NCBI GenBank assembly: GCA_964016885.1
Contig: OZ024742.1
Coordinates: 210,056,001-210,120,000 of the forward strand
Source of the DNA: Eledone cirrhosa
Lineage: Eukaryota
Reading direction: 5' to 3'
Length of the DNA stretch: 64,000 nt
Positions 1 through 64,000 of the stretch are shown here, piece after piece; within the stretch, counting starts at the first letter, position 1; every line of letters begins with the position of its first letter. The translations under genes were made by a program, and so were the position numbers. Under the pieces are notes generated by a model. That model ran no database searches. It was given only the letters and a program-made list of their open reading frames with translations, and was not told where the DNA came from.

Positions 1-329
1 CTTTGGTAATTATAATGGTGACGATGCTGCTGATAATGTGATATCGAAGTAGATTCTAGTGGTATAAAAGGAATAAGGAATAGAAAAGATGGAATTAAGA
101 AGGTCTAAAGTTCTCGAATTTCGTTGCTGATTTGTGCCGACAAAAAATAGTTCGTTCAATTCTACTGTTAAGAAGGATTTTGTTGAAATTAAGAATTTGG
201 AAAAGTTCCATATTGCAGAGCCTGCAGTGGGACATACCAATTTGATAGGCCTTTGCTTTTGACAATATTGTCTAACTGATCTCGTATTCAAGGCTTGCAT
301 TCTTGAGTTGCCAGATTTTGTTGGCGAGA

Positions 330-479
330 GTTGTTGTATTTGAGAGATTCTTATTAATCGTAACTTACTTATTTACTCATCTACCTATTTATTTATTTAT
401 TTACTTTTTTTATTTATTTAACCTTTTTTTTTATTATTTTAAATTTTAAATTTTTTTACTTTTTTTAGTTTTGTTTTTT

Positions 480-510
<31 letters not shown>

Positions 511-1246
511 TGCTTATATCTTATATCTATATTTTCTTAAATCTTACATCTCTATTTTCACTTGCACTCATTCTTGCATTAACGTATATTCATCTTTCTG
601 CTCGTCTTCCGCCTTCTCTCCATCCTTTTTCTCCCTATATTTATCAACAATAACTTATCCGTTCGCACGTCTTTTCTCTTTTTTTTATTTGATGAACATG
701 CTTGCGCATTTTTAGCTGTATTACCCTCCCGGTCTTCTTCCTTCTATTTGTCTCTTTCTCTCTTTTCCTTTCTCTTTCTCCTTTTTCATCTTTCTCTGCC
801 TCTTTCTCTGTTTCTTTCTTCATCTTTCTTTCTTTTCTCTACCTTCACTATTTCTATCCCCTCCCCCCTCTTTTCTTTCTATCTGTATCTCTATTTCTAC
901 TACTATTTTGATGTGATAGTTCGAACTCGTAAATTTGCCGGTTACATAGTTATTTGTATTTTCTTTCTCTCTATCGGCTTTCCTCCTCTGCTTCTCTATA
1001 TATCTTTATTATTAATATTAGTATTGATGTGGTAATTTGAATTTGTAATTTTACCGTTACGCATATTTATTTTATTTTCTCTTGGTCTCTGACGAAATGA
1101 TGGAAATAATATGTATTTTAAATTGAGTGACACTACCTTCTGTGTTTAGCAATTTTTAGACAACTCTATCATAGAAACAATTGTTAGACTGTAAATAAAT
1201 TTCCTTGTTGGTACTGTCGACCATGTTATTCTTCAATTTTTCAATT
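330..1246 (+). mobile_element. Probable Penelope-like element 3' non-coding region/pseudo-LTR
   Basis: Long pyrimidine-rich tract ending in a hammerhead motif (1084-1190) and a short tail abutting (TA)n. Same layout as the arms at 43530-44850. Confidence 0.5.
1084..1190 (+). ncRNA. Type I hammerhead ribozyme with long stem II insert
   Basis: GGTCT-CTGACGA-a-ATGATGGA...TCTATCAT-a-GAAAC-AATT-GTT-AGACT. Stem I ggtct/agact, palindromic stem III ACAATTGT, GUU triplet. Confidence 0.75.
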
Positions 1247-1274
1247 ATATATATATATATATATTCATGTATAG

Positions 1275-1530
1275 GGTAAAGGGTAAAGATCCCCTTCGAT
1301 CACAAATGACCATGGGACTTGCACCTAGTCCGGGCAAGGTTGTTTGTGGAAGACTAGCAGTCCCCTCCCCACACCACTGATGTTGTCCAAGGGAAAGGCA
1401 AAGGCCGATACCGCTTGGCACCAGTGACGTCGCAACTGATTTCTACAGACGAGTGAACTGGATCAAAATGAAATAAAGTGTCTTGCTCAAGAACACAATG
1501 CAAAGTTCGGCCCGAGAATCGAACTCACAA
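1275..1530 (-). mobile_element. Degraded SINE (family 2-related)
   Basis: Contains gaaataaagtgtcttgctcaag...gaatcgaactcacaa (reverse B-box), shared with 23620-23767 and 62008-62322. Confidence 0.6.
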
Positions 1531-1728
1531 ATTCATGTATTATATATATATATAAATACATAATCGGAGAAAGTTAATAGCGATACTCCGGCCAAATTCC
1601 AACTCACTCAACAAACATTAGGAAATACCTGAGTATATTCCTAATTAAACGTTCGGGGTGCTAACTAATTGTATTGTGTGGAAAATTGGCTGCATCATTT
1701 CATATGAGATATATCAAATATATCCCTT

Positions 1729-1855
1729 CCCAGACGGACGTCTCGTTTCATTATAAGATTTCTACAAGCTGGGTGAAATTATACCAAATTATGTAGAAGC
1801 TTGTATAAGATCAACAGATACTTATTCAAGTGGGCTCTTATAATTCTTCAGTGGG
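1729..1855 (-). ncRNA. Type I hammerhead ribozyme with ~90 nt branched stem II
   Basis: Minus strand: CCCA-CTGAAGA-ATTATAAGA...TCTTATAAT-GAAAC-GAGACGTCC-GTC-TGGG. Perfect 9-bp stem II base, GUC triplet, inner hairpin tacaagct/agcttgta. Confidence 0.8.
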
Positions 1856-2944
1856 TGCCCAATAATATTAATATTGATAAGCAAATCAACATCAATATTC
1901 TAGCGATAATCACCATCAGTGCTTGAGGGAGCTGCTAGGTTGTTAGTCCAACAGTTCTAAAGAAAATCTCACACTGTATATATATATATATATATATATA
2001 CTTCGTTTTTTAATTTGTTTTGCAAGATTTCTTATCTGAAAACGTGTGTTGAAACAGACATTGTTATATTTTGGGAGGGTCATGCTGCCAATAAAAACAC
2101 ACGCACCTGTTAGATTTCACTTCAATTTATTATAAATTTCCGGTTGGTTGGTTGCTTCGATAACCGGATGGCTGTTAATATTTTGTCAAAGCTCTTTCGT
2201 CACACATTATGTGACTGGGTTTGTATTTTGTGTCTCTCCTTAGTTCTGTCCTACACCATCTTATATATATATATATATTCCTGTATCTCTTTTCTTATTA
2301 TTTTAAACGTTAAACTGATATATTTCTTTATTGTTTGCCATTTTGTGCCTCTTTCCGCTAGCAAAATATTTCTGGGGTCGTTTCTTCTTTTTCTCTTTTT
2401 CTCTTGTCTGTCCTGGGAGGGATGGACTCTCTCAGGTTTCAAAATAATCCATACAATCCCTATGCCATGACGGATTTACATAGTTATATATCTAGCTCTT
2501 TAGTTACATATATGCACTTTTTATTACATGCTAATCACTACTTATCTATCAGCTCTCACTCTCTGTCTATCTATCTATCACGTTTTCAATCTCTTTCTCT
2601 CTTTCTTTCTTCCTCTCACACCCTGCTCTCTATCTTTCACTTTCCCTTCTGCCGTCTTAGTCTCTGACTCTCTTTCTCTTCCACTCTCTCTCTCTCCCTT
2701 CTTTCCAAGTGTTGAAGAGGAGTAAAACAAATTAAAATATGTGCTTCTAGCTATACTGTTAATTAATTTTTCAAAGGTGAAAATAGTTTTGAATTTATAA
2801 ATCCACTGAGAAAAACAAAGATGGTGTTTACAAGCGAATCCCGTTGTTTCCACTTCACATCAGTTAGACTCATGCATGCTCTCTCAGTTAGATTGTTCAT
2901 GGTTTGTTAATAATTGCAAATTCATCATCCGAGTATTGATTAGT

Positions 2945-3182
<238 letters not shown>

Positions 3183-3199
3183 ACAATATATTAACAAAT

Positions 3200-5150
3200 G
3201 GAAACTATATTTATAAAACCATATTTATTCTATTATACATATTTCAAGGGCCACCAAGGCAGATTGTGGTGCGCTTTCATCAGATAAAATATAATACAAA
3301 TTAGTTTTATAAATAAATATTGACATACCCTGAAAAAAATGCAACCTTAACGGTTGGAGCTTCCTGGATAGTGGAGATATTAGATTTATTGTTATGATTT
3401 AGTATGCAAATTAGTGTCGGAAAGGTTTAAATAACAGTATATTTAAATTAAACAGTTGGAAGAGAGAAAAAAAGAAAGAAAGAGAAAAGGAATTGTTTAT
3501 ATATATTTTTTGCCAGTGGGAGAGAGTAAACGTGACTATATTTAAGTGAGAGAGAATATTAGTTATAAGGACAATTATAGCGTAAGTTTGTTTACGTGAG
3601 AGGAGAGAAGAAGCGAAGAAACGAATACAGCGTGGATGAATAATAGCAGGATTCATTTTAATGATAGGTTGAAAAAATGTTATCTAAGGTTTAATTAATA
3701 AATTTGATTAAATGTTTAATTAATAATTTAATAGTTTAATCATTAGTTTAAATGTGTATGTTAGATTATTTAAAAAATTAAAAACTACTATATATTATTA
3801 AAAAATATATTATTATTATAAAAACATATATATTATTATTATAATAAAATATATATTATCATTAATTATTAATTATTAAAAAAATTGTAGGTTAAAAGTA
3901 TCCAAATAATTCTAAACCCATAGAAATTCCGAGAGTTTACAGAAGAATAACCCCTTATTTGTATTATAATAGCAGTACAGCGTAAAAGAAATTATTAGTG
4001 ATTTATTAATAACTCAGATGACTCTAAGGATTAAATGCTATAAGGTTAAGAAGTTAAAAAGTTAAATTTTCTATCTTAAGAATGTAATTAGAATATGAAT
4101 CTTATGGTATGTTATACTAAGTCATAAATTTATAAATTCATAAATTTACCTGTTATAAAGTTATAACAGTTAAAACATAAATTTACTTGCCATAACGTCA
4201 CAACATATAGAAATTATAACATTTAAAATTTTCATAAGAATATATTTAAAGCATAAAGCACAAAAAATCTCTTTCATAAGAATATATTTATAAAATATAT
4301 TTAAAGTATAAATTTTAGGTTATACCACATATACATCAAAAATCACTATGTTTATCATATATATATAAACATTTGGATATATATTTATTAAGCATTTGAA
4401 AAATATAAGAATATAGAAATATAAAATACACAATATAAAATATGAATTATAATTTTCCTATACCTGTCAGAGGAATTTTCAAAAAATTTTCCTTAAATCC
4501 TTCAGTAGGTTTATCAAGAAAAATGTATTCATTATTTATTCAAAGTAATCAAATTATTTTACAAACGGGATAAAAAAGATATATTCCGGACGCAGTCCCG
4601 CACACCTTTCTTTATTATTGTTAAGATATATATATTGAAATATACCTGTTGATATTTTCAATTATTGATATATTTTGAATTATTGTTGTTGTTCTGCAGC
4701 CCCCCTCCCCCATGTCACCTCTGACCGAACAGGTCTATGGCCTAACTAGTCAGACTAAAAATGAGAGTGTTTGATCCATAAATATAATTGTTCCAGATAT
4801 TCCATCTATCTGCCTAGCTGACTATCATACTGTATTTTCCAGCATACTGTATATTCATAAGTGATTCAACGTGATACTGTATACAATTCCAGTGATATTC
4901 GTTTTGTAGGATTCTGTGGTTATGCAACGAAATGAGTTTCCCTAAGCTGTTGTAGAATAACTAACTGGCTTTTATACTGTTCATGTTCAATAATATATGA
5001 AGTTTGTTATCTTTGTTACGCGTTTGTTGATTAAGACACTGTATTGTTTTCCCAAGTAGGTTATAAGATTCCTGTTGAAAGGTGGATTAAACCAGATCTT
5101 ATTTCTTTCACTGGTGTTGGTTTTGTTATTGTTTGCGGTACGTGAGATAT
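3200..5150 (-). mobile_element. Decayed Penelope-like retroelement (GIY-YIG remnant, AT-rich 3' region, pLTR)
   Basis: Minus strand near 4800-4900 reads NITGIVYSIT (GIY-like motif). HHR at 3227-3290 is in the same orientation at the 3' end. Confidence 0.55.
3227..3290 (-). ncRNA. Type I hammerhead ribozyme
   Basis: Minus strand: ATTTTAT-CTGATGA-AAGCGCACCA-caatctgcct-TGGTGGCCCTT-GAAA-TATGTA-TA-ATAGAAT; AUA triplet. Confidence 0.8.
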
Positions 5151-5334
5151 TCTATTGCTTTTTTGAAGAGGCTATGAGTGTTTCTCGGTCTGGAAAATGA
5201 TGCTTTATCAAAAGAAAGGAAGCCGATAGTAACCAATTAATATATCTATTCTTTAAATATTTAGTGAAGCTGATTTTGAATTTCTGGTTACAATGTGTAT
5301 TAGAGGATAAATTTTCATATATATATATATGGAT

Positions 5335-5530
5335 TCATAGCTCCTGGGAGAGTCGTAGCGGCACCATATTGATATACAGCGTTTAAACTTCATGAAACCC
5401 ATCCCCTCTCCGGACCTAAGTATAACACATTTCTTTCAGAGAATGATAGAGAGTGAGAGAAAGGAAGTGAGAAAGAGATATAGAGGAAGAATCGACCCCA
5501 TCAACCCCAGTATTGGACTGGTAGTATATG
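5335..5530. repeat. Dispersed repeat family (copies also at ~51390-51572 and ~60350-60490)
   Basis: Shared tctttcagagaa..gatagaga..gaaaggaagtgagaaagagatatagaggaagaatc..cccagta. Confidence 0.7.
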
Positions 5531-5639
5531 AACTGAGAGAGCAGATTCTCGGAACAAATACCACAAGGCATTCTATTCGACGTTCTATGCCTTACATGCA
5601 TATATATAATATATATATATATATACATATATAAAGAGA

Positions 5640-5730
<91 letters not shown>

Positions 5731-5731
<1 letters not shown>

Positions 5732-6302
5732 CAAACAAACCGAACATTATAATAAATGTTCGGTAAACCCATACATACATATATATATGTGTGCATGTAT
5801 GTATATATATACATACTACTGTACGTCTGTATACATATATGTATGTACGTATACATACTTATATTTAGGTATCAGCTGTACGAAGAGTGAGAAATGAAAT
5901 TTCGTTTCATTCTTTTCCATTTATCGTTTTCGGTACGCCGGGCCGACTAACTCACTCGATATGCAAATTAGGCTGCTCAGCCGTTAATATGCATAAGGAA
6001 AGTATATACTTTCAAACGTTCAATCATCTGACAGAAAGGTATACGATGCTGACGATAGCTAATAAGCTTGAAACTGGTACATCGTTCCTATGTCAGTGTT
6101 GAACAAAAGGGCGACGATGGTTGCCGAGCACTGTACGGCGTAATTCGGGCTGTTTGTTTACAAACAAACCGAACATTATAATAAATGTTCGGTAAACCCA
6201 TACGTACATATATATATATATATGTGTGCATGTATGTATATGTATATGTATATATACATACTACTGTACGTCTGTATACATATATGTATGTACGTATACA
6301 TA

Positions 6303-6309
<7 letters not shown>
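5731..6309 (+). mobile_element. Retrozyme-like non-coding element with ~135-150 bp terminal direct repeats and internal HHR
   Basis: acaaacaaaccgaacattataataaatgttcgg...catacttatat occurs at 5731-5864 and 6160-6309; HHR at 6043-6085; flanked by (TA)n. Confidence 0.7.
6043..6085 (+). ncRNA. Minimal type I hammerhead ribozyme
   Basis: ACGATG-CTGACGA-t-AGCT-aata-AGCT-t-GAAAC-TG-GTA-CATCGT. Perfect 6-bp stem I, intact core, GUA triplet, very short stem III. Confidence 0.85.
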
Positions 6310-6394
<85 letters not shown>

Positions 6395-6967
6395 AATATA
6401 TATATATATATATGTATATATGTGTGTGTGTGTGTAGAAATAAACACAGTAAATTCTGTGTCTAAAATTACGAGGGTAGAGAATGCCACAAATGTTTTAT
6501 ATATTTTACCTGCAACATACAGTACGATATAAAATTATATACAGACCGTATCAATAACCATTTCATCTCTCGGACAGATTAGAGATTTAATCTGTTTCGC
6601 CCTGAAAATTGTGTTTGTAACAGATAATCCGTAGGCTTTCCTCAGCAAGAGATAAGATCAAATGAAACAAAACACATCTAACAACAACTCACATGAGTAA
6701 ATAATACACCTCGTGGGTTGCGCGCTATACGTGGTGTGAGTGGATGTACTAGAAATAATAGTCTTATTACACTCAACTTATAAGCTCACCTAGTTAGGGA
6801 GCCGAATACAAATAAAATACAGAGTTTTTAACTGATATTGATACTCTGAAATTAACAAGCTCAAAATATAAATAGTGAGCATTATATAATAATATATGTA
6901 GATATAAACTACCCTCGTAATTTTAGACACGGAATTTACTTTGTTTATTTCTACATATATTATTATA

Positions 6968-7393
6968 TAATTGGTTCTACTTTAGGCACAAGGCCAGCAA
7001 TTACCCAGTACATTACTGGTACTTTATTTTATCGACCCCGTAAGGATGAAAGGCAAAGTTAACCTCGGCGGGATTTGAACTCAGATTGTAAAGGGACGTA
7101 ACTATGCTAGAAAGCATGGCGTCCACCCATATATATTATTATATAATTGTTTCTACTTTTGGCACAAGGCCAGCAATTATTCAGTGCATTACTGGTACTT
7201 TATTTTATCGACCCCGTAAGGATGAAAGGCAAAGTTAACCTCGGCGGGATTTGAACTCAAACCATAAAGGGGCGTAACTCTTTGCTGCAAAGCATAGCGT
7301 CAGACCCTCTACCGATACTGCCAATCCACTATACTTTGAACTTGTAATTGCAGGGTATCAATATGAGTTAATAACTGTATTTTATTAGTATTT

Positions 7394-7433
<40 letters not shown>

Positions 7434-7615
7434 GTTTCTACTTTAGGCACAAGGCCAGCAATTACCCAGTGCATTACTGGTACTTTATTTTATCGACCCC
7501 GTAAGGATGAAAGGCAAAGTCAACCTCAGCTGGATTTGAACTCAGATCGTAAAGGGACGTAACTATGCTGGAAAGCATGGCGTCCGACCCTCTACCGATA
7601 CTGCCAATCCACCGC
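6968..7615 (-). mobile_element. Three tRNA-derived SINE (family 1) copies (~6968-7125, 7145-7330, 7431-7615)
   Basis: ~190 bp unit with A-box-like TGGCAGTATCGG, B-box GTTCAAATCC and core ttgcctttcatccttacggggtcgataaaataaagtacc. Confidence 0.9.
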
Positions 7616-8837
7616 CTTTATATATATATATAATGTATGTGCGTGTGTGTGCATGTGCTTGTGCTTGTGTGTACGTGCGTGTGTGTGTGTGTATGTATAT
7701 AAATTTGAGTATGTGTTGCTTAGTTACCGACACTTCAGTATGCAGGGTAGAGCACTTCTCATTTTTATGTGTATGTATATATATATATATATGTGTGTGT
7801 GTACGTGTGTGTAATACCATGTTCCTATATTGTGATTGGAAAATATGTGCCAGAGTCCTAAGCATGTTTAAGCTTAACACTAAAATAACACGAAATTAGT
7901 GCAGAATGGAGACCTTACTTGAGAAATCCACCAAACCACAATGACATTTGATTAATAAAATAACAAAGAATAAAACAAATTTTAAGAAAAAGAAGAAATA
8001 AAAGACAAAATATATTACTGAAGGAATGAAAGCAATGCAATGTTGAAAGTCAAACAAGCTGAATGAACGTGACTGGAGACCTCTTTATAATCATAGTATA
8101 GACAGAAGATTTAGGATACCTTGTAATCAGCTGCGTGTTGAGATAATCTAAAGATAGATCAGGCTTTTGTTTTCCTTTCAACGAATATCTTGAGCACATT
8201 TAAGTTAAAATCGTGTTGGCATTTGAGTGGCGTTAGAGTTAGTAGTGGTGATAGTGGTGATATTGTTTGTAGTGGTGGTAATGTTGGTAGTAGTGGTCGT
8301 AGTGGTGGTAGGTGTGCTGGTGAGGGAGGGTACTGTTATTGGATGGTGTTTAGAATTGTAGCAGATGTTTTGAACTGATTTCATAGAAGGAAGAAACTTT
8401 GAGTTTGATCAATAGTGCTGATAAACTATATTACATTCATGAGGACTTTGTAACAATGAAAGTAGTAGCAAAAAAAATTGCATAATCATCAACAACCGCA
8501 ACAATAGCAAACTAAACCAATGATGAAGACTTTATGTGGCTACTTGACTTAGAAATGGCAGATCACACCACACTCTTTTTATTGGCACTAGATAATGTAA
8601 TTCTATATTTACATAAAGAGGAAGCGATAGTCACGACTGCTAGAATGTGTATGCCAAAAACAGCTTTTTTTAAATTTAACTATCTTCAAATAAACTGTTG
8701 ATAGATTAGTCATCAATTAAAATGTCTATTAAAAAGGAAATGGTACAAGCAGCCATTCAAGAAAGAATGGCAACGAGATCCCAAATGTAAAGATTGCCTT
8801 CAATAAGATATAAACAATAAAGAAGCTAGCTGGTGTA

Positions 8838-9864
8838 CAAGGGTGGGGTGAAAAGTTCATAGACTGACCATAAAGAATTGATGCTAGAGCTGTGAAATCT
8901 TGCTTGCATTCATTTCACCTTTTCTTATTAATAACTGCATTGTTTCTTTCCAGATAAACTGACATTTAATTGTTCAAAGAAGACTTCAAATGTAACTAGT
9001 AGTGACTTCTCTTGAAAATGGATAAAACCTGGCATCGTGGAGTTATCAAACAACTGCAGAAAAAGGGCTTAGTCCCCAAGGTCATTCATGCTGACATGGT
9101 TGTGACATTTTGATATGACTCTCCAGCTATATCAACATTGCAAAAGAGGGCAGCTGAATTTATGAGTCTTGAAGATGACCCAAGGTCTGGACGCCCTGAA
9201 ACTGTCCACGCTGAGGAAAACATCGATGGTGTTCACCACATGGTGATGGAAGACAGGCGATTGACTATAAATCAAATAGCCAATGCTATTAGCAAATCGC
9301 GTGAGAAAGTTGAGAATATTCTACACAATGAACTTGGCATAACAAACGTTTCTGCTTCGTGGATGCAAAAGGCATTGTGTTTATTGTCTATCTTCCAAAG
9401 AGCCACACCATCAATGGAGAGTACTATGTCACCTGGCTGACACAGTTACGTAAGGCTATCAAGACCAAACATCCAGGAAAATTGACGAAAGGGGTCTTGT
9501 TTAATCAGGACAATGCTCTAGCACACAAGTCCTTGGTTTCAATGTCTGCTGTGCATGACTGTGGTTTTGAACTGGTTCATCACCCTTCCTATTCTGATTT
9601 GGCCCCATCTGACTATCATCTGTTTCCCAACATAAAAACGTACTTCGCTGGGAACCAGTATCACAGTGATGACGATGTCATATCTGCTATTGACGACTTT
9701 TTACCAACAGGAATAAAGCTTTTCATCAATGAGCTCCAATCACTGCAACACCAATGGAAGTAGTGTGTGGACTGCAAGGGGGTCTATCTTGAAAACTAAA
9801 CCTCGTTTGGTCACATTCCATGACAGTATCTTCGTCAATCTATGAACTTTTCTGCTGACCTTCG
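8838..9864 (+). mobile_element. Mariner DNA transposon, internally deleted, transposase pseudogene
   Basis: TIRs caagggtggggtgaaaagttcatagactgac / gtcaatctatgaacttttctgctgaccttcg with flanking TA. Motifs EDDPRSGRP, QDNALAH and YSDLAPSDYHLFP. Confidence 0.92.
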
Positions 9865-10760
9865 TAAATGCTGCAACTTTACTCTGAGAGGAAAAAAGCA
9901 AATAAAACCATGCTAATAAAACACAAAACTCAATTAGTGGCAAAAAAAGAAGTCAACAGAGAGAGAACAAAAAAGCCATAAATAAACCGCTTATTGTTGG
10001 CTATTTCCATAAGCTTAACATTACCTTTGCAAACATCTATCATCTGACATACTGTCAGACAGCATTGCCGGACAGTAAAATTGCTGAAAATGCACAATGA
10101 AAGAAACAAAACTTTCATCTCATTCAAGATGGAATAGCCTTTCATAAAAAGATCGTGATAGCAGATATCTGAAAGACATTTTTGTTTTTCAATTATTATT
10201 GATAAAAGTACAGACATTTCAGTTACCCAAATCAATGTGATGTTTTGAAGAGAATAAGCAGGATGTCGTCAATGCAATGTTAGAAATAGAACAACTCTTT
10301 ATCTTCACAATGCTGTCAGAACTACATTGCTTGAAAGAAATAGTCAATAAGAAAATATTATTGGATTTGCAAGCGATAATTTTTCTTCCATGATGATGAC
10401 CCCCAAAATATGCTTCATGACAGTGACACATAAGAACAACTCGATCGATAAGTTCACAGACTTCACTCGCATACCAAGTGGCGTGGAAATCAGACCAAGT
10501 AAACAATGGTTCCATTCGTCTATCCATTGCTGATTTCTAATCTTTTTAGTGTGATATAACTGTCCACAGTCAAATGTAACCACTAATTAAGGATTTACAA
10601 AGTAATGTCTACGAAGTATGTAGATCCATGCTGAAGCCTATTATAAATCAAGACAGCATGATATTGCATTGTATAGGATCTGGTTTGTGAACGATAGACT
10701 GATTATATTTAACGTAACGAAATGGACATCATTTCATACATACATACGTACATACATACA

Positions 10761-13160
10761 GTCAACGCGATCAGTCGCATATTTTGGCGTGGGAGGCTAT
10801 TTATTAAATTTAAGATGAATACTATCTCCGACATGTTGAATAACTGCTTATTCTTCTAACTATATCTTCTGAAGATACCTTTTATTCGAATTCGTAGAGA
10901 TATCCGACTAAATACTCAATTCATTTTACAAGGATTTGCTACAAACAGCATGGCTGAACACAACATCAACAACAAAATTAAGAAAGTATCGAAGACAAAC
11001 AACAAGAAAGGTAAATAAACGTTATTCAGTTGTAGCTACAGAAGAAACCGAAATTATAAATCGCATTTCTCTTGGAGTTGCGAACTTAATAATGATTTAT
11101 TTAATTGTTATAAAATGGCAAAAAACAATCTCTCTATTGGTTATATGAACAGAATGAAGCTACACTGGGACGAAATGCACCCAGAGCTAAATTATTTCAC
11201 AGCGAAACAATTACGCCAACAAGCGACGTTTGTTGAACGTAAAAATAAGATAAATAGTATTAATTGTAAGTCCCCCACAACAAACATGGGATCAACAACA
11301 CGTGCTACAGGTTGCCATGCTACTAGACTTCCTAGCAGCCAGGTCGAACAGCGCCTTGAAACAACTATGCCTGTAAGAAACTTGACACCACCTGTACCAT
11401 CTAAGTCTACCTCGAAAGCTTGGGAAAACACTATCGATAATAATAATAATCGAAGAAATAATAATAATAATCAAAGAAATTTGACACCACGTGTACCATC
11501 CGAGTCTACCTCGACTGTTGTGGAAAATACTATCGATAATGATAATAATCAAAGTATAAACAATTGAAAATTTCCCTCAACGAAATCTTCCAGAGAGAAT
11601 TAGTTCATGTATAAATATATCTCTTGCTGAACGTATTAAAAGGACAATGTTTAATAAAAAAAAAAAAAAAAATAATGAAATATTACGTGTTATTGACGAA
11701 ATAGGGGTGAATATTTACGACGGATAAAAACCCCAAAATTTTGGCAAATCGGCGCCTATTTATATGCCCTAGCAACTATCTTGGTGATAGCAGAGATATT
11801 AACAAGAACAAAACACCACCAAAAATACCATCATATATAACTAAAATAGAAAAAGAAATTGCTGACCTACGAAAAACCATAGGATATGTGACAATGCTCC
11901 TTACATGCAAACAAACACAAAAAACCTCACTCCTCACCAACAAAGAGTGAAAGATGAAATAGAAACGATCTTTGGTAACAGTAGAACCAGAACTCTTCAA
12001 TATAAGCTGATCACCCTCAAACAAGAATTGAGAGCTGTTAGTGAAAAACGCCGATACCTGAAGAAGGTAGATGACAGAAAAGTGCTTAAAAAAAGATTCA
12101 GACGAAACCAAACATCAGTCTATAGAGATGTGAAGAACAAAATAATAAGTGTCACTGAGGCCCCATCCCAGAAAGACATAGATTCCTTTTGGAGAAAAAT
12201 ATGGGATGAAAAGAAGAATTTCAACCAAGATGCAGTGTGGCTAAAAGAAATCTGAAAGAACTATTGCTCTTACACTACACGAAATACCTGATTCACAAAA
12301 GAGATAGGGATGCAGGCAAAACACCTAGATGTGATAACAAGTGCAGACTCTGCAGAACTAACGTCGAGGATATCACCCATGTCATCAGCAGCTCTCCAAA
12401 GATGTCATCGCGGTACTATCTACCTATGAGGCATGATGTAGTGGCCAAAACACTGTAAAATGCAGTTCGTAAAAAAGATAGCCCCGATAATAAACACATT
12501 AAAAGCTACAGCAATGTGGAAGTCATCCACGTACATAATATGAAAGAGTACTGGTGGAATGTTCCAGTAAAAACCCCAATAAAATGCAGGCATAACAGAC
12601 CAGATATTATGATATGGGACAGGGAGAAAAAAGCATGCACAGTAGTGGAAATTAGCTGCCCAGCATATGCCAATATAATATCAAAGATTAGCGAAAAGGA
12701 GAATATTTATGCAGAACTGATGAGAAATCTGCAGATACTCCACCCTGATTGCACCTTCAGATTTATGCCTGTGATTATTGGGGCACTGGGGTATGTTAGT
12801 AACTGCCTCAATACAAATCTTGAGAAGCTAGGCTTCACAGGGACAGAAAGAACACAACTAGTTAGGAAATTACAAGTACAATCCATTAATGGAACAGTAA
12901 AAATATGTAAAACATTCCAAAAATATTGCATCTAATAACTGCATATACACATGTACAGATACAAAGCATATACACATGCACACATACAACTCAAAACATA
13001 CACATCCACACATACAATAACATCCATATCTACACACGCATACATATCTACCTCGTTGATGTTGTGTAAATTCCAATGAGAGAGTCTTGTGTCTATGTTA
13101 GAAACCGACTCTCTCTCTCTATTGGGAAAAAGATTTGTGAAATTATAAAACCAGAAGAAC
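10761..13160 (+). mobile_element. R4/Dong-like RLE non-LTR retrotransposon, copy 1 (RT deleted)
   Basis: N-terminal YMNRMKLHWDEMHP...KQLRQQ, zinc knuckle CRLC..EDITHVISS, RHD and RPD..VEI restriction-like endonuclease motifs; begins after (CATA)n. Confidence 0.85.
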
Positions 13161-13304
13161 ATACATACATACATACATATACATGCACACACATACACAC
13201 ATACACACATACACACATACATACACAGATACATGCATACGTACATACATACATACATACATACATACATACATACATACATACATACATACATACATAC
13301 ATAC

Positions 13305-13495
13305 ATTGGATTTGCGGACAAAGAGCGCAGCTCCCTAATTCATAGTCTACAAATGGCTGCGATAGCTGGCACCTTCAAAATTTGCAAAACATTCTTGCGA
13401 TTCAAGGGATGACAATTTCTTTTCTTTTACAACCTTGCCACCAGGAAGGTGGCCGGTCAAAAAAATATACTCGAAATTAAGAGAAAGAGATAAAC
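13305..13495 (+). mobile_element. Extremely 5'-truncated 3' end of a second R4-like family (duplicate at ~15274-15462)
   Basis: Encodes GFADKERSSLIHSLQMAAIAGTFKICKTFLRFKG*, paralogous to the RLE C-terminus GTVKICKTF; flanked by (CATA)n on both sides. Confidence 0.75.
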
Positions 13496-13513
13496 ATACA
13501 TACATACATACAT

Positions 13514-15225
13514 AAAAATTTCCCTCGACGAAATCTTCCAGAGAGAAATTAATTCATGTATAAACATTCTTCTTGCTGAACGAATTAAAACAACAATACT
13601 ATATTTTTAAAAAAAACAAATAATGAAATATTATGTGCTATTGACGAAATTAGGGATGAATATTTACGATGGAATAAAACCCCAACATTTTGGCAAATCA
13701 ACGCCTGTTTATATGCCCTAGCAACGACAGTGAAGCATTATCTTGGTGATAGCAGAGATATTAACAAGAACAAAACACCACCAAAAATACCATCATATAT
13801 AACTAAAATGGTAAAAAAGATTGCTGACCTACGAAAAACCATAGGATATGTGACAATGCTCCTTACATGCAAACAAACACAAAAAAAACCTCACTCCTCA
13901 CCAACAAAGAGTGAAAGATGAAATAGAAACGATCTTTGGTAACAGTAGAACCAGAACTCTTCAATATAAGCTGATAACCCTCAAACAAGAATTGAGAGCT
14001 GTTAGTGAAAAACGCCGATACCTGAAGAAGGTAGATGACAGAAAAGTGCTTAAAAAAAGATTCAGACGAAACCAAACATCAGTCTATAGAGATATGAAGA
14101 ACAAAATAATAAGTGTCACTGAGGCCCCATCCCAGAAAGACATAGATTCCTTTTGTAGAAAAATATGGGGTGAAAAGAAGAATTTCAACCAAGATGCAGT
14201 GTGGCTAAAAGAAATCTGAAAGAACTATTGCTCTTACACTACACGAAATACCTGATTCACAAAAGAGATAGGGATGCAGGCAAAACACCTAGATGTGATA
14301 ACAAGTGCAGACTCTGCAGAACTAACGTCGAGGATATCACCCATGTCATCAGCAGCTCTCCAAAGATGTCATCGCGGTACTATCTACCTATGAGGCATGA
14401 TGTAGTGGCCAAAACACTGTAAAATGCAGTTCGTAAAAAAGATAGCCCCGATAATAAACACATTAAAAGCTACAGCAATGTGGAAGTCATCCACGTACAT
14501 AATATGAAAGAGTACTGGTGGAATGTTCCAGTAAAAACCCCAATAAAATGCAGGCATAACAGACCAGATATTATGATATGGCACAGGGAGAAAAAAGCAT
14601 GCACAGTAGTGGAAATTAGCTGCCCAGCATATGCCAATATAATATCAAAGATTAGCGAAAAGGAGAATATTTATGCAGAACTGATGAGAAATCTGCAGAT
14701 ACTCCACCCTGATTGCACCTTCAGATTTATGCCTGTGATTATTGGACCACTGGGGTATGTTAGTAACTGCCTCAATACAAATCTTGAGAAGCTAGGCTTC
14801 ACAGGAACAGAAAGAACACAACTAGTTAGGAAATTACAAGTACAATCCATTAATGGAACAGTAAAAATATGTAAAACATTCCAAAAATATTGCATCTAAT
14901 AACTGCATATACACATGTACAGATACAAAGCATATACACATGCACACATACAACTCAAAACATACACATCCACACATACAATAACATCCATATCTACACA
15001 CGCATACATATCTACCTCGTTGATGTTGTGTAAATTCCAATGAGAGAGTCTTGTGTCTATGTTAGAAACCGACTCTCTCTCTCTATTGGGAAAAAGATTT
15101 GTGAAATTATAAAACCAGAAGAACATACATACATACATACATATACATGCACACACATACACACATACACACATACACACATACATACACAGATACATGC
15201 ATACGTACATACATACATACATACA

Positions 15226-15259
<34 letters not shown>

Positions 15260-15481
15260 CATACATACATACATTGGCTTTGCGGACAAAGAGCGCAGCT
15301 CCCTAATTCATAGTCTACAAATGGCTGCGATAGCTGGCACCTTCAAAATTTGCAAAACATTCTTGCGATTCAAGGGATGACAATTTCTTTTCTTTTACAA
15401 CCTTGCCACCAGGAAGGTGGCCGGTCAAAAAAATATACTCGAAATTAAGAGAAAGAGATAAACATACATACATACATACAT
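13514..15481 (+). mobile_element. ~1.97 kb tandem duplicate of R4/Dong-like fragment (copy 2)
   Basis: ORFs at 12516 and 14480 (offset 1964) and at 13730 and 15698 (offset 1968) are near identical; same RT deletion junction as copy 1. Confidence 0.92.
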
Positions 15482-17957
15482 AAAAATTTCCCTCGACGAA
15501 ATCTTCCAGAGAGAAATTAATTCATGTATAAACATTCTTCTTGCTGAACGAATTAAAACAACAATACTATATTTAAAAAAAAAACAAATAATGAAATATT
15601 ATGTGCTATTGACGAAATTAGGGATGAATATTTACGATGGAATAAAACCCCAACATTTTGGCAAATCAACGCCTGTTTATATGCCCTAGCAACGACAGTG
15701 AAGCATTATCTTGGTGATAGCAGAGATATTAACAAGAACAAAACACCACCAAAAATACCATCATATATAACTAAAATGGTAAAAAAGATTGCTGACCTAC
15801 GAAAAACCATAGGATATGTGACAATGCTCCTTACATGCAAACAAACACAAAAAAAACCTCACTCCTCACCAACAAAGAGTGAAAGATGAAATAGAAACGA
15901 TGTTTGGTAACAGTAGAACCAAAACTCTTCGATATAAGCTGATCACCCTCAAACAAGAATTGAGAGCTGTTAGTGAAAAACGCCGATACCTGAAGAAGGT
16001 AGATGAGAGAAAAGTGCTTAATAAAAGATTCAGACGAAACCAAACATCAGTCTATAGAGATATGAAGAACAAAATAATAAGTGTCACTGAGGCCCCATCC
16101 CAGAAAGACATAGATTCCTTTTGGAGAAAAATATGGGGTGAAAAGAAGAATTTCAACCAAGATACAGTGTGGCTAAGAGAAATCTGAAAGAACTATTGCT
16201 CATACACTACAACAAATACATACGAAATAAGTGACGGTATCGTTGAGACTGTGGTAGGAAAACTCCAAGATAAGAAAGCACCAGGAAGAGACATGATTGT
16301 CGGCTACTGGTACAAAAAACTGATATTCTATCGCAGGTATCTTACTGACCTTTACCTACAAGTTCTTAAGGGAGATATACTTATACCAGAATGGTTGACA
16401 TTAGCACAAACATTACTGGTCCCCAAGAACAGAGACACCCACTTGGCAAAAAAACTACCGACCCATTGCATGACAGAACCTGATGTATAAGATGTATACA
16501 GCCTGCCTGAACCTATTCCTCCAAGATCACTGAGAAAATAATAACATCATCACAGATGAACAACTGCTGGAATGAAAGGGGTTTGGGGATGTGCTGAACA
16601 ACTCCTAATCAACAAAACTGCGATGTCGGTGGTGCGACAACTTAGGAGGAATATGGCTACAGTCTTGCTGGACTACAGGAAAGCTTTCGATTCTGTTCCC
16701 CACTCTTGGATAATAGAGGCCCTCCAACCTGCTAAAGTCCCAGACATTATTGTCAGAGCCATAGAGAAACTGTCTTCTTCTTGGGCTACTATCCTAAGGT
16801 TAAAAACAGTGAGGGAGGACTCTATTTTCACTGATAAAATAAAATATCGCAGTGGTATATTTCAGGGAGACAGTCTCTCTGTGATATTATTCATCTTGTC
16901 ATTAAATCCCTTGTCCTTTCTGCTCAAGAAATGTGAAGCATACATCATTGGCTTACAAGAGGACAGAAATAAGAACCTAACCCATAATTTCTTTGTGGAC
17001 GATCTGAAACTCTATGCCAAGAACATAGATGGGATGAAGAAAAATCTTGACCTGGTTATAACGTTCTCAAAGAATATAGGAATGGAGTTTGGCCAAGATA
17101 AATTCTCATACATGACTGTAAGGCGGGGGAAAAACAACAACCCAATCTAGCAACATTGTCATCAATGGCCTAACTGTTTTACCGATATCTGATGAGGACT
17201 GTTACAGATACCTGGGCATAGATGAGAACATATCCTATAATTGTATCTGTAATAAGGAACGCGTAACCAGGGAATACTACTGTGCCTGTCCTAACACCAA
17301 CGTTTGGAATACTCAATTAGACGATAGACGAAATCAGATCACTTCATCTTGGAACTCGAAAAATACTAAACAACACCGGAAACTTCCACATCAACAATGA
17401 CATAGACCGCCTTTACTTGAAACGTAAGCAGGGAGGCAGAGGCCTAACATCAGTCCAGACAGCATTTGAATGTCGCATCATATCCCCCCGACCACATCTA
17501 CGAACCTCGAAGCGTAGGAGCCCGTTTCTCGAGCAAGTCTATCTACATGAAACAGATAAGATCATGAGAGTTGGGAAGGAACTCCTCGAGAGATATTCCC
17601 TGTGTGATAATCAAAAACTCACACCCAGGGATGTCGCTCAGCAGTATCGCAGTGAATCCATGGATGAAAAACTGCATGCTTATCAGCAAAAAATCATGCA
17701 TGGATATGTTGCCAGGCAGCTCCAGAGTGAGAGTAATATAGATAAGAAAAGTAGTCTATTTTGAACCAACAACCGCTATATTGGCTCCCACTTTGAAGGA
17801 TACGCTTTTGCAATCCAAGAACAGGAGATTAATACGAAATACCTGATTCACAAAAGAGATAGTGATGCAGGCAAAACACCTAGATGTGATAACAAGTGCA
17901 GACTCTGCAGATCTAACGTCGAGGATATCACCCATGTCACCAGCAGCTCTCCAAATG
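15482..17957 (+). pseudogene. R4/Dong-like reverse transcriptase pseudogene (copy 3)
   Basis: KAPGRD, DYRKAFDSVPHSW, GIFQGDSLS, FFVDDLKLY and RKQGGRGL motifs, with frameshifts and stops. Confidence 0.92.
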
Positions 17958-19780
17958 TCTGTTTATATGCCCTAGCAACGACAGTGAAGCATTATTTTGG
18001 TGATAGCAGAGATAATAACAAGAACAAAACACCACCAAAAATACCATCATATATAACTAAAATGGAACAAAAGATTGCTGACCTACGAAAAACCATAGGA
18101 TATGTGACAATGCTCCTTACATGCAAACAAACACAAAAAGACTTCACTCCTCACCAACAAAGAGTGAAAGATAAAATAGAAACCAATATAAGCTGATCCA
18201 ATATAAGCTGATCACCCTCAAACAGGAATTGAGAGCTATCAGAGAGAAACATCGATATCAGAAAAAGGTAGGTGAAAGAAAAGTGCTTAATAAAAGATTC
18301 AAACGAAACCAAACATCAGTCTATACAGATATGAAGGGCAAAATAATAAGTGTCACTGAAGCCCCATCCCACAAAGACATAGATTCCTTTTGGAGAAAAA
18401 TATGGGGTAAAAAGAAGAATTTCAACCAAGATGCAGTGTGGCTAAAGGAAATCCAAAAGAACTATTGCTCCTACACTACAACAAAAACATACGAAATAAA
18501 TTAGAATACCCTTGAGACTGTGATAGGAAAACTCCAAGATAAGAAAACACCAGGAAGAGACATGATTGTTGGCTACTGGTACAAGAAACTGATATTCTAT
18601 CGGAGGTATCTTACTGACCTCTACCAACAAGTTCTTAAGGGAGATATACTTATACCAGAACGGTTGACATTAGCACAAACAATGCCACCCACTTGGCAAA
18701 AAACTACCGACCCATTGCATGCCAGAACCTGATGTATAAGATGTATACAGTCTGCCTGAACCAATTCCTCAAGATCACTGTGAAAATAATAACATCATCA
18801 CAGATGAACAAGCAGCTGGAAAGAAAGGGGTTTGGGGATGTGCTGAACAACTCCTAATCAACAAAACTGCGATATCGGAGGTGCAACAACTTAGCAGGAA
18901 TATGACTACAGTCTGGCTAGACTATAGAAAAGCTTTCGATTCTGTTCCCCGCTCTTGGATGATAGAGGCCCTCCAACTTGCTAAAGATATTATGAAAGCC
19001 ATAGAGAAGCTGTCTTCTTCTTGGGCTACAATTCTAAAGTTAAAAACAGAGAAGGATAAAATAGAATATCACAGGGGTGTATTTCAGGGAGACAGTCTCT
19101 CTACGATACTATTTATCCTCTCATTAAACCCCTTGTACTTTCTGCTCAAGAAATGTGAAGGATACATCATTGGCTCACAGGAGGACAGAAATACGAACTT
19201 AACCCATAATTTCTTTGTGGATGATCTGAAACTTAATGCCAAGAACATGGATTGGATGAAGAAAAATCTTGACCTGGTTACAACATTCTCAAAGGATACA
19301 GCAGTAAAGCGGGGAAAAACAACAACCAAATCTAGCAATTTTGTCATCAATTGGCCTAACTGTTTTACCGATATCTGATGAGGACTGCTACAAATACCTG
19401 GGGATAGATGAGAACATAGGCTATAATGGTATCTGTAATAACGAACGCGTAACCAGGGATTATTACACCCGATTAAGTAAAATATGGTCATCGGAACTCT
19501 CTGCGCACAATAAAACAGTGGCTCACAATGTATTTGCTGTGCCTGTCCTAACACCAACATTTGGAATACTCAATTGGACGATAGACGAAATCCGAGCAAT
19601 TGATGTTAGGACTCGAAAAATACTAAACACCGGAAACTTCCACATCAACAGTGACATAGACCGCCTCTACTTGAAACGTAAGCAGGGAGGCAGATGCCTA
19701 ACGTCAGTCCAGACAGCATTTGAATATCGCATCATATCTCTCCGACAACATTTACGAACCTTGAAGCGTAGGAGCCCGTC
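17958..19780 (+). pseudogene. R4/Dong-like reverse transcriptase pseudogene (copy 4, more diverged)
   Basis: WLDYRKAFDSVP, GVFQGDSLS, FFVDDLKL and YKYLGIDE motifs; frameshifted and 3'-truncated. Confidence 0.9.
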
Positions 19781-20019
19781 TATTCTTTCGTGTTTTCGTA
19801 TATCTCTTATATTCTTTTGTACATTTCTGTAAAATCTTGTAGAAGTTATAACAAAGCTAAGCCTTACGTGTGTGCGTATTTCTATTATAATTTGTATGTA
19901 TGTATATATGTATGTATGTGTGTATGGATGGATGGATGTGTGTATGCATGTATGTATTAGTGTGTGTGCATGTATGTACGTATGTATGTATGTGTGTGTG
20001 TGGGGGGGGGGGGGGGGTT

Positions 20020-20935
20020 ATGTATGTTCTAGTTTTATAATTTCACAAATTTTTACCAATAGAGAGTCGGTTTCTAACATAGATACAATACTCTCTCATT
20101 GGAATTTACACAACATCAACTAGGTAGATATGTATGCATGTCTGCATGAATGTATGTGTGTGCAGATATGGATGTTATTGTATGTTTTGAGTTATATATG
20201 TCTAATAACTCTATGTACACATGTACAGAAACAAAGCATATACAGATATGCTTTGTATCTGTACATGTGTACATAGAGTTATTAAATGCAGAATTTTTTG
20301 CATGTTTTACATCTTTTTACTGTTCATTAGTGGATTGGCAGTATCGGTAGAGGGTCGGACGCCATGCTTTCCAGCATAGTTACGTCCCTTTACGATCTGA
20401 GTTCAAATCCCGCCGAGGTTGACTTTGCCTTTCATCCTTACGGGGTCGATAAAATAAAGTACCAGTAATGCACTGGGTAATTGCTGGCCTTGTGCCTAAA
20501 GTAGAAACAATTAATGGATTGTACTTGTAATTTTCTAACTAGTCGTGTTCTTTCTGTTTCTGTGAAGCCTACCTTCTCAGGATTTGTACTAGGCAGTTAC
20601 TAACATATTCCAGTGCCCCAATAATCACAGGTATAAATCTGAAGGTATAGTCAGTGTGGAGTATCTGCAGATTTCTCATTAGTTCCGCATAAATATTCTC
20701 CTTTTCGTTAATCTTCAATATCCTATTGGCATCTGCTGGGCAGCTAATTTCCACTATTGTGCATGCCTTCTTTACCCTGTCCCATATCATTATATGTGGC
20801 CTGTTATGCCTGCATTTTATTGGGGTTTTGACTGGAACATTCCACCAGTAATCTTTCATCATATTCTGTATATGTGTGTCTTCCACATTGCTGTAGCTTT
20901 TAATGTGATTATTGTCGGGGCTATCTTTTCTATGG
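20020..20935 (-). mobile_element. Inverted R4/Dong-like RLE domain and 3' region, interrupted by a SINE
   Basis: Minus ORF YWWNVPVKTPIKCRHNRPHIMIWDR..IVEISCP; the sequence is the reverse complement of ~12475-13160. Confidence 0.88.
20329..20512 (+). mobile_element. SINE family 1
   Basis: Near full-length, inserted in the R4 fragment with atta(g/a)tggatt at both junctions. Confidence 0.92.
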
Positions 20936-21489
20936 ATTATACGTATGTATGTATATACGGTTCCAAACAGGAATATTAATTTATTTATCAATTCCGTGGA
21001 TTTCGACTAGCTTAGATCTAGAAACGTTTTAGTTTACTCAATCTGAAATTATAGTTTCATTTAGAGCTACAAATTACACAAAGGACAATATCAACAATGT
21101 ATACAGTACAACGCCAGACTAGTGTAATTTAAGATACAATAGAATTCATTATGCGATTCGATCAGAAAGCGGTATTTTAAATCGCATTTTAATAATAGCA
21201 AAATTTCGAATTCTGATTCAGACAGGAGTATTTGATTAATCTTAGGATTAATTCAGATAGAATAAGTTACGATGCGTGTATTCACAGTTTGGATTCAGAA
21301 GCTTTACGTTCCTGAATACATGAATTTCATAAAATAAATCATCGGAGAAAATATCAGAAGACATTGATAAAGACATTATTGAGAATCTTTTCTAAGCTGT
21401 AATTATAACACAAACAGCACGATTAACGAAAGCAACAGTGATTATCTCTATAGCAAAGAGTCAGCAATTCGAATCCTATTATTAGTACT

Positions 21490-21675
21490 AGGTGGATTGG
21501 CAGTATTGGTAGAGGGTCGGACGCCATGCTTTGACGTATAGAGTTACGGCCCTTGCCATTCTGAGTTCAAATCCCGCCGAGGTTAACTTTGCCTTTCATC
21601 CTTACGGGGTCGATAAAATAAAGTACCAGTAATGCACTGGGTAATTGCTGGCCTTGTGTCTAACGTAGAAACAAT
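21490..21675 (+). mobile_element. SINE family 1
   Basis: Full unit; attattagtacta occurs on both flanks (target site duplication). Confidence 0.92.
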
Positions 21676-22296
21676 TATTAGTACTATGTCGAATGATACT
21701 TATCTCTTAATATCACAATCTTATTTTATAAATAAATACTATAAAAATAATTTGTATTGTTATTTGTCCTCGGGTCAGTCTTGATCAAGTAGACCTATGA
21801 TCAAACTCATTCCAGTTATCTTGTCTTTTAGAGACTATATTGTCTTTGTCACTCCTTTTTAAGGTGTGATTTGAGGAAATGTGGCTACTATTTTTAGCAT
21901 GTCTGATGACTTGTAAAAGTCATTTCGTTAGTTTGTAATATAAAAACATTCTCCTCTGCTGTCAAAGACTGCATTCTTCTGTAATCCCTGACCCCTTTGA
22001 AAGCTAAATTTATCACTTTTTTGTTTGTTTCTGTCAGCCTGTCATTCTTTAGATACTTTACATCAATCTGAAGTCGTCAGTGATATCTCAGGAAGTAAAT
22101 GAGTCACGAGACAAATACTTATAATGGTTATACTCCTTCAACCAGGCACTCCATGGTCAAGCAGCTCCCATGAATCATTCTTGAGATATAATTGTGTACC
22201 TTATACGATTATTTTTGGTATTAGACTTTATATTACACAAGACAATAAAAACCTTATTTTGAACCACTATTAGCTGTATTATTTTCTATTTAGAGT

Positions 22297-22483
22297 GCGG
22301 TGGATTAGCAGTATCAGTAGAGAGTCGGACGCCATGTTTTTACGCATAGAGTTACAGCCCTTTCCATTCTGAGTTCAAATCCCGCTGAGGTTAACTTTGC
22401 CTTTCATCCTTATGGGGTCGATAAAATAAAGTACCAGTAATGTACTGGGTAATTTCTGGCCTTGTGCCAAAAGTAGAAACAAT
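22297..22483 (+). mobile_element. SINE family 1
   Basis: Matches the family consensus. Confidence 0.9.
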
Positions 22484-22546
22484 TATTTTCTGTTTAAAGT
22501 TTTGTTCTAGCTTTAATAAGATATCAATATATATATATATATATAT

Positions 22547-22618
<72 letters not shown>

Positions 22619-23513
22619 TGAGATAGCAAGACAATGGTTTTACATGGTCCTAAAGTTACCGGATTAAAACCATCTAGCTTGTACAAGTAGTTGTGCCTTG
22701 ACTCTCAGCAGACTACCGGGGTGTTATGATCTGCTTCTTCAAATCTGACTTTGGGTTACACAATAACAACAAATATGACATTAAATAAAAGTTAAATCAA
22801 TGAACCTTAACCGCCATTTGTATTTTAGCTTCCTAGAAAAAGATTAATTCTTTCTTTCATTTCATTCATACGTTTTCTAAAATTCTCTCAGTATTCTGGT
22901 TAGTTCTATAACTAAATGCTGCATTTTTGTTTGCATTTTCAGAATCATTGACGAAAACCTCTGCTTGAAAATTTGCAGTAATCACTCTTCATTAAATTTT
23001 CAAATTTACTGACTCGAATTTCATATATTGAAATATTGATTGTTCCAGAATATGATAGTAATTACGGCCAACAATATATCGCGTTTGCCATCGCCAAAGC
23101 TTCGAAAAATAACGACCAAATCCGCTAAAAGTTATTTCCTTCTGAATGAAATGGGGAAACGCATTGGATTATGAGAAGAGACGCTACCGTGACTGGTATG
23201 GGTGTTCTTGGGGTAGAATGTGGAGGCAGAGTGGGGAGCTACAGTGAAGGTGAGAATAGTTAATAAGGAGCGATAGTGGATGAGTCTGTCAGGTGAGTGG
23301 CAATGGCTGGATAAGAAGGGAGAATGACAAGTGTGATGTCATGAATGTATGACAAATGTGGTAGGATTTAAAGGGGTGATATAAAGGTAAGAAGCAATGA
23401 TATGTTATGGGTATTTGGCAATTGCGGTGAGGTTTGGCAACGTGTATAAGAAAGTACAGTGGTAGGAGTCTTTAGATAAAGTGGGGGTGGGGGTGAAAAT
23501 GATTCATATATAC

Positions 23514-23560
<47 letters not shown>

Positions 23561-23619
23561 GAACGATCAAATCGGACCGAGGGAACAATGTTTCCGTTGG
23601 TCTTTCCAATTGCTAATAC

Positions 23620-23767
23620 TATCTATCGGTCGCAACTCCAGTTAGAAGGAGCAACGTGAAATAAAGTGTCTTGCTCAAGGACATAACGCATCGCCTGGTC
23701 CAGGAATCGAACTCACAACCTTACGATTGCGAATCCAATTCTCTAACCACTCAGCCACACGCCTTCA
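23620..23767 (-). mobile_element. SINE family 2 (tRNA head), truncated
   Basis: Minus strand gaaggcgtgtggctgagtggttaga...gagttcgattcc followed by tccttgagcaagacacttta. Confidence 0.8.
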
Positions 23768-23768
23768 C

Positions 23769-23806
<38 letters not shown>

Positions 23807-24119
23807 CACACGAGCACATACACACATACACACATACACACAAACACATATAAATGTATATATATATATGTGTGTGTATGTGTGTGTGTGGAGAAAGAGA
23901 GAGAGAGAGAGAGAGAAGGACAGAGACAGAAAGTTATTTGTCACTAACACATTTGGACATCTCAATGAGAAAATCAGAGAAACATTTAAAACATAGTTTA
24001 CCTAATGCCAAAACATTGTGGGGATACAAGCTAGACAAACTAATATTAGAAAGTTTCGCTCGTATATTCACCTTGATTGCAGTGTCTGGAATTAAGAAAC
24101 AATATTATTTATAGTTACC

Positions 24120-24440
24120 GGCTATTGGCAGTATCGGTAGAGGGTTTGACGCCATGCTTTCCAGCATAGTTACGTCCCTTTACGATCTGAGTTCAAATCC
24201 CGCCGAGGTTGACTTTGCCTTTCATCCTTACGGGGTCGATAAAATAAAGTACCAGTAATGCACTGGGTAATTGCTGGCCTTGTGCCTAAAGTAGAAACAA
24301 TTATAATTATCTACAATGTAGATAAATATAACTTTGTATTTCATCCTTATGGGGTCGATAAAATAAAGTACCAGTAATACACTGGATATTTGCTGGCCTT
24401 GTGCCAAAAGTAGAAACAATTATAATTATCTACAATGTAG
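24120..24440 (+). mobile_element. SINE family 1 plus tandem partial duplicate
   Basis: Consensus match; the 3' half and flank ttataattatctacaatgtag are repeated. Confidence 0.88.
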
Positions 24441-24566
24441 CTACTGTATTTTCAAATTTCAAATTTCCATTTGTTTCACAAACCAAGTAAGTCTAAATAT
24501 ATGTGGATGCGTGTGGAAGGACCTACATCAAATACCTCGAACAGAAATTTTATATATATATAAATA

Positions 24567-24764
24567 GGAGTTTCGGCTGAAAAGTCCATAGGCTGACTAT
24601 GAAGGAGTGAAGCTAGAGCTGTGAAATCTTGCATGCATTAATTTCAATTCTACTTATTAATAACTGCATTGTTTTCTTCCAGTGACTATGTTGAAAAATA
24701 AACATCATTTGGTCATTCCTTAGGAGTATCATGGTCAGCTTATGAACTTTTCAGCCGACCCTCG
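24567..24764 (+). mobile_element. Mariner-derived MITE (deletion derivative of the 8838-9864 family)
   Basis: TIRs tcggctgaaaagtccataggctgac / gtcagcttatgaacttttcagccga. Internal gctagagctgtgaaatcttgc is shared with ~8883. Confidence 0.88.
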
Positions 24765-24766
24765 TA

Positions 24767-24957
24767 CAGACCTGCCACCCTCTAAAAACCCAAACGAGGG
24801 CTACCATGAAAAACAGTGACCCAAAACGGGGAAATGAGGCAAAAGGGGAGATGTTATATAATGAAACTATACACATTTTCACAAGAGAAGACATCTCTTA
24901 CTCATCTCAAAGTGGGTGGGAGATCTCCCCGTCGGACGGGCAGAATTGACAGGTCTT
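24767..24957. mobile_element. Possible small MITE
   Basis: Short imperfect inverted ends agacctgcca / tgacaggtct. Confidence 0.4.
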
Positions 24958-26048
24958 CTCGTATGTGTGAGGTGTGCGTGCATGTGCGCATGTGTATAAT
25001 GCTTCAGCTGAAAAGTTTTAGTCGTTTATTAATCTTCCACTACTTGCATGTATAAAAATTAGAGATTAGATATATTCGCTAATATTATTTTTCTTGTTTC
25101 TTATGTTCGATTTTTTATTCTTTCCCGTTCATTTCTTTTTTTTTTTATGCCATATTTTCTGAAGATTCCCATATTACTTCATAAATTTCACTCAGACTGT
25201 AAAATCAGCACAATCTGTACCGAAACCTACGGACATAATTTATGGTTTCAGAAATTGGTGATTGAAATGATTTTAATTTTATGGGGCAGAAACTATATCA
25301 AGTGAAAAATTAATATCGGAACTTCGAGTTAATATCAAATTATTGGTCACTCAACTCCTGATCCCTCCCAATAAAACAATTCCCTCGTTGATATATCGAT
25401 AAATTATTTCCATGTCAAAACCAATGGAATTATTCAGGGTAAATTAATTTTGTTTTTGTTTTTTGTTTTTTTGTTTTTTGTTTGTTTTTTCTTGTATTTC
25501 TTTTTTTTTTTTTGTAGTTGTTGTTTTTTTGTTTTTTGTATTTATAATTCTCTTCCGGTGACCAATTCAAAAAGTTCAGGAAAGAAAAATGAATTGACTA
25601 ACAAAATGTTAATTCTTGAAATAGATTTCTCATTGACTTTTTACTTATGTTTGGTGAATCTCATCATTAATCTTTCCATATTTATTAAGTCTAAGACATT
25701 GAACTCAGTTTCAGGATACAGTTCACTGAACATAAATGCTTAAAGCATGAATTAAGAAAATCAATTCTACATTAAAAATTTGTTTTGTCTGCACTGATCG
25801 AAACGTAAAGATTTTCATCAATATCAATTTCATTAATGATAATCGATAATCAATAATAGATAAAATTACTTGAATATCCTTTATTCCAAAGATAATATTA
25901 TCCATCATGTTCTGGATTTTCGCCATATCAAATATTTAATACTACACACAGTGTATATTTGTGATGTTTCTTTTCTGTTTTGTCTTTCTTTTTCTTTTAA
26001 TTAACTATCCTCCTCTCTCTTGCTCTCTCTCTCTCTCTCTCACACACG

Positions 26049-26111
<63 letters not shown>

Positions 26112-26151
26112 ACATACACACATACACACATACACACATACACACACACAC

Positions 26152-26197
<46 letters not shown>

Positions 26198-26279
26198 AAA
26201 GATCGGAGGCAATATTCAGTTGATTCAGGCTTATTTAAAACTCCGTTATACATATTTTTTCTTATCTTGTTTGTTTTTC

Positions 26280-26328
<49 letters not shown>

Positions 26329-26430
26329 TACATATAAATCTAAGTTTGAAAGCCACAACAATGCGAGTTTGGACGGAAAATAATTTAATCGTAAGAAACG
26401 GGTTGTTTTTTTTCCTTGATTTACTCATAT

Positions 26431-26470
26431 GCCCTGATATTTCGAGATTAGTATCTCTTCTTCCGAGGAA
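26431..26470 (-). ncRNA. Minimal hammerhead, degenerate (U4G)
   Basis: Minus strand: TTCCT-CGGAAGA-a-GAGAT-acta-ATCTC-GAAA-TATC-AGGGC. Confidence 0.55.
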
Positions 26471-27299
26471 AATAAAGGAACAACACCAGTATCCGATGTG
26501 GCTTGCTATACCATCCTGGCCGGAAGTGGTTTTATTTTTTTTTTTCCTAACCTCTTTTGTTTTAAAATTATGGCCTGGACAGGTCAAGGGGCACAGAGTT
26601 GTTTCCCTTTAAATCCGCTTAGAGGCATATATATTAATACGCGCTGACACACACGTGCATGCATACATGTGTTTGTGAAAGCACGCACGCAAATATGCAA
26701 ACAGACATGGGTAGAATCTTGTAAACACATGAATGCATATACACGATTTATCCCGGATGGATAATGTGCTCGTGAGCGGGCGTATGTATGCCTTTATGTG
26801 TAGAGTCCTGTGGCCTTCAAAGTTCTGTGTTGTGAACCTAGTTCTATGTTAGGTATTGTGTGCTTAGTTCTAGTCTATTATTGATTTGCAGGTGTGTTCT
26901 GGCTATGATTAATGGTCCCTTAATTCTGAGATTGCCGATCTTTCTTTCTTTTGTTTCAACCTGATATGTTTTTTTTTGTTTCTTTTTTTGTTTTGTTTTT
27001 TTGTGGTGTTTTGCATTTCTCTAAGTGTTTCTTGAATGAGGAAGCGTTAGTGTTAATGTGTTCCTTAATCTTGATGTGTAGGTATATGTCGCATTTATCA
27101 TACTCTTTACTTGACGTGTGCTAGATGGCATATGTCTGTGTTATTGATGGGGCAGCTGGCCAGCGTGCAGCGTCTGTTGTGTTCTCTAGGCCGTCTCCTA
27201 GATGGAGCTCAGGTGACTGGATGGAGGAGGTAGCAGAGAGAGGGAGAGCGAGAAAAGGGGAGATTATGTGTAGGTGGGGGACAAGAGAAAGAAGAAGGG

Positions 27300-27800
27300 A
27301 GAACACGGAAGAGCCGAGCTCCCACTGTCATCACCTCCATCTCTCTCGCCCTCCCCATCTCTCTGTAATATGATCAAATGGGGTCTCACATGCTGGCCGC
27401 CCCACAGCCCCTGCGGACAGAATGGAGAAGGTGTTTCCCCGGAGGATGGTAAGGGAGATGCGCTGGCCAGCTCAGCGCCTGTGGTGGTAAGTAGGGAGGT
27501 AGCCCTAGGGCCAAGGACAGCAGAAATCTCCACTGCCAAGGGCACGACCGCAAACCTGTCGGAGAGCGACCAGTACTTGGAGAGTTTTCCCTCCTCAGCC
27601 CGAAGTGCAGCAGAACCTGAGTTAGTCACAAACTGCACCGGGTTACGGCTGGAGAAAGTGTCGTTGCGGGTGGCATCCCAGACGAGGGGTTTGCCACCGC
27701 GGAACGGGATGATGATCATACAGTCTGGCCTTTTGCCGTCCCCTCGTTCCCGCCCCACCGGCTCGAGCTGGGAGGGGAAGCCTGCAGCATCCAAGCCATA
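27300..27800 (-). mobile_element. CRE-clade-like non-LTR retrotransposon 3' fragment (RLE domain)
   Basis: LEPVG..RGDGKRPD.....FRGGKPLVWDAT..DT...AEEGKLSKY...VVPLAVE...LGP; GC-rich island. Confidence 0.8.
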
Positions 27801-28241
27801 GATAGTTGTCCGCATAGTGAGGGCCCCGAGTGAGCGAGTTGTAAGTTTAGTCCTTTTCTTCGGATGGCCCTGCGGATGGCTGTTGTTGTCATCACTGAAA
27901 TGTGGAAGTTTCAGGAAGCAGGTGTTGGTGGAGTTCATGCTTTGAATGCTACGTTTCCTATTTCTAACGCGGTTCACGGTGGATGTCGGGAAATATACAT
28001 AACCTTACATATAAATATAAATATATATTTCTTCATTTAATTTGTAATACACTCTCCTATGGTAGGGCCAAAATTTGGCCGAATTGAACTGCTTTCTAGC
28101 AGCACACTACCTGCCAATGTACCCCCTTACTACCCTCCTGTTGATAGCCAATCACGTGATACTTTTTTCATTTGAAACTTTCACTGATAGAAAACAAGGA
28201 AGAATTTTTCTATTTTTCTTTTTCTTTCCTGATTGAGAAAC

Positions 28242-28314
28242 GTCTCCTGATAATTTAAGATTTCTCACAGTAATCGGAGTATTGATATTTACTCAATGAA
28301 ACTGCAGTAGGGAC
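28242..28314 (+). ncRNA. Type I hammerhead, degenerate (G8A)
   Basis: GTCTC-CTGATAA-...-GAAAC-TGCA-GTA-GGGAC; palindromic stem III ACTGCAGT. Confidence 0.6.
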
Positions 28315-28510
28315 ATTAAAATAAGTTAGTAAAGATTTTTTTTTTTCTAATCTTGTTTTCTTTTACCAAATATGATTATATTACGCCCTGAATAGGTTGA
28401 TCTCTGTTAATCCTTTCATAGAGCAAAACCTGGTATCGGTTGGACGTCTTTATATATATATCTATACTTGTGTAAAGATATATATATTTATTCATTTAAT
28501 TTATATATAT

Positions 28511-28688
28511 ATAGGAAAATGTTCAAGACCTTGAACTCTGCCGTCGGGGTCTTGAATATTTTCCTATTACCCACTCTACTACCCAAAGTATTGAGTACTC
28601 TGGTGCGTTATGGTCCACCTGGTTCCTTACCACACTTCCTTCGTTATATATATATATATATATATAACGAAGGAAGTGTGGTAAGGAA

Positions 28689-28722
<34 letters not shown>

Positions 28723-28904
28723 CGAAGGAAATGTGGTAAGGAACCAGGTGGACCATAACGCACCAAAGTACTCAATACTTGGGGTAGTAGAGTGGGTAAT
28801 AGGAACCGGTAAGACCCCGACGGCTGAGCTCAAGCCGTTTCGACGGCTAATTCAGAATTAGCCGTCGGAACGGCTTGAGCTCAGCCGTCGGGGTCTTACC
28901 GGTT

Positions 28905-28908
<4 letters not shown>
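28511..28908. repeat. Compound fold-back element (tail-to-tail copies around (TA)n, each with a terminal hairpin)
   Basis: 28560-28645 is the reverse complement of 28721-28806; 28800-28908 is itself a palindrome centred near 28853. Same family as 50534-50782. Confidence 0.9.
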
Positions 28909-28937
<29 letters not shown>

Positions 28938-29044
28938 GGCGATGAATTTGTTTTGCAATGATTTTGATATGAAATCGTGTGTTTTAATAAATATTGTTAT
29001 ATTTGGAGAGGGTCATGTTGTTATAATATTGCCAGAAATAATAA

Positions 29045-29230
29045 TTGTTTCTACTTTAGGCACAAGGCCAGCAATTACCCAGTGCATTACTGGTACTTTA
29101 TTTTATCGACCCCGTAAGGATGAAAGGCAAAGTCAACCTCGGCGGGATTTGAACTCAGATCGTAAAGGGACGTAACTATGCTGGAAAGCATGGCGTCCGA
29201 CCTTCTACCGATACTGCCAATCCACCGCCC
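29045..29230 (-). mobile_element. SINE family 1
   Basis: Full length; cagaaataataat on both flanks (TSD). Confidence 0.93.
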
Positions 29231-29388
29231 TCAGAAATAATAATAAAACACCAGAAATAATAATAAAACACACTCAGTGTTTGGTTTGGGTTGGTTTTCA
29301 CTTCAGTATATGTTATATCTCTATAATTAATTTAGCTGGCAATCAATGTTTATCATTGATTGACCAACAGTTAAAAATATAGATATAA

Positions 29389-29539
<151 letters not shown>

Positions 29540-29699
29540 ATTATGTTTCCTCCCGTTGTATTGCTGTAATGTATGCAGGATATCCGTAGATAAAAGATTA
29601 AGGAAAACAATGTTCAAGCTATTGCAAGAGAGCTTATTTAGCGTAAATAATGTTTCATACACTTAACATGTATGGGTGACCTTAGGTTTCGGGGTCCAG

Positions 29700-32600
29700 T
29701 TATGACCACCACTGTATAGTGGTGGAGCCTCTTCAAAACTGGTCTCTCGTCGTGCGCTTGGACAAATTACGAAAAAAACGTTTTAGCCGACTATATTTGG
29801 TTTTAAACAGTGGAGAGCCGCTTTCGGGAACAAGTGGAGTAATTCGGAGTCTTAATTTATAAACTAATTTGTGTGTAAAATGCTGATAAGGGAAAAACAG
29901 GATGAACTACTAACTGTAAAGAGGGTGGAAAAGCAAGTGACTGATGATGTGGACATTGGAAATGTGAATTAAAATGTAAATGAAGAAACGGAAGAAACAA
30001 GATTGATTACACTGGTCTACAAGGTTTTTGGTGTTTAGGAAATAGACATCATTCCTATACAAAATCGGTCTCCTGATTCCAAACATAACCTTCTTTTTGA
30101 CCTATCAGATCTAGTTTTTAAGTTATTTAACATCCCTATAGTCACTATGTATGTGTGTATGTCCAGTACCCAGTGTTCCTTACCTTATTCTAATTCTAAG
30201 ATTTTTTTATTTTTCCATACTTTTTAGATGTTGTGGTGAACTAAGCAATAGAAAATGAGCAAGATGTCCTCTTCAAGAAGGTGTTGCGTTAATTCTCCAA
30301 ATGTGTTTTATTATGTATGTGGAGAATACACAATACGTGAACATCGAAAAAACATCACTGATTTTGTTGAAAGAGCATATATGGCATATTTTGGGGTCAA
30401 GCTGGGAGACCAAGATAAATATTGGGCACCGTATAGTGTCTGCAAACAATGTACAGAACATTTGCAACAATGGACTAAAGGGACAAGGAAAAGTATGAGG
30501 TTTGCTATACCAATGGTATGGCGGGAGCCCTATAATCCTGTGGACGACTGCTATTTTTGTAACCTAAATTTGAAGAGTATTAACCGGAAAATTCGACAAA
30601 CGTTCGTCTATCCTAATCTTGCCTCTGCTATTAGACCGGTTCTACACAGTGAAGAGATTCCTGTCTTCAATGTCAAATAACTTTACCCTCAACCAAAGAA
30701 GATTCATCACCTGAAGATGACATTTGAGATCAAGACTTTTCAGTTGAGACTTTACCTCAGCTATTCCCCCATGTAGAGCTGAATGATCTAGTTCGTAACT
30801 TGAACCTCCCCAAAAATTCTGCAGAACTGTTGGCTTCTCGACTGAAAGAGAAGAATCTTCTAGAGAATGGTGTCCGTATAACCTTTTATAGGCGTCGGCT
30901 TGAAGAGTTCTTTTCTTTCTTCACAAAAGGGGAAGAGCTGGTTTACTGCAGGGATGTCAGTGGGCTTCTTAATAAACTTGGTATTGAGGAATAGAAACCA
31001 GAAGAATGGCGTCATTTCATACATAGCTCTAAGTGTAGTTTAAATGTGTATTGTTGCACAACGGAAATGTGTATGACTCTGTCACACTCGGCTACTCAAC
31101 AACTCTGAAGGAAAAATATGAAGAAATTAAGTTAGTTTTAGAGAAGATATTGTATCATGGTCATAAATTGGTCATCTGCGTTGACTTAAAGATGGTGAAT
31201 TTTCTCATGGGACAGCAATCTGGTTATACCAAATACCCATGCTTTCTTTGCATGCGGAACCGAGTAAATCACTATGTTAAGAAAGACTGGTCGCCTCGAA
31301 CAAATATGGTTCCGTGTAGAGCTGCCAATATATTGAAAGAACCTTTAGTTGAGCGAGATAAGATCATTTTCCCCTCTTTGCACATCAAACTCGGATTGAT
31401 CAAGCAATTCATCAAAGCTCTTGACAAAAATGGGGTCTTCAAGTATATCTGCAGTGTATTTCCAGACTTGACGATTGAAAAACTTAAAGCAGGGATTTTT
31501 GATGGAGCACAAATCCGTAAGCTCTTGAAGGACACAAATTTCGTGAAAACGATGAGCGAAAATGAAGCATCAGCTTGGCTAGCCTTTGCAGAAGTAGTAC
31601 AAAATTTCCTTGGGAAACACAAAAGTGAAAACTATAAAGACCTTGTTAACAACTTGATATCAACTTTTCCTGATATTGGCGCGAATATGAGCATCAAAAT
31701 GCTTATCTTTTTAGTCACCTTGATCGTTTTGCTGAAAATCTTGGAGATGTTAGCGATGAACAAGGCAAACGATTCCATCAGGACATCAAGGAGATGGAAA
31801 CTCGGTACAAGAGACATTGGGACGCTGTGATTATGGCAGACTATTACTGGTATTTAAAACGAGATACTCCTGTTGCTCAACATTCACGGTGCACAAAGAA
31901 GTGTAAATTTATTCCTGGAATTTTCTGCCAAAAATCTTTCTTTTTTGTGTTACCCTCTCTTTATTGATTCATATTATATGCCTTTTGTATGAATAAAATA
32001 CTTACTTTATCAGGTCTAGTCTGAAAACTAGACCTGATAGAGAAAGACTGAAGTGATTTTCTAATTTAGCAGGCAGAATTCGTTGAAATATTCCAGGCAA
32101 AAGACAAAAATGTTTTGTTTTTGTTGCCCAGTGTTATCAAATGATTGAGAGATGTGTTTAAAGATCCTGGATTCAATAAGACGTCGCTGAGTCTTCGGGA
32201 TATAGAGAGAAGTCGTCTAGCAACTGATACAGCCATGCGATCCTCTATATAGAAACCAATGGTATCACCGACTTGAGAAAGTGAATTAGTGCTGCAGGAT
32301 TTCTGGTGAGTGGACGATTAGGTATTAAGCAAACTGAAAGAAGGAATTGTAAAGAACCCCGATGGAAAATAAGATTGGAAGGTGATATAACTCAGCTCAA
32401 AAAAGATCTAGGAAAATGGATGCATGGTATAGAAGAAAATGGAAGAAGGCCAAAGTAGGGAAGAAACGACGCAAGTTGAAAGGTTTGAATGTAGTGATGG
32501 AAGAAGTGAAGTAGTGAATTGGGTTAGGCGCTATGAAATAGTAAAAACAATACGAGCAGAACAGGTTGTTCTCTACAAATTAGAAAATGTTCTTTGGAGC

Positions 32601-34350
32601 ACTGTCAAGAGGAAATGGTGCAGAAGTTGCACTTAATGCTGAGGAATTCACACAATTTTGTTCAAATCTATAGGGAATTACAAAAGAGCATTATATAAAT
32701 GCAAGATGAATAAATGAAGTTGAACATAAGTTATCTAACGAACCAAAACAGAAATGGGAAAGAATTTCAAAGGAGACGTTCAAGAGCAAGGAAGGAAAGT
32801 TCCAAGCTGGAAATCTGGAAAGGATGGAATCCAAGGATTCTGGTTGAAAAAAGTTTAAGGTGTTCTTTCAAGGCTGGCGAAGCATCTAAGTTATTGTATA
32901 GAACAAGAAATTCCAAGTTGGTTGGTTGAAGGAAACACAACTTTGATAATGAATGATAAGAGGAAAGTTCCGTTATTTGGAAATTACAAACCAATTGCTT
33001 GAATTTATTTTGGAAGCTATTGACTGACATCATTGCTGCAAAAGTGTATGATCACTTACTTTAGAATGAGATGCTTCCTGTCGATCAGAAGGAAGTGTAG
33101 GAAATACTCCCAGGGAACCAAAGACCATCTTGCTGTTGACAATACGATCATGAATAACTGCAAAAGACGTCTGAAGAATTTATGCATGGCTTGTATAGAC
33201 ATTAAGAAAGAATTTGACACAGTCCCACATTCATGGATACTGAAATGTTTGAGTATGTTTGGGATAGCAGAGGAGTCTAGCATGCCTTTGTGGAAGACAA
33301 ATCTGTATGTATGAAACAAACATCTAGGTGTGGTCAATATAAGAAGAGGAATATTTCAAAGAGATTCCTTCTCACTTTTGCTCTTTGTGATTGCCATGTT
33401 CCATTATCAATGGTCTTACGAGATACAATATCTGTATCAGATGGAAAACGGAGAACCTAAGATCAATCGTCTACTTTTCATGAATGATCTGAAGCTCTTT
33501 GGCAGAAATGAATCTCAGGTTGACTTACTGGTCAAGATTGTCCACTTGTGTTGCGGCCCCATTGGGATGGAATTTGGTATCGTAAAGTGTGCCATGAAAA
33601 GAGGTAGGTCTGTACATAGTTGTGGGATTGAGTTACCTTATGGAGAGTCGATTGGTGACTGAGGATATGGGTACTGATATTGAAAACGAAATGAAATGGG
33701 AAGAACTTAATTAGCGCTATCAATGTCTGAGCTGTACCAGTTATTAAATATAGTGCGACTATTTTGTATTGGATCAAAGGAGAAATAGAGAAATTGGATA
33801 GACTAGCGCTTAAGAAAATGGTTGACAATGGTGTATTGCACCCAAAGGCAAATGTCATCAGGCTTTTAAAATATGTTGCCAAAATCGGAGGCCTAGGTAT
33901 TGAAACCATTGAAAGTAAGGAAAACTACAGAGGGTGCTAGCTGACAAATTGAACACAAGGAAGAGTATTGAATTGCATGGTCCATTTGAAAAAGAAACGA
34001 ACGAAGTAAAAGTAGGATCTTCATGGAATTGGTTGACAAATGGTGATCTTGAGAGAGACAGAAAGCTTATTAATAGCTACTGAAGGTCAAGCACTAAACA
34101 CAAATGTGATCAGGAATTTACATAACCCGAATAAAAATGTAGGTCATATGGGAAGATATCGTGAGTGGCTGTAGCATCCTTGCACAGAGAGAATATAAAA
34201 GTTGTCACGATAAAGTGTGCTTATACCACCATAGGTCTTTGCGCAAGAAATATAGGTTTGCGACCACTGAGAAACAGTATCAGCATAAATCAGAGAAGGT
34301 CCTAGAAAATCAGACTGTGAAACTTTTATGGTACTTTACAATACAGACAG
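29700..34350 (+). mobile_element. Highly decayed R4/Dong-like LINE, split by a DNA transposon
   Basis: DIKKEFDTVPHSWILKCL, RRGIFQRDSFS, LFMNDLKLF and SGCSILAQREYKSCHDKV motifs in 33000-34350. The 5' boundary is uncertain. Confidence 0.78.
30010..32133 (+). mobile_element. Chapaev3-like (CMC) DNA transposon with transposase pseudogene
   Basis: Termini CACTGG...CCAGTG flanked by TTA on both sides. Motifs CVNSPNVFYYVCGE, GDQDKYWAP, PMVWREP..DDCYFC, DLKMVNFLMGQQSGYTKYPCFLC and LHIKLGL. The family name is from recall. Confidence 0.8.
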
Positions 34351-34464
34351 AGTTCTTAAAGGTACTGAAAGGGGGTGTTTGTTGATAGATGAAGCTTGAC
34401 CAGGTGACCATTACATCAACGAATAGTTCAGTAGCTTTCACAATCGTTGCTGTGAATATGGCTT

Positions 34465-34680
34465 TATTGTCGTTCTTGTTGTCCTTGTTGCTGCTGTCTA
34501 TGTCGTTGTTGCCGTTACTGTTATTGTTGCCGTTGCCGTTGCTGTTGTTGCTGTTGCTGTTGTTGCTGTTGCTGTTGCTGTTGCTGTTGTTGCTGTTGCT
34601 GTTGTTGCTGTTGCTGTTGCTGTTGCTGTTGTTGCCGTTGCTGTTGTTGCTGTTGCTGTTGCTGTTGTTGCTGTTGCTGT

Positions 34681-34715
<35 letters not shown>

Positions 34716-35030
34716 TTGCCGTTGCTGTTGTTGCTGTTGCTGTTGCTGTTGTTGCTGTTGCTGTTGCTGTTGCTGTTGTTGCTGTTGCTGTTGTTGCTGT
34801 TGCTGTTGCTGTTGTTGCTGTTTCTGTTGCTGTTGCTGTTGCTGTTGCTGTTATTGTTGCCGTTGCTGATGCTGCTGTTGCTGTTGTTGTCATCATCATT
34901 GTTCTTGTAGTTATTTTTCCATATTATTGCTCTTGTTGTTGTCGTAACCGTTGTTGCTGCTGTTGTTGCTGCTGCTATTGCTATTTGTTGCAGTTAATGT
35001 TGTTGTTGCCATTGTAATTGCTGCTGCTCT
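34465..35030. repeat. (TTG/CTG)n compound trinucleotide tract
   Basis: Direct reading; source of the poly-L and poly-TA ORFs. Confidence 0.95.
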
Positions 35031-35417
35031 TTTTTTTTTGTCGCTACTTTTGCTGCTCCTACTGATGTTGCAGTGACTGGCGACGGCGGACTTGCTGACT
35101 TTAGTGGGGGTGGTGACTGTGGGTACTTTGGTAGTGCTGATGGAGGAGGTGACGCTGTTTTCGACCTTTAGATTTGAATGCGAATCGTTGTCACTTGATC
35201 GCTGTCTGGGCGTCAGCGTGTCGTCTCCATTTTTAAAGGCTTGTGAGCGCAGAAAACAAAATAAGAAGTTCAAATGTTTGGGCCAAATATTATGGGGTCG
35301 CCTTTTCAGAGGGCGAGTCTATTCACAGTTAACAACAAAAATATTTCCACAAATTACAAATCACAATTCAAACTAATCTTCAGGAGCTCAGAATAACGTC
35401 TTCACAAGTTAGTCGCC

Positions 35418-35763
35418 AATCCCGCCGAGGTTAACTTTGCCTTTCATCCTCACGGGGTCGATAAAATAAAGTACCAGTCACGCACTGGGGTCGATTTAAT
35501 CGACTTTCCCCTCCCCCAAAATCATTGGCCTTGTGCCTATATAAGAAAAAAAAAAATAATAATAATAATAATAATAATTGTTTCTACGTTAGGCACAAGG
35601 CCAGAAATTACCCAGTACATTACTGGTACTATATTTTATCGACCCCGTAAGGATGAAAGGCAAAGTTAACCTCGGCGGGATTTGAACTCAGATCGTAAAG
35701 GGACGTAACTATGCTAGAAAGCATGGCGTCCGACCCTCTACCGATACTGCCAAGCCACCACCC
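35418..35763. mobile_element. Two SINE family 1 copies tail-to-tail (+ 35418-35545, - 35577-35763)
   Basis: Consensus matches; (TAA)n between and after the copies. Confidence 0.88.
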
Positions 35764-35828
<65 letters not shown>

Positions 35829-35919
35829 GATTGTGTATCACTTTCAGTATCTTCTTGTAAGTTTTGCCACCCATGCACAAATAAAAACCATTCTTCTTCT
35901 TTACTAACACCACCACCAC

Positions 35920-35950
<31 letters not shown>

Positions 35951-36624
35951 CTCATCATCATCCCCATCATCATCCTCATCCTCATCGCCGTCGTCATTGT
36001 CATGATCATCATCGCTATCATCAACATCATCATTATCATTATCTTTTCTTCTGTCACGAAGCTTAATTCGAAACAGATGTTAAATGAGTAAATCTATCAT
36101 CGCCCACTTCTAACGATCAAGTTGGAAAATCTGTCAGCATTGCTTAGTGGATAAAGCTTTATATTTCAGAGTAAAGAAAACATCATTAAATTCTCCGTTG
36201 CCTAGGGCCGATCTTATTTTGTTTCATCTATCAATGTTCCGTTTATAGAAAGTAACCAAATAACAACTGTAATAATAATGTTTTCTAACATTGGTAAAGG
36301 CCAGCAATTTTAGATGGAAGGGAAAATTGATTGTATCGATCCCAGTACTAAACTGGTACTTTATTTTATCGATCTCGAAATTAGGAAAGGCAAATTTAAC
36401 CTCGGCGTGAATTGCTTTTTTAATGAATATGAAACCAACTATTCCTCTGCTGCCTATCAAATAAAAAATACTAGTATTATCAATCAATACTGAGTTTATA
36501 GTGTGTGCTTCGACCACACAGCGACCCACAGTCCGTGACCCGCATTCGAGTGTTCGCCAAAGTGTGATATTGCAATTAATTATGAGGCTTACTGGGAAGT
36601 GAATATATACATACACACACATAC

Positions 36625-36655
<31 letters not shown>

Positions 36656-39192
36656 CTAGCAGAAGTACCCGGCGTTGCCCGGGTGTAAGTCGACCTTTGG
36701 TCTGTTAGAATGTGTAAAAATTACTTCGCGCGCATCACAGGTTCAAAACTTCAAACTTCAATGAAAAAAAATAGGTTAGTAGACACAGGTGTGTAATTTA
36801 TTAATTGTAGTTACACAGTGTATCGTTGAAATTGTTCTCTGCACGACTGACGGAAGTCAAAATCGCTTGATATTGAATGTTCAGTTAATTTAAAGCAGGG
36901 TGAAAATGTCGATTACTTTCAGGGGTTTTTTTTTTACAATTTTTGCGCTCACATGTGCAGAAGAAGAATTAAAAGGGCCTTTATCTTAACCGCGGCATAA
37001 TGGCGAGTCTTTTGTGACAGTTTTCAAGAATATAGGACGTTCCTGTAAAAAGTTTTCCCATGTGTAACTTTGCCTTGTTTTTTTGCGCAAAGTCGAGCCC
37101 CGCTTCAGTTTTATTGATTTTTTACATCAATGCGTGATCTCTGAAGTAGATTTGAGTAGCTAAAAACCTGTCCCGGTAAATTTGCTATAGGTGAAAAAAA
37201 GTTGATCAAAATTGTATCTAGGGTTATTGCCCGTTGCCACAGCCTCAAGCCTCGTCTGACGGGATGTTGGTGATTCCTCCGTCAGCGCTTGTTGGCGACG
37301 AAGGCGAACATCAGCAAGCCTTGTCGTACGTGATGTTGGTGACTCAACCAGCCGAGAAAGACGTCTATCAGCGAGTCGAGATTCGCGCTCAGCAGGTGTT
37401 TCCTAGAGAAAATTAATTAATTCTACAGGTTAGCTAAGCCAATGGCAGTGTCAATAGTAAATGAGAAAAGTCTAACATGAACAAAAGGAAATCAAGGTAA
37501 GAGATTAAATTTAATATAACTACGATTAGAATGTTGTGGTGACAGTTAGGATAAACGCAGTACTTGCTAACATTAAGGGAGAATATTGCATAAAGGATTA
37601 ATCAATTGTGAATGAATATTGCATAAAGGATTAATCAATTGTGAATGAACTCATACCTGAGAACACCTAATTCGTTGTCTCAAAGCAGTAGCTGTACCTT
37701 TTTTGGAGGTAAGTCTTGAACGTTTCCGTGTGGGCATAACGACGTGTAACGAAGCTGTTAGGTTAGAGAGAGGTGATTAAATACAGAGAGAGATGACACC
37801 AGATTCGTTAGCATGGTTACTGGTGAATGGGAAGGTTTGGAAATATGATTACAATAACTTACCGAATTTTCCGGTCTATAAATTGCACTTAAAATAATTA
37901 AATTTAATCAAAAAACAGCTCTGCGCTTTATACTCCGGTGAGCCTTATGTATAAATAATACAATGGTAATCAATCACGGCTCTAACAGAAGTAATAGATC
38001 TAGACTAAAAGTAAAGAAGATAGCATTTTCCTGGTTGGCCTTACACGCCGTTGCGCGGACCTGATTTTAAATGATACGCCTTATATCCTGGTGAGCCTTA
38101 TAGAGCGGAAAATATATATTGGAAAAGAATACGAATTCATGACCAAGGTGTGACAAAATAGGCGTCTATACAGCGCCTGAAACAAACTTGTCCAAAACCC
38201 TAGGATTTTTCTCGTTAAGTATCCACCCAAAAGGAACCGTTTTTTAGTTACAAAAAATAACCAAAGTGTATAGTAGCTATATTTCTGACATATCATGCCA
38301 AAAAGAACAATATATTCAAAAAATGTTTTAAAGTACATTCAATCTCTCTTTTTGACCGATATCTTAATAAGCAAGTTATCGATTTTTTATTGGCTGTCAG
38401 TGTCTATCTGCATGCAGGTGTGCACGTGTGCGCAATTAATTGCAAATACGCTCATAACATTTAGTCGTAAGCAGAACAAAAAATGCCATTAGAGGTGGGC
38501 TAATAATGAAGACACAAACCCTGGTGAACTTACGTTTAAACACCCGAAAAGTTACTCACTTCCTGTGCAAAAGACTGTATTATAAATTAAGTAATTTTTT
38601 AGAAGCTTTTGTTTAAAAAAGGAAAACATTGGTACAGACGTAACATTTTTTACAACTTTGTATGTGTACAATACAACTTGGTCAACGTATTATTTAGTAA
38701 TTTTTTTTTTCAAAAAGCATGATTATTTAAGACTGTTTGAAAATTGACTCACAGCTTTTAGCATCACAAAAGACACCATTAAATTTGGTTCCCTTTTCAG
38801 ATAGGGATAATACTGTATTTCCACTTGAATAAGGTGGAATATGAAAAGATAAACTCTTTAATGGTCGGTCATTTACTGAGACAGCTGGGAAGACATGCAG
38901 CTGGCCGTCCAATCAATAACGCACGTCCTTATATGGGCATATGAAATTTATTTTTATTGCGCCAGATGTAAACTAAGAGTTCTTGTGTTCGAATTCACAT
39001 AAAATTTCATTGGAATCGAAAAACATTCTGTCATAGGGTCCGATTATCGATTTTTCGAAAATTTCAAGTAGCCTATTCCACTCTACGCGTTGAGTTTTAT
39101 ATATGTGTGAGGTTTCATGAAAATTGGATGAACGGTGTAGCATGCAAGTTCGGAACACCAAACAATGTCCATCTTCCCTTTATATATATAGA
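36656..39192 (-). mobile_element. Non-autonomous Helitron (~2.5 kb)
   Basis: Minus strand starts TCTATATATATAAAGGG and ends CCCGGGCAACGCCGGG hairpin-tacttctg-CTAG, between A and T in (TA)n. No RepHel ORF. Confidence 0.8.
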
Positions 39193-39197
39193 TATAG

Positions 39198-39249
<52 letters not shown>

Positions 39250-39397
39250 CGACACTAATACACACACACTCCACTTTGCGTTCCAACTCGTTACCGAGAC
39301 TACCTAACGACTGTCTTGTTTTCACTCTTCATTTTCGATTCTTTTATCTTTACTAGACATTCTTTCTATTTCTCCATTGTGATCCTGTCTCTATTTG

Positions 39398-39436
39398 TAC
39401 TCCTGAAGAAGGGCTTAAACCCGACACGTCGAACTT
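39398..39436 (+). ncRNA. Minimal hammerhead, degenerate
   Basis: CTGAAGA-a-GGG-cttaaa-CCC-GACAC-GTC (GAAA to GACA); followed by the family tail aagcgtaaaactaata. Confidence 0.5.
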
Positions 39437-39722
39437 TCTTTCCTCTTTCCAATATAAAGCGTAAAACTAATAAAACTGTGTGTACCTCTGTTTGTTGTCT
39501 CCTTAAAATATATATATATATATAAATAACAGATTAAAGTTTAAGCAAAGAATCGCTGCTTTCACCCTTAACGGGATCTTCTGAAACTAAAAAAATCAAT
39601 CTGTGAACGCAGAAGTAAATATTTCTAATATATATGTAAAAGGTAAACAGAAATAACAACACAATCGGTACATGATATGGAAGGAATATATTAGGTTAAC
39701 GCTTGAAATAGCAGGAAGAGGG

Positions 39723-39758
39723 TCTTAACGTTTCGGACGCTACTCCTTCATCAGAATA
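39723..39758 (-). ncRNA. Minimal hammerhead ribozyme
   Basis: Minus strand: TTATT-CTGATGA-a-GGA-gtagcg-TCC-GAAAC-GTT-AAGA; tail aagcgttaacctaata. Confidence 0.7.
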
Positions 39759-40687
39759 AATAATCAGAAATAAGATAGTGTAACTGAGACTGCACCAACG
39801 TGTATAAATATATACACATATATAACATGTAGGCTTGTAAACCTGCCAGAAAATACGAATTTCCCTGTAAATTGAAAAAAAATGATAAATATATTTGATT
39901 TTCGGATCTAATTGGACGCAATGTCATCTAATCAACCACAAGGAAACGTCTATTTAATGGGTATATATACCCATTCACTTTTTGTATTATTCTGAAATGG
40001 ACGTACTAATTTGCACATAATTAGCGTTCGTGTTGGTAATTAATAAAGATACGTATTAAGAAGTGTATGATAAAATACTAGTTGTATAAATAAAGAGTGT
40101 GTAACCATGACTGCGCCAACGTGTATGAATATATACACATATCTAATATGTAGGCATGTAAACATTCTTAATATATATATGTACTTGAAATGTTAGCTTT
40201 CATGAAGAGATTCATTTACGAAACGATGCTCAACACGATTTCCCTACCACATATGTTGTCACAGACATTAAACAATTGTTAAAATATACATGTAGCAGAA
40301 GAATTTATATAACGTCTTTAAAAAAAAAACGAAATAAAGTTGTAGCAAGTTGCTCGCCCTCGTAAAGGCCGACAACACAGAGCACCGTCTTTCCTTCAGA
40401 GAACGTCGTAGGACCATGATCTCTCTATGGTCCTAAGCAGTGTCACTCTTACTGTTTATGCTGATAATATCAAGTTATCAAAGATAGTCAACAGCCAGCA
40501 TAATCTCCCAAAGATCTACAGAAGTACATCAATGTTATATACAGGTATGCTGATGTGAGCAACATGCAATTCAAAATAAAAGAATTTCAAATACTTCTCT
40601 TCTCTGACACCCGCAAGGTGAGAATCTGTATGAACACTGGGGATGATGATGAACATTTACGCATCGTTACACTCTCTAAAATAACAA

Positions 40688-40980
40688 TAATTGTTTCTAC
40701 TTTTGGCACAAGGCCAGCAATTACCCAGTGTATTACTGGTACTTTATTTTATCGACCCCGTAAGGATGAAAGGCAAAGTTAACCTCGGCGGGATAATGTA
40801 CAAACGACAGCTGGGTTGATCTTGAGATAAAAATAAATCATATTAGTATATGGAGACGTCGGATTGGCAGAGTCATTAGAACGCCGGATAAAATGATTTG
40901 CGGTATTTATTTTAGTTCTCTACTCTCTGAGTTCAAATACCACCGCGATGAACTTTACCTTTCATCCGTTCGAGGACGAT
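40688..40980. mobile_element. SINE family 1 fragments (- 40688-40793, + ~40858-40980)
   Basis: Consensus matches, truncated or diverged. Confidence 0.75.
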
Positions 40981-41482
40981 CCTTCCTCTCGCACTTCCAT
41001 TCTCTTACTCTCTATCTTTCTCTGGACGAAATCTGGAGAAAGATGGGCTCCACCAGGTTTTAAAATGCCGAAAGGCACCGTATTTCAATATGGCGCCCCT
41101 ACAACTCCCTTAGGACCATACATGCATACATTAGTTTGTGGGCTGCATTTGTTCTCAGTTGCCGGAATTATTGTTGCCAGTTACAGTCACACGTTGTTAT
41201 AAGTTCACAATGGAATTTAAAGCATTCCAACGGTTCTGGACAAAGAAGACTGTTACCATGCGCGAGCAGCACTACGGGTAGAAGGGAAAGGTTTTAAGGC
41301 GAAGTAGGGAAGATATGCAGTAATCTACATCTGTAAAATTCTAGAAAGAATAGCTCCAAATATTGGTACTGAAACCACCAAATTAATCTGTGCATACTAC
41401 CAAAAATTAGGCAATATTCTTATGGTGTTATGTTCTGCAATATTTTGGTTTACTTTTGTTTTGTTGTTTATAAATATATAAT

Positions 41483-41552
<70 letters not shown>

Positions 41553-41584
41553 AGATCAAAAGATGGTTAAAGGAGTTCCATATA

Positions 41585-41651
41585 TTTTATTATGCGCATT
41601 TCAAAAACAAACATCATCAAACAATAATATTTGTGTTTTCATCAGATAAAA
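41585..41651 (-). ncRNA. Type I hammerhead ribozyme (left arm)
   Basis: Reverse complement of 44744-44810. Confidence 0.85.
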
Positions 41652-42569
41652 CAGGAGAACATGATATGAAGGCTAAAAAACACTTGTGGATAGTGCAGTT
41701 TTAAATCAACATATGAAAAGTGGTTTTAGATTGATGTGTGATATTGGGAAAATATTTTATTTAGAGAGGGGGGGGGGAGAAAAGGATGAAAAGGGAAGGA
41801 GATGAGAGGGAGAGATGGGTGATAGAGAGAAAGAGATAGTTTTTATAACTGAGAGGAGATATATTTTATATAGAGGGGTTGAAAACCGTTGGAAGATACT
41901 GTATAAATTAAAAATTTTGAAAATTAACGAAGGGAGGATATGTGCGAGGAAAAAATATATTATTTAGGGAGGGGGGGTGGAAAGGATGAAAAAAAGGGGA
42001 GGAGATGAGAGTGAATGTGGAAAGGGAGAGATGGGTGATAGTTTGAAAGAGATAGTTTTTATAACTGAGAAAAAGATATAATGTTTTAATATAGAGAGGT
42101 TGGGAACCGTTGGAAGATAATGTATAAATTAAAGGAATTTGAAAATTAACGAAGGGAAATTATGTATGAAGATAGAGAGAAAAAAATAATAATTGTGGGT
42201 GAATATTCTAACGTCAAAAGAAGAAATGTAGGAATTTCAAAATTAGCAAAGAGAAAAAAGTTTATGTGTAGAAGGATTTGAGAAAAATAATGTGAAGTTA
42301 AAGTTTGTATATTGAATTCATATGTATTAATAATGAGTTCGTTGATGGGGAGAAAAAAATAATAATAAATTAAGGATGAAATTGAGATTAAAAAGATTTA
42401 TGATAGAGAGAAAAAATAATAATGATTGCGGATGAATTCTCAAAATGTCAAAAACAAATGTTATTGTTTTACGAGAAGATAGAATGAGGGTAATGAGTAA
42501 ACGAGTATTATAGAGTGTATAATGCCCTTTAAGGTAAGGTAAATGGGTATATTTTAAAGAATATATGAG

Positions 42570-42608
<39 letters not shown>

Positions 42609-44743
42609 ATAAATTAAGGATGAAATTGAGATTAAAAAGATTTATGATAGAGAGAAAAAATAATAATGATTGCGGATGAATATTCAAAATGTCAAAAACA
42701 AATGTTATTGTTTTACGAGAAGATAGAATGAGGGTAATGAGTAAACGAGTATTATAGAGTGTATAATGCCCTTTAAAGTAAGGTAGATGGGTATATTTTA
42801 AAGAGGTGTATGTATATGTGCCTTTGAGAAAAGATTCTAAATTGATAAAGAATTGAATATTAACTGTATACTTTGTGAAAAGTTCTATGGAATTTATGCA
42901 GGCAGATAGAAAACAAATCTGAGCGTCTATTTATTATGGATTCTAGGTTAGAGATAATGGTAAATTTTTCATTTAGGCAGAGATTACAGATTTTAGATAG
43001 AGAGCTGTTCAAGTATGAGGATGCAGAAGAAATCTTTTTCCAAAAGATGTTATATTTAATGTTTTTGTCTTTTAAGGACCATATGAGTTCTGAGAGAGCA
43101 GTGTTAGTTCTTTTAAGTTTGTATTTGAAATACAAACTTAAAAGAACTAACACTGCTAACACTAAACTTTTAAGTTTGTATTTCAAATACAAACTTAAAA
43201 GAACTAACACTGCTCTCTCAGAACTAACACTGCTAACACTAAACTTTTAAGTTTGTATTTCAAATACAAACTTAAAAGAACTAACACTGCTCTCTCAGAA
43301 CTCATATGGTCCTTAAAAGACAAAAACATTAAATATAACATCTTTTGGAAAAAGATTTCTTCTGCATCCTCATACTTGAACAGCTCTCTATCTAAAATCT
43401 GTAATCTCTGCCTAAATGAAAAATTTACCATTATCTCTAACCTAGAATCCATAATAAATAGACGCTCAGATTTGTTTTCTATCTGCCTGCATAAATTCCA
43501 TAGAACTTTTCACAAAGTATACAGTTAATATTCAATTCTTTATCAATTTAGAATCTTTTCTCAAAGGCACATATACATACACCTCTTTAAAATATACCCA
43601 TCTACCTTACTTTAAAGGGCATTATACACTCTATAATACTCGTTTACTCATTACCCTCATTCTATCTTCTCGTAAAACAATAACATTTGTTTTTGACATT
43701 TTGAATATTCATCCGCAATCATTATTATTTTTTCTCTCTATCATAAATCTTTTTAATCTCAATTTCATCCTTAATTTATTATTATATTTTTTTTTTTTTT
43801 TTTTTTTAATATATACTCATATATTCTTTAAAATATACCCATCTACCTTACCTTAAAGGGCATTATACACTCTATAATACTCGTTTACTCATTACCCTCA
43901 TTCTATCTTCTCGTAAAACAATAACATTTGTTTTTGACATTTTGAGAATTCATCCGCAATCATTATTATTTTTTCTCTCTATCATAAATCTTTTTAATCT
44001 CAATTTCATCCTTAATTTATTATTATTTTTTTCTCCCCATCAACGAACTCATTATTAATACATATGAATTCAATATACAAACTTTAACTTCACATTATTT
44101 TTCTCAAATCCTTCTACACATAAACTTTTTTCTCTTTGCTAATTTTGAAATTCCTACATTTCTTCTTTTGACGTTAGAATATTCACCCACAATTATTATT
44201 TTTTTCTCTCTATCTTCATACATAATTTCCCTTCGTTAATTTTCAAATTCCTTTAATTTATACATTATCTTCCAACGGTTCCCAACCTCTCTATATTAAA
44301 ACATTATATCTTTTTCTCAGTTATAAAAACTATCTCTTTCTCTCTATCACCCATCTCTCCCTTTCCACCTTCACTCTCATCTCCTCCCCTTTTTTTCATC
44401 CTTTCCAACCCCCCCCCCCCCTCCCTAAATAAAATATTTTTTCCTCGCACATATCCTCCCTTCGTTAATTTTCAAAATTTTTAATTTATACAGTATCTTC
44501 CAACGGTTTTCAACCCCTCTATATAAAATATATCTCCTCTCAGTTATAAAAACTATCTCTTTCTCTCTATCACCCATCTCTCCCTCTCATCTCCTTCCCT
44601 TTTCATCCTTTTCTCCCCCCCCCCCTCTCTAAATAAAATATTTTTCCCAATATCACACATCAATCTAAAACCACTTTTCATATGTTGATTTAAAACTGCA
44701 CTATCAACAAGTGTTTTTTTAGCCTTCATATCATGTTCTCCTG

Positions 44744-44810
44744 TTTTATCTGATGAAAACACAAATATTATTGTTTGATGATGTTTGTTTTTGAAATGCG
44801 CATAATAAAA
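44744..44810 (+). ncRNA. Type I hammerhead ribozyme (right arm)
   Basis: TTTTAT-CTGATGA-AAACACAAATATTATTG...TGATGATGTTTGTTTTT-GAAA-TGCGCA-TA-ATAAAA; palindromic stem III ATGCGCAT, AUA triplet. Confidence 0.85.
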
Positions 44811-44936
44811 TATATGGAACTCCTTTAACCATCTTTTGATCTTATATTATGCATATTCCAGTCCCACAAACTGTAGAGTGCTTCTTATCCGATATCTGCA
44901 TTGCTTTATTGTACTACAATAAAACTCACCTCCTAC

Positions 44937-45065
<129 letters not shown>

Positions 45066-45859
45066 TGTGTGTGTGTGTGTGTGTTTTTGTTTATATTTTT
45101 CAAAGAACCACACTTGTTTAATAGTCTTCCTCAAAATATACGAGATATCTCTGGACGGATATCAATACTTTTAACCAGCGCTAAACCATACATATTATGT
45201 TCAAAAGAGGGCACTCAATACATGTAGAGAATATATTATATTTAAGCAGAATTTTCTTTTTCTTGCTTGAGTTTCGTGCTACTGTGAGTTTCATACAAGA
45301 TTACAATGTACGAGATGATCATATGACTGACTGTGTACTGTTGCCTACAAGTCGACGGAGTAAAAATTATGCAGTTGGGTTCTTGAATCAAAAAGTAACG
45401 CCATCATTCAGAAATGGTGTCAAAAGTTCGACAATCAAAATATCATACATTCATTGTTGACGAAAGCAACTGTCTTTTAAGTATAGCCACAAGAAATGAT
45501 GAGGCCATTTTGAGGGGAATTGAAAATCGGATTCTTACAATACAGAATTGATTGCATAATCTAATCAATTTGATATTTTTGTAATGGTAATGGTCCATCT
45601 GTAATGCTATTTATGAAAACCCTTATGAGCCACTCAAATAAATTGTTTTTCATATAATACAAAAACATTGTTTCGAACATCAGGAAGATTTAGCAATAAT
45701 CAATGCTATTCCAACTGTACAATAAGTAAAAACAAATGATTCAAAGACGTCTATACAGCTATATCTGGATAATCAATTTGAAATAAGAAAGTTATACGCA
45801 AAGTTATGGGATATGAGACTTTATATTTCTATGTTCTTAATGTGTCATGTGTGTTATCA

Positions 45860-46200
45860 AAATATCTGGTTCTGCGGCCCGCAATGCAAAGGAAAGGAAG
45901 ACAAACAAATACCGGATATTGTTCGGCCGCTTCCTCTTCGCACCATTCGCTGTCAAGACCTCTGGTGTACTTGGACCCGGTACTGCCTCCGCAAGATCAG
46001 AATGTCAGCAGCCCGTCTGAGGAAGGAACCCCTAGAGGTGCGGTGGCTGTTGCAGCGGATGTCGCTGGCCATTGTCCATAGAAATGGTTTTACGAGCTTG
46101 TCCGCGGGGCGCAGCCCCAACACTGCCGCGCCCTAGGCCTAGACCCCATCACCCCCTCCCATTCTCCTGTGACCCTAGAGCCTTTGCCTTTCCCTTCCTT
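45860..46200 (+). mobile_element. CRE-like LINE 3' fragment
   Basis: GC-rich; RWLLQRMSLAIVHRNG resembles the QR(L/I)S.A..RGN C-terminus of CRE-type RLE domains. Confidence 0.55.
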
Positions 46201-46622
46201 TTCGCTTTTTAATTATTAATAAATGAGAGACAGGTTGTACTGGGATACATGTTACCAGTAGCACCAATTGGTGACCTGACATACATATATATATATATAT
46301 ACATACATATATACATACATACATACATGATGATGATGGCTGCCCCCTCGATATCGAGTATGGCCATTGCACGATATACCATTATTAATAATTCTAATTA
46401 ATTCTATCGTGCAATACCTGTGCGTGAAGATATTTTTTAAAGTGGGGAAAGACTGTGCACTGAGCCAATCCCACTCTCTGAGCGACAGTAGCTATAACCC
46501 GAAAAGAAGAAAAGATCAACATCATCGGTAACTACTGAGCGGCATGTATTACATCGGAGTTATCCCAGTTTCCTGAGTTGCCATCTCCTAGAAGAATGCC
46601 CTGACAAAGGTTAGGGGTCCTT

Positions 46623-46673
<51 letters not shown>

Positions 46674-46704
46674 TAAAATAACAGATTAAGTTTTAATATA
46701 GAAG

Positions 46705-46755
46705 AGCTTCTACAGGACTAGAACTGTTTCATTCGTGAGAAATCATCAGGAAGCT
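46705..46755 (-). ncRNA. Type I hammerhead ribozyme
   Basis: Minus strand: AGCTTC-CTGATGA-tTTC-tcac-GAAt-GAAACAG-ttctagtc-CTGTA-GAAGCT. Perfect stems I and III, GUA triplet. Confidence 0.88.
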
Positions 46756-46917
46756 GGCTGTCCAAGTAAGTGGTAGTATTTATATCTTTTCTGGTGGTAG
46801 GAGAGGGTGGGGACTGGGATGGGTGGAGGTCATTGGTTGAAGAATTTAAAGAAAGGGGAGTTCATTAAAAGCTAATTCTTTAAAGCTATAATATTAACAA
46901 ATTAAATAAGGAAGCTT

Positions 46918-47370
46918 GGCCACTTGAAAACAAATGCCTGACAAATGACATCGTATACAAATGTGATGTCATCTCAGGCACCGATGATAGCAACAACAAA
47001 AAGACTTACATCGGCATGACTTCCAATAATTTTAAGACCCGGTGGTATGCCCATACCCACTCTTTCAGAAGACCGGACAAATCAAATGAGACAACACTCG
47101 CCTCCTATATCTGGGACCTCAAAAGGAACTCCCACCCCCTTCGCGCTTAAATGGAAAATACTCCAGATAGCGCGCTCATACAAAGGAGGACACAAATGCT
47201 GCGACCTTTGTATCTCAGAGAGCTACGAAATATTATTTGCCAAGGGCCCGCTACTGAACAAACTCTCTGAACACTGCCCGAATTGCATGCACAAAAACTT
47301 TACAACTTTCAAATACCTTAAGCCAGTGTTAATGCCAGATGGCTACAAAAGATTTCCCTTTTTTTTTTAA
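46918..47370 (+). pseudogene. Penelope-like GIY-YIG endonuclease fragment
   Basis: PLENKCLTNDIVYKCDV...KTYIGMTSNNFKTRWYAHTHSF, then after a frameshift WKILQIARSY...CDLCISE...LNKLSE..CMH. The upstream HHR-bearing segment is inverted. Confidence 0.88.
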
Positions 47371-47405
47371 AACCCCACTCGACAAAATACCCTCTCCATA
47401 TATAT

Positions 47406-48193
47406 GTTGAACGCTTTCCATCCGGCCCTTACTCTCCGGGAGATCTCCCTCTCAATGTCTCGGCGCATGTTCACTTCTTGTCCCAGGTAGACGTATTCCT
47501 CCACCTCCTCTATTTCATCACCGCCAACCACAATTCGACCTGTTGGTACGTTGTCGGACCGCATGAACTTCGTTTTCATGCGGTTCGTCTTGAGGCCTAC
47601 TGCAGAGATTTTGATGTCGAGCTCCGTCAGCATGGTCTGAAGCTGATCCGTGGTTTCAGCGATGAGTACGAAATCAGGCGTTCAACGGCATAAGGGATGT
47701 GCTCAAGAGGAGGTTGGACAAGACCACCCGCGCCAACCTCTTCAATAGCACAGTTTTACCTGCAATGTTATATGGCAGTGAAACTTGGGCTACAACGAAG
47801 AGAGAAGAGCAGAGGCTGGTAACGGCTCAAAGAGCCATGGAGAGATCAATGATAGGAATCTCGTTGAGAGAGCACATCAGGAGCGAAGTTATCAGACAGA
47901 AGTCCGGCGTGAGGGACGTCATCACAGAATATAAGCGCAGCAAGTTCAGATGGGCTGGACACGTCGCCCGGTTCACCGATAATCGGCGGACCCGCGCAGT
48001 TGCCGAGTGGTACCCGCCCGAGCGGAAACGACTACTCGGAAGGCCTCCACGTAGGTGGAGTTACGATTTTAGGAATACAATTGGGACTACATGGATGAGG
48101 AAAGCACGAGCCAGAGAGGAATGGACGGCGTGCTGTGACCAACGGCACCGAATGGACGCCTGACAGACTGGTCGGTCAAGGTGATCAAGGTGA
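47406..48193 (+). mobile_element. 5'-truncated, 5'-inverted RTE-clade LINE
   Basis: Minus segment 47406-47677 (GLKTNRMKTKFM...YVYLGQ...AGWKAFN) continues in plus segment 47678-48193 (AFNGIRDVLK...MLYGSETW...RWAGHVAR). Tail is caaggtgat x2. Confidence 0.9.
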
Positions 48194-48194
48194 T

Positions 48195-48730
<536 letters not shown>

Positions 48731-48834
48731 CTAACATCTATATATACACAGAGTTATCACCTATATATACACATATATGGTTATTATATATACACACATA
48801 CAGAGTTAATACCTTTATGTATACCACACATATA

Positions 48835-50381
48835 CCGTGTTTCCCCCATTATAAGCCACCCCCGAAAATAAGCCGTAGCACGAAATTTCAGGATGGATTT
48901 AATATAAGCCATACCCCGAAAATAAGCCGTAGCAAAAATGAACGCCAAAAGAAAGAAATGGCCAGTTAGGAAAATTGACGCAATCAGCCATTATAGAACA
49001 GGATTGTATCTTAATATAAAAGTAACTGGTAAGCGGGTGTATAAGAAGTTTGTGGAATGCGCAGAAGTGAAAAAATCGATAATGAAATTAACGAAAGGAA
49101 AGGGGGAAGTGCATGCAATCAATATTGTTTATGCAAATGCGGGTACAAACCGGAAGTAATGGCTTATCAGTAACTTCAGGGGAGAAGATCATTTTCAGCC
49201 CTAGACAAGATGAAAGGAAGGAAGAGTTATACAGTCGAGTACAAGAAAGGAATTGTTCAAACTGGACGATACTGAGATTATTAAACGTGCACTCGCATTC
49301 AAGTCTTTTGTTGATGGAATAGACTTTTCTAACTAACGTCTCTCCAACATGATTGCTATGGATGAAACAGCAGTATTCATGGGTCATAGCTCTCAGTCTA
49401 CAATTGATTAAAGGGGTGCGTCGTCAATTTACATTCCATCCACTGGTTACGAAAGTGCACGGGTTGCGTGTATCTTGGCAATTCGTCTCGACGGAAGCAA
49501 AACCCCACCTCTTATCATCACTAAAGGCAAGAAAGATAAAATTGAACGCATTTCAGGTATCTGTGTTCTGGAAACTGAAAACGCGTGGTGCACACAGGCA
49601 GTTTTGAGGAAGTGGGTCGATTTCATGCTGCCATTGATTTTGCGTGGAACCCAAAGAGGTCTCATAGTCTGGGATTCAGCCAGCACGCACCGCGCCAAAA
49701 ATATGAAGAACTTTCTTGCAGAACGAAGAATCAATCAAATCATGATTCCCGCTGGAATGACCGCCTATCTCCAGACTCTTGACAAGGCACTGAATAAACC
49801 ATTCAAGGACCATCTGTGATGGAAATAAATGACTACATCGAAAACAAAATGGCGAGAAATGAGCGGGGAAATTTCGTGTTGCGCAGCCTTCAAGAGATCG
49901 TGACTTGGGTGGGAAATTCATGGAATAAAATCACAGATAGCTGTGTCATGAATGCACTACGAGCAGGCTATCTGGATAAGAACTCTCTATTCAATTCGAC
50001 CTCTATCACTCAACATGAAAGACTATAATTGAGTCACAAGAAAATTCCACAGGAATCATTGAATCCACTGATTTAGAAAACAATGACATTCCAGAACAGG
50101 ATGACATGATTATTTTTTAATAAATTAGTGGATTATTTCGTTCATGAGTTTTTGAATTAAAGGGTGTGTTAATTTTTAATAAATTTGATCTTTCAAATAA
50201 ACGTTGCGCGTAAATGCCGATTGCTTTTTCGTAATTTCCAATCATTTAGCGAATTTGTAATTTTCACTTTCATAGTGTCGTTTTTTCGGTATATGAGCCC
50301 CCTCCTCCGAAAATAAGCCGTAGTGGTACATTTCGGAGTAAAGATTAATATAAGCCATGGCTTATAAACGGGGGAACACGG
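48835..50381 (+). mobile_element. pogo/Tigger-like DNA transposon, transposase pseudogene
   Basis: TIRs ccgtgtttcccccattataagcc / ggcttataaacgggggaacacgg with TA flanks and subterminal ccgaaaataagccgtag repeats. Motifs AMDETAVF, LIVWDSASTH and IPAGMTAYLQTLD..LNKPFK. Confidence 0.92.
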
Positions 50382-50474
50382 TATATAGTTAACATAGGCA
50401 CACATTTTTTTTTTTTACTTTTTTTTTTTTGCAAATTACGTCCCTTACATTGGTTCGCTACTCTATACGTTTAC

Positions 50475-50506
<32 letters not shown>

Positions 50507-50533
50507 GTGTTTCTTTTATGTATATATATATAT

Positions 50534-50782
50534 ATAAGAAAATATATGACTCCGACGGCAGAGCTCAAGCCGTTTCGACGGCTATTTCTGGACTAAATTA
50601 GAATTTTCAGCGTGGTAATTTACCATGCTGAAAATTCTAATTTAGTCAAGAAATAGCCGTCGAAACGGCTTGAGCTCTGCCGTCGGAGTCATATATTTTC
50701 CTATTACCCACTCTACTACCCTAAGTATTGAGTACTCTGGTGCGTTATGGTCCATCTGGTTCCTTACCACAACTCCTTCGTT
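50534..50782 (+). repeat. Fold-back element with 3' half of a hammerhead
   Basis: Palindrome 50534-50705 centred near 50618; contains GAAAC-GGC-ttgagctct-GCC-GTC; tail shared with 28560-28645. Confidence 0.85.
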
Positions 50783-50838
50783 ATATATATATATGAGTAA
50801 GTATGTTTTGAAACAGTGAGCAGGTTTGAAATTAGAAA

Positions 50839-51121
50839 ATAGAATAGCTTTCACCGTATTTTTTACTAAAGGAATTTTAGCCTGATAATGGGGTTTAGAA
50901 CCCTCAGATAAAAGGAAAAAGATGAGTATTGATGTACATGGGAGTCGAACTCACATCTTTGGTTATCCAGACCACTGTGTTACCATTACACCAACTCTGG
51001 ATAACCAAAGATGTGGGTTCGACTCCCATGTGCATCAATACTCATCTTTTTCCATTTATCTGAGGGTTCTGAACCCCATTATCAGGCTAAAATTTCTTTA
51101 GTCAAAAATACGGTGAAAGCT

Positions 51122-51128
<7 letters not shown>
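50839..51128. mobile_element. Palindromic tRNA-headed short element
   Basis: Arms 50839-50971 and 50996-51128 are inverted. Minus strand 50995-50929 folds as a D arm (GTGT-aatggta-ACAC), an anticodon arm (TGGT-ctggata-ACCA) and a T loop TTCGACT. Confidence 0.8.
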
Positions 51129-51152
<24 letters not shown>

Positions 51153-51197
51153 TCCACTAACTCCCCCCTCTCTCCCTCTCGGGTCCCCCCGCCCCCT

Positions 51198-51231
51198 ACT
51201 CTCCTGATGAAAGGCTTATGCCCGAAACGTC
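51198..51231 (+). ncRNA. Minimal hammerhead core, stem I 3' strand lost
   Basis: CTGATGA-aa-GGC-ttat-GCC-c-GAAAC-GTC; tail aagcgtcaacctaata. Confidence 0.6.
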
Positions 51232-51314
51232 GCACCCACCCACCCCGCTCTCATTAAGCGTCAACCTAATACCATTTGTAACTTGTACTCCTGTGTTGTT
51301 GTTTTTTTACTTTC

Positions 51315-51391
<77 letters not shown>

Positions 51392-51564
51392 CGTAACTCC
51401 TGGGGGAATTGTATGGACATGGTATTGATTTACGGCGTTTCTAGGGCATTTTAAAACCTGGCGGGGCCCACCTCCACTCCAGATCTGTACACACCAGATT
51501 TCTTTCAGAGAAGGATAGAAAATGGGGGAAAGGAAATGAGAAATAGATATAGAGGAAGAATCCA

Positions 51565-51781
51565 CTCCAGTACTATGCAAGACATTTTTTTAATGCCACA
51601 ATCGTAAGAAAGGCAACGTAATAAATTTGTTTCCAAGGGAATTAATTCTGGCAGGGGAAATAACTGTGTATTTATAATTCTCCAGTACTATGCAAGACAT
51701 TTTTTTAATGCCACAATCATTGAGAAAGGCGCCGTAATAAATTTGTTTCCAAGGGAATTAATTCTGGCAGGGGAAATAACT
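51565..51781. repeat. ~115 bp tandem duplication
   Basis: ctccagtactatgcaagac...ggggaaataact occurs twice. Confidence 0.9.
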
Positions 51782-51807
51782 AATAAATGTTTATATTATT
51801 TTACTCT

Positions 51808-52290
51808 AGGGCGGTGGATTCGCAGTTCTCGGTAGAAATTCGGACACCATGCTTTGCAGCATAGAGTTACGGCCCTTTACGGTCTGAGTTAAAATCCCGC
51901 CGAGGTTAACTTTGCCTCGATAAACTTTGTGGGATCGATAAAATAAAGTACCAGTAATACACTGGAGTAAGTGATGCCTTGTATCAAATATAGAAACAAT
52001 TATTTTACTCTAAAAATAAAAGAATCATTATTAGAGGTTAACTTTGCCTTTCATCCTTACGGGGTCGATAAAATAAAGTTCCAGTAATACACTGGGTAAT
52101 TGCTGGCCTTGTGCCTAACGTAGAAACAATTATTAGTAGATTGGCAGAATGATTAGAGCGGCGAAGAAAATGCTTTGCCTTTCATCTTTCTCGAATTGAA
52201 AATAAAGTACCAGTCAAATACTGAGGTCTATATAATCGACTTACTCGCCCTCTAAAATTGCTGGCCTTGCGCCATAATTAGAAATAATTA
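51808..52290 (+). mobile_element. Cluster of three SINE family 1 copies/fragments
   Basis: Consensus matches. Confidence 0.85.
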
Positions 52291-53584
52291 TTTTACTCTG
52301 TCGTGCCTCATTTTCTCTTATTAAAAGGGTCGACAGATTTCATTTACAATGCATTCTTCCAATACGACACAAATGAAGCAGTCTGCAGCCAATGCTCCAA
52401 TGTTTCATTACATTTCAAATACTTCAAGCATTATTTGAATTACATAAAATTTGGAAATCTTTTTTCTACATTATCCAGTTGAAATAGCCTCAAACAAATT
52501 ACTGTGACTTTTTATAAATCCTTGATAAACGTAATTCTAATTTTAAGGGTAACTCTGACCTAATAATCTTAATTTAATTGTATGGTCTCGGGTCAGCCTT
52601 GGTTATACTATTAATTTATTGTGTATTTAATATGAAACGTTGCATTTGAAAAGAAAACAATAGAATTTGTCGTTTTACTGTACATTGTTTCTACATTGTT
52701 TTTACTGTACATTATTTCTACGTCGATATTATATTTTATGTAATGGAAAATTGGAAACTGTGATGCTGGTGCCTTTCTTAGGGTATGGGCATTGACCTGC
52801 TATAAATAGCAACTAAATTTCCATCAAATTTTACTCTATCATCTTAAGAAAAAGAAATTACACATTGGATAATATAGTTGTAAGAGAAACCAAAGAGCTA
52901 TCACAGTTAGGATGTCTTTGATCATAGATTTTTCCAATGACCGTTGAGCTGGTTCTAAGCAACGGACAGAGAAAGAGAGAGGGAGATTCCATACATACAT
53001 AAATCCAACTCAACGTTGTCTGTCATTTATATATCTGGAGATTGAGTGAAATTCGTTTAAATTCAGAATTCCTTTGTTTTACAATTTCAGTCCGTTAATT
53101 CATTTGATATTCACCTTCGATACGATCAGTTTGATGCTTCGGCAAGAAGAGAATTTCTTAACACTGCAGTTCTGAAGATAAAGCTTTCGGCGAAGTAGAC
53201 AAGGTGAGATTACTGAAGTAATAATATAAGTGATAAATCGATGATATATTCTGTCAGTGAGCACGTAAATTATGTTAGTAATTGAATGATTCCCTAGCAG
53301 AGAAGTTGCTTGATTTTAGATGTGATCTATGTTTTTTTAATGTTTAACAACTCTTCTGTCGCACATATATGAGATACTTCTTGTGTATCAAACTGTTGGT
53401 GTCTCGGGTTGTTGTTCGTATAATCGAGATCAGAGATCATGATCAGTTTCCAGAGCCAACCGCGAGTAGGTCGATAACTTTGGCCCATATATGAGCTCAT
53501 TTTATATTTGTCGGACCATAAGTGTCCAGGTTCAGTGAAGATGATGCCTGGTTATCAAAGTTTAAAAGTCATTTCACTTACATA

Positions 53585-54355
53585 ATAGTTTCTACTTTAG
53601 GTACAAGGCCAGCAATTTGAAGAGAAGGGAAAAGTTGATTAAATCGCCCCAGTACAGTACTGACACTTTATTTTATCGACCCTATAAGGATGAAAGGCAA
53701 AGCTAACCTCGGCGGGATTTGAACTCAGAACGTAAAGGGTTGTAACTCGATGCATAGTGTCAATATAATTATTAATTGTTTCTACTTTTGGCACAAGGCC
53801 AGCAATTACCCAGTGTATTACTGGTACTTTATTTTTTCGACCCCGTAAGGATGAAAGGCAAAGTTAACCATGGTGGGATTTGAACTCAGACCATAAAGGG
53901 GCGTAACTATGCTGGAAAGCATGGTGTCCGACTCTCTACCGTAATGAAGTGCAAATAGATTACAAAAGCAACATTTCTCTAAGTGCTGTCAGAAAAGAGA
54001 GAGAACGTTGGTTTGTGTAGAATAGCATGTTTCTTTGTGGAACCTGTATTGTTTGTCATTGAAGTACGAAAGATATTCAAGATGATGATGGGAGTTGTAG
54101 AATTCGTCTCTTTTATTATTACCTCTCCTACGTTGGAGGAGTGGTAATAAGTCGGTAGTTAATATAATTGTTTCTACTTTTGGCACAAGGCCAGCAATCA
54201 TCCCAGTGCATTACTAGTGCTTTTATTTTATCGATTACGTAAGGATGAAAGGCAAAGCTAACATCGGCGGGATTTCAACTCCGAACGTAAATGGCCATAA
54301 CTATGCTCCAAAGCATGGTGTCTGACGCTCTACCGATACTGTCAATCCACCGCCC
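53585..54355 (-). mobile_element. Three SINE family 1 copies (~53585-53750, 53775-53940, 54167-54355)
   Basis: Consensus matches. Confidence 0.87.
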
Positions 54356-54360
54356 TTAAT

Positions 54361-54395
<35 letters not shown>

Positions 54396-54547
54396 GACGA
54401 GGATGATGATGTTTCATTATATTAACAACCGGTCGGTAGTTAATATAATGAAAGTGATTATGAGGGTGGGACAACTGTCATATTTTTCTATTGATTGGGC
54501 TAGAAACACGTACAGAAAGGTTAAAGTGAATACCATTTGTGTCATAT

Positions 54548-55035
54548 TTAATAATAATAATAATAATGAAATTATTGTGTAAAGTGCTCAGGTGCACCAC
54601 ATCTCGTCAATATAGTACATAGAATAATACACAAATGTCAGGGAAGTACATGTGTGTATGTGTTAGCTGTAGTGTTGGCGGATCTCGGGAAGCATGGAGG
54701 CCTTAAAGGATGCAGTGTCTCGACAGCTAACAACTGATGCAGGTAGTTTGTTCCATGCTTCAGCAACTCTGAGCGTGAAAAAATGTTTCCGAAAGTCATG
54801 GGAACTGTGCTGTTTTCTTACTTTGTGGACATGTCCACGTGTGTTAGACACATGGAAATCAAAAAGGTACTCAGGGTTGTTGTTGGCAACATGGTTAACA
54901 ATTTTGTGGGTGTTTACCAAGTCAGTTGCCAGGCGTCGGAGCTTCAATGAATCCATGCCCAGGGAAGCAAGGCGCTCAGAGTATGGTAGATGCCTGATGG
55001 AGGGTATTCGCTTGGTTGCACGTCTCTGAACAGTT
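54548..55035 (-). mobile_element. CR1-clade LINE 3' fragment
   Basis: SLKLRRLATDL...TRGH...RKHFFTLRVAEAWNKLP; (ATT)n tail. Confidence 0.88.
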
Positions 55036-55847
55036 TAGCTTTCAATAGCTGGATATACACTTGCGGTCGCTACTCCATACAAGTGAAAGCAGTACTCTGT
55101 ATTAGAGCGGTTGTGCCTCACCGAAACATCCAACAATAGTTGATATGATCGCCTTGCCACTAGTAGTATGAACCAAATTCACAGTTACTTGATCATTGCC
55201 TTATCTACTGATACGACATCCTGCTTACCAATGTCGTCGTTTAACCCTGTCAGGATTGGTTTGACAGATTGCCTATCAAGGCCAAAGAGCTCTGTCCGCC
55301 CCGGCTTTGAAATCAGAGTGGTCCCTCTCCTAGACAGATTGCCAACCAAGGCTACCAAATATATATATATATATACACTATATACATATTTACACAATTT
55401 CTGGATGGCCGTTGACTCTTATGAGTTCTTCCGTCCTTTGTCAGGTTTTGTTTTTGTCCTGCAGGATGTCCAAAATCACCCTCCTCACCAAGTAAACTTG
55501 ATGGGGTTGCCGGTTTAGTCGCCGACAACCCGACCATGCGACAGGTTGTACTGGGTTACATGTTACCAGTAGCACTCGGAAGTGGCCTGACACACGCTAT
55601 GAGAGACAGAGATGGATGGAGGAAACGTGTCGTAGAAAGCCGATCAAGCTCGACCTGATGATGATGAATACTATGGTCAGATAGAAGAAACTCCTTTTAA
55701 AGAACACACCAACATCTGGTCCTTCTGAGCCTTTAGTAGAGATCATTGTTAGTATCCAGACCAAATACTTGGAAACCACTCTGTCCACGTTTTTCCTGCT
55801 GACAGTCTCTATAAAGGGCTTAGAGACTGTGCCCTGGTGCTTATAAA

Positions 55848-56036
55848 TGGTTTCTGATTTAGGTACAGGGCCATCAATTTGGGGAGAAGGAAGACGTCTA
55901 TTAAATCGAGCCTAGTGCATTACTGGTACTTTATTTTACCGACCCCGTAAGGAGGAAAGAAAAAGTTATCCTCGGCAAGATTTGAATTCACGTCGTAGAG
56001 TGCTGTAATTATATGCCGCAAAGCATGTCGTCCGAT

Positions 56037-56067
<31 letters not shown>

Positions 56068-57175
56068 ACCCCACCACCACCACCACCACCTGATAAATAA
56101 AAACTTATAAATTAAAACAAAATTAGTTAATTAATTAAAATCCCTTGCAACATTAAAAACTTTCTAATCGTACAAAATAAAACCTCCGAAAATAAGGACT
56201 AAACAATGGCCTTTTTAAAATAATAGTTGATTTGTTTTTACAGTAAATAGAATGCCATCATACATACACAAATTGTTGTTGTTGTTGTTATTTATCTATC
56301 TAATTATAGGGCGGCGGGTTGGCAGTGTCGGTAGATCGTCGGACAATATGCTGTGCAAATCTCGCCCCGCCTAGGTTGACTTTGCCTTTCATCCTTATGG
56401 GTTCGATAAAATAAAGTACCAGTAATGCACTGGGTAATTGCTGGCCTTGTGCCTAAAGTAGAAACAATTATTTATTTATTTATAGTTTCTGATATAGACA
56501 CAAGGAGGGAAAATTCGATTAAATCGACCCAGTGTGTTACTGATATTTTAATATAAAGTACCAGTAACGCAAAATTGTAGGCCTTGTGCTACCCCAGAAA
56601 CCATTATTTACAATTATTTATTTATTAATTTATTTACTTATTTATTTATTTATTTGTTTCTTTATTTATTTATGATAGGTAGAAATGTCCCTAACGCTGA
56701 GACTGGTGCAACAGATAACGTTCAGCTCGCAAGTTGATAACTGCAGAAATAACATATACAGGAAAGGGTTTTAAGGCGTTCAGTGGAGGAAAGTCTGAAT
56801 GTATCAGTTAGTGTGATGTTTGGGAAAGTAGAAATATGTGTGACGTAAGATTATGTAAGCGTGTTTGTAGTACGTACACAAATACGTATGCAAGCAAGTA
56901 TGCGTGTGTGTACGTGGGTGTGAGTATGCAACGGTGTGTGTGTGTGTATGTTTTCGTGTGTATCTCGGGACGTGTTAGTGTGTGTAAGTGTTTATGTATA
57001 TGTGTGTGCAATAGTATGTGTTCGTGTCTGTAGGTGTAAATTCAAGATTCTTAACATTAAATACATACAGGAAGATAATTATCAAATCCTGAAGTGTTCT
57101 CTGCATCTATTATATCAACTCCAGTGCATTACTGGTACTTTATTTTATCGACCCCGTAAGGATGAAAGGCAAAAC
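55848..57175. mobile_element. Several SINE family 1 copies/fragments (- 55848-56040, + 56308-56468, degraded ~56480-56600, - 57120-57175)
   Basis: Consensus matches. Confidence 0.8.
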
Positions 57176-58152
57176 TAAGTTAATCAACTGAGCCAACAAT
57201 GAAGCTTCTTTGTGATCCAACCTGCTACAAATAGCCGCCTAATCTCCCTCAATTCACATCCTACACAAAAAAAGGACGCATTAAACATTTGTGTTCTACA
57301 TATGCTATAGTGAGAAAATACGAGATAATCGTGGCTAAAACTCCTTTTGAATATATGTTTGCTTAATAATAGCTGACCTATAAACTAGATCTAGCACTTT
57401 TCAACTTATATCAAGAGTTATTCCCCTTATGATATATTTTTTTCATAACTTGAGTTATTGCCCTTGATTTCTTTTTTTTTTTCTAATTTCTGAAATTACG
57501 GTAGTGGATGTGGGTACTGCTGTTCTTGGTGGTGGTGGTGGTGGTGGTAGCTTAACTAGACCTCTGATCAAAGGTATTCCAGCTATGACAAACTTTCATG
57601 TTTGCATGTCAAGTATTACATTGTTGAATATGTCTTATTTTTTTAGACGATGAGATGTGATTTAATGGAAATTTGATTGCTTTTTCTAGCAGATCAAGCG
57701 AGTGTGTATATGTTCCGTCGTTAGTTTATTGCTATTGTTGTTGGTGATATTGCAAGTTTCTGCTATTGCTAGAGTTGTTGTTGTTATTGCAAGTGTTGTT
57801 ATTGTTTTTGTTATTGCAACCGTTGTTTCTGTTGTTGCTATTGTTGTTATTACAAATGTTGTTTCTACCAATAGTTATCGTGGAAGATATAAGGGAACAC
57901 TTGAAAATTTGAGACTCCCAAATGCAGAAAATAATTGTATTAACAGTCAATCGCAATAAATAATAGTTGAGAAAAATATATAAACTAGCTTAAAGACGGG
58001 GAAATATGAACAAATGCGCCTATGTCTACATTATAAAGATGGCAGACTGAATATGCACGTGTGTTTTTTTCCCCCTCATTTTTTTCCTCATTTTCCCCGT
58101 TCCTTCTTCTCATCACTATTTACTCTCTATTTATCTTCTGTTTCTAACTCTA

Positions 58153-58188
58153 TCTTCTGATGAAGGACTAGTGTCCGAAATGTTAAGA
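58153..58188 (+). ncRNA. Minimal hammerhead ribozyme
   Basis: TCTT-CTGATGA-a-GGAC-tagt-GTCC-GAAA-TGTT-AAGA (GAAAC to GAAAT, CpG-type change); tail agtgttaaactaata. Confidence 0.75.
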
Positions 58189-58884
58189 CTCTCTTCCTGC
58201 TATTTCAAGTGTTAAACTAATACATTTCTTCCATGTACTGTGTCGTTTGTTTTGTTATTTCTGTTTATCTTTAACATATATGTGCATGTGTGTGTGTGTG
58301 TGAGTGTGTGTGTGTGTGTGCGTGTGTGTGTGTGTGTTTGTGTGTGTGCGTGTGTGTGTATTCATAGATACATGTCAGTCGTGTGACATAATAGACAATA
58401 TACAATCAAAACATAAACTGTATAATATAAAGGCACGGCACGTAATGACATTGTTATTTGGACGTTAAATATTCTATTCTTTCTTTCGGAAACCAAATCT
58501 GGTTACCTTCCAAACGTACGGATTGTTTTGTTTTGTTTTGTTTTTCTTTTTCTTTATTTCTAGTCTTTATAGGTTTGGAGTAGAGATTAGCCTGCTTAAT
58601 ACGGAAGTGTTTTTATTCATTAAATATTCAAGCTATACTACCTTCCAAACAAATGATTATAAATTCGTCAGATTTTATTGTGGTGAAATTTTTTACTTCT
58701 TTTACATTTTCTACCTACTTCTAATTTTTCTCTATTTGTTTCTTGAGAGAGTGTGTTGTTGTTGTTGTTGTCCTAATGCTTCCGCTTTGTTTGGCTGTTT
58801 TGAAATAACAATTAAATCTATAATAGTTATGTGGGTATATGTAGGCGTACACACACAAACACACACATACATACATGACTGATG

Positions 58885-59082
58885 ACTTATTGGCATTCCG
58901 TCGGTAACGACGATGAGTGTATCAATTGATCCGATCAACAAAACCGCCTGCTTGTGAAATTAACGTGCAAGTGGCTGAGCATTCCATAGACAAGCGTACT
59001 CTTAACGTACTTTTCAGTGAGATTCAGCGTGACACCGAACGTGACAAGGATAGCCCTTTGAATTACAGGTACAACTCATTTT
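58885..59082 (-). mobile_element. SINE family 2, 3' part
   Basis: Homologous to 62008-62195. Confidence 0.85.
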
Positions 59083-59090
59083 ACATACAT

Positions 59091-59170
<80 letters not shown>

Positions 59171-59177
<7 letters not shown>

Positions 59178-59551
59178 TTGGTGCTCTGAAATAGCGATGT
59201 ATACATGAATGTATATATAGTATATTTGGCAATATACTGTATGTTTAATTAAAAACATTTTAAAGACCTTGCGCTATTATTTTAAAGTAGTGACTATGTC
59301 ACTTACTTCTTTTTTCAATAAAACAAAGGGAGATAAGCTGACAGATCTGTTTCATACTGTTGGTAATCACCAGAGCTTAGCACTCGCCTTTGCCTGTTGA
59401 AAATTATAGATGATGGATTCTAGTAATAATCAGGAACTGATTATACAGAGCGATTGCCGGTCCATCAAAAATTGAAAATTAGAATTGGTGCTCTGAAATA
59501 GCGATGTATACATGAATTGGCAATATACTGTATGCTTAATTAAAAACATTT
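59171..59551 (-). mobile_element. Retrozyme-like non-coding element with terminal direct repeats and internal HHR
   Basis: attagaattggtgctctgaaatagcg...aaaaacatttt occurs at 59171-59261 and 59478-59551; HHR at 59334-59379; flanked by (TA)n. Confidence 0.7.
59334..59379 (-). ncRNA. Type I hammerhead (A6G variant)
   Basis: Minus strand: TAAGCT-CTGGTGA-tTAC-caaca-GTAt-GAAAC-AGATCT-GTC-AGCTTA; palindromic stem III, GUC triplet. Confidence 0.75.
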
Positions 59552-59567
59552 TGATATATATATATAA

Positions 59568-59634
<67 letters not shown>

Positions 59635-59719
59635 TATATATATTTCTATTCCGTTTACCAATATATATATATATATATATATATATAAGTACTTCCACAA
59701 CAGTTAATTCAACATTTCT

Positions 59720-59757
59720 GAGAACAATTTGTTTCACCTTAGACGGATCATCAGCTC
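59720..59757 (-). ncRNA. Possible minimal hammerhead
   Basis: Minus strand: GAG-CTGATGA-tCC-gtctaa-GGt-GAAAC-aaatt-GTT-CTC; weak stems. Confidence 0.55.
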
Positions 59758-59835
59758 CGTTTAAATGAGATTATACGGAACCATCTACTATGGATCTTAA
59801 CCATCTACTATGTCAGGGTATGTCATGCATCATCT

Positions 59836-59902
59836 TATTTTATCTGATGAGGACGTACTGTTGAAGTTAGTTCAGTACCTCTGAAATATGTATAATAAAA
59901 TA
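59836..59902 (+). ncRNA. Type I hammerhead ribozyme
   Basis: TATTTTAT-CTGATGA-ggac-GTACTG-ttgaagttagtt-CAGTAC-ctct-GAAA-TATGTA-TA-ATAAAATA. Stems I and III closely match the HHR at 3227-3290. Confidence 0.82.
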
Positions 59903-60060
59903 TACTTGATCACAAGAAGTTCTATTTTTGTTAATATTTTGAATTAATATTTATAACTCCGCAAAAACATAACTGTTGAGTGCTTCCAATCTATTGTAAA
60001 ACTAATTCTTTGATTTATTCATTGGACCTTGTTTAACCTTTAAATATATATATATATATA

Positions 60061-60340
60061 TCATCATCATCATCATCATCATTTTACGTCCGCTTTTCCC
60101 TGCTTGCATGGGTTGGACGGGTCCTATTCAGCATCTCTCAGCTTGCCACGGTCATTCGTCATCTCCTCGGTGAGTTTCAGCGATCTGAGGTCTGCTCTCA
60201 CCACCTACGCCCATGTTTTACGTGGTCTACCTCTTCTGCGTCTTCCTTCTACTGAGATTTCTGGGCACTTCTTTACCCAGCGGTCATCCTCCATGCGCAT
60301 CACATGTCCATACCATCTCAGCCTTCTCTACATTGACATA
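60061..60340 (-). mobile_element. RTE-like LINE 3' fragment with (GAT)n tail
   Basis: Minus strand RRLRWYGHVMRM...GRRRRGRPRKTW. Confidence 0.82.
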
Positions 60341-60639
60341 CGTTTCATAAGGGATTTTTAAATCTTGCGAAGTCCATCCCTTCTCCAGACCTGAGTACAG
60401 CGGATATCTTTCAAAGAACGATAGAGAGTGAAAGAAAGGAAGTGAGAAAGAGATATAAAGGAAGAATCAACCCCAGTACTAGACAGGTACTTTATATATA
60501 TATATATGTGCATGTGCGTGTGCGCGCGTGCGTGCGTGCGTGCGTGCGTGCGTGTGTGCGTGTATGTGTGTGTGTGTAAAAGGTAAACAGAAATAACAAC
60601 ACAATCGGTACAGTATATGGAAGGGATATATTATGTTAA

Positions 60640-60985
60640 CTGACCAAGAAACTCACTACACGAGAATGCTGAAGATGCGTCTGAACATTAATCAGTATAC
60701 ACTGAGGATGAAGAAGTCAGAGCTGTATGGAGCCTCCCAAAGGTCAGCTCGAAAGTGACACAGAGGAGACTGAGGTTAGCTGGACATGCTCACCGACATT
60801 CAGAGTTGACACTGCACTCTGTGGTCCTGTGAGAGCCTCTACACGGACACAGTGGAAGAGGGAGACCCGGGACAAACACTTGTCTCTGGGAGACACAGGA
60901 CATGGCGGCTGTGATGAAGGACAGAGACCGCTGGTGAGAACTCGTCCATGGATCTCGGGAATTTTACCCGCCCTAGATACATAGA
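60640..60985 (+). mobile_element. Decayed RTE-like LINE 3' fragment
   Basis: YTRMLKMRLNI...RRLRLAGH-like motifs. Confidence 0.6.
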
Positions 60986-61074
60986 TTTATATAACACTCG
61001 CCCATACGCTGCCGCAATACAGGTTTAGTAAAAATAACTATTTTTATTAATGTAATTAAACAATGTCGAAGCAT

Positions 61075-61167
61075 TTACGCCAAAAGAATTTGTAATGGTC
61101 TGTGGTTAGTCGTGGAGTGCCAACGTCAATGGAAAGTGTAATCCAAAAATTCACTTACTACCCTTAT

Positions 61168-61248
<81 letters not shown>

Positions 61249-61390
61249 AGGGTAGTAAGTTATTTTGGGGATTACACTTTCCAGCGAAGAAAAGTTCTCC
61301 GTTTTTCATCTCATGATCCTTCACCGCTTTTTCCATTGATGTTGGCACTCCACGACTAACCACAGACAATTACAAATTCCTTTGGCGTAA
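61075..61390. repeat. Inverted repeat around a palindromic (CA)n(TA)n(TG)n core
   Basis: 61075-61170 pairs with 61243-61390; the right arm has ~47 extra bases between ttcca repeats. Confidence 0.9.
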
Positions 61391-61511
61391 CTAACTGCAT
61401 TGTTCACTAACTCGAAATACTTTTAAAACCCTCCAGTAACTGTTGAGTGCTCTAAATCAGTTATAAACATATATATTTGTCGGACTTCCAACAAATTAAA
61501 TACCCCTTCTA

Positions 61512-61550
<39 letters not shown>

Positions 61551-61759
61551 ATATTATAATTGAATAGAAAAGAAAGACGAACACAGATGTATACATATAT
61601 GTGTTCAAATCGTAAGGGACCAGATTCGCTAAGGTGAAAAGAATACTAACTATAGACAATAGGGTTTGCCTGACTCAATTTAAGAATAAATCAAGAAAAT
61701 AAATACAAACCGGAATTGTAAGAGACTATTTTGAGTTTCTAACTCAATATATACCTTTG

Positions 61760-61877
<118 letters not shown>

Positions 61878-62007
61878 GCTGAAATGGTAGAAGCTCAACC
61901 GTAGGGCAGAAAATCATTATGATACCTACACTCTACTTTTTTAAGTACTAAGCTGAATAGTCGTCTTACTAGTCATAACCTAGTAACCCCTTTTATATGT
62001 AACTAAC

Positions 62008-62322
62008 TACTGGCACTCCGTCGGTTACGACGACGAGTGTTCCAGTTGCTACGATCAACGGAACCGCCTGCTCGTGAAATTAACGTGCAAGTGGCTGAGC
62101 ATTCCACAGAAACGCGTACCCTTATCGTAGTTCTCATCGTGACACAGTATGTGACAAGGCGAGATTTTCGAATTACAGGCACAACTCATTTTTGCCAGCT
62201 GCGTGGACTGGAGCAGAGTGAAATAAAGTGTCTTGCTGAAGGACACAACGTGCCGCTGAGAATCGAGTTCACAACCTTACGATTGTTAGTCGAATAGCCT
62301 AACCACAAAGCCACGCTCCTTC
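62008..62322 (-). mobile_element. SINE family 2, full length (tRNA head)
   Basis: Minus strand tgaaggagcgtggctttgtggttagg (A-box), degenerate B-box, gtgtccttcagcaagacacttta, and an (AGTT)n-like tail. Confidence 0.88.
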
Positions 62323-62408
62323 ATCCTCTCACATGTATATATATATGATAGAGGCGTATAAGGAAACATTTACAATATGTATGATAAACATATATGTCTC
62401 GCTGTGAT

Positions 62409-62714
62409 CAGGGTTGGATTTAGACCTTGGGGAGCACGGGGCACTTCAGATTGGGGGGTGGCTCATACACAGAAATTAGAATACACAGGAAACCCCCCAA
62501 TTTTACGTATCAAAGTTAGCTTGGTGCAACTAGTTGGAATTGAAAAGTTATTTATTCAGGTATTAAATTCAAAAATTCTAACCATCCTAAAACTAAAAAA
62601 ATCCACCTGAGGGCACAAATAAATTGTTATGGCCGTTGCTGATCCCCCCCCCCCCCACACACACACTGCAAGGGGGCCAATTGCTTCCTTTGCTCCCCAT
62701 TAAATCTGGCCCTG
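62409..62714. mobile_element. MITE with 14-bp imperfect TIRs
   Basis: CAGGGTTGGATTTA / TAAATCTGGCCCTG. Confidence 0.6.
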
Positions 62715-63099
62715 GCCTTTAATCATGTCACAGCTACCTTAGTAACCGTGTGAGGATAAGAGAGACTCACAGCGCGACTTATATATGTTTATTATACATA
62801 AACATACCATATATGCTTCCATATAAGCCTTTATTGTTGTGTATTAGTACTACTGCTAATTAATATATGTTATAGTAATTTCAGGGGCGGTGGAACTGGA
62901 AGTAGGGGGAAGGAGACCCCCCTCCGCGCCCGCCCCCCAAAAAGAACAAAAATAGTAATTATTATTATTATAAATAAAGTACCAGTAATGCACTGGGTAA
63001 TTGCTGGCCTTGTGCCTAAAGTAGAAACAATTATTATTATATTTTTCTCCCCAAACTACCAAAACACACACCTATTTGTATATGCGCTACAATTTATGT

Positions 63100-63830
63100 A
63101 CATGTTATGTAGATATAGATGGAAGACATAGATACAGATATAGAGAGGGGGAGAGTTTCATAGTAATTGATATAGAGAGGAAGGTTGGGTGAGTGTGTTG
63201 TAGATTACATATAGAGAGGGAGAGGGATTGATATTTATTGATATAGAGAGGAGGATTGGTAAGAACATTCCGTGTAGTAGATATAAAGAGGGGCAGGGTT
63301 TGATGTTAATTGATATAGAGAGGGTGATTGGGAGAGTATGTTGTATGATTGATGTAGAGAGGGGAAGAGTTTGGTTTTACTTGCTATAGAGAGGAGGATT
63401 AGAAGAGAGTTCCGAGTAGTAGATATAGAGCGGGGGACATTTTGGTATTAATGAATAGAATGAGAGGATAGATAGAGGTGGATATTGATAGATATAGAGA
63501 GGGGGGGGGGCGTTTGGTAGTGATGGATAAATTGAGAGGGAATGAGAGAGAGTTTTGTATGGTAGATATAAAGAGGGGGATAGTTTGCTGGTAATTGATA
63601 TATAGAGGGGGTGGGAGAGTGTGTTGTATATTAGATATAGAGAGGGGAAGAGATTGATGTTTATTGATATAGAGAGGATGTGGTAGGGATGGCGAGGGTG
63701 AGAGTTTAGAGATGATTGCTATATAGAGAGGATAGTGAGAGTGTTTTGTATGTTAGATATAGAGATGGGGATAATTTGGTGGTTGTAGATATAGAGAAAA
63801 GATGATAAGAGAGTGCCGTGTAGTAGACAT
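63100..63830. repeat. Degenerate purine-rich minisatellite (gatatagagagg units)
   Basis: Recurrent gatatagagag(g) every ~25-60 bp; composition resembles the PLE 3' regions on the opposite strand. Confidence 0.65.
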
Positions 63831-64000
63831 GGGGATGGTCCCAAATAATAAGAGGTGTGGGAATGAGAGGGTGTGCTTGTAAAATTGGTAATTGTATAGT
63901 TTAGTTTCGTAGATAAGGGTTTTCTTGTAATGTTATTTTTTTATCGTATATAATGTTTTTTTAATGTAAAATAAAATAGTTAGACCTGAGAGTACGTGAA

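Follow-up and report, generated by a model that had tools for sequence, protein, structure and literature searches.

A high-copy non-LTR retrozyme family in Eledone cirrhosa, likely mobilised by Penelope-like elements

Introduction

An insert of about 580 bases lies between (TA)n tracts in a 64,000-nt stretch of Eledone cirrhosa contig OZ024742.1 (the whole stretch is called the window below); it begins and ends with the same sequence and holds one hammerhead ribozyme motif. Is it a retrozyme, a piece of a coding Penelope-like element (PLE) or a local duplication, and how did it come to be there? The question bears on how animal retrozymes move. PLEs were proposed as a strong candidate for mobilising metazoan non-LTR retrozymes from their co-occurrence (Cervera and de la Pena 2020, PMC7229834), and later from the homology of Xenopus retrozymes to pLTRs, non-LTR retrozymes being viewed as non-autonomous PLEs (bioRxiv 10.64898/2026.07.22.740005). 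Here we conclude, with a probability of roughly 0.8, that the insert belongs to a high-copy non-LTR retrozyme family (R1), newly described within this known class and likely mobilised in trans by PLEs through target-primed reverse transcription.

Results

The insert is 1.32 turns of a 429-nt non-coding unit

The insert consists of one complete unit of 429 nt, numbered q1-q429, followed by a second copy of q1-137, and thus makes 1.32 turns (Table 1). The two copies of the terminal redundancy align over 138 columns with one internal substitution and one at the far end; the right copy holds in addition two microsatellite-type insertions of 6 and 10 nt. This bears out the original prediction, made from the letters of the window, of ~135-150 bp direct repeats around a unique core, ~1.3 turns of a ~430 nt monomer, a hairpin in the repeat, (TA)n on both sides and no coding capacity; its right end, placed at 6309, has to be moved to near 6312. 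The unit contains no credible ORF, the sole frame of 120 aa or more that touches it being a microsatellite translation, and the RT and GIY-YIG ORF of an autonomous PLE is absent from it. Its GC content is 0.37, under the 45% used as a retrozyme criterion. Two other loci, L114 and L126, extend nearly as the window copy does.

Table 1. Features of the insert and its flanks, in window coordinates
Feature	Position	Strand	Basis or remark
Left (TA)n target tract	5600..5730 (or to 5731)		TA common to tract and unit at the 5' junction (TA/CAAAC)
Complete 429-nt unit q1-q429, family R1, subfamily A	5731..6159	+	Head-to-tail period ~420-430 at other loci
Left copy of the terminal redundancy, q1-137	5730..5867	+	Repeat alignment
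Hairpin CCGAACATT-ataata-AATGTTCGG	5740..5763; second copy 6169-6192	+	One of several unit hairpins
Unique core between the direct repeats	5868-6158	+	
57-nt tail separating the family-wide 3' ends S (q137) and T (q194)	5868..5924	+	End mapping
Hairpin AATGAAA/TTTCATT inside the tail	5893-5911	+	
Type I hammerhead	6028..6096	+	Core motif and helices
Extended helix I	6028-6048/6080-6096	+	
Hammerhead core CUGACGA	6049-6055	+	
Helix II, U-U at base, loop UAAUAA	6056-6069	+	
GAAA	6070-6073	+	
GUA	6077-6079	+	Predicted cut after 6079
Helix III, ACUGGU in this copy		+	Family form ACUAGU (palindrome); private A>G at 6076
Right copy of the redundancy, q1-137	6159..6312	+	Stops at site S, the putative start of reverse transcription
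Right (TA)n target tract	6313..6421		

Thousands of copies and a sister family

A DNA search of the 3.0-Gb genome (1,796 contigs) with the unit returned 2,601 candidates, and the 40 that were scored were 95-100% identical to it over the core. Exact 32-letter patterns from the hammerhead and from q426-28 occurred 10,399 and 14,449 times genome-wide, and the reversed control of each gave 0. A retrozyme-type unit with dispersed and tandem copies had been anticipated and is indeed what the genome holds; the opposite outcome, a single-copy sequence with a local duplication, is at odds with these thousands of copies. Thirty full R1 units were divided into subfamily A (6 units, like the window copy) and subfamily B (24 units). 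When a pattern that leaves out A and B was used, 11,329 further hammerheads were found (control 9); most of the 100 listed belonged to a sister family, R2, and a few to a third R1 subfamily. R2, with up to 11,329 hammerheads genome-wide, has a unit of 466-469 nt (~468) in three subfamilies and is 60.5% identical to R1 over the aligned unit.

R2, sampled at C1:30,831,609-30,841,400 (L269, L284) and C1:5,738,093-5,752,646 (L264, L265), is very young, with perfect two-armed arrays, and is a better experimental subject than the window copy. Divergence is 0-1% for many R2 copies, from which a young and intact PLE family is to be expected as partner. Contigs from three sequencing runs for R1 and two for R2, the kind of run being unrecorded, contained the families, the T end described below and the joint between units; they are uninformative on expression or circles, because tandem DNA explains the joint.

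Compensatory changes in the hammerhead and in the whole unit

The scan for type I hammerheads found five motifs in the window, compared with a mean of 0.02 in 100 block-shuffled windows. Rfam matched none of the window hammerheads at the gathering threshold or at E<=10; its miRNA matches in the window were discarded as AT-repeat look-alikes below threshold. The motif in the insert had been described as an intact minimal hammerhead: the type I core and its GUA are indeed intact, but the motif is not minimal, its helix I being extended. The private variant in helix III is rare, with 19 exact copies genome-wide against 10,399 for the family pattern, and still gives a six-pair helix III duplex in an in silico duplex energy calculation.

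Across R1 and R2, an internal loop interrupts the long helix I, helix II consists of 3-4 pairs under a six-base loop that is conserved, and helix III is one pair closed by a palindromic tetraloop; the triplet at the predicted cut site is GUA, GUU or GUC. The base of helix II, normally G-C, is U-U in R1A and R1B, and this may weaken cleavage. In an alignment of 12 hammerheads from six subfamilies, 92% of the cells were paired and 10 of 19 pairs showed two-sided change, with covariation in helices I and II; sliding the helix partners, as a control, cut the pairing to 35-47%. The whole unit behaved likewise: two-sided change was seen in 22 of 83 consensus pairs among 14 units of R1 and R2, a sample of two related families in which independent covariation events are few because the compared sequences are related, a relatedness that also inflates the shuffle control. 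Folded as circles, R1 and R2 share one branched structure, with z between -7 and -15 (25 shuffles each).

Insertions end at two fixed internal sites

Insertion ends were mapped at loci picked by exact patterns along the first 42 Mb of contig C1, in order of position. This gave 182 unit-derived runs, of which 164, in 110 clusters, were kept after edge, very short and microsatellite look-alike matches had been dropped. The 3' ends fell at two fixed internal sites 57 nt apart: 70 runs ended at site S (q127-141, 49 of them exactly at q137), 64 at site T (q184-195, 54 exactly at q194) and 30 elsewhere. A (TA)n tract followed directly after 62 of the 70 S ends and 56 of the 64 T ends, and the exact junction of T end and (TA)n occurred 1,580 times genome-wide for subfamily A alone. 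A longer TA tract inside the unit (~q46-56) was seldom a 3' end, so S and T look determined by structure or protein rather than by target homology. The 5' ends, by contrast with these fixed sites, were variable and scattered across the whole unit.

Both orientations were present in 45 of the 110 R1 clusters. The 44 head-to-head pairs comprised 26 S+T, one S+S and no T+T, together with 17 in which one arm was unclassifiable. Thus, 26 of 27 classifiable pairs joined an S arm to a T arm (p=4e-7), or 24 of 25 when the duplicated L205 pairs were counted once. R2 followed the same rule, with 14 of 16 pairs S+T, two having one unclassifiable arm, and a tail of ~70 nt. Taken together, R1 and R2 carry the insertion signature of PLEs, namely 5' truncation, an inverted 5' arm, a tail on one arm and an AT-rich target; target-site duplications are unreadable inside (TA)n.

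The fixed internal 3' end at q137, with a 5' truncation that happened to fall near q1, accounts for the terminal redundancy of the window copy, which is a by-product, not an LTR and not a constant part of the element. On this reading, the window copy is a subfamily A insertion with a single arm, in which reverse transcription would have begun at S and, 1.32 turns later, broken off near q1. It has one hammerhead in place of the two consecutive hammerhead units that the 2026 preprint takes as the mark of an active copy (10.64898/2026.07.22.740005) and that occur at other R1 loci, and is therefore incapable, alone, of releasing unit-length RNA. From this, it is unlikely to be a source element. 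It is an ordinary, probably inactive copy of the family.

Multi-turn arrays and the nature of the template

Arrays were joined seamlessly from unit to unit. Among the 164 R1 runs, 77 exceeded one turn, in line with the predicted reverse transcription more than once round the unit, and 10 made at least two turns; the maximum was 7.5 turns in R1 and 30.7 in R2. Of 72 runs anchored at q426, 59 crossed the predicted cut site, and the 5' ends did not pile up at q350: four of 72 lay within q344-356, and the five stops among 65 runs at risk were like those in other bins. This argues against cleaved linear monomers as the main template, which we rejected. One R2 insertion (C1:30,831,609-30,841,400) had 6.85 turns ending at S on one arm and ~13.9 turns ending at T on the opposite arm, with every complete unit identical to the consensus; the T end of the longer arm had been predicted before its flank was inspected, and was then found. 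An identical two-arm array of this sort would be expected from rolling-circle copying, but it could also come from a multimeric transcript of uniform sequence or from smoothing by the assembly, which may homogenise such arrays.

Two other arrays were set aside. The variant pattern of the ABAB array L081 fits a later DNA duplication and not a dimeric circle, and the variants of the 30.7-turn R2 array (L264/265) are reshuffled, so that it provides no evidence of rolling-circle copying. The duplication patterns at these loci show that long arrays grow at the DNA level too.

We incline towards a circle as the template, allow an uncleaved multimer somewhat less than even odds, and hold end-to-end jumping to be very improbable. 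A possibility to be taken seriously, if not a probable one, is that the same family is a non-autonomous PLE copied from linear, uncleaved multi-unit transcripts, with no circle and with a hammerhead that is inactive or plays no part. Runs that cross the cut site are equally expected from such a template, the DNA-level growth of arrays fits it, and the window copy is explained equally well by an uncleaved multimeric transcript. Published work points the same way: in vitro, the anole PLE takes unprocessed RNA and its hammerhead mutants insert normally (PMC11167929), and one of nine Xenopus dimers was cleaved according to the available text of 10.64898/2026.07.22.740005. Yet 5' truncation should shorten linear-templated arrays in each round, whereas identical 7- and 14-turn arrays stand on the two arms of one insertion, and the hammerhead core and helices have been kept, with compensatory changes, between families that are 60% alike.

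Coding PLEs share the end signature of R1 and R2

Autonomous PLEs co-occur with the family: the genome yielded 10,596 GIY-YIG candidates, of which 150 were scored. In Pfam, family N3 has RT and GIY-YIG in one ORF, the P1 ORF gives a weak RT match (its GIY-YIG-like C-terminus was judged by eye), and a set of 10 PLE ORF fragments gave one weak RT match. Adjacent coding-PLE end pairs from the same loci were S+T in 10 of 11 cases, the remaining one being unclassified; P1 supplied five S+T pairs and the unclassified one, and N3 five S+T pairs, while one non-adjacent N3 pair was S+S. The tails of P1 and N3 measure 56-57 and 66 nt. R1 and R2 ends thus match those of PLEs, which suggests that the families are likely parasites of PLE enzymes. 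The link to PLEs drawn in the original prediction is strengthened by the S and T ends and by pairs with a tail on one arm, as in coding PLEs. By eye, the tail hairpin resembles the 3' regions of families N1 and N3 over short AT-rich stretches, a likeness given no weight here.

These PLE-like ends would also be expected if a rare coding PLE outside the sample had supplied the unit, as its pLTR or as a 3' end cut short, with the copies as 5'-truncated stumps and the tandems made by template jumps. We regard this as unlikely, while noting that the inspected loci are 50 of the 10,596 candidates and dominated by a few families, and that Xenopus retrozymes are homologous to pLTRs (10.64898/2026.07.22.740005). 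No pLTR homologous to R1 or R2 was found at the 50 inspected GIY-YIG loci, and comparison of the units with GIY-YIG loci gave, among the matches listed, microsatellite matches and one separate R2 insertion (L224). None of the 164 sampled runs continued into shared coding sequence, contrary to the possibility raised at the outset that all homologues might be attached to PLE ORFs. Likewise, beyond the 67 free 5' ends and 30 atypical 3' ends, there was no recurrent non-unit sequence except for short inverted arms and unrelated repeats. PLE ORFs adjoining some copies (L122, L088, L133, L190, L225) were ruled out as parents, having their own ends and their own, different hammerheads; they are separate insertions by the same (TA)n tracts. 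Seamless junctions, the length of the R1 and R2 arrays, the proportion of runs longer than one turn and a structure kept across the entire unit also speak against a pLTR.

Three other origins, namely a DNA-level element (Helitron-like, or a MITE that targets TA), a SINE driven by a LINE and a local duplication, are hardly credible and largely refuted by the end mapping. Some DNA transposons are described as targeting TA microsatellites, and hairpins lie close to the ends, but one terminus of the unit alternates between two fixed internal positions while the opposite one varies, terminal inverted repeats are lacking, inverted arms have their own defined 3' end and more than 10,000 copies are dispersed. 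MITE or Helitron-type DNA elements have two fixed termini, whereas R1 5' ends spread over the whole unit. To our knowledge, L1-type twin priming yields no second defined 3' end.

The window and the sampled loci hold further PLE-related and other repeats. A 3.3-kb head-to-head palindromic insertion at 41555-44840 has identical hammerhead motifs at 41645 (-) and 44750 (+), internal duplications of 241-244 bp and 77 bp, and GIY-YIG-like coding remnants near its centre (42860-43250); its appearance is that of a PLE inverted and truncated at the 5' end. Type I hammerhead motifs also occur at ~3220-3290 (-) and 59840-59900 (+); they have helix I of the TTTTAT/ATA(A)AA type and are probably pLTR fragments of other PLE families. 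Fragments resembling the P1 3' end (75-81% identity) lie at 1977-2215 and 28903-29020. In abundant PLE families whose GIY-YIG domain is preceded by a CxxC motif (L166, L186, L183, L184, L231), which we take to be Neptune-like, the hammerhead-like core is a variant, with UUGAUAA or UUGAAAA where CUGANGA would stand, and helix III is palindromic, ACCGGU. A SINE-like repeat of 120-200 bp with partial tandem copies occurs at 6934-7594 and 24212-24440, and also within PLE ends at L088 and L233. At 11019-21006, several segments of broken non-LTR retrotransposons, which include RT and a frame resembling a C-terminal endonuclease, are duplicated with ~1.96-kb spacing, and a partial tRNA-like Rfam match of 33 bits at 50938-50993 (-) is possibly a SINE head.

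Discussion

The argument starts from what the genome displays directly: thousands of copies, arranged in tandem and head to head, whose 3' ends sit at two fixed sites while their 5' ends vary; runs that cross the cut site; and an RNA structure that covaries. In the PLE-mobilised retrozyme that we favour, multi-unit loci would be transcribed, and paired hammerheads with a palindromic helix III would cleave as dimers to release unit-length RNA, which would then be circularised. A PLE protein would then nick the (TA)n target and begin cDNA synthesis at S or T, within the RNA; with both DNA strands primed, one of the two sites would be used per strand. The enzyme would read back through the unit without halting at the cut site, sometimes over many turns, and the 5' end would be joined by microhomology.

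More tentatively, these steps could be joined into rolling-circle target-primed reverse transcription, in which a dimeric PLE enzyme would act on one hammerhead-made circle, both (TA)n strands would be nicked, and one cDNA begun at S and the other at T would be extended for up to 14 or more turns, giving mirror-image arrays in a single event. If true, this would indicate, from genomic evidence, that PLEs copy the circular RNAs of animal retrozymes, and would offer a mechanistic reason for the PLE tail being on one arm only.

The value of the locus lies not in the window copy itself but in the family-level signature and in the question of circular versus linear template. R1 and R2 show the PLE insertion signature directly and many times over, a short arm being paired with a tailed one almost without exception, and they point to satellite-like arrays arising at the moment of insertion. 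Since the existing in vitro PLE assay could use their defined start sites on the RNA, their defined target and the candidate enzymes, the choice between circle and linear template becomes directly testable.

Comparison with known systems

Our literature search, in which subscription journals were thinly covered, found no paper on the R1/R2 family or on retrozyme insertion ends. The closest relatives in kind are axolotl Rtz_331 and Rtz_353 and the newt satellite repeats (PMC7229834), which are likewise short, low-GC (37% here), non-coding tandem units with a canonical type I hammerhead, present in thousands of copies in genomes that also contain PLEs. The one-pair helix III with its palindromic tetraloop recurs in HHR_Amex1, and the U-U at the base of helix II of R1A and R1B in HHR_Amex2 (PMC7229834). 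R1 and R2 differ in their longer units (429 and 468 nt versus 150-400); furthermore, their insertion-end signatures have been mapped, whereas the PLE proposal in the available text of PMC7229834 comes from co-occurrence.

Judged from its helices, the R1/R2 hammerhead is of the canonical newt and axolotl type, with a long helix I and a palindromic helix III, and not of the minimal PLE type. The canonical metazoan hammerhead acts as a dimer (PMC4209133, PMC7229834). The minimal form has a long helix II (7-8 bp), a short helix I and a G10.1-C11.1 pair (PMC4209133), in contrast to the helix II of 3-4 bp, the extended helix I and, in R1A and R1B, the U-U at 10.1/11.1 found here.

With the 2026 preprint (10.64898/2026.07.22.740005), our analysis has in common the conclusion that these are PLE-dependent, hammerhead-bearing tandem units. 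Its evidence is co-occurrence and pLTR homology in Xenopus; ours is insertion anatomy, with no homologous pLTR among 50 loci. A term search of the available preprint text gave no occurrence of 'tail', 'target site' or 'mollus'.

Finally, the ends of R1 and R2 resemble those of PLEs with an endonuclease. PLE hallmarks include tandem and inverted copies, an inverted 5'-truncated arm and a tail on one inverted pLTR (PMC3846280, PMC8557442), and the anole PLE protein nicks AT-rich DNA in vitro, extends both strands and begins reverse transcription at two internal RNA sites, which define the tail (PMC11167929). Compared with anole Poseidon PAc (PMC11167929), rotifer Penelope (PMC3846280) and Naiad/Neptune (PMC8557442), as described in the available texts, R1 and R2 share partial tandems, a head-to-head inverted 5'-truncated arm, a one-arm tail, two internal 3' ends, AT-rich or (TA)n targets and a hammerhead upstream of the 3' ends. 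They differ in lacking an ORF, in a tail of 57-70 nt versus 30-40, in a canonical rather than minimal hammerhead and in seamless multi-turn arrays. The anatomy of R1 and R2 thus agrees with the published proposal of PLE mobilisation and adds insertion-level support to it.
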